Assembly (NCBI GenBank): GCA_951406725.2
Contig: OX597828.1
Coordinates: 62,744,001-62,808,000, forward strand
Source: Octopus vulgaris
Taxonomy: Eukaryota
Reading direction: 5' to 3'
Length of the DNA: 64,000 nucleotides
Shown here: in pieces, positions 1-64,000 of the stretch
How positions within the stretch are numbered: the first letter of the stretch is position 1
Layout of the letters: each line of letters begins with the position of its first letter
Program-made: the position numbers and the translations under genes
The notes under the pieces: model-generated
Seen by the model: the letters and a program-made list of their open reading frames with translations, nothing else
The model's database searches: none
Told to the model about the DNA's origin: nothing

Positions 1-293
1 AGTTTACATTGGTGGAATTTGAACTCAGAACATCTACAGGAAATACTGGTAAGCTTTAGATACTAAATGCTTTAATGCACCAAAATCTTCTTTTTCTGAA
101 TATGTCCTAAGGAAATTGAGGTGCATCTAATATGCCTGTCTATTTTTCATGCCATCAAATGCAAGTGCCCCAGCATGGTCAGTTCAATTAATGAAACCAA
201 TAAAAAAAAAATACAAAGAGTTTAGCTGACACTTGACTGAATGACAATTAACCATTCTTGGCTTAATTGAAATATCTGGTGTGTCTTTTGCAG

Positions 294-506
294 GAATCCT
301 GAAGTGGAGGTATTTGATTGGTGGTCGGAACATCCGATGGACATTAGGAGCTGACAATATTTGCTTCACAAAGTATTGGCATTCCTTATTCTTCAGTCTT
401 GGACGTGTGGTGCCAGTATGTCGAGGGGAAGGAGTTTACCAAAAGAGTTTAGACTTTGTTTTAGATCAGTTGAATGCAGGTCAGTGGCTACACATGTTTC
501 CCGAAG
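294..506 (+). CDS. TAZ: Tafazzin (phospholipid transacylase), internal coding exon; gene starts upstream of the window
   Basis: Bounded by ttttgcag| and |gtatgt. Encodes [72 protein letters not shown], with the tafazzin RWTL-A-DICFT, VPV-RG-GVYQ and acyltransferase FPEG motifs. Confidence 0.95.
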
Positions 507-605
507 GTATGTTGTCATGGTTACTGTTGTTGTTGTCATTTTTACTCTTGTTAATGTTATTGCTACTTTTACTCTCTCTTTTTTCTCCTTATTTCTTCTT
601 TTCAG

Positions 606-647
606 GAAGAGTAAACCTTTCCAAAGAATTTATGCGACTGAAATGGG
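606..647 (+). CDS. TAZ: Tafazzin exon (G)[13 protein letters not shown](G)
   Basis: Bounded by ttttcag| and |gtgagt; phase 1-1; conserved RLKWG motif. Confidence 0.92.
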
Positions 648-1809
648 GTGAGTTGTTATTCTCATTGCATTGCGTCTTTGTTTTGGTGTGAGGTGGATTG
701 ACGTGAAAATTTAGACATTAACATGTAGACAGTCCCATTCACTATCACCACCATCCTTACCATCATCATCATCATCACCATTGTTTTAATGCCTGTTTTC
801 CAACGTTGTCTTTAGTGGAAGTGCTGTATGGTTCTCTCATATTCCTTGATTGTGTATCACCTCACTCACCCAAAGCTTCCAGGTCAGATATGAACCCTTT
901 ACCAATTTGTTCTGGTTTACCTTTATATTCTGACTTCAACTCACAGCAGTTGTTTACTTGGCTTCTCTCTTGTTTTCACATTTGCATTACATATCATAAT
1001 CTATCCTCAATACATTTATCTACAGTCTTTGAAGACCCTCTGCATTCACTGCTTGTATTCCTCCACCACCCTCACACACAATCACACGTATACACTCCTT
1101 CATATATATGGATCAGGCATCCACCACATTTTGTCCTCCATGTTCATTGTCCATCTTTCACTACCACACATCCTGCATCTTGGCATAAAAGCATTGATCT
1201 AAAAACAGTGATATTTGTCGAGATCCTTGCCAATAAATCATTTTCTGGCCCGTTATTTTTGAAAACAAGTAGAATAAAAAAAAAAATCTTTGAAAAACAG
1301 GTATGGGTTGGTGACTGGAAAAGCATCCAGCTATAAGACAATGTCTCAATAATGGGTATTCGTCCAACCCTTTGCAAAAACAGACAAGTTTCATTCTCAC
1401 TCATCATGCTCTATATTCCATGTCCATATTTCATCATTGTACACCTTTCATATCTTATACATGCACATACCATGTGTAGTCCACGATATTCTCTGCTCAT
1501 TACCCTACACCATCAAACAACTCCTTACACACACACACACATCACACAGTCCTCTTTATATACTGAGTATATATATATATATATATAAGTTCAGTAAAAA
1601 TTTAGTTTCAGATGAATATGATACTTAAGTTAAAGGCACCAGAATTTGGTATGGTATTATCCATATAAATCAAATGGGTGGAAAATGGAATAAGTATAAA
1701 AATGAATATTGTCAATTTAATTAAAAAATTCCATATATGGCTGAAGATTGCTCTACGTTTTAAAACTGATGTAATACTTACATTGTTTGATTAAATGAAG
1801 TAGCATGAA

Positions 1810-1927
1810 ATGATTGTACTGCGCTACCTTTGGATATCCTTGTTGCTTATTTTGATATATATATATATATATATATATATATCAAAATAAGCAACAAGGA
1901 TATCCAAAGGTAGCGCAGTACAATCAT
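1810..1927. repeat. Perfect palindrome centred on (AT)n
   Basis: atgattgtactgcgctacc..tttg (AT)n caaa..ggtagcgcagtacaatcat. Confidence 0.95.
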
Positions 1928-2111
1928 ATATATGACTTTAACTGCTGCTAGGGGCATTGTGTTTTGTTATGCAACCACAACATACTACAAAAGCATTTTG
2001 CAAGTTTATCAGCCAACACTGTATCCAACTGGTGATATATAATGTATATCGGCTTTAATGTATTTATATTGATTTCCATGTTTTAATCTGATTGATTTTA
2101 TTTTACTTCAG

Positions 2112-2174
2112 GTGTTGGACGTTTAATTGCAGACTGTAACAATAATTCTTTAGTTTTACCAATATGGTTGGTTG
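2112..2174 (+). CDS. TAZ: Tafazzin exon (G)VGRLIADCNNNSLVLPIWLV(G)
   Basis: Bounded by tttacttcag| and |gtgagt; resembles the tafazzin G-GRLIAEC...P-LPLWHVG segment. Confidence 0.92.
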
Positions 2175-2602
2175 GTGAGTATATCACTTCTCAATGTCTT
2201 CATCCTTCTCTTTTATGGTTAGTTTTTGGAAAATCTTTGATAATGATCCATGCACCAGGACAATTTTTACTTGTGGGAAGGGTATAGTCAAAATGAATCA
2301 AATTCAATCTATTCAAGGAATAAAATATTTAGTCAAATCAAGTGTGATTTGAACTCATAGCCTTGACAGTAGAGAGCGAATAACTAGATGTCCATCTTCT
2401 TGAAAAATGTATTTGGTCATGAGGAATTATCTTAGTTGGAAACAAGTAAGGTGTTAGTGACAGGAAGGGTATTCAACTGTTGAAAATTTGCCACAATTAA
2501 ACCCATTCAGCCCTTTGCGAGCATGGAAAAGTGGATGTTAAAATAATGACAACAATGATAATGATAATATATATATATATATATGTGCATGTGTTTGTAT
2601 AT

Positions 2603-2822
2603 ATGACAGGGTGCTGAGAATTTCTTGGCTTTAAGGCTATTGCAAAAGGCCTGCCTGGAGGCCTAACCTTCTTTTGCAGGGCTTAGAAAAACTGGAGGAC
2701 TGCTGCAATAAGTGTGTAAATCTGAGAGGAGAATTCATTGAATAAAATCATAATCAAGTGAAACCCCCCACCACTGTTTTTTCTTTTTGTCAAAGCCAGG
2801 AACTTTTCAGCACCTCCGAGTA
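2603..2822 (+). mobile_element. Mariner-derived non-autonomous element
   Basis: Inverted ends ggtgctgagaatttcttggcttt and aaagccaggaacttttcagcacc; contains the mariner transposase C-terminal remnant GLEKLEDCCNKCVNLRGEFIE*. Confidence 0.75.
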
Positions 2823-4878
2823 TATATGTATATGGAAAGTATCTGGTAGATTGTTTTGCAGCATTCATTCCAGATCCCTGCACTCAGTGTTCAAATACTA
2901 CTGAAATCAACTTTGAGAGTCAATAAAGTTCCAACGCCTATTCTTTTCCACCTCTTGGGTTTTCTTTTTCCCTTTCTGTTTGACCTTCTCTCCAGAACAG
3001 AGAGGGACAAACAGCTCCACCAGGTCCAAAGTTACCCAAAGCATGGCCTATGTCACTGCAGCCCTCCAGTGATTCCATCAACTGTTGAGGATCCAAAACA
3101 TGGCACATTTTAAATATATACACACATACAGACATGCACACAATATTTATTTGCTGCTTCTGTAGCTGTATGTGATGTGCTTCAAGAACCATGATTCCAA
3201 AATATTACATATCATCATCATCATCATCATCATTTAACGTCCTTTTCTCCATGCTGCCATGGGTTGGCCAGTTTGGCAAGAACAGACGGTTCTGCCAGAC
3301 TCCATTTTTCTGCTTTGGCATCAGTTTTACACCTGTATGCCCTCCCTAATGTCAACCACATAATAGCGCATTCTGGGTGCTTTTTACACGGCAACAGCAC
3401 TGGTGAGGTCAGTAAGTACCTGCAAAATCAGACCCATCAATTGAGCTGGGTAGAGAACATAAGTATAAGAAATTATGATGGATGGAGAGGAGCAGACGTC
3501 TTGAGGAAGGGGTGAGTACGTGGTTTGCCCACCTAGAAAGAGAAAGATGTGAGGCTCAGGTACAACGTAAATATGAAACGCGTGTATATATATATATATA
3601 TATATCAAACAGCAAATACAAGTACAAGAGACATTCCCTCTCCATATTTTTAATTTGATACTCAAGGAAGAATGGAAAGAGTAAAACGTAGACCTTCAGA
3701 TACAAGAGAAAGATCCAGGAGAAACTGAGAAGAAAAGGGTTTAAAAAAGTGGAGAACCAGGGAAAAAATGAACTTGGGATTCCATTCAAATATTTGGCAC
3801 TATATAAATGTGCGTGAGATTAAGCAAGACAGCAGGTGACAACGGTGAAATAGCTATTTAATAATCAAATTACCCAGTTATCTCCCTTGAACTTATTGCT
3901 GAAACGCACAGATTTAGTTTTTATGCTTAGCTTAGACAAATGTTGGGTTTTGCAACTGATTAGAGATTTGTGTTGTCTACTTAAATGTTTTGGTTTTGTA
4001 CTTTATCAATGATTTGACTTTTGTGTCCTGTTGAATGTTTGGTCTTGTACCAAATCAAATATTTCACCGTGTCCCTAGTTCCCTGCTTTGTACCAATTCC
4101 AACATACAATCTTGTGTCCAAGCACAAGTATTGTTTTGTGTGGAATCCAAGATTTATTCACCCCCATCTCTTGTCAAAAAGAAGTCATTACCTTTCCTTT
4201 TAATCAGGAAGGAGGGACAGTACCCATGATCCTGAGTAGGGATTCCAAAACTGGTAGGAGTGAGGAAGGAAACCATCCTGAAACCCGAGAGCTGTCTTGC
4301 AACAGGTGGTGGCATTAATCCAGGCAACAGATTAAGTCTATCTTCCAACTAGGAGGCCATGGCAGGATTTGAACTCAAAGCGCAAAGAGCTAGAATAAAT
4401 CTCATAGTCATCCAGTCTGATATTCCTGCAGTTCCGCCAATTCCCTGCACTGAAGATGCACTTGATTTTATTGACCCCAGAAATAATGAAAAGCAAAGTT
4501 GACCTTGGTGGGATTTGAACTCAGAACACAAAGAATCAGAACAAATATGCAAGGCATTTTATCCACCACTGTAACAACTTTGCCAATTCTCCATTACCAT
4601 TTCCTTCAGTCGAATATGAACTTTCTTGGAGAGAATAATCCTATGGAATCTGCCCAAGATCTGGAAATGGTGGTTAATATGGTGCCACCATATTTCACTT
4701 GTATCACTTTCTCTCATTTTAAAGAATTAACTGACTTCGTAGCTAATTAATACTACATCCTCCCCCAAAGACAGGAGGGCCATGGTTGGAATAATTTTGG
4801 TTATAGATCTGTTTAATACTCTTGTTAATCTTTGCTATTCTTAATTTTTTGACCAATTTTCTTTAATTCTCATTGCAG

Positions 4879-4931
4879 GAATGGATTCTATTTTACCAAA
4901 TAAAAAACCCTACATACCCAAAATAGGAAAG
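4879..4931 (+). CDS. TAZ: Tafazzin exon (G)MDSILPNKKPYIPKIGK
   Basis: Bounded by cattgcag| and |gtcagt; resembles tafazzin GMNDVLPN..PY.P..G. Confidence 0.92.
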
Positions 4932-5927
4932 GTCAGTCAGTACAGTTGTTGTTCCTCCTCCTCCTTTCACATTGCTGCTCTTTCGTCATTTAGTTTTGTT
5001 TCCTTAACTCTTTTTCCAATCATGTTAGACGGAAGAAGTGGTGGTGGTGATGGTAGTTATAGAAACGTGGTAGTAGTAGAGGTATTAGTGGGTTGGTGGA
5101 AGTAGTGGTAGTACTAGTGAAGGTGGTGGTGGGCATGCAGTGGGATGAGGGTGGGGATGGTGGTAGTTGTAGTCATTGTGGTCGTGGTGTTGGAAATGAG
5201 AATCCTTTCTACTGGGGGCACAAGGCCTGAAATTTGGGGCAAGTTGATTGCCTTGACCCCAGTGCTCAACTGGTACTTTATTTATTGGCCTTGAAAATGA
5301 TGACAAAGTTGACCTTGGCAGAATTTGAACTCAGAATGTGCAGATGGAAGAAACACCACTAGGCATTTTGTCCAGCATGCTAATGATTCTGTCTGCTACC
5401 CATCTTAATAATAATAATTTCTACTATAGGTTCAAGGCCTGAAATTTTGGGGGAAGGAGTTAATCCGATTGCATTGATCCCAGTACGTAACTGGTACTTC
5501 TTTTATCTACCCCAAAAGGATGAAAGGCAAAGTCAACTTTGGTAGAGTTTGCACTCAGAACAGAAAAGTGGAATAAATACTTGCTACGCATTTCGCCCAG
5601 CATGCTAACCATTCTGCCAACTCACTGCCTTAATAATAATAATAATAATTATAATCCTTTCTACTGAAGGCACAAGGCCTGAACTTTGAGGGGAGGGGAG
5701 TAGTCAATGTAATTGACCCCAGTGTTTCACTGGTACTTAATTTATCAATCCCGAAAGGATGAAAGGTAGAGTCAACCTTGGTGGAATTTGAACTCAGAAC
5801 ATACAGACAGACAAAATGCCACAAAGCATTTTGTTCAGCATGCTAACGATTCTACCAGCTCGCTCCTTAATAATAATGATGATGATGATGATGATGATGT
5901 CGCTCTCTTTTATCTCTTCCTCTTCAG

Positions 5928-6005
5928 ACTGTCACTGTATTAATTGGTGAACCTATCCAATTTAAATCAGATGTGCAACAACTACAGAATGCCGGTAAAA
6001 ATGCT
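5928..6005 (+). CDS. TAZ: Tafazzin exon TVTVLIGEPIQFKSDVQQLQNAGKNA
   Basis: Pyrimidine tract then cag|, ends |gtaagt; 78 nt, phase 0-0; TVLIG.P motif. Confidence 0.9.
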
Positions 6006-6293
6006 GTAAGTACCCTCTTGTCTGTGTTATGGAGGAGGTGTGTATTCTGTTAAAGAAAAAAAAAAAGGGATTGAATAATTAATGTTAAATTGTTTTTCTT
6101 GTAACTTGATGTAAAACAAGCAATATGTGTGTGTATGTGTTTGTATGTATATAGGTGTTGTAGTGCATTGAGATGCTTGCTTTTAAACCAAATGGTTCTG
6201 GGTATGGTTCAACTTTGAGCAAGTGTCTTGAACTCCAGGCTGACCGAAGCCTTGGAAGTAGATTTGGTGGACAGAAACGGAAAGAAGCCTGTC

Positions 6294-6333
<40 letters not shown>

Positions 6334-7331
6334 ATATACACATAAGTGTCTCTCCCTCCTTGTCTTGGCAGACAAGTATGACCATCATGTAAGCACCATT
6401 GTGCATTTCCAGTTCTCATGCCTTGGCATGGGGAAATATTAACTTAGTTGGAAACAGGGAAGGGTTAGTGACAGGAAGGGCATCCAGCCATAGAAAATCC
6501 ACCTGTCCCATGCTAACATGGAAAAGGAGATGTTAAATGATGACAATGATGATGATATGGCAGACTTAATCTGTTGCTTAGTTCAACACCGTCTCCATCT
6601 TCACCAACTGCCAGCTCCATTGGTACCTTTAACCCCTCCCTACCGTTTTCCTGCTGTAAAATACTGATTGGTTTTGAGTTATTTTGAAAATAAAGAATTT
6701 AGTAAAATAACTTTCTCGTTATTAAACTGCGGTTTGGAACATAAATAATCACGAAATTTTAATGGAAGATTTAAATTTAGGTTCCTTTAAAATAGGGAGT
6801 CTGCATTGTAAAACAAGGAGTGGTATGAGGTGGTTTGGTATCAAAAGGGTTAAGTCTGCTGTAAACATTTGGACAAGGTCTCTGGTCTGACAAGAACTTC
6901 TTACCTTGAATCAGGGAAATCCCACAAAAGGGTCACAATCACTGCCCTTGTTCCTCTGATTCAATTGTCTTTTACTTGTGTTGGTCTTTTGACTGTGCCC
7001 AAGCTGGGGTACTGCATTGGAACCCTGGTATGTATTCTTTAAAGCCTGGTAGTTATTCTAACAGTGTCTTTTACTGAACTGCTAAGTTACTTGAATACAA
7101 ACGAACCAACACCAGTTTCCAAGAGGTAGGGGATAAATACAAACATAGGCATACACACAACATCATCATTTAGCGCCCCTTTTCCATGCTGGCATGGGTT
7201 GGACAGTTTGATTGGAACTGGTAAACTGGAGAGCTGTACCAATCTGCAGTCTGATTTTGGCTTGGTTTCTACAGCTGGATGCCCTTCCTAAGGCCAGCCA
7301 CACCAAGAGTGTAAGTGGATGCCTTTTACTT

Positions 7332-7941
7332 TATAATAATAATAATAATAAACATTGTGTACAGTGCTCAGGTGCACTACAACTCATCTAAAGTGCATAT
7401 ATAATCAGGTGTAGTTTCGACGGATTTCGGAAAGCATGAGGGCCTTAAAGGATGCAGTGTCATGGCAGTCAACAACTGACGCAGGCAGTTTATTCCATGC
7501 TTCAGCAACTCTGAGCGTGAAGAAATGCTTCCGAAAGTCATGGGAGCTGTGTTGTTTTCTGACTTTGTAGGCATGTCCACGTGTGTTAGACACATGGAGA
7601 TCAAAAAGGTGTTCAGTGTTGTTATTGGTGAGGTGGTTGACAACTTTGTGGACGTTTACCAAGTCCGTCGCCAGACGCCGGAGCTTCAGTGAATCCATGC
7701 CCAGGGAAACAAGGTGCTCAGAATATGGTAGGTGTCTGATGGAGGGTATGCGTTTGGTTGCACGTCTCTGAACCGATTCCAGGAGGTCAATGTTCTGAGC
7801 AAGATAGGGGTTCCAAACTGATGATGCGAATTCCAAGTGTGGTCGTACCATAGCTGTATACAGTTTTAAATAGATGGCTGGAGAGCGACTAACAAAAGTC
7901 TTGCTGAGTGATGCCAAGACACCCTCGGCCTTCTTGACAAT
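7332..7941 (-). mobile_element. CR1/L2-type LINE 3' fragment with a (TTA)n tail, in a TAZ intron
   Basis: KLYTAMVRPHLEFASSVWNPY..NIDLLESVQRRATK..TRGH..RKHFFTLRV..WNKLP, typical of a CR1-group ORF2 C-terminus. Confidence 0.88.
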
Positions 7942-7944
7942 TTT

Positions 7945-8208
7945 AGTCTTGTCCACGACTATGATTTCACTTGGCCTGACGAGTCTTCTCAAGTACAGCA
8001 AACCTCCAAAGGTCTCGATCATTTGGCATCGCCTTCATGAGACCCAATAACCAAAGATCTGGCATTACCATTTTATCTCATGTCTTCCTCTTCCACCACA
8101 GGTTCCCTCCACAGTTAGAGATCGGCACTTCTTTATGCAGCTGTCCTCATCCATACATATGATCATACCAGTGCAGTCGTCTCTCTTGCACACCACACCT
8201 GATACCTC

Positions 8209-8210
<2 letters not shown>
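7945..8210 (-). mobile_element. RTE LINE 3' fragment
   Basis: MDEDSCIKKCRSLTVEGTCG.GR matches the C-terminus of the 29118 ORF. Confidence 0.75.
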
Positions 8211-8253
<43 letters not shown>

Positions 8254-8687
8254 AACTTCAACACAGTTTCCATTTACTAAATCCACTCACAAAGCATTGG
8301 TTGGCCTGGGGTTATAGTAGAAGACACTTGACTGAGATGCTGTGCAGTGGGACTGAACCCAGAACCATAGGGTTGCAAAGTGAGGATCTAGACCACACAG
8401 CCATGCCTGCCACTATTTATATTATAAATCTGCTTATTTGTTCATTCACAATTTCAACAGAATTAAATACTAACGAATGATATGTTTATTAAGCATTGTA
8501 TAAATTTTTATTGTATATTTTTCTATCATTTATTGCACAGGCAAGAATAAAAACACAAATCCTTTCTTTCTTTCTTAATTAACTCTTCTTAATTTTCTTC
8601 ATTCCATGGAATTTCCATGAGTCCCGCAAGAGAAAAGATATAAATAAAATGTTTTTTGGTTCATTTTGTTTTTCTTCTTTGTTTCAG

Positions 8688-8789
8688 CGTGAAATACGGA
8701 AATACATCACAGACAGAATCCAAGATGAATTTAGACACATGAAAATCAAAGCAGAACGAATACATTACGAAAGTCTTTATAGATCTTAA
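8688..8789 (+). CDS. TAZ: Tafazzin last coding exon REIRKYITDRIQDEFRHMKIKAERIHYESLYRS*
   Basis: gtttcag| acceptor; E.RK..TD.IQ.EF..LK..AE..H C-terminal motif; TAA at 8787-8789. Confidence 0.92.
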   Translation, partial: REIRKYITDRIQDEFRHMKIKAERIHYESLYRS

Positions 8790-9819
8790 CATTTTCATAA
8801 ATTAGCTTTTATTAATTAAAAACAAATTCACAGAAATTATCATCATTATTATTTTATTTTATTTTATTTATTTTATTTTTCTAAATAATACAAGAAATAT
8901 TTTTCTCTCACAAACACCATTCTCCCTAATTTTTTCCTCCAAACCGCTGAGACGAACTTTTGGTGCACTGAACAAAACCACTTCAAATTCAGAGCCAATA
9001 CACAGTGTTCCAATATTCCTCTAGCTTATCATCATCATCATCATCATTATCGATTTAACATCCACTTTTCTATGCTTGCATGGATTGGATGGAATTTGTT
9101 GAGGCAGCTTTCTGTGGCTGGATGCTCGTCCTGTCACCCATCCTTGCCTATTTCCAAACAAGGTAATGTTTCCCTTTTGGCCAGAAAACTGGAAACAAAC
9201 TTCATCATTTATATGATGGTGATGCTTGTTTATAACCATCACATGATGTCAAGACAAGGGCACGCTTGCACATACGCACACACACACACATACACACATC
9301 CAATGGGCTTCTTTCAGTCTCCATCAACTAAATGCACTCACAAGGCTTTGGTCAGCTCCTATAATAGAAGACTCTTGTCCAAGGTACCACACAGTGGGAC
9401 TGAACTCAAAGCAAAGCAAGCTTCTTAACCACACACCAAGTACAAAATGAATATATCATCATCATCATCATTGTTTAATACCCTTTTTCCCATGCTGGCA
9501 TGGCTTGGACAGTTCAGTAGGAACTTATGAGCGAGAGGACTGCATGGAGTTCCAATGCCTGCTTTTTCTGGAGCTGGATGCTTTTCAGGGCATTGGGTAG
9601 TGTTATCATGGCACTGACACTGGTGACGTCATCAACGAACTCACAATACAAAACCTCTCCTCTAAGGAACAGTGAGTGGTATCAAAGAGGGTGGCTTTGT
9701 GCTGGGTAATGAGAAGAACAGGAAGAGGTGTCTTATTGAAGAAGAGACACATGACTTTGCCAGCTGGAGAGAGAGAGAGAGAAAGAGAAGGTGACTATAT
9801 GTGTGGGTGTAAATATGTA

Positions 9820-9872
<53 letters not shown>

Positions 9873-10669
9873 TTTTACTTGTTCCATTCATTTGACTGCA
9901 GCCATGCTGAAGCACTGCCTTTAGTCGAGCAAATCAACCCCAGGACTTATTCTATCAGTCTCTTTTCACTTTTACTGAACCACTAAGTTACAAGGATGTA
10001 AACACACCAACATCGGTTGTGAAGCGATGGTGGGGGAACAAATACAGACACTTAAACATATACACACATATACATATATATATGACAAGCTTTTTCCAGT
10101 TTTCATCTACCAAATCCACTCACAAGGCTTTGGTCAGCCCGAGGCTATAGTGCCCAAGGTACCACACAGTGGGACTGAACCCAGAACCATGTGGTTGGTA
10201 ATCAAGCTACTTACCACACAGCCACAACTATATATATATATATATTTGTAACTTTATCCCAATATGGTGGTCTAGAGAACTGTGTAGCTCTCCCACAAGG
10301 AAACTTAGTACTTACCAGTGTTGGTTTTAGCTGACCAAATTCAATTAATCCTCTACTTGATGGTATTGAGTACTTCTTCATTCATTCATTACAACTACAA
10401 ACATATGCACACATATCTATCTACCTATATAGTTCTCTTTCTCAATATATATATACAAAACAGTTTCTCTCAGCTCCATATGACTTAAAGTTTTCTGGAT
10501 GTATACGATGAATCCATCTCCTCATATATATATTTGGCTATCGTTGGTCTCCTTACTTGATTTTTATTGCTGCTTTCTGTCCCCTCTTTTACCCTCTTTT
10601 GTAGTGTGTCTGAGGACTATATATAATAAGTTCTTTATGTATATACATATATATATATATATATATATA

Positions 10670-11125
10670 CATGGTGGTTGTCTGCTCCTTATGCAGCGTC
10701 TGACCACCCCCTGTACCTACACCTTAGATCCATCATGGCATCTGATGTGGCTTTATAAACCAGACGATGTAGTGGAAAGACACCCACATAGATTGCATAT
10801 CCAATTTGGACCACCAAGAGCTGCAGCTAATCTCTGATCTTTGTGGATCTTAAAACGTCTTTCCAGGCCTCCGTTAGATTTGCAGACCTTGTGTCATACA
10901 CAGCACTGAAAAGTGTGCACAAATACAAAGGCAGAATAGTTGGTGGAGGTTTGTTCTCCATGCATCCACAATTGAAATTTGAGCCCAGCAAAAGAAAGGC
11001 ATGGTCTGTCGCAAACTGTGCACGCAAAAAGGTTGCTGAGATTCACCTCAATCACAACATACTTCTTTAAATCTCTCGAGTCTTGCATATGTCATCCTGG
11101 CCACCTCAAAAGCTTTCACTCCACT
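10670..11125 (-). mobile_element. Decayed RTE-like ORF C-terminus with three tandem C2H2 zinc fingers
   Basis: One frame reads FACTVCDRPCLSFAGLKFQLWMH..FQCCV*HKVCKSNGGLERRFKIH..WICNLCGCLSTTSSGL*SHIRCH..*. It is preceded by GVKAFEVAR and flanked by (TA)n. Confidence 0.65.
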
Positions 11126-11168
11126 CCACACATACATATATACATACACACTTACACTCGTATCTATA

Positions 11169-11217
<49 letters not shown>

Positions 11218-12441
11218 GTACTTTAAATTTTTGTTTTCCTTTGTGTTTGTTTTATTTTGTTTTATTTTTGTGTTCTACCATTCCTTTCTCAACTGACAAT
11301 CAGTCTTTGACTCTTCCAAAAAGAAACCGTTTCATGCCAAACACTGAAACTAAAATAGTTTTGGACAAACAGAAAAAACTCATTTTCAGACAAGCATTTG
11401 TAGAAGAAATTGACCAAAGAAATCTCGTTTCTATAAACTTGAAACTTCTGCCAGATAAATAGTTACATACTTCCATCCGTAACATATTGGTACATGACAT
11501 GGAGAATTAATCTTCAATTAATCTATTGGAATTCACCTTGTGTGAGTTTTATTGTTTGTTTCTTATGCTTTTCAACACAAACACTTCAATTAGTATAAAC
11601 ACACTTTTCCATCATCTCGGGTGTTTTTGTTTTGTTACAGAATATATTCTTATGTTTACACAATTAATTATCTAGTTAAAATGTCTAATGTGTTTGTCAT
11701 TTACACAAAACTAATTAGCCATTAATATCAACCTAATTATTTTTCTCAAAGTTTATCTTCTGTTAATGCAAACTTTTCTTTAATTACCGATGAGCTTTGA
11801 TCTAATCATGTGTCACTTTGAGTTGTTAATGAGGATATTTCACCAGCTAATTACATTTACAATCAGCAATTGTAAATTAACTGCTAAGTTTTAATGTTAA
11901 TTACAACAGACATTATATAATGAAATTTTAAATAGATAACAATTCTGACCCGGCTCAAAGGACACACATGGCTGTGTGGTAAGTAGCCTGCTTACCAACC
12001 ACATTGTTCCGGGTTCAGTCCCACTGCGTGGCACCTTGGGCAAGTGTCTTCTACTATAGCCTTGGGCTGACCAAAGCCTTGTGAGTGGATTTGGTAGACG
12101 GAAACTGAAAGAAGCCCGTCGTATATATGTATATGTATATATATATTAGTTGCGACATCACAGGTGCCAAGATGTATTGGCCGTTGCCTTTCCCTTGGAT
12201 AACACTGGTGGCGTGGAGAGGAGAGGCCGGTATGCATGGGCGACTGCTGGTCTTCCATAAACAACCTTGCCCGGACTTGTGACTGGGTGGAGTAACTTTG
12301 TAGGTGCAATCCCATGGTCAGTCATGACTGAAGGATATCTCAGCATATATATATACTACTAATATAGGATGAAACTTTTTTACAGAAAAAAAATTCCATC
12401 AAAAATGTGGCAGCATATTAAAATACCGTTACGGTTAAAAT

Positions 12442-12574
12442 TATAAACAATTTATAAATAAGGGCTAAAGAAAATTATTTCTAAGCCAATATGCTGATAA
12501 CAGACTTTTAAATCGATTTAAAAGTCTGTTATCAGCATATTGGCTTAATTTTCTTTTGCCCATATTTATAAGTT

Positions 12575-12581
<7 letters not shown>
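12442..12581. repeat. Spacerless palindrome with a perfect 66-bp core at 12482-12547
   Basis: taagccaatatgctgataacagacttttaaatc|gatttaaaagtctgttatcagcatattggctta. Confidence 0.95.
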
Positions 12582-12605
<24 letters not shown>

Positions 12606-13074
12606 GCTTTGTTAAGTGACTGCTTCAGAGGATCTTCATATCAGATTGTTGTTGTTGCTGTTGCTGCTGCTGGTGTTGTTGTTGTTGTTGTTAAGGTAGC
12701 CAGCTGGCAGAATCATTAGCATGCCACGCATAGCAGCAATCTTCACATTCTGAGTTCATTTCCCACCAAGGTCAACTTTGCCTTTCATCCTTTTGGGGTC
12801 AATAAAATAAGTACCAGCTGAACACTGGGGTTGATGTAATCGACTTGTCCTTTTCTCCAAATTTCAGGCGTTGTGCCTATAATAGAAAAGGATTATTATT
12901 ATTAATGTGGCAAGCTACCCACTGGGCAAAAAGCAGTGTTTCCTCCACCTTGTTACTCTCTGAGTTTAAATGTTTTGAGATTAGTAAAATAAGTACCAGT
13001 GGAGTACTGGGGTTGATGTAATCAACTAACCCCCTACCCTCAAAATTTCAGGCTCCATGCCTAAAGTAGAAAGG

Positions 13075-13109
<35 letters not shown>

Positions 13110-14954
13110 TGCTAAGGTGGCAAGCTGGCAGGATCCTTAGCTTGCCAGGCAAAATGCTTTGTGGCATTTCATCTGTCTTTGGGTTCTGAGTTCAAATTCC
13201 ACCGAGGCCGACTTTGCCTTTCATCTGTCCGGGGTCGATAAATTAAGTACCAGTGAAATACTGGGGGTCAATGTAATCAACTAGTCCCCTCCTCCAAAAT
13301 TTCAGTCCTTGTGTCTATAGTCATCATCATCATCATCATTATCCAGTGTTTTAAATCTGGGTTTTGTCCCTGTTAACGGGGGTGGCCAGATCTCCCTCAA
13401 TGCCATAGCAACCGAGCTAGGCAGGTGCAGCCCACCCCAACTTTTGGGCTGGCGGGTGCCCAGTCTCCTTTGCTATCATGAGGCTTTTTTTTGGAGCTGG
13501 ATTTTCTACGGGGAGCATGCCCTTGCTTACCCCCAACCTCCATTTCTACAAAGAGTGGTTCTGAGACCAAAGCCTCTCCCATGATTTTTAAGACATCTGG
13601 TGGAAAACTTGTTCAGGAAGGCAGGGACACTACTCTCAGAGCCCCCTCTACCATATATTAGAAAGGTTTATTATTGTTATCATTATTATTATTATTAAGG
13701 TGGTGGTGAAGTGGTAGAATGTTTTGCATGTTGGACAAAATGCTTGGTGACTTCCTTCCAAGTTCTTTATGTTCTGAGGTTAACTTTGCTTTTCATCCTT
13801 TTCAGGTCAATAAAATAAATACCAGTCGAGTGCAGGGCTCACTTCCTCCTCCCCTCAAAATTGCTGGCCTTTTTGCCAAAATTCAAGACCATTATTATCA
13901 TTATTCTTTTAACTCAAGTTTTACTGGAACTCCTGGAGTCTTGCTATACCAGCAGCCTATCGTACCATGCTACCTGTTCTTGCAACCATCAAATATTTGT
14001 TGAGGATTCCTTATTATTATTATAAGGCGGCGAGCTGGCAGAAGCGTTAGCGCGCCGGGTGAAACGCTTAACGGTATTTTGCCTGTCGCTACTTTCTGAG
14101 TTCAAATTCCGCCGAGGTTGACTTTGCCTTTCATGCTTTCGGGGTCGATAAATTAAGTACCAATTGTGTACTGGGGTCGATCTAATCGACTGGTCCACTC
14201 CCCCAAATTCCAGGCTTTGTGCCTATAGTAGAAAGGATTATTATTATTTTTAGTCCTGAGCTAGTATAATGGTCAGTGCATCAGACAAAACTGCTTAGTG
14301 GCATTTCTTCCTACTCTTTATGTTGTGAGTTCAAATACTGCTGAGGTCAACTTTGCCTATCATCCTTTGATAGTGAAGTGTTCTAGGGGGTTGATGTAAC
14401 TGACCAACCCCTCCCTGTCAAAATTTGAAACAGTTCTTTTTTTCTTATTATTCAAGGCAGAAAGGATAGCACCCATGACTTTCTGTTTTTCCAGGGTCTC
14501 CAAGAAGGTAAGAAGTTATCCTCAGACCTGAGATCTTGCCCAAATGCTTGCACAAACTAGGAAACAGATTAAGTCTCCCCCTAACCAAGATGCCAAAGGT
14601 TGGAACAAATGCAGCAGACTTCTTGCCTGATGCTAGCCATTATTCTGGTTTGCCACTATATTTTATTGACCATAAAAGATGGAAAGCAATGTTGACTTTA
14701 GGAGGAGGATTTGTAGAGAATTGGACCAAATACCACAAGGCATTTCATTTAACACTAACAATGTCACTACTCCATCATCTGAACTAGTATGATGAGAACT
14801 GGAAATAATACTGCCACACATTTTGTCAGCTGCTCTACCGATTCTACCAATCTGCTGCATGTTTGCCTGAAAATAGAAGGAAAAACGAACCATTTCATAT
14901 ACATAATCTAAGAAGATGGCACCTCACACTAAATAGAGGCAGAAAAAAGAGTTT

Positions 14955-16550
14955 TTAAATGAGGGAGAGAGTGTCTAACCCAACAAATAAAGTTAACTGC
15001 CATACAGTGGAAATCCTGATTAAGAATGAGAAAGCAACTGGACTGTTAGGTATGGTCTTAGAGATGTTTAATATCTCTGGCGAAGTGAATCTCATGCAAG
15101 TCTCCAGTGTAGACAGTGAAATAACAGAGGAAGGAGTCAAATCTAATGACCGGCTCATCTCATCTCATCTGTTGTTCACACAAAGAAAGATTTTCCAGAC
15201 AGTCACTGAATTAATTAATGTGTAAACTGATTAGGAAGAGATTCATTTATTGGGTGTCACAGATAAAAGTACTTAGCTAGAAGTAAACCTAGCTTTTGTT
15301 GACCAGGAAAAGGTCTTTGACACGGTTCTACATTCTCATGGCCTGGTGGCCATAAAGCAAAAGAAAAGTGTGGTGGTGGTGGGGAGGCAAACAAATGGTT
15401 TGTAAGAGTTTTGCAATCTATATTGAAAGGTACCATCAGGAAATTAAGAGTTAGCAAGTTCAGTGAGGAATTTAGTAGGTATGTTTGTTTATTGAAGAAT
15501 TGGTCCAAAAATATCAAGTAAAAAGTTGTTATTTTGTGAACAACAAAGTTTTTAGAAATGGCTTCAGCTCTGGAAAATTATATTAGTAAAACAGTGTCTA
15601 TAGTGACTGCTGATGGACGAATCATTGTGGGTACTTCGGAAGGTTTTGATCAGACGGTTAACTTAATCTTAGATAAAGCCATGAAAGAGTGTTTAGCTCT
15701 ACTTCTGGAGTTGAACAAGTTGTATTAGGACTATTATTGTCTTCCAAGTTGTAGCAGTGGAATTTCAAACAGGTTGTTGCTCATGGAAACAACGCCTCTA
15801 TGTTATAATCTTGGTCCCATAACTGAATCGATCAAGAATTTAGAGAACTCCCAAAGTTCGAAGCAAAACCTAGAATCAAGTGGCTTCTAAGTTAATGTAG
15901 CAAAAACTTAAGTAATGGAAGGAAAGAAAGCAGGACCCCGCTGCTATAGAAGTGACTGTGGTCAATGTGCAGAGGTTTAGGGAGAAGCTATATATGTCAA
16001 TCCTTTTGTAAGCAATAGATACATCTGAGGTGTAGTGGGATCACAGGCAAATTGACAGCATGTTTATAGACAGGGGATGGACAGGAGCCCTTCAAATACT
16101 TAAAAGGCTCTCTAGAAGTGGTTGATAGTCTTTGTTACCTAGGCGACTGAATTAGCAGGGATTTTGGAGCTAATATTATTTGGCTGCCTGTGTAAGAACA
16201 GAATGGAATAAAGTTCACATAGCTGTTTTTGTTAGCATCAAAAAGGAGTTCTCATCTCTCCGTCTCTCTCTCTCGTATCACAGATTGTATAATGCTTTTG
16301 TGCGAAGAACAATATTGCAGGATATAAAGGTGTGGGCCATGAATGCAGAAATTTCATGAAGGTGGGAAAGAAATGAGGTGAGCATGCTCCGTTGGATGGG
16401 TAAATGTTAGAGTTCGTGAATGATGGAGCATAAAGCACTTTATATGAAAGGGATTGGATGTAGAATTTTAAAGAGAAAACTACACTGGTAAGGGATGTAA
16501 AGTGAATGGAGGACGCCTGGTGTATAAAAAGTGCTGAGTGGGGGAAACGT
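14955..16550 (+). mobile_element. Old, degraded RTE-clade LINE fragment (RT region) interrupted by the LSM8 insert
   Basis: Degenerate but colinear with the LINE at 29118-31094 (equivalents of EMLKISG, EKAFD, EEFKTGC, EVVDSF.YLGD and the 3' end). Confidence 0.75.
15558..15740 (+). pseudogene. LSM8: Intronless, 3'-truncated LSM8 (U6 snRNP Sm-like protein) pseudogene
   Basis: MASALENYISKTVSIVTADGRIIVGTSEGFDQTVNLILD, then a 1-nt deletion near 15675, then SHERVFSSTSGVEQVVLGL. Very close to the metazoan LSm8 N-terminus; C-terminus and poly(A) are absent. Confidence 0.9.
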
Positions 16551-17579
16551 AATAATAATTGTTTATAAAACTGCTATAGAAATACATTTACAAAAGTAAA
16601 AGGATAATAATTCAGTAAAGTGAGCAATAAATAACTTAAAAGGTATAACAAACTTGCGCCGTTTTGTAGCAGACCAGCGAATACTTGGATATCTCTGGAT
16701 TAAGTTTATCAGACAACATGAAACAACTATCGAGTGAGGGCAAGGCTGAAGCGCAAGAACAACCAAGTACCCACATGATATTTCGGTGAGACGGGGGGAC
16801 ACCAATGATTTCTTTGCTGCTGTCAGCGGCTCAGATCTCTCGAATGCCACAAGGTTAAAAACTAAGCATCAAAAAATTACCGTGTTTTTGTGAATGTTTC
16901 ATTTAATTAACCTCCAACTCTGCCACAAGTTTAAAGATGTGTGATGGAGACAAAGAGTGACATGTCATACAAAACATTTGCACTCTAAACTGAGGAGTAT
17001 AAGTCCATTGGGCCTTTTGTCACAGTCCCAAAACAGCCTGAACAATTCCATTGACTTCAAAATCATGGGGGATTTTTTCTTTTCTACTATAAGCACAAAA
17101 ACTGAAATTTGGGGGGGGGGGGGGTAGTCGATTTCATCGACCCTAGTGCGTAACTGGTACTTATTTCATCGACCCTGAAAGAAGGAAAGGCCAAGTCGAC
17201 CTCGGCGAAATTTGAACTCAGAACGTTAGCAATGGGCGAAATACTGCTAAGCATTTCGTCCAGTGAGCTAACGATTCTGCCAGCTCGCCACCTTAAAATC
17301 GTGGGGATTTTTTTTATCCTGTCGAGGGCTCGTTTTATTTTTAGGTTTATCTCGTTGGGGTAAGATATGAAACTCAAAGAGAGTAAGGCTCTGCAGTGTC
17401 TGCAACAATTTTGTCAATAGAATAGGGAGAGTTTGTTAAGTTCAATAGTCTTGTGGAGGGAAGAATTTAATATTTTAAGAGTTCTGGAGAGAGAGGGGGA
17501 GACAGGGGAGGAAGGAAAAGAAGCAGGATCGTTACTTGAGTTCTAGTTAAGTATAATTAATAGCTTAGTTAACTAGAGA

Positions 17580-18991
17580 CTCGGGGAAAATGTTGATTAA
17601 AATGCAAAAGTTGGTGGAGCCACTGTCCGAAACTCCGCCCATTTATTTTATTTCTTTATCTCTTTCGTCCGTCATCCGGTTTCACACCATCGCCTGCTTC
17701 CTGGCTGTCTTTAAAACAGAATCCGACCAGTTGCGAGTATTCGGACCGGGATGATAGCTTCCTCTCCCCTCACCCACTAAGACACAGAACAGAAACCCTG
17801 GAAAAGATCGAAGCCATTACTCTTCTTCGTCATTGCTTCTTTCTGCACTTCTGTCTTTCTTTACTTGACATATTGCTCTGCTCTCTCACTTTCTCTCTCC
17901 GATGAATTTTTGTGCATCTGATCGCTGTTTACTATAAGCACATAAAGAAAACAAAACCATTATCAATCAGATCAGCGAGTTGATTGAATCGTCAGAACGT
18001 CAGAAAATGTCTCGTAGCGTTTGTTCTGATTCTGTGTATTCTTAGTTCAAATCCCGCCAGTGTCCAATTTACCTTTCACTCCTCCAGGGTCGATAAAATA
18101 AAGTATTGAGATCGATGCTATCGACTAACTCCTCCCCTCAAAAATTGCTGCCCTTGTCTCTCGACACGCAACTTGAGCGACCTTTATTTTTAATTCAACA
18201 GCTCTACCACATTGAAGGCGACGGACTAGAGAGTCGTTAGCTCGCCGAACCAAATGCTCAGCGGCATTTCGTCCGTTTTTAAATTTTGAGTTCAGATGCC
18301 GTCAAGGTGAACTTTGCCTTTCATCATTTCCGGAGCGATAAAATAAGCACCAGTTGAGTACTGGGTCGATGTAATCGGCTTACCTCTCCTCCAAAAACTG
18401 CTGGCCTTGTGCCAAAATTAGAAACCAAATATTTTTACCGCCTGTAGCAAAAAAAAAAAAAAAAGGATCACCCGTGACTTTCAGAAACACTTTATCACAC
18501 TCAAAATTGTCGAAGCGTAGAATAAACTACCCACATCAGTTAACTGTCAGGACACTGCATCCTTCTAAAATTCATACTTCCTGAAATTCTTCAACACTAC
18601 TCCAAGCATGCCTATCCACCCTTTCCTCTTTGCGGCCCTTTTAATGTTCTCTTTTCTGTCCTATTCTCTCCCAGTATAAAGCATGCTGTCTATCTTTACT
18701 TGTCTTACGCCAGCCTTTTGTCCCCTGGCAGTTACTTTTAGTTTGTCAGAGTAAGATAAACGAGTTGCTGTTATTACGAACCATTTAAAAATACAGAGAT
18801 GACGTTATGCAAAAAAAGTGCGCGAAATGCAAGCAGCTACAACAAGCCATAACAAATCGATAATAAGCTACAGGTCGATAACGAGGCTGAATGTGGTGAA
18901 ATATGGATTAGTTGTGTCGTCTTGCTGTATCTGGACTTTAATTAAAGGGGCACCTGTTCTCGCATCGACTCCAGCTGTATCACTTTGTTAG
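17580..18991 (+). promoter_or_regulatory. Probable KLHL12 promoter region and non-coding first exon ending at the donor ag|gtaagc (18991)
   Basis: Locally CpG-rich; GC box ccgccc at 17635-17640; CRE half-site TGACGT at 18800; E2F-type GCGCGAAA at 18820. The strong donor lies upstream of the KLHL12 acceptor at 25673, which needs an upstream exon. Confidence 0.5.
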
Positions 18992-20073
18992 GTAAGCATG
19001 CAACATCATTGCACCAGCAACATCTCTCTCTAGCTCTCATCTTACGTCGTTGCCACTCTGCATATGTTTTTCTTCCTTCGTAGACATTGCATTTATAAAT
19101 AAACTGCATACATCTATGTTGCTATGCATTCTTTCGTTGCTTGCATTGTATGTAATTAAGATCGCTTCGCTAATTGCAGTTATCTTTTCAGTATATATAT
19201 ATATATATATATATATAGACAAAAAAAAAGCAGGAAGGAAAATATTAAATATGAAATAATAATATTAATGATTAATAGCAACAGTAACAATAACAAACAA
19301 TAATAATAATATTAATAATAATAATAATAATAATTCTTTATTATTCACACCAACGTCATCGTTGGGTTACAATAGCAGAGACGGGTTCTGGCGATGTATA
19401 TACATACATTTATGGTATGTGCGTGCGTGCGTGCAAGAGAATGATGATTCAACATTACCCCTCTTTTGGTCGTTACTCGCAGATTCTTGCACGATTCGAT
19501 CATCATATTGTCAACTGAAGGATCGCAATGAGCGAGACAGTCTTGAGTTGCAAACAAGTAAACCACCAGCTTCGTTCAAATACGCTTTATACAACATTTA
19601 CTGAACACTATTTGCAGTTGGCAATCAAAAAAAATGTTGATGTGTATGCATGGGTGTATGTATGCATGTATGCATGCGTGTATGTATGCATGTATGCTAT
19701 CTTTAGTATGCACATATGTATGGATATATGTGTATGTCTGTTTTGTGTATAGACATACGTGCATATATATATATATCTATATGTCAATGCATGTGTCTAC
19801 ATATATGTATATGCATTGTGTTAAAACGTGAATCCCTACACATATTTTTCACTCTCTGTTTTTTTTTCGTTCTTTCTCCATTTTCCCCCTCTCTCAACCG
19901 TTTCTGTCGAAGAGCGCAGGCTCGAAACGTCAATGACTTTGCCATTCTTCCCGAACGTCAAACTAATACACCTGCTTCTTCCATCACCCATCTTCGTCTT
20001 TTGTTTTTCTATAAATTTGAAATATATATGTATCTGTGTGTGTGTGTGTGTATCGTATGTATATATACATATA

Positions 20074-20122
<49 letters not shown>

Positions 20123-20164
20123 GCATGCATGCATATGTGTGTGTCTGTGTGTGCATACATGGAA

Positions 20165-21200
20165 ACTGCAGCATTGGGACCTCCTTCAGTCTTTCCACTG
20201 CAAAGGGACCGTCTACTTTTTACTTTGTTAGCTCATCAGGCTTCAGTTGTAGCACTGCTCAAAGAGGACGGTCTGAGCTTACATCTGTACCCCTACATAC
20301 TTTGACGTCTAGTTTTTGAGCATCATGTTGTGCCGATGCAGATGTAGCCGAATTCATTCCATCTGGGGAACACAAGGTCATCTTGTGAATGCAAAAGTGA
20401 GCAAAGAAGCTGTTACCAACGCAAAAAAAAACAAAAAAACTAGGAATTGTTCTCTGTTGCCTGTCTCCTGGTTACATGGGGTCCTTTCATATGTTCAAAA
20501 TCAGTTTTGATGCTATCCTATTTTGCATTCCGATCCCCCATGACCAGCTTGATATCATAACTGGTAACTTCACTGTATGAGTCCTGCAGTTGTTCATGAA
20601 ACACACCCTTGTTAGCCCCCCCCCCCTGCATCTTTAATTGGTGAATACTCTTGGATCACTGTTGCTTTTCAGAATCAAGTCTTTTAATTGAGCTGTTAGA
20701 ATTCGGTCACTCACAGCTCTCCACCCTATTGGAGCTTTTGCAGCCTTAATGCCAAGTATCAGCCCTGCATTGTGAATGCGTTGGTGTTTGTAGCCAGATC
20801 ACAAAATCATTTTATTCTCACTGCAGATCCTTCTGCTTTCAGTCCCACACATTTCACTTACTCTCAGTATATCCAGTCAATAGAAGTCAAATTCAGCTGG
20901 ACCAATGTTCCAGATGGCAATATGAGTCTTTTGTTTGATGCTCAGAATCAGTTCTCCATCAGGAGCTGGGCAACCTTATGGCTTTGCCCTGGTCTTGTTA
21001 TAACTTGGGGTGAGCCTTTCTCTTCATGCTGGGTGTTCTTGGCGATTTTTCTTCTTGTTTCTGAAGCAATTGTAGTCCCCTCCTCAGCTGAGGGTTTTCC
21101 TCAATGGTTCTGCTGACCACCGTCCTCCTCCTGCCTCTCCATGAAGGAGCTCCATTTTGTTATCAGTGAACTGAAACTTAACTGATCATGTGACAAAGTT
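20165..21200 (-). mobile_element. Degraded RTE-type LINE 5' part (AP endonuclease)
   Basis: Remnants LDILRVSE, FHEQLQDSYSEVTSYDIKLVMGDRNAKIG and VGNSFFAHFCIHKMTLCSPDG. Confidence 0.75.
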
Positions 21201-21669
21201 CAACATCATTTCATTGTACAAACAGATCTGTCAAGTGTGTCTGTGTGGTAAGAAGTTTGCTTCCCAACTACATGGTTGTGAGTTCAATGCTACTGCATGG
21301 CACCTTCTGCTATAGCCCTGAGCTGACCAGAGCCTTACGAGTGGATTTGGTGAACAGAAACTAAAGAAGCCTGTTATATGTATGTGTGTGTGTGTGTGTG
21401 TCTCCTGACCACTGCTTCACAACCAGTGTTGGTTTGTTTATGTCCCTGTAACTTAGTGGCTCAGCATAAGATTAAAAAAAAATAAATACCAAACTTATGA
21501 AAAAAATAAGTGCTGGGGTTGATTTGCTTGACTAAAACCCTTCAAGGCTGTGCTCCAGCATGACCACAGTCCAATGACTGAAACAAGTAAAAGATGAAAC
21601 AATAAATCTTTCCTTTCTTTGGTATTTTCCATGACACAGGTGTCACTAGTGCATGGAAATATCTAATAA

Positions 21670-21830
21670 AGGTACATACTGGATGAGGTATATATTGCAT
21701 GATGTACATGTTAGTCCATAATTGAGGTACATACTGGATGAGGTACATGCTAGTCCATAACTGAAGTACATGTTGGATGAGGTACCATAACTAAGGTACG
21801 TGTTGGATGAGTCCATAACTGAGGTACATG
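21670..21830. repeat. Short imperfect minisatellite
   Basis: Reiterated gtccataactgaggtacat and ctggatgag units. Confidence 0.7.
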
Positions 21831-22096
21831 AAAATATGGATAATAAACCACAGGGTGCAAGTTTTTGCTAAATATGTGAATAGGTAGAGGCATGGCTGTG
21901 TGGTTAAAAAGTTTACTTGTCAAGTACAGAGTTCAAGGTTCCGTCCCACTGCATGGTACCTTAGACAAGTTTCTTCTACTACAACTCTGAGCTGACCAAA
22001 GGATGATAGATGGAAACAGAAAGAGGCCTGTCATGTATACATGCATATACACACACACATGCAATAGGTGAAAAGACATTAGCATAAATATAGTGT

Positions 22097-22810
22097 GTCA
22101 TCATCATCATCATCATTGTTTAACGTCCGCTTTCCATGCTCACATGGGTGCGAACCAGATGGCTGCACCAGGCTCCAATCTGATCTGGCAGAGTTCCTAC
22201 AGCTGGATGCCCTTCCTAACACCAGCCACTCCGAGAGTGTAGTGGGTGCTTTTACGTGCCACCTGCACACGAGCCAGTCCAGCAGAACTGGTGACAACCT
22301 TGCTCGAATGTTTTTCACGTGCCAGAAAGGTGACGCTGGTAATGATCACGCTTGAATGCTGCTTTTTACGTGCCACTGGCACGGAAGCCAGTTAGCTGCT
22401 CTGGCAATGATCACGCTCGGATATTGCTCTTAGCGCTCCACGAGCATGGATGCCAGTCATCAGATTTGATTTCGATTTCACTTGCCTCAACAGGTCTTCG
22501 CAAGCAGAGTTTAGTGTCCAATGAAGGAAAGGTATGCATAAGTGGGCTGGTTACACCCCTGGCATAGGCCACAAGGTTATGGTCTCACTTGGCTTGCCAG
22601 GTCTTCTCACGCACAGCAGTCACAAGTCATTGCCTCGTTGAGGCCTAATGTTCGATGGTCGTGCTTCACCACTTTATCCCAGGTCATCCTGGGTCTACCT
22701 CTTCCACAGGTTCCCTCAACCGCCAGGGTGTGGCACTTTTTCACACAGCTATCCTCATTCATTCTCGCCACTTGACCATACTAGCGCAGTCGTCTCTCTT
22801 GCACACCACA
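22097..22810 (-). mobile_element. RTE 3' fragment (ORF end, 3' UTR with about 3 array units, (GAT)n tail)
   Basis: Reverse-complement similarity to 30860-32537. Confidence 0.85.
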
Positions 22811-24347
22811 CGCATATATGTGTGTGTGTGTCGCCAGCTGTTTTCAATCTCCATGTGCATTACTGGTGGGAAAGGCATGAATGCCACACTTCACAGTCCA
22901 ATAGCTCACTTATTAACTGAAATACATATCACAAAATATAAACAGTCTTTGCACAAAAGACAGTCCTCTACAAAAGTTGCAACACATGAGCAGTGTTGTT
23001 TTTGTTTTTGTCACTTCTGTCGACAAATCAGCCTTCAAAAATGTGTGGAATAAGAGATCCTTGAAAACCCACCTAGAGTTAGCAATGCAAAGGGCACCTA
23101 GCTGTAAAACAGTGCCTCAATAATATAGTCATCTAACCCATGCTACCATGAGAAAATGAACGTAAATGCAAAGGGGACATTTGGTGAAAGGGGCCACTGG
23201 ATTAGTAAAGAGTTCAGAACCAGGGGAGCACACAATCGATTGTTGTATTATTGGTATTGTCCCTTCATATTTACGGTGTTGGTTTTTGTTATTCAGCTTC
23301 AAATCAAAGACATTCCAGCTGTGACCATCCTGTTTTCACTTAAAAATATTGTGTTTAGGATTGCATTTCCATCCAGTGTGTACTTCCTTTCTTTTCAGAT
23401 GTCAGAGGGTTGATTTGAAGGAGATTTGATTACTACTTCTAGCAGGTTTAGTGGCCTCTGTGTATATAGTCTTATACTTGTTTCAGTCAATGGACTGAAA
23501 TGAGGCCCTACTGGAGCGCTTCCTTGCAGGGTTTAATTCATTAAATTGACCCTGGTACTTATTTTAAGGTTGGTACTTATTCTGTTGGCCCCTATTTTGT
23601 ATTTACTGTTAAGGGATGTAAAGAAACGAACACTGGTTGTCATGTTGTGGTGGTGGGGACAAACATTAACTTATGTACCTTTGTATGTACATCCATGCCT
23701 CCATCCATCCATGCATGAATGGATGATGGCTGCAAATTGATTCGAAGCAATGCCATTGTTTGATTGTTTTCTCAAAGCATCATGGATCTGGCTTTTCAGT
23801 CATGCCACAAACCAACCCTCTTTTGCACAGATCTGGCAATGATGGGCACCTCTTGCAGTAGCTGTTCAGAGAGTTGACACTTGGCTTTATTCCATCATGG
23901 AATTTTTCATTGCCTTTTTCGCTTATGGCCAGCCGTAGTATAGAGATGTCAAGTGACACCTACAGCTGACACATTTTAAGGTGAAGATAGGCTTTGCACT
24001 GGGTCAGTTCCACTCACATTCACCCAAAAAGAAGAAATAGTCTACATCATTGGATGCAAATGAAGTCACAGGTGTTTTATTAGTTTTCCTTCTCCAAGAA
24101 AAAAAAATGTCTAAACAAAAACTAGTGGTTTCTCACTCCCAGCTTTTGGACGACTGTTAATGAGTTCATCTCCAACTTTTAACAAGTTTTGTTTTTTTGT
24201 TTTTTAGTCACAGATGGCCTGACCGTGCAACAGGTTGTGCTGAGTTACTTGTTACCAAAGACAGTAAAAGTGACGGCACATGATGCACATATACATACTT
24301 CCATGCATGCATGCATACTTATGTATTTATATATATATATGTATATA

Positions 24348-25504
24348 CTAGACTACCTGTGACCCCAAAATCTGAGTTTCCCAGCAACAGAGTTTTGTTT
24401 CATGGGTTTTATTTTTCCTTTTCCAGCTTATTTTGCATATTTTCAATGAATGTGACATCAAAATCACGTGTAAACGGCTCCTTTCCCTGGAAAAGGAAAG
24501 ATTTGGCTGCTATTTCTTGCACGCCCTGCTGTCATTTAACAGGTATTTCGGATCCTTTATTGCAAATAGCTGCTACATGGTAGCAGGGTGTGCTAGAAAT
24601 AGCAACCAAATCTTTGGATGTGAGATACGTTGAATGCATTTGAAAAAAACCTATGGAAAAAAACTATTTCACTCTGAGGTCACTAATGGGTCTTTTATGA
24701 AATATTTACTGTATTTTTAAAGTCTTTTTCACTTTAGAATATTTTTTAAATATCCACCCACCAAATTTTTGTAATGGTATTGACTAAGGTGGCGAGCTGG
24801 CAGAAACGTTAGCACGCCGGGCGAAATGCTTAGCGGTATTTCGTCTGCGTTACGTTGTGAGTTCAAATTCCGCCGAGGTCGACTTTGCCTTTCATCCTTT
24901 CGGGGTCGATAAATTAAGTACCAGTTACGCACTGGGGTCGATGTAATCGACTTAATACCTATGTCTGTCCTTGTTTGTCCCCTCTGTGTTTAGCCCCTTG
25001 TGGGTAATAAAGAAATAGGTATTGACTTGAAAATAATTTTAAAAAACATAAAAATATTGTCCGTTTAAAGAAAGCTAAAATATAAATACTTACTGTACAG
25101 ACAATGTGATTTTTGAAATCACATTCACTTAAAAATATTTCTAAATGATTAGAATATTGTGTTTAACAAAAGCGAAAATAGAAACATTTACTGTAAAAAA
25201 AAAAATCCGTATTTTTTCCTTGTCAACTTACTGTGTTTAGACAGAAATGTTATTGTTTCTTCCCTTTCAGAATGAAGATTATTTACGGAACATTTCCCCA
25301 TTAAGCACCGTTTGGGGTATTTATACTTCATAAACTCTAATATCTCGAAAACCACTTTACTGATTTACATGAAGCTTGTTTCATCCTGTTCATATTAACA
25401 TTTCAGGGTAAACTTAATTCATAGTATTTTCCCATTATGCATCAGTTACACTAAGTAACATTGCAAGCAAGCAAGATTTAATCTGACTTTTAATAATATA
25501 TAGA
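24348..25504 (-). mobile_element. Possible Helitron-like element with nested SINEs
   Basis: Minus-strand 5' end a|TCTATATATTATTAAAAG and 3' end ...gtCTAG|t. That the two ends belong to one element is not proven. Confidence 0.4.
24787..25020 (+). mobile_element. tRNA-derived SINE with a Meta/Sauria-type core; many copies (e.g. 5190-5870, 12693-13320, 14024-14240, 17085-17295, 18215-18430, 53565-53770)
   Basis: A/B-box-like head gagctggcagaa..gagttcaaattcc; core gcctttcatcctttcggggtcgataaattaagtacc. Confidence 0.85.
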
Positions 25505-25748
25505 TATATATATATGTATATGTATACACGGGTGCATATATTTACATACATGCATACATAAACACATATAATCAACAGATTCTCAATAAATCCCAACTTT
25601 TTTTGCTCCTGATTCTTTAATCATTGGGTTTTTTTTTTATTTATTTCTTTTCTTCTCTCCTGCTTTTTTGCAGGTTTACTCTTCATCCACAGCTCTTTGA
25701 TGAACTGAGTACCAAGCGCTGCTCCAGCAGTTTCTGCTTTCTCGCACC

Positions 25749-25949
25749 ATGGCTTATCTTGAAGAGGAGCAGGCCAGCGAGGTGTTTACAAACTGCCATG
25801 CTAAATCTCTGCTGACCACAATGAATTTACTGCGTAAAACAAGGGTCCTGTGTGATGTCACTTTACATGTGGGTGGAATGGACTTCCCAGTCCACAGGAT
25901 AGTGTTGGCAGCTTGCAGTGATTACTTCTGTGCCATGTTCACCAATGAG
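25749..25949 (+). CDS. KLHL12: Kelch-like protein 12 (Cul3 adaptor), coding exon 1, BTB N-part; the exon itself starts at 25674
   Basis: ttttttgcag| acceptor at 25673, ATG at 25749, |gtgaga donor. Encodes [51 protein letters not shown]. Confidence 0.93.
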
Positions 25950-26453
25950 GTGAGAACTCTTTCAGTCTCTGCTGTCAGCTTTGTGAGTTAGCTGCAGCTC
26001 AGAACTGATGTTTTCATTTTCTCATCCCTTTAGTTACCATATTCATAATGATATTCGTTCACAGTGATTGATTAAAAAGTTTAACTCCCAGCTATGTGGT
26101 TTTGAGTTCAATCCCACTGAGTGGAACATTGGGCAAGTGACCTTTACTACAGTCCCAGGATGACCAAAGTCATCTGGTAGAAACTGAAACTGATGGTCGT
26201 AAATGAGTGTCACTGTCATGTAAGCAGTGTCGTTCATTTTTGATCTCTTGTGGAAAGATGTATCCTGTTGTAGGAGTAAAATATTGCCTTGCTTGGAAGA
26301 TGGTGAGGTTTGATGACAGGAAAGGCATCTGGTTGTAGAAAATCTGCCTCAGTGAATTCTGTCTGATCCATGAAAGCATGGAAAAGTGGATATTAAACAG
26401 ATGAGAGGTTGATGTTTTCTATTAATTAAACAAAATTACAAATAAATGTTTAA

Positions 26454-26674
26454 CCCTTTAGCATTCACATTATTCTGCCAAAGTTAATGCTTTTTTATCC
26501 ACATTGCCTTGAACTAATCAGGCATTATCTTGGAACTATGAGATTTTGATGAGGCATGTGTTAATTTTTAAGATGAAATTGTAGGGCTGGTGTGAGAGAC
26601 CAGATACGGCCAGTTTGAACATAAAACAGGCAGAATACTTTTGGCCGGATATGGCCGGTTTAAATGCTAAAGGG
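26454..26674. mobile_element. piggyBac-like MITE; related copies at ~45020-45370, and a second family at ~6630-6853, 26806-27042 and ~62040-62400
   Basis: TTAA-CCCTTTAGCATT...AATGCTAAAGGG-TTAA. Confidence 0.8.
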
Positions 26675-27105
26675 TTAACATGAGATGATGTGGTGATGGA
26701 TTTCCAATGTTTGATGACGAAGATTCAGTTGCTTGATCAGCTGAATTATCTGCCCCTGAATTAACATGTGTTCCACAGACACAACAGAATAGTACTGACT
26801 GTTGTTTAACCTTTTGATACTCTCTTGCCAGATATTGATCCTGGTTCTGGGACACAAACTTTCTATTTTAAAAGTGATCTTGAAACCTTCCATCAAATTT
26901 ACATTTGATTTCAGTTGATTTATATTCCAAACACCAGTTTAACAATGAAACAAAACCATTTTATTAAATTCTTTATTATCTCCAAAAATAATTGAATCAA
27001 AAGCTGTGTGTTTCAACAGAAATATGGTAACGAAAGGGTTAATATTTCTAACTTAAATGTGTTGTTTAATATTTACTTATTTAACTTTGTTGATTGTTAT
27101 TTAAG

Positions 27106-27259
27106 ATGTCTGAAAAAAGCGAATCAAAGATCCACATTCAAGGGGTTTCAGCAACTGTCATGCAAGCCCTGCTGGATTTCATCTATACCGAAACCGTCTG
27201 TGTTAATATAAGCAATGTCCAAGAATTGTTACCTGCTGCCTGCTTACTCCAGCTCACAG
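27106..27259 (+). CDS. KLHL12: KLHL12 coding exon 2 (BTB)
   Basis: Bounded by tttaag| and |gtaaga. [51 protein letters not shown](G). Confidence 0.93.
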
Positions 27260-27523
27260 GTAAGAGATGACAACAGCTTTATAAAAGTCTCCTTTTCCAA
27301 TTTACTTTCACTGCATTTTTCAATTATTATCACAGTTTTTAATTTATGCATTTTTGGAGCAGAGGAGTTGAGATTTTTAAGCAAATAAACGGTGCATGTT
27401 TGTTGGATAGATTCAGTGTGTTGATGGTGACTATACTGTATAGATACTGACTGAATAGATAGATACTGCGTGTAGATGGTGACTGGTTAGATATATAATA
27501 CACACAGCATGTAGATGTTGATG

Positions 27524-27575
<52 letters not shown>

Positions 27576-27600
27576 TTTTTGAAGTGATGTACAGATACAG

Positions 27601-28084
27601 TATATTTGGAAATTTTTTATTATTTATTTACACCTTATTTACATTTTTAGTGCTTTCTTCTGTTATCAGATTTATTAAAAAATGGTTCAAATTTAGATTT
27701 CTTGGGTTTTTTTATAAAGAATTTTCTAGGGTTTGCCAAGCAAGGCAGAAAAAAGAAGAAAAAAAATTTTGTTTTTGAGAAGCAGGGGAAGGTAGAGGCA
27801 TGGCTTTTGTATGGTCAGACTTGTTTGTTCAGTACTTAATAGCCTTTTAAGGTGGAGAGGAAAAAGAATTTTTGTATTGTCAAGGTTTTAATTGAAAAAC
27901 CAAATGTTGTTTTTGTCAAAAAAATTTTTTTTCTTCTTTCTTCTCCCTTGCTTGGCAAACTCCAGAAAATTCTTTATAAAAAGGCCAAGAAATCTAAATT
28001 TGAACCATTTTAAAATAAATCTTATAACAGAAGAAAGTGCTAAAAATGTAAATAACATGTAAATAAATAAATTTTTAAAATATA
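27601..28084. repeat. Imperfect inverted repeat with ~175 bp arms and a ~140 bp spacer
   Basis: 27601-27775 versus 27915-28084; ORFs 27515(+) and 27888(-) give near-identical peptides. Confidence 0.9.
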
Positions 28085-28763
28085 TAATCATCCAACATTC
28101 TGACTACCTTATTATTCTAAATATATATATATATATATATATAATACACACTGTATGTAGATGTTGATGATATATATATATGTGTGTGTGTGTGTATATA
28201 AGTAGCACTCCATTGGTTATGATGACGAGGGTCCCAGCTGATATGATCAACATCAACGGAACAGCTTGCTTGTGAAATTAATGTGCAGGTGGCTGAGCAT
28301 TCCACAGACACTTATACCCATATCGTAGTTCTCAGGAAGATTCAGCATGACACAGAGTGTGACAAGGCTGGCCCCTTTGGAATTACAGGTACTACTCATT
28401 TTTGCCAGCTGTGTGGACTGGAGCAATGTGAAATAAAGTGTCTTGCTCAAGGACACAATGCGTCATCTGGAATTGAACTCTTGACCTTACGATTGTGTGC
28501 CGAATGCCCTAACCACTAACCCACACATCTTCATTTATATATATATCAGTATCGCCTGAATGGCCCTTGTGCCAGTGGCATGTAAAAAGCACCTACAACA
28601 GTCTTGGAGTGGTTGGTGTTAGGAAGGGCATCCAGCTGTAGAAACTGTGCCAGATCAGATTGGAGCCTGGTGCAGCCATCTGGCTCGCCAATCCTCAGTC
28701 AAACCGTCCAACCCATACCAGCATGGAAAGCAGACATTAAACAATGATGATGATGATGATATA

Positions 28764-28832
<69 letters not shown>

Positions 28833-29117
28833 GAGAAGAAGGATTGGAAGCTTAAGGATCCTGTGAATGGACAGAGATTTAGAGACATGTTACTTGAAGC
28901 CTTTGACGAAGTAGAAGGGGATAGTGTATCACATGGGGTAGAGGACAACTGGACGTTTCTAAGGGACAACCTGCTGAGAGCCACTGACCAGATCTGTGGC
29001 TGGTGCAAAGTCCCCTCTCGTCCCAAGGTAACGTGGTGGTGGAACAGTGTCGTAGACAGGGCTATTAGAGAAAAGAGACAGACTTGGAAGCACTAGAAAA
29101 ATGGTGGTAGCAGGGAA

Positions 29118-31094
29118 TTGTATCAGACTGCTAAAAGGGAAGCTAGGAGACAGGTCTATCTAGCCAGAGGGGAAGCAGATAAGAAAAAATTTGCCAATGT
29201 TCTGCGCCGTGAGGACCAAAGACTGGAGGTGTTTCGCGTTGCAAGACAGTGTGTGAGAGAGAATTGTGATGTGGTGGGAGAGAAGTGTGTTCGCATGGAA
29301 GATGGTTCACTTGCGCTAAACGAGGATGCAAAGAGAGAGGCTTGGAGATGCCACTATGAAAGGTTGCTGAATAAAGAAAATGAATGGGATAAAGAGATTC
29401 TGCCGAATGTCGACCCAACAGAGGGACCAGCTATCCGAGTTGATAGTTCCTTAGTAGCTAAGGCAATTAGAAGCATGAAGACAGGGAAAGCCCCAGGCCC
29501 ATCAGGTATCACTGCAGAGATGCTCAAAATATCTGGTAGTGTCGGCTATAGCCTAGTCACCTGTATAGTTAATCAGGTGATACATGAAGGAGTCATACCC
29601 AATGACTGGTGTAGCAGCATAATAGTCAACTGCTACAAAGGTAAAGGTGATGCCCTAGATACAAATAATTACAGAGGTATCAAGCTGTTGGATCAGGTGA
29701 TGAAGGTTACAGAGAGGGTCATAAGCCAACTAATTAGAGAGAGAGTTAGTTTAGATGAGATGCAGCTTGGTTTCGTGCCAGGGAAAAGTACCACTGATGC
29801 TATATTCCTGGTAAGGCAGCTGCAGGAGAAATACCCAGCCAAAGATAAGGCCCTGTACCTGGCTTTTGTTGACATGGAGAAAGCCTTCGACAGGGTCCCC
29901 CGATCCCTCATATGGTGGTCAATGAGGAAACTAGGAATAGAAGAATGGTTGGTGAGAGCTGTGCAAGCCATGTACAGGGACGCTGCTAGTAAGGTGAGGG
30001 TTGGAAATGAGTACAGTGAAGAATTCCGGGTAGAGGTAGGGGTCCACCAAGGCTCAGTCCTCAGCCCCCTCCTATTTATCATAGTCCTCCAGGCAATAAC
30101 GGAGGAATTCAAGACAGGATGCCCCTGGGAGCTCCTCTATGCTGATGACCTTGCTCTAATTGCTGAGTCATTATCAGAACTGGAGAAGAGGTTTCAGGTG
30201 TGGAAGCATGGTTTAGAATCGAAGGGCCTTAGAGTCAACCTAGCTAAAACCAAAGTCGTAATAAGTAGGAAGGTAGACAAATCACAAACGCCTTCAGGTA
30301 GATGGCCCTGCTCGATCTGTAGAAAAGGTGTAGGTAGAAACTCTATAAGATGCACCAAGTGCAAGCTATGGACACATAAGAGGTGCAGCAATGTCATAGG
30401 AAGGCTAACTAGGAAGATGGTTTTTGTATGTGGCAGATGCTCGGGAGCATTAACCTCTGAAAATCTGCAGAAAACAACTTCCGTCACTTTCCAGGGGGAA
30501 AAACTAGAAGTGGTTGATAGCTTCCGTTATCTTGGTGACCAAGTCAGTAGTGGGGGTGGGTGTGCTGAAAGTGTAACAGCTAGAGTAAGAATAGCCTGGG
30601 CAAAGTTTAGGGAGCTCTTACCTCTGTTGGTGACTAAAGGCCTCTCGCTCAGAGTAAAAGGCAGACTGTATGATGCATGTGTACGAACAGCCATGCTACA
30701 TGGCAGTGAAACATGGGCCGTGACTGCTGAGGACATGCGTAAGCTCGCGAGAAATGAAGCTAGTATGCTCCGTTGGATGTGTAATGTCAGTGTTCATAGT
30801 CGACAGAGTGTAAGTACCTTGAGAGAAAAGTTGGACCTAAGAGGAATCAGATGTTGTGTGCAAGAGAGACGATTGCGCTGGTATGGTCATGTGGTGAGAA
30901 TGGATGAAGATAGGTGTGTGAAAAAGTGCCACACCCTGGCAGTTGAGGGGACCTGTGGAAGAGGTAGACCCAGGAAAACCTGGGTCGAGGTGGTGAAGCA
31001 CGACCTTCGAACTCTAGGTCTCACCAAGGAAATGACCAGAGACCGAGACCTATGGAAGTATGCTGTGCGTGAGAAGACCCGGCAAGACCAGTGA
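29118..31094 (+). CDS. RTE LINE reverse transcriptase ORF, 658 aa and N-truncated, with an internal PHD-type finger
   Basis: Uninterrupted frame with non-LTR RT motifs and a C4HC3 pattern at 30309-30440. Confidence 0.85.
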   Translation: MYQTAKREARRQVYLARGEADKKKFANVLRREDQRLEVFRVARQCVRENCDVVGEKCVRMEDGSLALNEDAKREAWRCHYERLLNKENEWDKEILPNVDPTEGPAIRVDSSLVAKAIRSMKTGKAPGPSGITAEMLKISGSVGYSLVTCIVNQVIHEGVIPNDWCSSIIVNCYKGKGDALDTNNYRGIKLLDQVMKVTERVISQLIRERVSLDEMQLGFVPGKSTTDAIFLVRQLQEKYPAKDKALYLAFVDMEKAFDRVPRSLIWWSMRKLGIEEWLVRAVQAMYRDAASKVRVGNEYSEEFRVEVGVHQGSVLSPLLFIIVLQAITEEFKTGCPWELLYADDLALIAESLSELEKRFQVWKHGLESKGLRVNLAKTKVVISRKVDKSQTPSGRWPCSICRKGVGRNSIRCTKCKLWTHKRCSNVIGRLTRKMVFVCGRCSGALTSENLQKTTSVTFQGEKLEVVDSFRYLGDQVSSGGGCAESVTARVRIAWAKFRELLPLLVTKGLSLRVKGRLYDACVRTAMLHGSETWAVTAEDMRKLARNEASMLRWMCNVSVHSRQSVSTLREKLDLRGIRCCVQERRLRWYGHVVRMDEDRCVKKCHTLAVEGTCGRGRPRKTWVEVVKHDLRTLGLTKEMTRDRDLWKYAVREKTRQDQ

Positions 31095-31134
31095 GAACAA
31101 TCAAAATCAAATCATATATCAGAAAGCAGGGGTT

Positions 31135-32365
31135 AAGTGACCCATCTGTTCGTGTCCGCTGTCAGCCTCGTCTGGCACCCGTGCCGGTGATACGTAAAAG
31201 CACCATTCGCTCATGGCCGTTTGCCAGCTCTGCCTGGCCCCGTGTCGGTGGCACGTAAAAGCACCATCCGTTCGTGTTCGTTGCCAGCCTCGCCTGGCCC
31301 CGTGCCGGTGACACGTAAAAGCACCGTCTGTTCGTGGCCGTTGGCCAGCTCTGTCTGGCCCCGTGTCGGTGGCACGTAAAAGCACCATCCGTTCGTGGCC
31401 ATTTGCCAGCTCTGTCTGGCCCCGTGTCGGTGGCACGTAAAAGCACCATCCGTCCGTGTCCGTTGCCAGCCTCGGCTGGCCCCCGTGCCGGTGACACGTA
31501 AAAGCACCGTCCGCTCATGGCCGTTTGCCAGCTCTGTCTGGCAACCGTGTCGGTGGCACGTAAAAGCACCATCTGTTCGCGTCCGTTGCCAGCCTCGCCT
31601 GGCCCCGTGCCGGTGACACGTAAAAGCACCGTCCGTTCGTGGCCGTTGGCCAGCTCTGTCTGGCCCCGTGTCGGTGGCACGTAAAAGCACCATCCGTTCG
31701 TGGCCGTTTGCCAGCTCTGTCTGGCCCCGTGTCGGTGGCACGTAAAAGCACCATCCGTCCGTGTCCGTTGCCAGCCTCGGCTGGCCCCCGTGCCGGTGAC
31801 ACGTAAAAGCACCGTCCGCTCGTGGCCGTTTGCCAGCTCTGTCTGGCAACCGTGTCGGTGGGACGTAAAAGCACCATCTGTTCGCGTCCGTTGCCAGCCT
31901 CGGCTGGCCCCCGTGCCGGTGACACGTAAAAGCACCATCCGTTCGTGGCCGTTTGCCAGCTCTGTCTGGCCCCATGTCGGTGGCACGTAAAAGCACCATC
32001 CGTCTGTGTCCGTTGCCAGCCTCGGCTGGCCCCCGTGCCGGTGACACGTAAAAGCACCGTCCGCTCGTGGCCGTTTGCCAGCTCTGTCTGGCAACCGTGT
32101 CGGTGGCACGTAAAAGCATCATCCGTTCGCGTCCGTTGCCAGCCTCGGCTGGCCCCCGTGCCGGTGACACGTAAAAGCACCGTCCGTTCGTGGCCGGTTG
32201 CCAGCTCTGTCTGGCCCCGTGTCGGTGGCACGTAAAAGCACCATCCGTTCGTGTCCGTTGCCAGCATCGCCTGGCCCCGTGCCGGTGACACGTAAAAGCA
32301 CCATCCGTTCTGTGGCCGTTCGCCAGCTCTGTCTGGCACCTGTGCAGGTGGCACGTAAAAAACAC
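31135..32365. repeat. Tandem array of about 20 units of ~61 bp in the RTE 3' UTR
   Basis: Core cgtaaaagcacc recurs every 60-62 bp from ~31193 to ~32354; two unit types. Confidence 0.95.
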
Positions 32366-32689
32366 CCACTACACTCGCGGAGTGGTTGGCGTTAGGAAGG
32401 GCATCCAGCCGTAGAAACACTGCCAGATCTGACTGGGCCTGACGAAGCCTTCCAGCTTCACAGACCCCAGTTGACCCGTCCAACCCATGCTAGCATGGAA
32501 AACGGACGCTAAACGATGATGATGATGATGATGATGATATATATATAATCAAAATAAGCAACAAGGATTATCCTTGTTGCTTATTTTGATTATAATCACC
32601 CCATTTTGAATTATATGGATAATACCATACTAAATTCTGATGCCTTTAACTTAAGTACCATATTCATCTGAATCTAAATTTTTACTGAA

Positions 32690-32725
<36 letters not shown>

Positions 32726-34877
32726 CATACATAAAAAAAACAGTGTAGAGGTTGACTAGATAGATAATTGCTGTGTAAAGGCTGACTAAATTAATAACCA
32801 CAGTATGTAGTTATAACTGTGTATACAAAGGTAGAAAACCAAATTATTAATGATTGACAAAAAATGTGATGATTGATAAAAAGATAATCATTGATAGAAG
32901 GAAATAATTATTGATGTATATATATCATCATCATCATCATTTAACGTCCGTTTTCCATGCCTGCATGGGTTGGACAGTTCAACCGGGGTCTGGGAAGCCA
33001 GGAGGCTGCACCAGGCTCCAGTCTGATCTGGCAATGTTTCTACAGCTGGATGCCCTTCCTAACGCCAACCACTCCATGAGTGTAGTGGGTGCTTTTTACG
33101 TGCCACCTGCACAGGTGCCAGGCGAGATTGGCAACAGCCACGATCAGTTGGTGCTTTTTACGTGCCACCAGCACGGAATTGGTACAAATATTTAATGTTT
33201 GATACAAAGATGTAATTGTGGATAAAGAATAAATTTATTTTCAATTTTGAGGCCATGAATTCTTTCTTGGTTCTTATAAGTAAACAAATTGTTTTTAATG
33301 CTGTTGGTGAGATACAACTTCATAAAAGTTTTATGTAAAACTGTATCTATTTTCGCAACATCATCATAATAATTTTAGTGCCTGCTTTTCCATGCTTCTA
33401 TGGAGCAGATGGATTCTATTGAGGTAGATTACAGCTGGATACCTTTCCTGTTGGCAACCCTTACTTGTCTCCAAGCAAGTTGACATTTCCCTTTCACTGG
33501 ATATGTTTTCTTGGAAGATTGAAAACCTTTGATGCTGCTTGTCTGATGGGGATACTCATTTATAACTACTATACCATGTCAAGTCGAGGAGGCACAAACA
33601 CTCTCTCTCTCACACACTCATACACATAGTGGGCTTCTTTCAGTTTCCATCAACCAAATCCATTCACAAGGCTTTGGTCCTCCTGGAGCTCTAGCAGAAA
33701 TCACCCAAGGTGGCTGCTGTGGGATTGAACTCCAGACCACATGGTTGAACCACTCATTTAAACATAATGTGTACCTGTCTGCAATGTGTTCCCCTGGTGC
33801 CATGTGAAAAGCCCCCAGTCCACTCTCTGAAGTGGTTGGCATTAGGAAGGGCATCCAACTGTAGAAACCATGCCAGAGCAGAGAATGGAGCCTGATGTGA
33901 CCCCTGACGTTACCCGCTCTAGTCAAGCTGTCCAACGCATGCCAGCATGGAAAACATACATTAAATGATGATGATGATGATGATGAATGAAATCCTGAAA
34001 ACTAAAAACAAATGATGTTTAAACTTGCAACTGCAGACCGTGTCATCCCCAGTGTAAGGCAAATACAGTGGAGTGTCAGATTTATCGTAATTATTGGATG
34101 GAATAATGAATAAAATCATACTTACGTCATTACCAATTAAATGTGGCATTTAATTAGAAAACATTTCCAAAAACTCTAGAGTTTCATTTAGTTGTTTCCT
34201 GCATTTATAATTTCATGTGACATAAATTGTGTTGACAGAGATAATGACGTGGACCCAGTGTCTATTTATAGCACCAACTCACACACACACACATTTCTGT
34301 GGACTTGTGTTGAGATAATAAACACTGTTCTATTGCTGCAAACGTCAGTTCTTTTTGTTTTGGGCGATAAAAGTGTTTCCTGATTATTTCCTAATCAACA
34401 ATTTGCGAGCAAACTTTTGCTGTATTTCGCCAGATGTTGATGAAGATGATCTCTGATGTGAACCAGTGTTTGTAAACATCATGCATTAGGTTACTGGCAC
34501 CAGCAACCTAATATTTACATCATTTAAGGCATAATTATGAAGTGTTTAATCTAATATTAAGCACAGCTAATTGGCTTGATTGGTTAAGAAGTTTGATTTC
34601 CAACCATGGGGTCCCAGGTTCTGTCCCACTTTGTGCCACCATGGACAAGTGTCTTCTACAATAATCTTGGTCTGATCAGAGCCTTCTGAATAAATTCGGT
34701 AAATGAAAACTGGAAGAAACCCATCATATCTGTGTGTGTGTGTTAGTTTTATGTTCAGTTATAATAAAATAATGGGTTCCTTTATAATTTTGTAGAGTAC
34801 AGATTGATCATTTTTAATCCCAGGGTCTCGCGGGCCCACACCTTCCACAACCTCTGAGTTGGTACACTTAATGAGTA

Positions 34878-35466
34878 TATGGATGAGGACAGCTGTGTGA
34901 AAAAGTGTCACACCCTAGCAGTAGAAGGAACCTGTGGAAGAGGTAGACCCAGGAAGACCTGGGATGAGGTGGTGAAGCATGACCTTCGAATGTTGGGCTT
35001 CATGGAGGCGATGACAAGTGATCGAGACCTTTGGAGATATGCTGTGCTTGAGAAGACCTGGCAAGCCAAGTGAGACTGTAACTGTGGCCTATGCCAGTGC
35101 AGCAAAACCAACCCTTTAAGAGTACCCTTCAATCATTGGGCAATAAACTGTGCTTGCGAAGACCTGTTGAGTCAAGTGAAGTCATTGCCATGGCTGATGC
35201 CAGTACCACCTGACTGGCATGCAAAAAACACCATTCAAGCATGGTCGATGCCAGTACCGCCTGACTGGCCCTCATGCTGGTGGCACATAAAAAGCATCCA
35301 CTACACCCTTGGAATGGTTGGTGTTAGAAAGAACATCCAGCTGTAGAAACCTTGCCAGATCGGATTGGAGCCTGGTACAGCCTTCTGGCTTGCCAGTCCT
35401 CAGTCAAACTGTTCAACCCATGCCAGCATGGAAAGCAGACGTTAAACAATGATGGTGATGATGATG
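34878..35466 (+). mobile_element. RTE 3' fragment with (GAT)n tail
   Basis: MDEDSCVKKCHTLAVEGTCGRGRPRKTW..EKTWQAK*, then the shared 3' UTR. Confidence 0.88.
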
Positions 35467-35575
35467 AAAATATTATTGACAGTGACTTTGAAGTTTTGGC
35501 CAGTTAAGCCATCATTGGATGGCCAACGATGGCTTAACTGGCCAAAACTTCGAAGTCACTGTCAATAATATTTTC
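35466..35575. repeat. Near-perfect 110-bp palindrome
   Basis: gaaaatattattgacagtgactttgaag..ttgg-atgg-ccaa..cttcgaagtcactgtcaataatattttc. Confidence 0.95.
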
Positions 35576-36578
35576 GTTTAACAATAATATATTGTGTGTG
35601 TCCTCCTGACATTGCGTGAGGTTTGTAAATGGATGCCAGTGTTATATAAGTGACATCTTTCATTTCCAGTTTTCCTTGAAAAATATGTCTGGTCCCGGAG
35701 AGAAATGTTGGAGACAGGTGAAGGTTGGTGGCAGGAAGAGCATTCGTGAGACAACCAATTCCATCTGACCCATTAAAAAGATGATGATGATGATGATTAT
35801 CACTGTCAAGGGAAAATATGACATCATTAGAGTGAATTAAGCTCTTTGTTTCACATAATTTAGCTTGGCCAATAGATACAACTTAGTACTGACCCCTTGC
35901 CTCATAATAAATGGGCATTGGTAGGGGAGAGGTTAAGTCTACCTCTAAATATATCCAAGGATCAGGTGATGGATAAAACCCTCGATCCAAGGAGTCAGAA
36001 CACAAGGTGACAGAACAAATACCACAAGCTGACTTCTTCAATAATTCTGCCAATCCACTGCAATGGGCCGGTATTTTATTTTATTGATTCTGAAAGGATG
36101 AAAGGCAAAAACTGATCCAGAGGGATTTGAACTCAGAATACAGAAGGTCAAGGCGACCACTACACTAAGGACTCTGGTAATCTGCTAATTAGGAAGGGCA
36201 TCCAACTGTAGGGACCATGTCAAAGCAGACAGTAGAGCTTGGTGCAGTCGCCTGGGTTGCCAGCTCCTATCAAATCGTCTGACCCATACCAGCAAGGAAA
36301 AGGAACGTTAAATGACGATGATGATGATGATGAAAGGAAGTATTTTTGTGCATTGATGACCTTCTTACACTCCAGGTTTCGGATGGCTATGAACAAGTTG
36401 ATTCCCTTTATAAAAGTTCTCTCTTTAGCTTTTGGGGTCCTTGTTTTAAAGATGTAGTTGAAAGTAGGAAGGTTTTGTTTCTTCATTAAGCAGACTTAGC
36501 TTCTCTCTCTTTTTTTTATGCATTTGTAAAGAAAATAATATTGTTTATTGTGTGTTCCTATGATTGCTCCTATTTCAG

Positions 36579-36796
36579 GGGTCAAAAATGCATGCAGTGC
36601 CTTCCTTGAGAAACAACTGGACCCCACCAACTGCTTAGGTATTAAGATCTTTGCTGAGAATCACGGATGCGAAAGACTGTTGACTGCTGCAGAAAAATAC
36701 AGTGTGAAGGTGTTCGATGAAATCATACAGAATGAGGAGTTTCGACTTTTGCCAGTTGAAGAAGTCGAACGCTTGATACAAAGTGATGAAATTGAG
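36579..36796 (+). CDS. KLHL12: KLHL12 coding exon 3 (BTB/BACK)
   Basis: Bounded by tttcag| and |gtaatt. VKNACSAFLEKQLDPTNCLGIKIFAENHGC...IQSDEIE. Confidence 0.93.
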
Positions 36797-37099
36797 GTAA
36801 TTTTATACAACAAACCTTACTACTTTATAGCAATTTGCATTCATTATCACCACCACCATCCGTATATATATATACAGCATTTATGAAATAAACCAGAGCA
36901 TTTATTGTGGAAAATAACATAATGTAGAATAACAAGAAGACAACATTTTGTACATATTAACAAATTTCATCATGTATATTTTGGAAAAGCTGAATAGTCA
37001 CACACGACAAGCCAAAATTACCAAAATGTCAATTTTTACAAAGTTTAGTCAAACATCCGCCGACATTATTGACAGTTCTGTTACTGTAGTTAAATAATA

Positions 37100-37615
37100 A
37101 TGATAATAATAATATTTTCTTCGTTTGCCACAAGGGCCAAAAACAAAACAAAACATGAGACAAAAACAAGGAACAAGTGGAACTTAAGACAAAAATTTAT
37201 GTAAACAATGAAACAAATACAATTAACGACAGAATGTAAGGAATACATTCCCCAAAAGTAGGAGGGTTCCATCCAGGGACAACAAAGGCCCCCACATCCT
37301 GGTCACCTCGATCACCAAGGACACCCTTCCTCATCCCCTCCAGCCTACAGGCATATATTCAGATTAGGCCCTTTCATATGGGCCATCCACGCAACATTTA
37401 TCCCCCTTTCAATGAAAATACTGGGGTGCAGCACTTGCCTCTCCACCCTCACTTTCCTTTTCAAGTGGAACTTATAAAAGGATTTGGACAAAGAGGTAAA
37501 TGTCTCTCTCTTCACTCCCTTCAACCTCATCCACCACACTACCTTTTTCGCTATAGCCGCGAGATAGGAAAACTGTCTGCCCTTCCCAGTCAATAGAAGG
37601 TGGTGGGACAATCCT
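37100..37615 (-). mobile_element. Probable L1/Tx1-like LINE 3' remnant
   Basis: AIAKKVVWWMRLKG..FYKFHLKRKVRVERQVL resembles a Tx1-type C-terminus; ends in an (ATT)n tail. Confidence 0.5.
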
Positions 37616-37651
37616 CACAATGATAAGGATGATAATGATAATAATAATAAT

Positions 37652-38075
37652 AGCCAGACATAGTCTTAATTGAGAAAGAAAAAAGCCAGACAGTCTTAAT
37701 TGAGAAAGAAAACAAACTATGCTGGATCATAGATATAGTATGCCCAGCTGACAAGAAGGTATGTGATAAGGAAGAAAGAAAAGTCGAGAGATATGGCAGG
37801 TTAGCTTGGGAAGTTAAGCAGTTGTGGCTGGTGAAAAAGGTAGCAGTAGTACCAATAATTGTCGGAGCCCTGGGAAAAGTGACCAAAAATCTCAAAAAGT
37901 ACTTGGAACAAATAGGGGCTGCAATAAGGGTGGAGCACTTGCAGAAAACAGCACTTCTTAAAACCGCTCGAATACTCTGGAAGGTGCTCAAAAAATAAGT
38001 GGTGTTATCTTAGTTCACTGGTAGTGAACAGCTGACACTGTAATACATCTCCAGCGTCAGAAACTGTGCAAAGGC

Positions 38076-38118
<43 letters not shown>
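37652..38118 (+). mobile_element. R4/Dong-type non-LTR retrotransposon 3' fragment (restriction-like endonuclease) in (TAA)n
   Basis: PDIVLIEKENKLCWIIDIVCP..KEERKVERY..LW..VVPIIVGALG..LQKTALLKTARILWKVL*; flanked by TAA repeats on both sides; short 5' duplication. Confidence 0.85.
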
Positions 38119-38119
<1 letters not shown>

Positions 38120-38241
38120 TAGACAAAATAAAGCATATTTTTTCCATCAAGATAATCATTTTCTGTTTGTTGTGCTCTGATATATTGAAAAATGATTAAT
38201 GCATTTGTTATTTTGTTGTGTTATGTTTGCATTTGGTTCAG

Positions 38242-38391
38242 GTGATTTGTGAAGAACCTGTCTACGAAGCTGTTGTCAAATGGGTGAAATATGATCCAGA
38301 AAACAGAAAAGATAAACTCGCTCGCCTCCTTCAGTATGTTCGGCTACCACTCCTGTCGGCCTGGTACATCACTGATAAAATTGATACAGAG
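38242..38391 (+). CDS. KLHL12: KLHL12 coding exon 4 (BACK)
   Basis: Bounded by ttcag| and |gtcagt. VICEEPVYEAVVKWVKYD...LLQYVRLPLLSAWYITDKIDTE. Confidence 0.93.
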
Positions 38392-39266
38392 GTCAGTATC
38401 TAAGAAGATGGTCATGGGTAGAATGTCTATCGTAGTTATTTCCAGCTCTTTATATTCTGAGTTCAATCCTTGCCCAGGACAACTTTGACTTTCATCGTTC
38501 TGGAGATGTTAAAGTAAAAATAAATACCAGTCATATACTGAGGGAGAGGGTATTTAAATATTCCCTGTAAAGCATCCTAGATATGAACAGAATTACACTA
38601 AAAGAAATCTCTGAGAATGGTGTGAACAAAATATCTTTCTGGCTGAGTATTCCTATCACTGGTTCCAGTCATTGGACTGTTGCCATGCTGGAAACACTGC
38701 CCTCTGGGTGGTTTTCTTCTAATCACTAAGCAATATTTGCATATTTGATTCTTAAAGGCAACATTGACCTTGGTGGGATTTGAACACAGCACCTAAAGCC
38801 AGAAGAAAAGCTGCTAAACATTCTGTCAGTTGCCAGATTGTTGCTCTATCATAAATTAAAAAAATAAATGGGTAAAATTTTTAAGCATAAACAATATGGA
38901 GCACTTATGAGTATGCATATACAACACACACACACACAGGTACATAAATACATACACACACACACACATACACACAGGTACATAAATACATACACACACC
39001 TCTGTCAGTGTTTATATCAAGCATGACCAATCTTTTGCAAGATGTGGGCTGCATAGAACATGCCTCACCATCAAGCAGGTTGCACCACTGCAAAAAATTA
39101 GTTGTGCCTTCCAGAAAGTTCCATGGGTCACAGTCTGCCCAAGGTTTATGAATTGTGAATTGGGGATTTCCTTATTTCCTCAGAATTCTTCTCATTTTGT
39201 TTGCTATTTAAATTGTTTTTTGTTTTTTTTATTTCTAAATTGTTTTTCTTCTTCCACCCATGAAAG

Positions 39267-39381
39267 CCATTAATTCGACGGTGCCATGAATGTCGGGATC
39301 TTGTTGATGAAGCAAAGAAATTCCATCTACGTCCAGATCTTCGGAGTGGGATGTGTAGCCTGAGGACTCAACCCCGTTATG
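39267..39381 (+). CDS. KLHL12: KLHL12 coding exon 5
   Basis: Bounded by aag| and |gtgaat. PLIRRCHECRDLVDEAKKFHLRPDLRSGMCSLRTQPRY(G); CRDLVDEAKKFHLRP is KLHL12-typical. The acceptor is weak (aag). Confidence 0.9.
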
Positions 39382-40260
39382 GTGAATGCTCCACTGTTTT
39401 ATGCTTTTCTGGAACAACACTTCTACACACATGCACACACACACACACACACACACGCGCGCGTGCACACACACACACACACACTCTCTCTCTCTCTGTC
39501 CCTCTGTGTGTGTGTCTCTCTTGCTCTGTCTCTGTTTCTCTGTGTTTGTGTCTTTCTGTCACTCTCTCTTTCTCTTCTTCTCTCTGTCTATCAGTTTATC
39601 TCTCTCTATTGCTCTTTCTATCTTTCTCTCTATCTCTTCCTCTCTCTCATTGCTACCAACAACATCAATCTACGTCCACTATTACTCATCATTTTAACCC
39701 TAACAAACACCCCACCACCACCAATAAATCATCAAAGCCCATTACCATAGCAACAGTAGTGAGCGCACAAGTGATTCTTTACACAGTCACTTGACTTGCT
39801 AGAAATAGCAGCCAAACTTTTCAATACTGGTTTTTATACCTGCCAACATCGTTGCAGGTTCTAAAAACATGCCTGAACCAATGAACACTTGATGAAAATT
39901 TGGAAAAAACTCTGTGTAAAATCTCTGTGTTTCTCTAATGGTCTCTGTTTCTTGAAGTTGGAGCAGAAGACACTTGCCCAGGGTGCCAAACTGTGGGACT
40001 CAACCTCAAATTACATGATTGCAGAGCAAATTTCTTAACTACACGGTCATGCTTTTTATTTATATATATATAAAAGCACTGGTGATGGTGCCACATAGAA
40101 AGCTTCCAGTACACTGTGTTGGCATTAGGAAGGGCATCCAATCATAGATACGATTCCAAAACAGTCAACAGAACCTGGTGCAGTTCCTGGCTTTGCCAAC
40201 TCTTGTTAAAACCATTCAACTCATGCCAGCAAGGAAAACAGATGTTAAATGATGATGACG

Positions 40261-40313
<53 letters not shown>

Positions 40314-40399
40314 TAATGCAATACAAAGTAAAATATCCAGTAAATATTGGTACTTAGTTGTGCCATTTATTTACTAATTTGTATATATATATATATATA

Positions 40400-40651
40400 T
40401 ATATTAGAAGAAATGAGGTACTCAGAAATTCGGATGTTTTTATATTTACAGATATTTATTTGTATATTACATGTTTTTATACATCATATAACTTAGATCA
40501 TGTATTAGCCCTTTCTCCCATTCTAGTGGGGTTTTCAAATCGAACTAAGTTCCTGTGTAAAAAGTTTTGACCATTTTATAGTGTTATTGAGTGTGTAGTG
40601 GTGGGGAGGGATATAAAACAGTGCAAGAGGGTGATGGATGAGGAGAAAGTG

Positions 40652-40709
<58 letters not shown>

Positions 40710-42446
40710 ATGTGTGTGTGCATGTGTGTGTTTTTGTATTTGGAAGAAGTGTTAAAGAAAAAGAGGGGAAGGGAGAGGCAAGAAGAAGAAAAAATGTTTG
40801 TTCTGCTGGACAGGATGTTTACTTCAAGCTGGGTCTAAGATCTTGGGGAAAAAGAATTTAAGTTTTGACCATTTCATAGTGTTATTGAGAGTGTAGTGGT
40901 GGGGAGGGACATAAGAAGGTAGACCATAAATTATATTTCCTTTTTATCATTGTGAGATAGTGTGTATGTGTGTGTGTTTAATGAGGGATGGTCAAATGGT
41001 TTTGGGGTTTTAGAGAAGAAGAATTCTTTTTATTATTATTTTGTGGAGGTGTGTGTGTGTGTGTGAGTGTGTGTGTGTGGGTTTCTGTGAGTTTGGAGAA
41101 GGGAAGAAAGGAGAAGAAGAAAAAAAAAGGAAGAAGAAATAATTGTGTTGATATTTATACTACTATATATATATATATATATACTAAATGCTACATTATG
41201 TTAAATTGTAAATTGAAAGATTTGTCCTTCAATGTATGATGAGCAAAATTTCATAAGGTCCCATTCTTGAAAAAGAGACTTTCTTGTGTTGAAGTTACAG
41301 ATGACAGAATACAAACTGACAACTACTGAGTCTGATCTTCAATTGATTTAGTCTAATATCTCACTGATTGACACTGATTGACATAGGTGAAACTGGAAAT
41401 TCTTTGTGCCAATGAGCCAGGATTCACCAACAAAATGTCCGACAGGAAGAACTGTGCAAGATACCACTGAGTAAACACCTAGATACATGTGGAGAAGGAA
41501 AATTTAAGATCTTTCCCTTCTACAAATGTCCAAACAACGACACCTCCTTCAGGAGGAATATGGAAAAATACTTCATAACTAACTTCTCCCCCAAATTGAA
41601 TGGCTGAAAATATCTCAATAATAAGCTGTACCAGATGAAGGACCAAATTTGTTAAGAAAACTGTATTAAACACACAAACACACAGTTCTACACATATGTT
41701 TTGGTTTTTGAAAATACAACATTGAACAAAGGATATTCTAATATTTGAATGAAACCATTTCACTTTAATTTGTGGAACCAGTTGCTCCTGTATGATAAAA
41801 CTTAATATTTATTTAACTGTCAATCAGTGAGATATTAGACTAAATCAATTGAAGATCAGACTCAGTAGTTGTCAGTTTGTATTCTGTCATCTGTAACTTA
41901 AACACAAGAAAGTCTCTTTTTCAAGAATGGACCTTATGAAATTTTGCTCATCATACATTGAAGGACAAATCTTTCAATTTACAATTTAACATAGTGTAGC
42001 ATTTAGTATATATATATATATATATAGTGGTATAAATATCAACACAATTATTTCTTCTTCTTTTTTTTTCTTCTTCTCCTTTCTTCCCTTCTCCAAACTT
42101 ACAGACACCCATACACACACCTCCACAAAATAATAATAAAAAGAATTCTTCTTCTCTAAAACCCCAAAACCATTTGACCATCCCTCATTAAACACACACA
42201 CATACACACTATCTCACAATGATAAAAAGGAAATATAATTTATGGTCTACCTTCTTATGTCCCTCCCCACCACTACACTCTCAATAACACTATGAAATGG
42301 TCAAAACTTAAATTCTTTTTCCCCAAGATCTTAGACCCAGCTTGAAGTAAACATCCTGTCCAGCAGAACAAACATTTTTCTTCTTCTTGCCTCTCCCTTC
42401 CCCTCTTTTTCTTTAACACTTCTTCCAAATACAAAAACACACACAT

Positions 42447-42521
<75 letters not shown>

Positions 42522-42770
42522 TTTCTCCTCATCCATCACCCTCTTGCACTGTTTTATATCCCTCCCCACCACTACACACTCAATAACACTATAAAATGGT
42601 CAAAACTTTTTACACAGGAACTTAGTTCGATTTGAAAACCCCACTAGAATGGGAGAAAGGGCTAATACATGATCTAAGTTATATGATGTATAAAAACATG
42701 TAATATACAAATAAATATCTGTAAATATAAAACCATCCGAATTTCTGAGTACTTCATTTCTTCTAATATA
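40400..42770 (+). mobile_element. Penelope-like element: 5'-truncated GIY-YIG remnant plus 3' tail, with an inverted ~970 bp copy of the tail upstream
   Basis: 41383-41607 reads IGETGNSLCQ*ARIHQQ..SKHLDTC..FKIFPFY..RRNMEKYFITNFSPKLNG*. Arms 40400-41373 and 41818-42770 are near-identical inverted repeats. Confidence 0.8.
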
Positions 42771-42797
42771 AAATACCTGTACATCATCTCCAAACCT

Positions 42798-42850
<53 letters not shown>

Positions 42851-42920
42851 GAAAAATCAAAATGAAGGTAAAATGAGTATTTCAAGTCATTTAGAATAAT
42901 TTAATTAGGGTAAATTTGAA

Positions 42921-42996
42921 GTCTTACAACCGTTTCTGGGATGACCTAGGTGGTTGGTTAGCATGTTTGTGCACTGGGTATTCCATCATCAGAGAA
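42921..42996 (-). ncRNA. Type I minimal hammerhead ribozyme motif (Penelope-type)
   Basis: tct-CTGATGA-tggaatacccag...ctaggtcatccca-GAAAC-ggtt-GTA-aga: intact core, imperfect stem II, AC/GU stem III, 3-bp stem I. Confidence 0.55.
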
Positions 42997-43055
42997 AAAG
43001 TGTGAATATTTTAGACGGGGAAATTTCACAGATTACAAGGAATAAAATAGAAATA

Positions 43056-43570
43056 CAGTTCTATATTTAAGAGATGAGGAATTCTGTACATTATTTATAT
43101 TACTTACATTTGACGGGTATTTGTCTTCATCTTGTTTGTTGTTAACACAACGTTTCAGCTGATATACCCTCCAGCCTTCATCAAGTGTCTTGGAGAAATT
43201 TTGAACCTGGGTTCTCATTCCTAAGTTATTTTTCGATGTTATTATTCTGATCCCTGCCTGGAATTGTAGTCAGAATTGGGGTTAGTAGCCCGTGCTCTTA
43301 ACCACTACGCCATGGACATATTGCATAGTGGTTAAGATCACAGGCTACTAACCCCAAGATTCCGAGTTTGATTCCAGGCATGGTCCTGAATAATAATAAT
43401 AATAATAATGACAACAACATCAAAAAATACCTTAGGAATGAGAAGCCAGATTCAAAATTTCCCCAAGACACCTGATGAATGCTGGAGGGTATATCAGCTG
43501 AAATGTTGTGTTAACAACAAACGAGATGAGAACAAATATCCATCAAATGAAAATAATGTAAATAATGTGA
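43056..43570. mobile_element. Head-to-head pair of short elements, each with a tRNA-like head and a hammerhead-like tail
   Basis: A-box tagtggttaag, B-box-like gtttgattcc and anticodon-like arm ggg-ctactaa-ccc; tails of the form gacac-ctgatga-a-ggctg..cagc-gaaac-gtt-gtgtt. Confidence 0.75.
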
Positions 43571-44210
43571 ATAAAATAGAAGAATAAAGAGTAAAAGTAG
43601 CTTACTCCTTTATTTTTCTATTTTAATCCTTATATACTGTGAATTTTATTCCTTGTGTGTGTGTGGGGGGGGGGGGGTCACTTGACTGACCAGACTATCA
43701 GACAATGTAACTTGCATTATTGTAGCTTTTGAATGTTGCCCCTGCACTGGTTAAGTGGGCAGAGCCAACATTCCCCTCTTAAATGGTATGACAGTCCATC
43801 ACAGGGGTACCCGTTTACAGCTGAATGGACTGGAATAACGGGAAATGAATATGTAGCAGTCTGGGAATTGAAACCACGATGTTATCATGAGTGCAGCGCT
43901 TTAATCACCACACCACACACCTTTATTTATATCAGATGTTGCTACACATCGCTGGTCACCATGCGCTTCACATTGTTTTAGCCTCCAAATGATGCCACCC
44001 CGCTGGCTAAGTGAGCAGGCCAACAGAAGAAAGAGTGAGATATTGTTGTGGCGAAAGAGTACAGCAGGGATCACCACCACCTCCTGCCAGAGCCTTGTGG
44101 AACTTTAGGTGTTTTCACTCAATAAACACTCACAACGTCCGGTCTGGGAATCGAAACCGCGATCCTACGACTGCGTGTCCGCTGCCCTAACCACTGGGCC
44201 ATTGTGCCTC

Positions 44211-44244
<34 letters not shown>

Positions 44245-44314
44245 ATATTATATGCATTTATATATGCATACACACACACACAAGTATGTACTGACTCTCA
44301 TTTTTATCTAACAG

Positions 44315-44421
44315 GTAATCAAGAAGTTGTCGTGATTCTTGGAGGGTTTGGCTCCCACCAGAATTTAGTTGACACTGTTGAAATGTACAATCCAAAGACA
44401 TCAGAATGGAAATATCTACCT
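44315..44421 (+). CDS. KLHL12: KLHL12 coding exon 6 (Kelch 1)
   Basis: Bounded by ctaacag| and |gtaagt. NQEVVVILGGFGSHQNLVDTVEMYNPKTSEWKYLP. Confidence 0.93.
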
Positions 44422-44592
44422 GTAAGTACCATTGTCAGTATTATTCTCTGTTTCAGAGGAAGGCATAGATGTTTATAACAATCTAATCTTTTATGCTAAC
44501 AAAAAACCCTTAAAGGATTTAACCCTAAATCTAAAATAGATTGAAATGCAATAGATTGATACTAGGGCCATAATCATGGGTGACATTTTCAT

Positions 44593-45013
44593 TTGACACC
44601 GCTAGAAAAAAATCTCATTTTCCGTAGCGGTGTCAAATGAAAATGTCACCCATAATTATGGCCCTAGTATCAATCTATTGCATTTCAATCTATTTTAGAT
44701 TTAGGGTTAGGGTTAGGGGTGGGGGAAGGGTATTTTTTTTCTTCACAAATGTAAATAAACCCAATGTGTTTCTTAAAGGAGGGACATATTCATACAGCAC
44801 GGAATGTTGTTTACCTAAATGGAGGTCAGGGATTGGTTAAAATTGCTGAAATGCTCGAAATTAAAGTGGAAATATGTTACAACATATAGAATTTTCTCAA
44901 TAAAGCCAAGAAAAAATGATGTTTTATAAACACATTCTACCAGTATACGAAGTTTAAAAGTGTTTAGTTAACTAGAAATTATGTTACAAAGTGCCGTTCA
45001 AAAGGAAAAGATC
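44593..45013. mobile_element. Non-autonomous DNA element with internal TTAGGG units, preceded by an inverted copy of its left part
   Basis: Ends atctcattttcc and ggaaaagatc; tttagggttagggttaggg at ~44700; arms 44520-44604 and 44624-44709. Confidence 0.5.
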
Positions 45014-45958
45014 CATGCTTATTTAATTCACATTGTTTCAAATTAATTATGCTTTATCTCATAGATTTGAGATTTTGACGATGTGATTGTTTATTTTGAA
45101 AATGACAGTGTAGGGTAGGTGTGAGAAGCTGGATCTGGATGGTTTAACTCTTTCGTATTCAAATTTTTCTGTTGAATGTAAAGCTTATTTATTCACATTG
45201 CTTTGAATTAATCCTGCATTATCTCATAGCTTTGAGAGTTCAATAATGTGATTGTTGTATTTTTACAAGGACATTGTAGGGTAGGTGTGAGAGATCTGAT
45301 CTGGCTGGTTTCAACATATAACGTATAAAATATTTGGCCAGATATGGCTGGTTTAAATGCTGAAGGGTTAAATAAAAATCAGGCAGAATATTTGGGCTGG
45401 ATATGACCAGTTGAAATGCTCAAGGGTGGGATATTCTGAGATATTTGCTTGACATTTGTTAACAGCACATGACAGGAACAGGGAGGATATAAATAGGGGT
45501 CTCCTGGAATGTGTGAGGAGAGGATTTTCTGCTGTGAGATTCCCTGTGGTACAGCAGAACCTGCACATTGATACACAACATTCATTGTGATGTCCCTTTA
45601 TCTCCGGACGATATTACCTGGATAGCAATGTCATTGGTCATTACCCTTTGCTGTGAATCCGCTCCTACAAGCGAAGAGGATATTCTGTCTAGTGACTTTG
45701 TCCAAGGAGGGGCAATGCCCATGGATTTTGTCATGGCTTTGGTCGGTCATCATACTTGCCCAAATTGCCATTCAGTGGAACTGAACCCAAAACTACATGA
45801 CTGCAAAGCCATGTTCTTAATTCCATTGTCATGTCTGTGACTATACAAAGTCTTTGAGTGAACCAAAGCCACCTTTTGTAAATCTACAAGACTCCGCTTT
45901 GTGTAATATCCATTTTCATCTTAATTAATCACCAAATTATTCTAATTGGTTCCACTAG

Positions 45959-46151
45959 AGTCTGCTGAAATCCCGGCGCTATGTATCTGCAGTATCATTA
46001 AATGGTAAAATTTATGTTATTGGTGGCTATGATGGTCAAGCACGGTTAAACTCTGTAGAATGTTTGGACACAACAGCTGAAGAAGCCCAATGGCAAAATG
46101 TGGCACCAATGAATCAACACAGAGGCTTAGCAGGAGCTTGTGTTTACAAAG
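45959..46151 (+). CDS. KLHL12: KLHL12 coding exon 7 (Kelch 2)
   Basis: Bounded by ccactag| and |gtagag. [37 protein letters not shown]...[20 protein letters not shown](G). Confidence 0.93.
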
Positions 46152-48230
46152 GTAGAGAATTGGATTTCTTTAAATATTTCGGAGTGGTGTGATGATGGTG
46201 ATGATGATGTTGTTGTTATTGTTGTCATTGGTGGTTTAAGATTTATTGTGATGGTGATGGTGGTGTTGTTATTGTAGTTGTTGATGTTGTTGTTAGTGGT
46301 GATGGTTAGCTGGTTGTTAGTATTGTGCTGCAAGATAATGTTGTTATTGCTGTTTAGCCCTGAGTTGATCCTGGTCAAGCTGACCTGTAGCTAAAAGTTT
46401 ACAAGCCTTCACTGTCCTCTCTTTTCATTTTAGGATATTGTCCAATGCACATTTTATGTTTTAATAGATTTGGATCTTATTCAAGGTAATGAGCTGGCAG
46501 AATCATTATCGCTCCAGACAAAATGCTTTGTGGCATTTCATCTGTCTTTACATTGCGAGTTCAAATTCCACCAAAGCTGATTTTGTCTTTCATCTATTCA
46601 GGGTCAGTAGAATAAGTACCAGTTGATTGCAGGGGTCAATGTGATCGATGTAGCCCCTCCTCTTGAATTATTGGTCTTGTGGAAAAATATGAAAGCAATA
46701 TATTACAATGTTATTTGATGGAATTTGACTGTTGTTTCTAGCAAGACATGCAATCACATAACCTGACTCATTCTGAAAGATGTGTTGACATTCTTCTTAG
46801 TGGTATGCTTGCTTTTTAACCTTGGGCAGACTCCCATTGACCAGAAAAGGATCAATGACAGCCCGGCTGTTATGTTCCTGTCTTGTGGAGAAGAATACTG
46901 CATCTCAAAGTGCAGCACATAATCTGGTTTCCCTGCATTTTTAATGCTATTCCTTTGTGATATGAGATTTCTCTGCCATTTCTAGCAAGTTCAGTCACAA
47001 GCAAAGGGTTTTACATCATCAAGTGGTTTGTGAGGTTGTAGTGACTGGATGCTGAATCCAGAAGTAGTTTATGTGGTAGTAGTGAGTAGTTATAGTGAGT
47101 CAATGTAGCAAGTAGTTTATGAGGTAGTTGTCACTGGATAGTTAACGAAGAAATAATTTATTAGATAATATTAACTGAATTGTGTAGGAATCAACTGCTT
47201 TTCTGAGTTGTGGATGTCGTTGGTGTCATGTAAATGGCACCTGTGCTGGTGGCACATAAAAAGCACCCATTACACTCTTGGAGTGGTTGGCATTAGGAAG
47301 GGCATCATCCAGCCACAGAAACCTTGCCAAATCAGACAGGAACCTGGTGCAGCTCTCTGGTTTACCAGTTCCAGTCAAACCGTCCAACCCATGCCAGCAG
47401 GGAAAGCGGATGTTAAATGGTGATGGTGATGATGACATATTTTTGTTTTAATAATTAAATGAAAGATTGATGTATGTTAGAATTATTTGGATGGTTTAAT
47501 ATGTGTGAACGGCAGGTCTGACTGCAGATTCCCACATAAAGTTATGACCTATTGAAATGTCATCATCATCATCATATCCTTTCGCATCTGTCTTCCTGGC
47601 TGATGTGGGTTGGACCGTTTGACAGAATCTCACTAAATTGGAAGACTGCTTCATGCTCCAGTGTCTGGGTATGATGTGGTTTCTGTGGCTGGGTGCCTTT
47701 CTTAAATCCAACTACTTTACTGAATGTTCTCGATGCTCATTTTGGGTCCCTAGTGCAAATGATGTCAGTAATTTGCAAGACAATGAAAATGTCCCCCTCG
47801 TCTCTGTATATTTGTTGCCATGGTCTGAAAGGTATGACAGAGGGAGAAGCACAGGTGTTTCTGTTATGGAGGAGATATGTGGCTACCCTGTATTATTAAG
47901 AGTGGTCATAAGTTGCTGGAAAGAAGACAAAAGCAGTACTGACAAGTTTACTGTCAAGGGACAAGAAGATGAGTTTGTAAAAGAATTGAGAGGAAAGGTG
48001 AAAGATGGTGACCAATGAAAAGATAAGGATGTGAGAGGAAATTTAAAAGAAGGAGATGGAACAGACAGTTTGAAGAAGGAGATGGAAGGGAATGGAGTAT
48101 GGAGTGTGAAGGGGAAAGAAATAGGATTGGCTGAAATGGTGAAAGATTTGTACTGAGGTTCCAGGCTTCAGTAGTCATCACTGACCAATGACAAATTTAC
48201 AAGGCAAAATCATGTTTGATCTCTTTCCAG

Positions 48231-48488
48231 GGAAAATCTATGTTTGTGGTGGGTTTGATGGTTACTCTCGACACACAAGTATGGAGGTTTATAATGTTGT
48301 GCTTGACCAGTGGATATTACTGTGTGGTATGTCTGTTGGTCGTGAAGGAGCTGGACTTGTTGTGGCCAGAGACAAGATTTACTGTATTGGAGGATATGAT
48401 GGGGTTAATCTCCTTGATTCAGGAGAAGTTTATGATCCAGACACTGAACGATGGTCACCCATGGAACCAATGTCCACTCGACGATCAG
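48231..48488 (+). CDS. KLHL12: KLHL12 coding exon 8 (Kelch 3-4)
   Basis: Bounded by tttccag| and |gtcagc. KIYVCGGFDGYSRHTSMEVY...REGAGLVVARDKIYCIGGYDGVNLL...MSTRRS(G). Confidence 0.94.
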
Positions 48489-49476
48489 GTCAGCAGCTTA
48501 CCTTTATTTCAGCTTGTATTTTTTTTTTCCTTTTGTGTTTGTTTATTATTGTTATTTATTTCCCTTTTTTTTTTCTGTCTGTAAAAACTGGACACATTAT
48601 TCGATAGAAATTTTACTTCATATTAATTTATATAGACATAGATATTTGACCTACAAATGTCAATGTATATGTGTTGCTGAAGTGAACAGTTAGGTTGTAG
48701 GTGCTACCATAGTGTAGCCAAATACTAAGGTTAGTACAATCAACTATTCCTGCAATGAAAAATGGGTGACCATTTTTTCCAGTAGTAAAAATCCCTGTTA
48801 TTTTCATCAGTAAGTGACAGAAATTATCTTGTTAGCAAATAAAGGAAGTTAATCCTGGACAAGTTCTGCCTTGTTGTGTTTTTTCAGTAGCAATTACAGA
48901 CCATTCTCTTACCAAATAAATAGCTTAGTAAACATTCTAAATGATAAATTTTTTTGTCTTAGATTGAAATTGATAAGTATATTAATTTAAGATGACAACA
49001 ATTAATTTGGTGAAAAAATATTTTTCTACATATTCCACTTACAAACTTATGCATAATTAAATCTTTAGTTGTTGCTGTTATTGTTTGGCCCAGGACAGCT
49101 CTAATCTAGCAACCCTACAACCAAAGGTGTTCCATCTGTGACCACCCTTTCTTTTAATGTTTTATTCCCCATTCTATACTTAAGGCCTTCCTTGATGTTG
49201 CTGTTTACCCCCGGGGCAGTCACAGTCATGCAGACCTTCGATCAAAACCATTCCAGCCATGATGACATCTTTTATTTACACATTGTATCCAGGATGCATT
49301 ATACATTGTGTTCCCCTCTTTGTTTTTTCTTAATACAGGACAATGTGACTTGATGGTGATTTGGCTGCTATTTCTGGCATAAAGGCCAACCACACATATG
49401 CTGTTATGTTGAATGTTCAAATTGTTAGTGTATCCTTTATGTATATTTAAATTGCTGATGTAATTATCTGTTTTAG

Positions 49477-49663
49477 GGGCAGGTGTTGCTGTTGTTAATG
49501 ACATCATATATGTGTGTGGTGGCTATGATGGCTCGAACCATTTGTCCAGCGTAGAATGTTACAACAGCTACACTGGTCACTGGACATCAATACAGAATAT
49601 GACTGTACCAAGATGTTATGTTGGTGCTTGTATCTTACGAGGGAAGCTTCTAGTGGTTGCTGG
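49477..49663 (+). CDS. KLHL12: KLHL12 coding exon 9 (Kelch 5)
   Basis: Bounded by gttttag| and |gtaagt. [29 protein letters not shown]...[18 protein letters not shown](G). Confidence 0.93.
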
Positions 49664-50269
49664 GTAAGTTGTAGTTTTTCCATCATTTAACTTTGCCGTC
49701 CTTGCATGGGTCAAACAGAATTCATTGAGACAGTTCTTCTACAGCCAGATGCCCTTCCTGTCACCCACCTTCAACTGTTTCCAGATAATATGTCCTCAGG
49801 GCCAGACATGTTCGTCATGGAGCACTGGAAATGAACAACATCATTCATACAATGGTGATGCTCATTTGTAGCCATCACCTGATGTCAAGACAAGGACACA
49901 CACACACACTATGAGCTTCTTTCAGTTTCCATCTACCAAATACACTCACAAAGCTTTGGTTGATATCTGCCAAAAGTGTTACACTGTGGGACTGAACCCA
50001 AAATCTCATGCTTGGGAAGCAAGCTTCTTAACCACACAGCAAACTCTGTGACTGAATTAGTCTCCTTCTGTAACTTTGTTAATTGGATACAATTAATTAT
50101 GTTAAATAACTTAAGTGCAATCATGGCTGTGTTGTTAAGTTCACTTCTTGAAGCTGTGGTCTTAGGTTCAGTCCCACTTGGTAGCACTTTAGCCCTAAGC
50201 AACCCTAACCATAACCCAAGCCCTTGCCTGTAGATTCGGTTGACAGAAACTGAAAGAAGGCTGTTGTAG

Positions 50270-50320
<51 letters not shown>

Positions 50321-50659
50321 TGTTTACCTCTTCAATCAGTATGCAGTGTCATTGTTGTCGTCAGTCTCTCCTGTCAACAAGTCATCCATATTGACTGTGC
50401 CTTGGCAGCTCATAAGAAATAAGTGGTCGCTTATTTGCAGTTAAGGGTTAATGCCTGGAAGAGTATCCAGCTATAAAACAATGCCTCAAATAACATGAGT
50501 AACTCATGTAAGCATGGTAAAATAAATGCACAACAAACAAGCATTCATTGAGGAATGTTGGTGGCCTGCCCACCCAGCCTGTGGAGTGGCATCATTTTGT
50601 TAACTAAGTACTTCGGGAACAGCTTTGTAAGCCAACATCTGGTCGATATAGTAATACAG

Positions 50660-50698
<39 letters not shown>

Positions 50699-51137
50699 CA
50701 CACACGCATATCATCATTTTAATGTCCATGGGTCAGACTGAAGATCAGATTTTCTATGGCTGGATGCCTTTTCTTTTGCCAAATCTTGCCTGTTTCCAAA
50801 CAATCTAATACTTCTCCTATGACCAGAAATATTTTCATATATGAAGGCAAAGAGACAGAAACACACACACTGGGTTTCTTTCAGTTTCCGTCTACCAAAT
50901 CCACTCACAAAGCATTGGAAGATACTTAGCCAAAGTGCCATTCTTCAGGTGTCTTCTATAATCTTGGGCCCACCAATGTCTTCTGAGTTGATCCACCATA
51001 GATTTCTTCTGTACACATGTAATAAATAAAATTTTTTTTGAAGTTTGAGATTGTTTTTTGTTGTTTTTTTTTCTTCTTTTTTTGTTTATTCTTACCATTT
51101 CTTTTTCAAAATTTCCTCCATCTTCTGTATATTTCAG

Positions 51138-51285
51138 GTATGATGGAAATACATTGCTAAATTCTATGGAGAGTTTTGACCCCTTGAAGAACACTTGGGA
51201 AATAATCGGCCAGAATATGTCCACCCAACGCTGTGATGCTGGTGTTGCAATCATCCGCTATTTTCCTGAACATCTTTGTCAATGA
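51138..51285 (+). CDS. KLHL12: KLHL12 last coding exon (Kelch 6)
   Basis: atttcag| acceptor; YDGNTLLNSMESFDP...QRCDAGVAIIRYFPEHLCQ*. The ten exons sum to 1731 nt, in frame (576 aa plus stop). Confidence 0.93.
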
Positions 51286-51390
51286 AGGACTCTCGAGATT
51301 TCAGTATATACATATATACATATACACACAAATATGCATGCATACATACACACACAAATCTCTCTCTCCCTCCCTCTCTATATATGTATG

Positions 51391-51452
<62 letters not shown>

Positions 51453-51500
51453 GAGTGACAGATATGTGTGTACACATATATATGTGTGTATATACACATA

Positions 51501-51531
<31 letters not shown>

Positions 51532-53767
51532 TACATAATTACATATAGGGACCATCATTTTGTTTAATCGCTCTTTCGCATGATCTTACACATTAGCATA
51601 CTGATCTCATATAAAGTAACACACACACACATTCACTCATACAACATGTATAAACATATATACACTCATACTGATATAAGAATGTGTGTGTGTGTGTGTG
51701 TGTGTGTGGATAGCTTGATAAATTGATAGAAATAGACAGACAGAACATATTTTGTGTGTGTGTGTGTGCATGATTACATACAAATTTCTTCATATTGTAT
51801 ATATGTGTGTGTATGTACATATATACACTGACATACATACACATTGATATAGTGATCAAGCATATTTCATATATCATAGTGATAAATGCTCAATAAAATA
51901 AATATAAGGTTAATTTATATATTTTTATGCAATCATGGAAACCTGTCAATCCGTGTTGCTAACAGTTTTTAAAGATAATCAAAGTCATTGAGTACATACT
52001 GCCAAGCTCAAGTGACTCATTCTGTTTGTGTTGCTTGATTTATGTGGGCATAAAAGAAGCAGTCTTTACTTCTGTTTATGCTTTAAATTTGTGAAATGAT
52101 AGACTTTTCCTCTGACATTTTCTAAATCTTAAACCATAGAACATGGTTAAATGGTGATCATTTGGAATGATTCCTTGACAGTTGACCTATTTACTTGCAT
52201 TGAATATAATTTAAGGATTACTTAAAAAATTTTCTAGAGCTTTGTTACATAATTTTATTATATTTTGTCTACCAATATTCCTGAAAGAAGAGGTGTGATT
52301 GTAAAATCATCTTTTGAACAGTATTCCTGTCATGCTAATACAGTACCATCCTGAAGGATTATAGTGGTATGAGAGAAGACCTGTTCAAAAGAAAACTTTA
52401 ACAAAAACACTGGTAGAGGAAATGTAACAAAACTCATGAATATCTTTGAAAACTTTTATTAACATATAAATTTATGGGTTTCAATGATTGCATTGTCCAC
52501 ATGTGTGTATGTGTCTACATACATACACATATATACATACAGACATACATAAATACAAACATACACACATATGTATAAACATTTGTGGAAAACAGAAAAG
52601 AATTTACAAACTAAATAAAAAATAACACTAAAAAACTAAACTATCTCAAGAAATGAATATAAAAATTGAAATTTTAAAAAAACCCAAATATTTATTAAAA
52701 TTACTTTTTCAGAAAACTTTGAAACAAAACAAAAAAAATTATTACAGAAACACAAATAACAACAGCAAAAAAAAACAACAAAAAACTGTTCATTTGCTGT
52801 CTGAAATGTGTCCAAAGATAAGATTCTTTGGTCAAGAACAACCAAAATATTTATTTATTTACTGCTTTTTTGATGAACATATAATTCATCTGTCCACTTC
52901 CTGTTCCCCTTTGGGATACAACTGATTTTTTTACTCCTTCTTTTTCTGTTCATTCTATCATCATGACCATGTTGTCAATAGGTCCACCATGTCCTCATTA
53001 CCACTATGTCGACATGTCCACTTTGTCAAAATGGCTGTTGTCCATTCTGTCAGAACGTTCACTGTTCCAACATGTCCACTCTGCCAACATGACCAACCAG
53101 TCAATATCTCAGCTGTGACAATATGTCCAATTTGTCAACCTGACAGCTGCCACATGTCCATTCTGTCAACATTTCCAATGTGTTATCACAACCCCTATGT
53201 CCACATGTACATTCTTTCAAATCTTCTACTCTCCCACATGTCCACTGTTTTCACTGTCCACTTTATTACATGTCTGGCCACTGCATTGGGTGTCCACTAC
53301 ATCAGATATCCATTGTATTCCTTGTCCACCTTATCCACTGCTATTAATCCGATCAGTTGAGTGGAAGAAGAAAGCATTACTCCCTGTCCCCCCCCCCCCC
53401 AACACACACAAAAAAGACATGCAAAACAAAGATAAAATTTAAAAGAAAAGAAAAAATATCTAAATTGACTCCCAATTTTGCATGGAAAATTCTTTCAATT
53501 GCATTTCTATCCAACTAAAAAGAAAAGATTTAGCATATTATTATTATTATTATTATTATTATGAAGGCAGCGAGCTGGCAGAATCGGTAGTATGCTGGAT
53601 GAAATGCTTAGCGATATTTCGCCTGTCACTATGTTCTGAGTTCAAATTCTGCCGAGGTTGACTTTGCCTTTCATCCTTTCAGGGTTGATAAAATAAGTAC
53701 CAGTTGGGGGTCAATGTAATCGACTCATCCCCACCTCCCCCAAGCTGCTCTTGTAGCAGAATTTGAA

Positions 53768-53801
<34 letters not shown>

Positions 53802-55606
53802 TCTTATGTTTTGAGTTCAAATTCTGCTGAGGTCAAGTTTACCTTTCATCCTTTTGAGGTCAATGAAATATAAAAATACTTGTCAGTTACAGGGGTCTAT
53901 GTAATTGACTAACTCCTCCTCCTCCTGAAATTACTGGCCTTGTGCAGTTATTAGAAACCATTATTATTATTATTATTATTATTCATCTTGGAGCCTCCAA
54001 ATGATTTGTGAAACTGTGGACCTTCATCCAAAAATTTCCTTGCTAAGGACTTCACTTCTACCTGTGCCAACGTCCACCTTGGTATGACTTTGCCAAATTC
54101 CACTGTGTGAATCCACAGTATCATGAACAGAAACTGACCATGCCCTGTAATCGCAGATGTCTGATGAAGAGACCAGTCACAATTGTAAGACACACAAGGA
54201 TCCAGATATTGGTTGAAAATCTTGTTTGGTCTTACTAATTAATTCTTGTTTTCAACCATTCATTGTCCACCTTGCCTTTTTTGCCCACCTGAAAAGGCCG
54301 CCCGCATAACTGCATGGCAGATGAAACTATGGACAACAGTGGGTGAAACCAAAGCAAGAATTTTAAAAGGAATCATTTCCACGGTGACAACAAACTGAAC
54401 AAAGACTCTACCAGTTGGTAGGGTCAGTTGAGCATCAGATAGAATACCTTGTTATGGCTCTGTGTGTTATGAGTGCAGACCTCACTGAGGGCAGCCTTGC
54501 TTTTCATTTAATGCAAGGGTTAATGGAAAATAATTACCAATCGGAGGCAGACCTTTAAAAACATTGAGCTAGATGCCTTGTGGTATTTCTTCCAGCTCTT
54601 TGTGCTCAAATCCCTCCTTGGACTACCTGGGAGATTTGGCCTGGCTCTCTTACCATGACAACTGTTCCAGTTGATTCAATCAATGGAACAGCCTGCTTGT
54701 GAAATTAACGTGCAAGTGGATGAGTACTCCACAGAATCGTGTACCTTAAACGTAGTTCTCGGGGAGATTCAGCATGACACAGAGTGCAACAAGGCTGATC
54801 CATTGAATTACAGGTACACCTCATTTTTGCCAGCTGAGTGGACTGGAGCAACATGAAGTGAAGTGTCTTGCTCAAGGACACAATGCACCACCAGGTATTG
54901 AACTCAGAACTTCATGACCATGAACCAAACAGCCTAACCACCTAGCCACATGCCTTCACAGCTTTGAGGAGTAGACTTACTCCCTCACCCTTTTTAACAC
55001 CACTACCTGCCATCTTGGGTACCTTTAGTGGACCCCACTTTATTGTAGGCATTAAGGCCAGGTCTCTTGTTTGAAGATTCTTCTCTTCCTCCTGCCCACC
55101 AGTCTTGGAGGCCCTGTAAAGGGTGACCCACACACTGCCTTGCCTTCTGACTAAAAGATTTAAAAAGACAAAAAACTTTGGTGTTTGGCACAAAATGCAA
55201 AGCTTTAGCACCAAGAATTTGGCAAAGACATGAAAGCCTCTCCTCTCCCTGCTGCCAGTTTTATCCCAGAGAAGGGCCACTGCTTATACACTTTGACACC
55301 AAACAGCCAAAACAGATCCTGCAAATATTCCATCTCCTAATCACTGTGGTATTCATTAACCTTGACTGGATGAAAAGTGAAATAGACTTCGGCAAGATTT
55401 GAACTCAGAGCTCATATAATAAGAAAAAATACCACAAGGTATTTCTCTGATGCCTTACCATTTCTGCTAATTAACGTTGTCTGGTTATAGATTCCCATAT
55501 TTTTACTTCAAATTCTGCTCAGGTCTATTTTACCATTTATCTTTCTGGGATGAATGAAATAAAGTCCCCCCCCCCCAAGTATTCTGATTTTGTGTTTATA
55601 TTAGAA

Positions 55607-55646
<40 letters not shown>

Positions 55647-57099
55647 TATTGAAGATATCGCTCAGGGTCCAATATTGTGATGTTGGAGATTGAACATATT
55701 GTGTGTACCAGGGATTTGTACTGTGTGCCAAGTCCCAACAGGGACCTCAGACACGCACTACTTTATTGTAGGATATTTCTAAAGTATCCAAATGATGTCT
55801 GAACTTTGGTTTCCTTAAGAAAGCTTCTATTCCAGATCATTCTTATTTTCAGTGAGGTTGACTTATCTTTTCATCCTTTTGGGGTTGATGAAATAAGTAC
55901 CACTGGGATCAATGAAATCAATGAACCCTCTTCTCACAGATTTCAGGCCTTGTGCCTATAGTAGAGATGGTTATTATTATCATCATCATCATCATTATTA
56001 TTATTAAGGCAGTGAGATGACTTAATTGTACCTGGAATTTTAAGGTTAAAAGCAGAGTTTGTTTTTGGACCAAACTATAAAAAAGACATTGTGAGCAACA
56101 GATGTCGTCAACCATTCATATAAAAAATATACTGATGCTTTTGCAGAGAAGCTCCATACTTCGTTGGGTTTGTGAGAAACTGATGGCGTAACTTTGGAAG
56201 AGTTCATAGGTTTTATCCCATGTTTTAAATCTGTCATTATTGCAAAGATTCATCAGGCTGGCTGGTCTACCTGATTTCCTTGCCATAGAAGTGATTGAGG
56301 TTACAAAACTCCCCTGGATGGACTGTCAGTCAATCATGGGGTTATCTTCCTTGCTGTTGCTGGAATTCATTTATAGCTGAGTGGAACATTGTGAAATGAA
56401 GTGTCTTGCTCAAGAACACACTGCTCAGTTCAGGAACTGAAACCTTGACCATATGATTATGAACACAACACTCTAACCACTGGACCACACATCTTCACAT
56501 TCTGTCACTCTTGCTTGTTTGAGTCTTCACTCTTTGCTCTCCACTCCCAATCCACTTAATTATAAATAGGTACCATGAAGAGGTGCAGTATACAATTGTA
56601 TTCATTACTGGGCTCTGTGTGTTATGAGTGATTAAGTGTTTCATCAGCTTCTGGTGTTGCTAATTTTGAAATCCTTGTGTTAGGTAAAGTATGATGAAAA
56701 TGACTTTCTTCCTCTCCCAGTGGAGTGATATCTCCTTCAACCATTTCACACCACCTGGTAGATCTCCAGCGTATCAAATAAGCCACAGATATTTTAGAAA
56801 AATGCATTTTGGTGATGTGAAGGAAAAAGAACCTGCAGTAGACTAGCTTCCTTTCCAGTGGCGATGATGTCACAATCTATCAATCCTTGAAAATTATTAG
56901 AAATCCCAAGTAAGAAAAAACAATTTATTTCTCTATATTTCTATGACAAGTTATTACTAGAATAGTTGAGAATTATTAACTTATTCACCTCATATTGTGT
57001 GTTTATATTTTTCTACATTGGATTCCATTTAATTCATAAATTGTTTCATTGTTTTTAGGTGGAAAACTATATTCCTCCACATATAAATACACATATATA

Positions 57100-57269
57100 C
57101 AGGGTGTGGTTGAAAGACCTCCCACATTTGCTACATGTAGACTCCATTTCTACCTATCTGACTTTCTTAGTACCATATCAACTGCTGCATAAAAGTGTGG
57201 GTGAAGTCAAGGCAGCTGGAAACAGAGTCTTCATGTAGCAAATGAGGGAGTTTCTTTTTCCACACCCTG
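57100..57269. mobile_element. Tc1/mariner-type MITE
   Basis: Ends CAGGGTGTGG...CCACACCCTG, with long imperfect inverted arms and TA on both flanks. Confidence 0.8.
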
Positions 57270-57419
57270 TATTAAATAATATATGTACACACACACACAT
57301 TTACATCTATATATAAATGTATGTATAATATATGTATATAATGATCTTTTGCTTTTTACATTTGCTATTTTTTTGGTCTGTTTTAGCACAGCATCTCACC
57401 ATTCATTGCAGTTCTTCAT

Positions 57420-60150
57420 CCGCTTTGTGAGGCTCACCATCCAAAGATCAAGTATCACTTCTCACCATGTTTTTTATGTTCTTCTTCACTAGACTCCTTT
57501 CACTTGCCTGGATTGACATTTTTTTCACTCACCGAACTATTGTTCATTTTACACATCATGTCTCCATTAATGGCACACTCTTCTCTCTTGTACTTTCTTC
57601 TCTTTCATACACAAAAGCTAATGCCTCCATTTCCCAGTTTTTCTCTCACCACACTTCTGCTTTGTCATTCAGACATGCAAACATTTACACATCCAACAGT
57701 GCAAGCTCACCTCATCTCTTTCCATCGTTCGCAACATTCCCCACATCCAATGCATGTACATAAACATCATACAATATGCCCTTCACTTAGAGAATCCCTT
57801 TGTTGACAGCAGAGGTAATAGCTCCCTAAACCTTTTCTACTGATCTTTACTCTGGCTTTTCCAACATTCATCTCCTTTACTAATTTTGTTGCCTGGTTAA
57901 CAGAAGCTTTCAACTGCCTCTTACTAGACTTCTAAGCATTTGAAAAATCTCCCTTTCTTAGGTTCCATTACTGCTAATTATTGCTGTGTATTTATTGTTC
58001 CTTACAAAAATCCTTTTCTGTCAACCTTCCTCAGACCTCACTTCAGTTTTTGTGTAGTATTGCTAGTGTGTAGTAATTGCTATTACATTATAGAGTTCCT
58101 GCTTGCTTCCTTTTTGCATATTGAGTATGACCAGTTCCTAGTTGATACTAGTGTTCTGTTTTCTTTTCTGCTAATGAAGAATATCATCTTTGGTTAATTG
58201 CTCTTCTTTGGCTCTCCTGATTCTTGATGTTGCTTCCATGTTTTTAATATTTCTTCTAATACTTTGACCGATTTGGTTATGAGAACCGGAACATTGACTA
58301 CAGACAGTCTTGAAACCCTCTTTTATTGACTGGAGGGAACTGCAATAAATAGGAAGGGACTGAGGACTAAGCCCCAATGGACACCAATCTGCACACCTTA
58401 ACGAACGTATGTCCCATTCTTACTTTCTTGGTAACACACCTGTACATGGCATGCATTGCTTTTGCAAACTATTCGACGACACTCAGACAAGGAAGTATGC
58501 TATTCTACCAGAAGCTCTCTCCAACTCCCTGATGCTTGCTGGTTTGTATTTTGACTAAGAACTTCAGTATTCTTAAAGGAGAATGGCAATTCCTCATCAT
58601 AACAGAAATCCAAACCTACATCTGGTTTAGCTCTACCATAACTCTCTCTCTCTCTCTCTCTCTCTCCTACTTTCTTCATCAATTTCTTGTTTCTTGGCTG
58701 CTTCTTTTAAAGCATCTCCCTGGCCCTTGCAGCTGTTCACAATGATGCCGCTACTCCAGCCAAAGCCAATCCATTACTGCACCTGTCTCCACACCCCTTC
58801 ATTAACTGTGCAAGTAATCTGAATATCTCTTTTGCCTTTTACTTTTTTCAGTCATTGAACCATGGCCATGCTGGTGTACCACCTGGAAGTGTTTTAGTCA
58901 AACAAATCCCCCCACTGCCTGTACTTGTGTTTTTTTTAAGCCTGGTACTTATTCTATTGGTCTGTTTTGTTGAACTGCTAAGTTACAGGGTTGTAAACAA
59001 ACCAACACCAGTTGTGAAGGGGCTGGAGGGGGACAACATTGACACAAAGACACACAAACATTATATATATATATATATATATATGATAGGCTTCTATTCA
59101 GTTGCCATTTACCAGATTCACTCAAAAGGCACTGGTAAGCCTGGGGCTATTATAGAAGACACTTGCCTAAGGTACCATGTGGTGGGACTGAACTCAAAAC
59201 TGTGCTGTTGCAAAGTAAGCTACTTAACCTATTTGACTGGTTATTTTAAGTATTTCATCCACTTTTCCTGATAGACCTGCTGAATTTTTGCCTTCATATC
59301 GTTAATGGCTTGACCCTTTCTAACATGTAGCAATCAACCTCAACAAATGATCCTTCTGTTGCAAACCCTTCATTTTCTCACACATTCTTCTTCGTCAGTA
59401 ATTGCTCCAAGCATCATTTCTGTAGTTTCTCTTTCATCTCAAAATAAGTGTGAATCATTGATGGCAGCTTTATCTCGTATCCGAGTATTTATTTTCTTCT
59501 TTGCTGAATGCTTCTTTAATGATGATGCCATTGCTGACTCTGTAGACCAGTGGTTCCCAAACTTTTTCAGGCTGCCGCCCCCTTGGCACCCAGCCCACCT
59601 TCCTACCACCCCACCCCAACAAACAGAGACCCCTTTCTGAAGTAAATTCAAAGCAACTGTATTTCACAAATAAAACTTAACCTAATGAACCTTATCGCTC
59701 CACTTTTCTTCAATTTCCCCTTGAAACTCCCCCCCCCCCCCATGGGAGCAATACCGCCCACTTTGGTAACCCCTGCTGTAGACTAATTCTTGCATAGAAG
59801 AGTTGATGGCATTTTATTGCATGGTAATTTTGGTGGAGGATGAGGTTGATTTTGTTTTGGATTTCTTCCTTTTCTCTTCTGGTGGCCTCAAAGATTTTGG
59901 TTCCAATGGTGGTGGAACGCTGCCACTTGGTATGGTCTCAGGCTTGTGTTTTGAATAATTTGGGCTCCAATTCCTGTGGCTTTTAGTATTGCTTTTACTG
60001 AATACACCATTATTATTCCAGTAGCATTTTTTACCAACAACATCCTGATTTACATCAACATATTAATTTCCATTTCTGATTCCTGCAGGAATATTCTAAC
60101 ATTGAGGCAAACCTCTTACTTTTCACTTAGCTGCACCATTATTTCATGAA
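57420..60150 (-). mobile_element. Old RTE LINE relic with nested SINE, hAT MITE and a foreign insert
   Basis: Colinear remnants of NQDVVG.KC, SGIIVNSCKGQGDA, the VGVHQGSVLSP-like segment and FRELLPLL..KG. Confidence 0.7.
59548..59775. mobile_element. hAT-family MITE
   Basis: TIRs CAGTGGTTCCCAAA and TTTGGTAACCCCTG; perfect 8-bp TSD CTGTAGAC at 59540-59547 and 59776-59783. Confidence 0.92.
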
Positions 60151-60824
60151 GATACAAGACAGCGAGCTGGCAGAACCATTAGCACACCAGGCAAAAAGCT
60201 TAGCAGTAGTTTGTCCATCTTTACATTCTGAGTTCATATCCTGCCAAGGTCAACATTGCTTTCCATCCTTTTGGAGTCCATAACATAAATACCAGTTGAG
60301 CACTAGAGTCGATATAATCGACTAACTCCCCCGCTCCTAAACTTTTAAACCTTATGCATGTAGATATATCCGATGCTATCCAATCTTTGAGTTACCCGAT
60401 ATCTTTCTTTGCTCTCCACTACATCTGTTCTATGCTTGATAGTTTTTATGGGCTTATCTCCCATAACTATTTCCCCACCTTGCTAATCCTGGGAGCTTGG
60501 TCTCTGGTTTGCAGTAAGTTGTCTTGTAGGAATGCACAGTTGTTCTTGACAGTTTTGTTTCTTCTTCTTCTCCACCTCTCTCTCCTCATAGTCATCAACT
60601 AATACTTCTAGAGAGTCACATCTGGAACAGGGATCTTTTACTTACCACCCACCAATTCTTCTCTTGTTTGGTTTATTGATAAGTTTGTCTAGGTCTTATC
60701 CTGAGGTCCCCAAATTCCTGTGCATGCATACATACAAATATATATATATACACATACACACATATATACGTGTAATATACATATATATATATACACACAT
60801 ATGTGTATGTATATATCTATCAAA

Positions 60825-60873
<49 letters not shown>

Positions 60874-60899
60874 TATATGTGTACATATATGAGTTGATA

Positions 60900-61261
60900 G
60901 GCACAGGAGTGGCTGTGTGGTAAGTAGCTTGCTAACCAACCACATGGTTCCGGGTTCAGTCCCACTGCGTGACATCTTGGGCAAGTGTCTTCTGCTATAG
61001 CCCCGGGCCGACCAATGCCTTGTGAGTGGATTTGGTAGACGGAAACTGAAAGAAGCCTGTCATATATATGTACATATGTGTTTGTGTGTCTGTGTTTGTC
61101 CCCCTAGCATTGCTTGACAACCGATGCTGGTGTGTTTACGTCCCCGTCACTTAGCGGTTCGGCAAAAGAGACGGATAGAATAAGTACTGGGCTTACAAAA
61201 GAATAAGTCCCGGGGTCGAGTTGTTCGATTAAAGGTGGTGCTCCAGCATGGCCGCAGTCAT
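60900..61261 (+). mobile_element. tRNA-derived CORE-type SINE; copies at e.g. 11968-12122, 21240-21600, 9870-10225 (-) and 58840-59230 (-)
   Basis: Head tggctgtgtggtaag..ggttcagtccc followed by CORE-like cttgggcaagtgtc and an internal (TA/TG)n. Confidence 0.85.
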
Positions 61262-62872
61262 AAAGAGTATATATATATATCAATATGTTTGTATACATAT
61301 AAATATATATACAAATGCTTACATATGTATATACATATATACACATATTTATACACACTCACAAACACATTGCTGAATGATGCTAAAATTGTTCCAAATG
61401 TACTTTATTGAATCATGAACTTGGAGGTCATCGTAGTAGTAGTAGTAGTACTAACACCACTACTACTACTACTACTGCTGCTGCAGTATTTGTCTTTGTG
61501 CCATATTCAAGAAAATAATGTCCAATGTCTGCTAATTATTTTTTTCTTTTTACCTTTTTATTTGTTCCAAATTGAAATATCTTTTTCCTTTTTTTTTTCT
61601 GTCAGAATATAAATAAGGAGGACATTGCATAGCAGAGCATCGGTCTCAACTAAAACCAAACCAAACCTGAAATTACTCCCCCATCCCCACCATGTTAAAA
61701 AATAATGATGTCACTAAAAATGTGAGAATTGAGGGAAAAATCTGCATTTCTGTGATAAAGCGCAATGTCTGACCTCCTTTGTAATATTTCTTGTCTATAA
61801 AGTTGTTTCTGTCATTTAAAAATGTTTCTTTTCAATTTATTCATTGACTGGTTTCAGTTGTCCTACGATACGGCCCCAAAGGGTTTACATTAATCATATT
61901 GATCTTCGTTATTTTAGTCCAGAACTTTATTTTAATATGCCAGACCGTTTTCGCCATTCAAAGACACAGAAAAGAATTCTTCAATTCACTTTTCCTTTAT
62001 TTCTTGAGGTATCAAAATTTCTGTTAACCAATTGTGAGAGTCATTGGCAGAGTCCCACTGTAACAGTTTGGAAATTAATCTCTTTATTATCATATTTCTG
62101 TTGAAACACACTTTTGTTTCAATTAAATTTTGAAAATAATGAAAACTTTAGTAGAATAACTTTATCACTAATTAAGCTGGTGTTTGCAACATAGATTTAC
62201 TTGAAATATTGAGCTGACCTCTGGGTCTATGATACAAACTTCTTGTTTTGAAGGGAATTAAAACATTCCATTTAAATCTCATGTTATGTTTCAAACACCA
62301 GCTTAATAATTTCAGTTATTTTACAAAATTCCTCTTTACTTTCAAAGTTAATTGAAACAATTGTAAAATATTTCAGCAGGAATATTGTAACAAAAAGGTC
62401 AAGACATATTTTTAAAAATCTTAATAGGTTTAGAAGAATCTGAATAAAACAAGTGATTGTGTTATTTGATAATCAGAAAATATGACAGATGATGATCTAT
62501 TGATCTTTGGCTTGTCTCAATCATTGGACTGTAGCCATGCTGGGGTACTGTCTTGAAGGGAGTAGTTGAACACCTTAAGTCTATTAATGGTATTAATTCT
62601 ATCAATCTCTTTTGTTGAATCCATTAAGCCTTAAGGATGTAAACAGACCAACACCGGTTGTCAAGCAAAGTTTGGGAACGAACACGAAGGCACAGACAAT
62701 TGGCTCCTCTCACTTTCCCTTATCAAATTAATTCACAAAATGTTGGTCTGCTTGGGGTCATAGGAGAAAATACTTGCCCAAGTGGCTACACAGTGGAGCT
62801 GAACCTGAAAGCATTTGGTTTGAAGCAAACTTCTTAATCCCACAGCCATACCGGCATCTAAGTGCCTCTCAC

Positions 62873-62915
62873 CTCCCTGACAGGGATTTGAACCCCAGTC
62901 TCCCATGTGACTAGC
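62873..62915 (-). pseudogene. tRNA-Asp(GTC)-derived 3'-half fragment
   Basis: gctagtcacatgggagactggggttcaaatccctgtcagggag versus metazoan tRNA-Asp gcctgtcacgcgggagaccggggttcgattccccgacggggag; the 5' half is missing. Confidence 0.6.
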
Positions 62916-63390
62916 AAAGAAATAAAAATCTGAAAAAAAATTATTTTTTAAAATCAGGATTACAACAGAAGATAATCCATTGTGTTACCCGTGGAAAGAA
63001 AATATGAATGATGATGATGATGATGATGCTTGAAAATCCAAAATTCAACATGGGGCTACATTTCATGCAGCAGCGCCAGGAGTCATGTTGTGTAAAAATA
63101 TAAAGTACCATGGAAAAATAGGTTCTGGGATGTTAAGGTCTTTTGTAAAAGCAGCATTTGATGAAAGGAAGTTGCAGAAAGTCAAGTACCAGCGATTTGG
63201 AATGTTAATAGTAAGATGGAACAAGATAAGCAAGCATGGCTCTTTGAATGCTGATGGAGTGATGGGGTGACTCAACCCATTTTGGAGGCTGTAAGACTTT
63301 GGCACTAGATCCAAACATACGCATACATGCAGAAATATATAATTTCCCTTTGTATAACGGTCATTTTTCATAGCATTTTTCCGATGGCCG

Positions 63391-63451
63391 GATAACTGAA
63401 GAGATGGCAGTGTGGATTTCCACCTCGGCATCCGAAACTCGGAGCTTTACC
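63391..63451 (+). ncRNA. Degenerate hammerhead ribozyme motif in a Penelope-like terminal fragment
   Basis: gataa-CTGAAGA-gatg..gtgga-tt-tccac..catcc-GAAAC-tcggag-ct-ttacc; the cleavage-site U appears mutated. Confidence 0.45.
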
Positions 63452-63552
63452 ACAGCTACTGAATAATTGTCACATATTACATTTACAGATAAATTCCTCT
63501 ATTTACATAATATCAAGGTCTCTTTCTTTCTTTTGTTATCTTACCATTTTTA

Positions 63553-63593
<41 letters not shown>

Positions 63594-64000
63594 GAAAAGA
63601 ACATTACAATGTATTAATTAAACATGATTGATACTTTCTCTCTCCTCATATGCATGAGCAGAGAGAGAGACCTGAAAACATCTGATTTCAAATAAGTCAG
63701 CATTGAATCAGTCGTGCCAAAATGTCTCAAATGCTTAAAAGAAAATCAGCAACAAAAAATATATATATGTATTGATCAACAGTGAGTTTTTATTGAGATA
63801 TAATACCATGATTGGGTTTTTTGTTTTTACATTTTCTCCCAGTTTTTATTTATTTTATTTTATTTTATTTTTTGTAATTGTAAAGTTTCATGATTTTAAA
63901 AGGAAAAAAAAAAAAACATCAACAATCAAACTGATATTTGATACATAAAAAAAAATTTAAATATCAGATGTGAATAAGATTTGTTAATTTAAAACAACAA

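What the first reader, a model, noticed from the sequence alone, without database searches (positions are those of the whole stretch)
15480..15760. LSM8 mRNA fragment embedded in the RT region of an RTE LINE, with no poly(A) or TSD and a microhomology junction
Seen: RTE sequence runs to ..gaggaatttagtaggt (~15480). About 75 nt of non-RTE leader (putative 5' UTR) follows, then intronless LSM8 codons 1 to ~60. RTE resumes at tattgt|cttccaag..gaatttcaaacaggttgt (FIIVLQAITEEFKTGC equivalent). About 30 nt of LINE (the HQGSVLSP equivalent) is missing. The 3' junction can be read as either LSM8 (GLYIV) or LINE (FIIV). Established: ordinary retrocopies are 5'-truncated and polyadenylated; this one is the opposite. 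Inference: either a double template switch during reverse transcription, or later cDNA-templated break repair primed by microhomology. The LSM8 part looks less decayed than the LINE, which favours the second.
Basis: partly seen in the sequence, partly recalled or inferred. Interest (0 to 1): 0.7.

Follow-up and report, generated by a model that had tools for sequence, protein, structure and literature searches.

The report
Tailless LSM8 mRNA patch inside LINE
A 243-base piece of spliced LSM8 messenger RNA, cut short at both ends and without a poly(A) tail, sits inside a heavily decayed LINE retrotransposon of a likely octopus genome; it was likely pasted in much later by reverse transcription primed at a DNA break, a known kind of pseudogene.

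Summary
Window 15492-15734 is a 243-nt copy of LSM8 mRNA (66 nt of leader, codons 1-59) with 7 substitutions and a 1-nt frameshift against the parental transcript. It joins two exons that an intron separates in the parental gene, so it is RNA-derived. It is cut at both ends: at least 38 nt of leader are also missing. There is no poly(A), at most a 4-bp duplication, and only 3 nt of 3' microhomology. The flanks are one colinear RTE-type LINE copy. That copy changed 28 of 93 conserved second codon positions and holds 8 stops; the LSM8 piece differs from its parent by 2.9%. The piece therefore arrived long after the LINE died, which rules out a template switch during the LINE's own insertion. The 34-nt LINE gap may be an older deletion just upstream, because the flanks close in frame without loss. 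The same chimera is in a second, closely related organism label; no empty site was seen. Best reading: an internally primed, doubly truncated retrocopy (tailless or class 2 templated insertion). This is a known kind, and its position in a LINE is probably incidental.

The parts
14914..15491 (+). Decayed RTE-type LINE, left part (RT region; young-copy residues about 127-327, with a 34-nt gap near its right end)
   Evidence: DNA alignment to the young copy at 29097-31094, tblastn, frameshift-aware alignment, MAFFT. The RTE label is recalled; the calls show RT, plus endonuclease and PHD-like domains in relatives.
15481..15491 (.). Ambiguous left junction: either LINE L-F-I codons (15485-15493) or an inverted copy of the 10 mRNA bases just upstream of the insert (15481-15490, 9 of 10), or LINE bases that happened to pair with that mRNA stretch
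   Evidence: in-frame closure; Leu-Phe-A background 119 of 63,993 + strand positions. (minus-strand match at 15481-15490; 17 matches in the 64-kb window on both strands, 10.4 expected from shuffles).
15492..15557 (+). LSM8 5' untranslated leader, last 66 nt; at least 38 nt further upstream in the mRNA are absent
   Evidence: X12 record 2 aligns from its base 39 at window 15492 and has a 38-nt loose end before it.
15558..15588 (+). LSM8 coding part of the first exon (c.1-31)
   Evidence: genomic contigs X7 record 7 and X8 record 16 match 15492-15588 and then run on unlike the window. One search gives the c. position.
15589..15734 (+). LSM8 next exon, c.32-178, joined without the intron; 1-nt deletion at 15674; changes L27S, K28E and I34V against the parent
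   Evidence: mRNA contiguous; X8 record 17 starts at 15589; an unlisted contig must cover 15589-15618.
15732..15734 (+). 3-nt microhomology shared by the mRNA end and the LINE
15735..16551 (+). Decayed RTE-type LINE, right part (young-copy residues 328-595; 7 stops, 5 frameshifts)
   Evidence: X7 record 9 and X8 record 18 cover 15705-16060.

Best explanation
A 243-nt internal fragment of spliced LSM8 mRNA lies inside a heavily decayed LINE copy, and it was likely inserted long after that LINE died, likely when a reverse transcriptase acting in trans primed on the mRNA internally at a broken or nicked DNA end. The steps are as follows. (1) Shown: the template was spliced mRNA. (2) Shown: the host LINE was already decayed. 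(3) Inferred: the bottom-strand 3' end paired with the mRNA over about 3 nt at codon 59 and primed cDNA synthesis, which explains the missing poly(A). (4) Inferred: synthesis stopped 243 nt later and was joined to the left end by end joining over about 2 nt, leaving 0-4 bp of duplication; pairing of the left end with the next 10 mRNA bases may have set that stop. (5) Inferred: the enzyme came from one of the active octopus LINE families (RTE, CR1, Dong-R4, L1-Tx1) or another retroelement; which one cannot be told. The product has no known function and decays as a pseudogene.
For: Intron lost exactly at c.31/32: genomic contigs in 2 of 2 DNA-type runs stop at 15588, and the mRNA contigs in 2 of 2 RNA-type runs run through. 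The depth sums fit a parental contig entering at 15589. Octopus isoform P0023 lacks two residues at this spot, which fits an alternative acceptor 6 nt downstream. Truncated at both ends: 38 nt of leader are missing, and the mRNA runs on 255 or more nt past 15734. Age gap: 7 of 243 vs 28 of 93; 8 stops in 385 codons against 1.2-1.7 expected at d = 0.025-0.03 (P at most 4e-4). No poly(A) and no long TSD. The flanks close in frame with no net loss, which a later deletion would rarely reproduce. All three listed non-synonymous differences and the frameshift are on the copy's side, since the parent's residues match P0022. A LINE copy with a 665-codon open RT frame lies in the same window, and recently active LINE families are reported in Octopus vulgaris (PMC13282606, PMC9115989; passages).
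Against: No empty allele was seen (table 5: no joints in 4 runs), so the target-site outcome is reconstructed, not observed. The microhomologies (2 nt and 3 nt) are within chance (16-22% and 5-8%). The clean-site reading needs an unrelated 34-nt deletion within 15 nt of the junction, about 4-10% by chance. Indel density does not separate the two ages (Fisher p 1.0 and 0.16). The intron's GT/AG letters were not shown in the output.
Confidence: 0.72

Rival explanations
1. It began as an ordinary target-primed retrocopy with a poly(A) tail, a TSD and a tiny 5' inversion (twin priming). A later deletion then removed the LSM8 3' part, the tail, the TSD and about 35-40 nt of LINE, ending at the 3-nt microhomology.
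For: 15481-15490 is the reverse complement of the 10 mRNA bases immediately before the insert at 9 of 10 positions. That is the geometry of a twin-primed inversion (PMC2912911, passages). The host LINE shows three in-frame gaps of 39-75 nt, so deletions do occur here.
Against: The same bases read as the LINE's invariant L-F plus the first base of I, in frame with the right flank (L and F are present in 120 of 120 relatives). That implies no LINE loss at the junction. The deletion would need to be several hundred bases long and to predate the split of organisms A and D, which share the 3' junction.
Confidence: 0.15
2. The piece is a DNA patch copied from an older intronless LSM8 pseudogene elsewhere in the genome, so this event itself needed no reverse transcription.
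For: It would give the same lack of tail and TSD. Ono et al. note that non-RT capture cannot be excluded for many inserts (PMC4516963, passages).
Against: In X8 the depth over 15492-15588 is fully explained by two contigs, this copy (22.5) and the parental exon (23.1), and no third copy appears at 80% or more likeness. No second copy lies in the window. Contigs drop rare variants, so this is not proof.
Confidence: 0.06
3. The LINE's reverse transcriptase jumped to LSM8 mRNA and back during the insertion of the host LINE (double template switch).
For: The piece has the same orientation as the LINE, and LINE sequence is missing near the junction. LINE-mRNA chimeras made in one event are known (PMC13174262, passages).
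Against: Both parts would be the same age, but they differ about tenfold (2.9% vs 30%). A probable orthologue of the LINE in organism E has no gap and no listed difference at three of the LINE's stops, so those stops are likely older than the A/E split (one contig of depth 2.8, so weak). No paralogous chimera was laid.
Confidence: 0.02
4. The piece is a DNA-level duplication of part of the LSM8 gene.
For: None beyond the high identity to the parent.
Against: Parental genomic contigs diverge from the window at 15588 (286 and 203 further letters) and upstream of 15492 (316 and 82 letters), whereas the mRNA is continuous.
Confidence: 0.01

Closest known systems
Class 2 templated sequence insertion (Onozawa and Aplan, PMC5110952) and RT-product-mediated break repair (Ono et al., PMC4516963)
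   Same: A partial spliced cDNA of about 200-800 nt, with no poly(A), no TSD of 5 bp or more, short microhomology and germline inheritance.
   Different: Those cases are human polymorphisms or induced breaks in mouse zygotes. This one is an older insertion in a mollusc, seen in two organism labels. No break was observed here.
Tailless retropseudogenes (Noll et al., PMC5322556)
   Same: 3' truncation without a tail, and complementarity of the target to the RNA's last bases (2-18 nt there, 3 nt here). Doubly truncated forms from long RNAs are said to be common.
   Different: Their clear cases carry 8-35 nt TSDs, A-rich priming sites and the therian L1 target motif. Here the TSD is 0-4 bp and the enzyme is unknown.
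Non-classical, endonuclease-independent L1 insertion (Sen et al., PMC1920257)
   Same: Truncated 3' end, no tail and no TSD; 18 of 21 loci had target deletions.
   Different: The template there is L1 RNA, here a cellular mRNA. The target deletion here is uncertain.
Single-event LINE-RNA chimeras (Law and Burns, PMC13174262)
   Same: mRNA sequence in the same orientation beside LINE sequence.
   Different: Those are bipartite, 5'-fused and of the same age as the LINE. This is a nested, much younger insertion.

Membership tests
Processed pseudogene (retrocopy) | Exact loss of a parental intron | tested here: met
   parental genomic contigs end at 15588 and begin at 15589; mRNA and window are continuous. 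One intron is spanned; the depth sums show no other between c.32 and c.178 in X8.
Processed pseudogene (retrocopy) | No parental genomic sequence beyond the transcript | tested here: met
   the match begins inside the leader, 38 nt after the mRNA contig's start.
Canonical target-primed retrocopy | 3' poly(A) tail and intact 3' end | tested here: not met
Canonical target-primed retrocopy | Target-site duplication of about 7-20 bp (7-15 bp for RTE per PMC6007223) | tested here: not met
   the longest repeat across the junctions is 6 nt, and 3 of these are mRNA-derived; at most 4 bp fit the reconstructed site.
Class 2 templated sequence insertion / RT-mediated break repair | No TSD of 5 bp or more and no poly(A) | tested here: met
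Class 2 templated sequence insertion / RT-mediated break repair | End-joining marks (microhomology, microdeletion, added bases) | tested here: inconclusive
   2 nt and 3 nt of microhomology, within chance; the deletion may be older.
Class 2 templated sequence insertion / RT-mediated break repair | Empty pre-insertion allele known | tested here: inconclusive
   no joint in 4 runs; no outgroup genome is held.
Class 2 templated sequence insertion / RT-mediated break repair | Arose at a pre-existing double-strand break rather than an endonuclease nick | not testable with these tools
   Inferred only from the lack of a TSD.
Tailless retropseudogene | 3' truncation with the target complementary to the RNA end | tested here: met
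   3 nt shared; weak on its own.
Tailless retropseudogene | Flanking TSD of 8-35 nt | tested here: not met
Single-event LINE-mRNA chimera (template switch) | Both parts of the same age | tested here: not met
Twin-primed 5' inversion | Inverted segment matching the RNA just upstream of the sense segment | tested here: inconclusive
   9 of 10 at the predicted place, but the same bases read as LINE L-F-I. The motif length was chosen after seeing the match.
RTE clade LINE (host element) | RT phylogeny places it in the RTE clade | not tested
   No tree with named references was built. The label is recalled. RVT_1 plus a PHD-like finger and relatives of about 1,050 aa with endonuclease, RT and PHD fit the 1,109-aa RTE-2_OV described in PMC9115989 (passages).

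The most novel reading that the evidence does not exclude
One LSM8 mRNA molecule bridged both ends of a germline break. The right end primed reverse transcription through a 3-nt match. The left end annealed over 10 nt (nine Watson-Crick pairs and one G-T wobble) just upstream, was not extended, and fixed where the cDNA stopped: an abortive twin priming on a cellular mRNA. If general, octopus LINE reverse transcriptases routinely patch breaks with internal mRNA pieces, and cephalopod genomes hold a large, uncatalogued class of tailless retrocopies.
Probability: 0.2. Interest if true: 0.5.

Novelty: new member of a known kind. Interest (0 to 1): 0.24.

Why it matters
As a single locus it is a dead pseudogene fragment with no sign of function. 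It is a clean, datable example of an mRNA-templated insertion without a tail in a mollusc, where I found no survey of retrocopies (searches; only the top listings were seen). It could serve as a presence/absence marker for octopus relationships. It would matter more if a genome-wide scan showed that tailless, doubly truncated copies are the usual retrocopy form in cephalopods, because that bears on how non-L1 LINE enzymes pick up host mRNAs.

Tried and rejected
(1) Whole-genome search: no genome is held for this window. (2) Empty allele or orthologue: none among the 4 runs laid, of 24 listed. X7 has no cover on most of 15161-15490, which proves nothing. I suspected that the 0.66 word shares meant empty sites; X7 and X8 both carry the insert. 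(3) Fossil A-to-I editing: two copy-specific changes are A-to-G and recode (K28E, I34V). The share is not above chance (P 0.1-0.3), and both sites have a 5' G, which ADAR disfavours (recalled); rejected. (4) Indel density as an age test was uninformative. (5) No direct repeat of 7 nt or more was found around the outer ends of the host LINE. (6) Tandem repeats: nothing relevant. (7) X12 record 1 (15229-15464, depth 2.7) may be pre-mRNA or DNA carry-over and is not evidence of transcription. (9) Earlier findings of this scan: nothing returned. (10) A second old LINE copy (58270-58450, minus strand) did not settle the ancestral codons at the junction. No supplements were read.

Full report
Source and setting. 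No genome is held for this window. The organism is likely an octopus: the best protein match of the LSM8 piece is a cluster of Argonauta hians, Octopus vulgaris and O. bimaculoides proteins (88% over 41 residues). The site lies between acyltransferase exons near 245-690 and the first BTB exon of a Kelch-type gene at 25.7 kb. Whether it is intronic was not resolved.

The insert. The frame from ATG 15558 matches the LSM domain and human LSm8. tblastn with Octopus LSM8 covers residues 1-45 in one frame and 36-56 in the next. I laid 4 of the 24 runs listed on 15161-16060. An RNA-type contig of organism A (X12 record 2, 645 nt, depth 87) matches only 15492-15734, with 7 substitutions and one gap. 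It has 38 more letters upstream and continues downstream as Y-I-I-R-G-D-N-V-A-V. An RNA-type contig of organism E matches 15501-15734 with 9 substitutions and the same gap. The insert is therefore an internal 243-nt piece: 66 nt of leader and c.1-178.

RNA origin. In both DNA-type runs a contig matches 15492-15588 and then runs on unlike the window (286 letters in X7, 203 in X8). In X8 another contig starts exactly at 15589. Re-adding the depth bins shows that unlisted contigs must cover 15589-15618 and 15705-15734, with no residue between. These are the parental gene's entry and exit, so one intron at c.31/32 is spanned and lost. The GT/AG letters were not among the rows shown. Isoform P0023 lacks two residues at that place, which fits an alternative acceptor 6 nt downstream.

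The host. A younger copy of the same LINE family lies at 29097-31094 with a 665-codon open frame (RVT_1, E 3e-31). The old copy aligns to it colinearly on both sides, with 385 codons aligned, 8 stops and 7 frameshifts. Of 147 positions that are at least 95% invariant among 120 relatives, 93 align in the host copy, and 28 of these changed at the second codon position (30%, CI 21-40%). Misalignment may inflate this. The LSM8 piece differs from its parent at 7 of 243 sites (2.9%, CI 1.2-5.8%; Fisher p 1e-11). At d = 0.025-0.03 only 1.2-1.7 stops are expected (P of 8 or more is at most 4e-4). Indel density did not separate the two ages (p 1.0 and 0.16). The insert is thus much younger than its host, which refutes a double template switch. 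With the calibration quoted in PMC13282606 (distance 0.09 = 25 million years; passage seen), 2-3% would be roughly 6-8 million years and the host several tens of millions; this is rough inference.

Distribution. Organism D carries the same chimera: X8 record 15 spans 15161-15618 with 2 substitutions and a 3-nt gap, and record 18 covers 15705-16060. X7 (organism A, another sample) covers the right junction. In both, only 30 letters lie left of the right junction, one short of the tool's bridging rule. However, the adjoining contigs carry the copy's own alleles. No joint skipping the insert was listed in any of the 4 runs. The best two runs hold 0.97 and 0.91 of the 74 sampled words, so the chimera is not an assembly artefact (the first may be the source sample). 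One low-depth contig of organism E (15844-16045, 14 differences in 202, no gap) is probably the orthologous LINE but does not reach the junction.

Junctions. On the right, the mRNA match ends at 15734 and the LINE match starts at 15732, so 3 nt are shared. There is no A tract. On the left there are two readings. First, 15485-15493 aligns to the LINE's L-F-I codons, and the flanks close in frame with 6 of 7 residues equal to the young copy. The background for such a 7-mer is 119 of 63,993 positions. Then nothing was lost at the site, 0-4 bp were duplicated, 2 nt are shared on the left, and the 34-nt gap is a separate deletion just upstream, a 4-10% coincidence. Second, 15481-15490 is the reverse complement of the 10 mRNA bases immediately before the insert at 9 of 10 positions. 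There are 17 such matches in the window on both strands, and one sits at the predicted place (the motif was chosen after the fact). That is the geometry of twin priming (PMC2912911, passages). Both can be true if the LINE end paired with the mRNA without being extended.

Mechanism. Shown: spliced template, truncation at both ends, no tail, no long TSD, and late arrival in a dead LINE. Inferred: internal priming at a broken or nicked end through the 3-nt match, reverse transcription in trans, and end joining on the left (0.72). The main rival is an ordinary tailed retrocopy that later lost its 3' part (0.15), which needs the inversion reading. A DNA patch from another retrocopy gets 0.06, since only two copies are seen in the X8 depth. 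The copy decays like a pseudogene: a frameshift and three amino-acid changes, with the one listed silent difference shared with organism E. LINEs make up 12.9% of the O. vulgaris genome (PMC13282606, passage), so landing in one needs no special cause.

Comparison with what is known. Class 2 templated insertions lack TSD and poly(A) and show end-joining marks, and spliced cDNAs are among their templates (PMC5110952; parts 1-2 of 4 read). Partial spliced Pcnt and Inadl cDNAs without tails were captured at breaks in mouse zygotes (PMC4516963, passages). Tailless retropseudogenes are primed internally through 2-18 nt of complementarity but carry 8-35 nt TSDs (PMC5322556, passages). Non-classical L1 insertions lack tail and TSD, and 18 of 21 have target deletions (PMC1920257, passages). 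Single-event LINE-mRNA chimeras are 5'-fused and contemporaneous (PMC13174262, passages). RTE TSDs are mostly 7-15 bp (PMC6007223, passage). The locus works like the first two and meets their testable features except for a known empty allele; it is not a canonical retrocopy. Searches for cephalopod retrocopies or an LSM8 pseudogene in octopus (top 20, 20 and 10 listings seen; subscription journals and supplements not covered) showed no such report. Look-ups in this scan's earlier findings returned nothing.

Verdict. The feature is real and correctly spotted, but it is a new member of a known kind with no sign of function. Interest 0.24.

Noticed in passing
window 28812-31094 (+): Young, apparently 5'-truncated LINE of the same family, with a 665-codon open RT frame and one stop at 29094-29096 upstream. 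It lies between the BTB and BACK exons of a Kelch-type gene, so likely in its intron; a candidate recently active family.
   Followed up: partly
window 25704-48604 (+): Exons of a BTB-BACK-Kelch gene (BTB 25704-25988 and 27094-27267, BACK 36539, Kelch 48185).
   Followed up: no
window 245-690 (+): Acyltransferase exons with a short intron (Pfam PF01553); tafazzin-like by recall.
   Followed up: no
window 15589-15594: The six bases after the lost intron end in AG and explain the two-residue-shorter Octopus LSM8 isoform (P0023) as use of an alternative acceptor; the copy derives from the longer isoform.
   Followed up: partly
window 15639 and 15657: Two copy-specific A-to-G changes that recode K28E and I34V; they could be captured RNA edits, but are not above chance.
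   Followed up: partly
window 57369-58818 (-), 34879-35064 (+), 22619-22810 (-), 7976-8209 (-): Further decayed or 3'-end fragments of the same LINE family.
   Followed up: no
   Followed up: no

Follow-up and report, generated by a model that had tools for sequence, protein, structure and literature searches.

Paired terminal repeats of a coding Penelope element with a tRNA-Arg-derived, likely Pol III promoter segment in Octopus vulgaris

We analysed a stretch of 64,000 nucleotides of the Octopus vulgaris genome (assembly GCA_951406725.2, contig OX597828.1, positions 62,744,001 to 62,808,000 of the forward strand), hereafter the window, in which coordinates count from the first letter. Two inverted copies of a unit of about 250 bp lie head-to-head in it, at 43053-43313 (minus strand) and 43310-43568 (plus strand). 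They were located by pairwise alignment and by reading the sequence; the alignment holds 237 identical columns and the arms are 89% complementary, which bears out the inverted layout reported in a first-pass annotation of this DNA. Element position 0 is the first G of GGCG in the A-box. The unit is the terminal repeat (pLTR) of a Penelope-like element (PLE), and the features of the insertion, including its target site duplication (TSD), are the following.

43040-43052, plus strand: left TSD, 13 bp, exact direct repeat with 43569-43581
43053-43313, minus strand: left pLTR copy, tail included, spanning element positions -2 to about +271
43053-43081, minus strand: optional 3' tail of about 27 nt (second priming site), also ORF codons ~46-55
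43144-43189, minus strand: left minimal hammerhead of type I with a C3-to-U mutation, from the sequence and the family majority
between 43149 and 43148, minus strand: left predicted cut, placed by the hammerhead consensus
43216-43218, minus strand: ATG of the Penelope ORF, left copy; the pLTR frame continues into the ORF at loci L310, L311, L313 and L314
43240-43313, minus strand: left tRNA-Arg-derived head, A-box 43302-43312, decayed B-box 43260-43271
43310-43313, no strand: head-to-head junction, a 4-bp overlap common to both copies, read from the sequence
43310-43568, plus strand: right pLTR copy, without the tail, element positions -12 to about +244
43314-43387, plus strand: right tRNA-Arg-derived head, A-box 43321-43331, B-box 43364-43375, from the family majority aligned to host tRNA-Arg(ACG)
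43388-43419, plus strand: (AAT)n/(AAC)n tract of variable length, read from the sequence
43438-43440, plus strand: ATG of the Penelope ORF, right copy, by the ORF frame
43467-43512, plus strand: right minimal hammerhead of type I with mutations at G10.1 and C15.2, its cut predicted after 43507
43569-43581, plus strand: right TSD, 13 bp, exact direct repeat with 43040-43052

Three of these features go beyond the earlier annotation: the 13-bp TSD around the whole pair, a 3' tail that the right arm lacks, and an ATG located 30 nt before the hammerhead. Excising the insertion in silico restores a long palindrome, which is the target site. This AT-rich palindrome (43010-43052 and 43582-43660) has arms of about 55 bp and folds at -46.8 kcal/mol with the insertion removed; it is possibly a MITE. 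A second hairpin with 83-nt arms (95%) is found at 44529-44700, and an inverted repeat of about 970 bp with 96.5% identity (40400-41373 and 41818-42770) lies immediately to the left of the pair. By eye, a different tRNA-like SINE head was seen nearby (44130-44205, minus strand), as was a 665-aa RTE-like RT ORF at 29097-32360, followed by a 61-bp tandem array. Exons that resemble the kelch type by eye flank the pair on the plus strand (39264-39360 and 48185-48490), and the pair is thus likely located in an intron.

Each copy displays the parts of a type I hammerhead: stem I GACAC/GTGTT, CTGATGA, an extra A, stem II GGCTG/CAGCC and GAAACGTT. All of the hammerhead parts listed in the first-pass annotation were seen, with the mutations in the respective copies as stated there, and the intact consensus core that it had predicted is indeed that of the family majority, in which the conserved core, stems I and II and the palindromic 15.2-16.2 are all present. 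The majority also matches the minimal hammerhead type described from PLEs (PMC4209133). Rfam returned no hammerhead or tRNA in the window pair or in 8 good copies, and ARAGORN reported 0 tRNAs in the 64-kb window. As the head has decayed and minimal hammerheads call for different models, these blanks are not evidence against either feature. The fold of each window copy was not better than that of shuffled sequences (z -1.4 and -1.1).

Copies of the family decay neutrally (median non-CpG conservation 0.94), and therefore covariation within the family provides no test of the ribozyme. The only common non-CpG variant of the core falls at the tolerated N7 (43 T and 20 A among 64) and is a conservative codon change. 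When compared with the hammerheads of six other PLE families, 86% of cells pair, with 24 double changes and 0/500 shuffles; these six were chosen from 17 motif matches pre-filtered for stem II pairing, so that only the stem I covariation is independent. The covariation of stems I and II that the first-pass annotation had proposed to test is seen across PLE families, with that restriction to stem I, and not among the dead copies within the family.

The head boxes were matched against the A- and B-box consensus. Both boxes are intact in the majority, while the tRNA stems pair poorly. In the window the tRNA-like head with its two boxes is recognizable as annotated, except that the left B-box is decayed, and both copies contain an (AAT)n tract. 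End-to-end alignment of the majority head to host tRNA-Arg(ACG) gave 50 matches in 69 columns (72%, z 11.1), with tRNA position 1 falling at element position -8. The runner-up among 30 other tRNA loci, a set of only six isotypes that leaves out Ser and most others, was Arg-TCG (z 8.0). Because the best alignment is to tRNA-Arg(ACG), the ACT anticodon arm proposed before is better read as a decayed ACG loop. As a side observation, a cluster of 23 closely spaced matches to the anticodon-arm motif of tRNA-Arg(ACG) occurs at G000:C2:211887730-211907120. With a tRNA-derived head bearing A- and B-boxes, and a defined 5' end at that head, where ends pile up at -16..+9, the unit displays apparent SINE-like traits.

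The repeat is nonetheless the pLTR of an abundant Penelope/Poseidon-type retrotransposon and no independent SINE. Several copies extend upstream of the head into coding sequence. Among loci picked by the 3' end of the ORF (with a query that reached element position +6), 29/29 non-seed loci run on into the head, and 27 of the 29, by eye, to the hammerhead or the tail repeats. The stop codon of the RT/GIY-YIG-type ORF lies 40 nt before the A-box. Among loci picked by the N-terminal region of the ORF, the tail runs in frame into the ORF in four of five non-seed cases. The ATG falls at +108 with the predicted cut 70 nt downstream, the hammerhead lies inside codons 10-25, and the 3' ends of copies fall 119-163 nt into the ORF. 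What looked like body and tail of a SINE is thus the first ~55 codons of a Penelope protein, and the head is UTR. Read in order, the element runs from the ORF stop across 40 nt to the A-box/B-box head, then through (AAT)n, the ATG and the hammerhead within the first codons to either of two 3' ends, and on into the ORF again. The pLTR, which holds the ORF start, was seen on both sides of the ORF, but in different copies; the copies fetched did not include an intact full-length one. The tail is thus shared with an autonomous Penelope, which the first-pass annotation had suggested looking for.

The long copies L133 and L134 carry a broken RT ORF (Pfam RVT_1, E 1.4e-10). The RT fragment had 371 homologs, including an 836-aa Anolis protein at 44% which, from its species, length and similarity and without a tree, is taken to be Poseidon-like. 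The assignment of the octopus element to Penelope/Poseidon is likewise by similarity, no tree having been built. The majority sequence reads as a single ORF of 839 codons with a PLE-type RT and two homopolymer frame slips, and the peptide motif encoded by the hammerhead, PD(D/E)G...PKRCVNN, is kept in an 847-aa relative. GIY-YIG motifs (CSCG, YKGET, R..EH) were recognized by eye in L084, L086, L133 and relatives; Pfam PF01541 is listed for the homolog P0025 and gave no match in two C-terminal fragments tried. The putative endonuclease is thus called from motifs and homologs.

ORF-linked pLTR copies (L104-L132) often display short internal deletions between repeated motifs, which suggests template jumps of the RT. 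A genome profile search with Pfam GIY-YIG mainly returned another, young PLE family (L091-L096, e.g. G000:C4:116250000-116255500), with many uninterrupted 781-aa RT/GIY-YIG ORFs and an overlapping upstream ORF. This family, which has a zinc-finger linker, was rejected as a partner of the unit, as 0/30 loci and 0/12 extended stretches share it. No canonical hammerhead was found in the stretch of its repetitive 3' UTR that was fetched.

Each pair is a single insertion of two head-to-head pLTR copies. Of 55 pairs in which each arm had its 3' end, 28 are flanked by a direct repeat of at least 10 nt with no more than one mismatch, compared to 1.8% of mismatched flanks; the modal length of the repeat was 12. 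The tail is present on exactly one arm in 47 of the 55 pairs, on both arms in three and on neither in five, a count in which 17 pairs had been picked by the tail; it is on one arm in 6/6 assessable random pairs. The 3' ends are bimodal (n = 186), with 95 at +225..+249 and 81 at +265..+271. Two side-by-side, independent SINE insertions with a LINE-derived tail would account for the SINE-like size of the arms and for nothing else. Such insertions should not share a single TSD enclosing both arms, as seen in the window and in those 28 pairs, nor make up 9/19 random insertions as pairs, and their tail is in fact the start of the Penelope ORF. We consider this origin extremely improbable, as it is refuted by the common TSD and the ORF linkage.

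This layout is that of published PLEs, which display an inverted pLTR, an optional tail at one end, a 9-10-bp TSD and a pLTR with the first codons (PMC3846280, PMC8557442). The use of Penelope machinery, postulated from the first inspection of the sequence, is borne out by the ORF linkage, the one-sided tail and the ~12-bp TSD around whole pairs. In the anole element, in vitro, reverse transcription starts at two internal sites on either side of the tail; the protein both nicks and extends each of the two strands, with uncleaved RNA as the template (PMC11167929). By analogy with that element, the octopus RT would start inside the RNA at one of two sites about 120-165 nt into the ORF, again on uncleaved RNA. 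The endonuclease may cut both strands ~12 bp apart, with each cut end priming one cDNA, one at the tail site and the other at the inner site, and the two cDNAs would meet head-to-head by microhomology. A start in the upstream pLTR would yield a cDNA of ~250 nt ending at the 5' end of the RNA, thus producing an excess of short, SINE-looking copies.

To estimate the abundance of the family in this genome (2.8 Gb, 227 contigs), in which a first-look search had returned 4,751 candidates with 40 scored, we sampled 138 evenly spaced 10-kb stretches (1.38 Mb). Matches were found in 21 of them, and 19 insertions were left once two spurious matches had been removed, L183, with another kind of tRNA-like head (73%), and L195, with AAT only. 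Head-to-head pairs make up 9 of the 19, a sampled counterpart to the count of inverted pairs proposed earlier, and no head-to-tail tandem array of the unit occurs among these insertions, all of which are solo or head-to-head. Extrapolation yields about 39,000 insertions (23,000-60,000), roughly half of them head-to-head, a rough estimate since density differs between batches (17/78 and 4/60). Copies are about 93% identical to the majority.

Short copies far outnumber those bearing the ORF, with 24 of 28 random 5' ends at or after -14; of the copies extending as far as the head, about one in six continues into the ORF. This excess could mean that the element behaves in part as a Penelope-dependent SINE, with solo pLTR stubs transcribed by Pol III and re-mobilised in trans, and with most short copies derived from non-coding masters. 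A stub keeps intact boxes and both 3' start sites and contains no TTTT; because stubs carry the promoter and the RT start sites, re-mobilisation of this kind is possible. Moreover, in Adineta the pLTR sequences work in trans (PMC3846280), and PLE derivatives that are non-autonomous are known (PMC8557442; bioRxiv 10.64898/2026.07.22.740005). Against this, ORF-linked copies and partner or short copies differ at 0/256 majority positions, are equally diverged (0.931 and 0.929) and share the N7 T/A polymorphism (about 20-30 copies a group), so that they are indistinguishable by sequence. The head is also integral to the autonomous pLTR, and RT starts within the full RNA account for the stubs with no need of additional masters. 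Hence, we regard non-coding masters as unlikely, and the simplest reading of the stubs is that an RT starting in the upstream pLTR copies only ~250 nt to the RNA 5' end. The separate non-autonomous SINE with a borrowed Penelope tail that the first-pass annotation had proposed is not supported by these data, as head and tail both lie within the pLTR of the autonomous element and the 256 majority positions are the same.

The position at which copies stop provides insights into where the RNA begins. By eye, 15 of the 28 random 5' ends fall after +9, nine within -14..+9 and four further upstream; among the 13 random copies that reach the head, nine stop at -14..+9, where 1.0 is expected (P 8e-8). 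Two BLAST-picked sets displayed the same pattern, with head stops in 26/28 and 10/12 copies. Counting L002 and L084, by eye, as copies that continue past the head across a small deletion lowers these to 25/28 and 9/12; of the 29 loci picked by the tail, 17 had no head that satisfied the match rule and were excluded. Transcription would hence start some 10-15 nt upstream of the A-box. Junctions there could also be favoured by an imperfect 12-nt palindrome at -15..-4. Yet solo copies stop at -14..+8 too, as do arms with a partner that ends elsewhere (L182, L192, L143, L181, L186), and so the palindrome is not the whole cause.

RNA-seq read ends pile up at -15 (393, 306 and 309 reads), and on L111 the same step was seen together with loose ends continuing with the partner head. 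Family reads are strand-symmetric (strandedness of the library was not established), and 63-67% of them run on into unlike sequence. In the raw reads we found no pile-up of molecule ends, and no start, end or strand signal for a promoter. Such reads are expected for read-through of many genomic copies; they reflect genomic structure and not a promoter.

The sense strand of the 2,661-nt majority unit has no TTTT, with shuffle means of 4.6, 2.9 and 2.5 and P values of 0.005 (mononucleotide), 0.025 (synonymous-codon) and 0.05 (dinucleotide). Four long single copies have none either, and two others have one and two. Elsewhere in the genome, two PLE ORFs have nine and eight, and an RTE ORF has two. 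A metagenome scan with alignment A2 provided controls from outside this genome, 79 loci of which 59 were long enough for the count, and 4/59 PLE-type ORF segments also have no TTTT; the majority sequence drops private T-runs while these controls are single copies. A scan with P0009 gave no match. By pattern, none of the 79 control loci has an A/B-box head beside a hammerhead, and three box matches looked like separate tRNAs or SINEs. The absence of TTTT is thus suggestive only as a Pol III signal. Three metagenome contigs (L335, L336 and L360) have PLE-type ORFs with 27-29% T and 0, 1 and 1 TTTT, versus 8.0, 5.5 and 6.7 expected; these are possibly a second lineage that avoids Pol III terminators.

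Taken from the pile-up of 5' ends, the tRNA-derived head likely acts as a Pol III promoter. We thus read the pair as a single insertion of two pLTRs of a coding Penelope element that include a tRNA-derived segment, likely a Pol III promoter, and give this reading a probability of about 0.65. Instead, the tRNA piece might be a passive relic of a SINE or tRNA retrocopy in the 3' UTR, with a Pol II internal promoter driving the element and the pile-up marking either that start or a junction at the palindrome. Penelope of D. virilis indeed has a TATA-less, Pol II-type internal promoter, and known PLE promoters are Pol II-like (PMC2377424). The head also ends in (AAT)n, like the tail of a SINE, read junctions centre on the palindrome, and some control ORFs lack TTTT too. 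A relic would leave unexplained why solo copies and arms with a differently ending partner stop at the same place, why this place is where a tRNA-type promoter would start, and why the A- and B-boxes are intact when the tRNA stems are not. We find a passive relic distinctly unlikely.

A stronger form of the Pol III reading is that an autonomous coding element has its whole ~2.7-kb RNA made by Pol III from a captured tRNA-Arg promoter, has been purged of TTTT, and gives rise by its RT starts to tens of thousands of SINE-like stubs. We put this forward tentatively, as somewhat unlikely. Pol III RNA has no cap for translation; if the head drives the full RNA, this raises the question of how an uncapped RNA is translated, and the hammerhead in the first codons becomes a candidate player in that process. 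Such a promoter would also run against the rule of thumb that autonomous retrotransposons rely on Pol II (PMC10886601); Kojima considers Pol III too weakly processive for them (PMC10886601). If this stronger form is true, it would represent a direct route from a Penelope element to a SINE.

The two ribozymes of a pair are on opposite strands, and a transcript thus has one ribozyme and its complement, which leaves no cis double-hammerhead; the inverted pair is therefore no self-cleaving dimer. RNA ends at the GUU site, which the first-pass annotation had proposed to map, are likewise not supported: copies span the cut, and 5' ends have no clear pile-up there (one exactly at the predicted cut, +178, and 8/49 within +170..+189). 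The computed double-hammerhead trans dimer (-24.3 kcal/mol) is not favoured over two monomers (2 x -13.6) or an alternative cofold (-31.2). Cutting would occur only as a trans dimer, between two pLTRs of one RNA, or with the help of protein.

These findings have implications for the study of PLE integration, whose mechanism is so far based on one in vitro study: the ~39,000 insertions, with their two kinds of 3' end, a tail on one side and TSDs of ~12 bp, form an in vivo data set for it. In addition, pLTR stubs of this kind can be mis-annotated as SINEs. Head-to-head pairs in introns would give RNA hairpins of ~250 bp, which are likely substrates for editing.

The insertion layout and the ribozyme are known features of PLEs, and the new part is the tRNA-type promoter segment in the pLTR of a coding element. 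In our literature search, no description of a PLE pLTR carrying a tRNA-derived promoter came up; Repbase, Dfam and supplements lie outside that search and may already list the family. A recent repeat annotation of octopus lists Penelope and many unclassified SINE families and, in the text available, does not describe this unit (PMC13282606). The nearest precedents are Cassandra, Helenus and Ajax, in non-autonomous LTR elements (PMC10886601), and the alpha repeats of schistosomes (PMC6765202).

The element shares with Poseidon_Ac of Anolis (PMC11167929) and Pen2a of Adineta (PMC3846280), as far as described there, a single ORF of ~840 aa with RT followed by an endonuclease that is putative in octopus, a pLTR with the ORF start and a hammerhead, an inverted 5' copy, an optional one-arm tail, a TSD of 9-15 bp and, by our reading of the octopus copies, two internal RT start sites and an uncleaved template. 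Unlike these, the octopus pLTR has a tRNA-Arg-derived A/B-box segment at the apparent RNA start, its element has no sense-strand TTTT, and most of its insertions are stubs of the pLTR only. The predicted hammerhead does not differ in motif from the minimal ones of PLEs (Cervera and de la Pena 2014, PMC4209133): both are of type I, with an extra nucleotide after CUGANGA, G10.1-C11.1, a 6-bp stem II, a 5-bp stem I and a palindromic ACGU replacing stem III. Hammerhead motifs of PLEs located 100-700 bp apart on opposite strands were also noted there.

Animal non-LTR retrozymes (bioRxiv 10.64898/2026.07.22.740005) are similarly non-coding, PLE-pLTR-related pieces with type I hammerheads. They are defined by tandem head-to-tail units, whereas the 19 random octopus insertions hold no tandem arrays; as these are solo or head-to-head and copies span the cut, we rejected this class for the octopus unit. 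The schistosome repeats Sm-alpha and Sj-alpha, which are SINE-like, also have a Pol III-type promoter followed by a hammerhead, in head-to-tail arrays that the ribozyme cuts into monomers (PMC6765202). In contrast, the octopus copies are dispersed, lie head-to-head, extend across the cut site and belong to a coding element. Finally, Cassandra, Helenus and Ajax, the TRIMp3 elements, have in common with the octopus repeat a small-RNA-derived Pol III promoter (a likely one in octopus) within a terminal repeat, probably gained through the insertion of a SINE or tRNA; they are short non-autonomous LTR elements, whereas the octopus repeat belongs to a coding Penelope element (PMC10886601).
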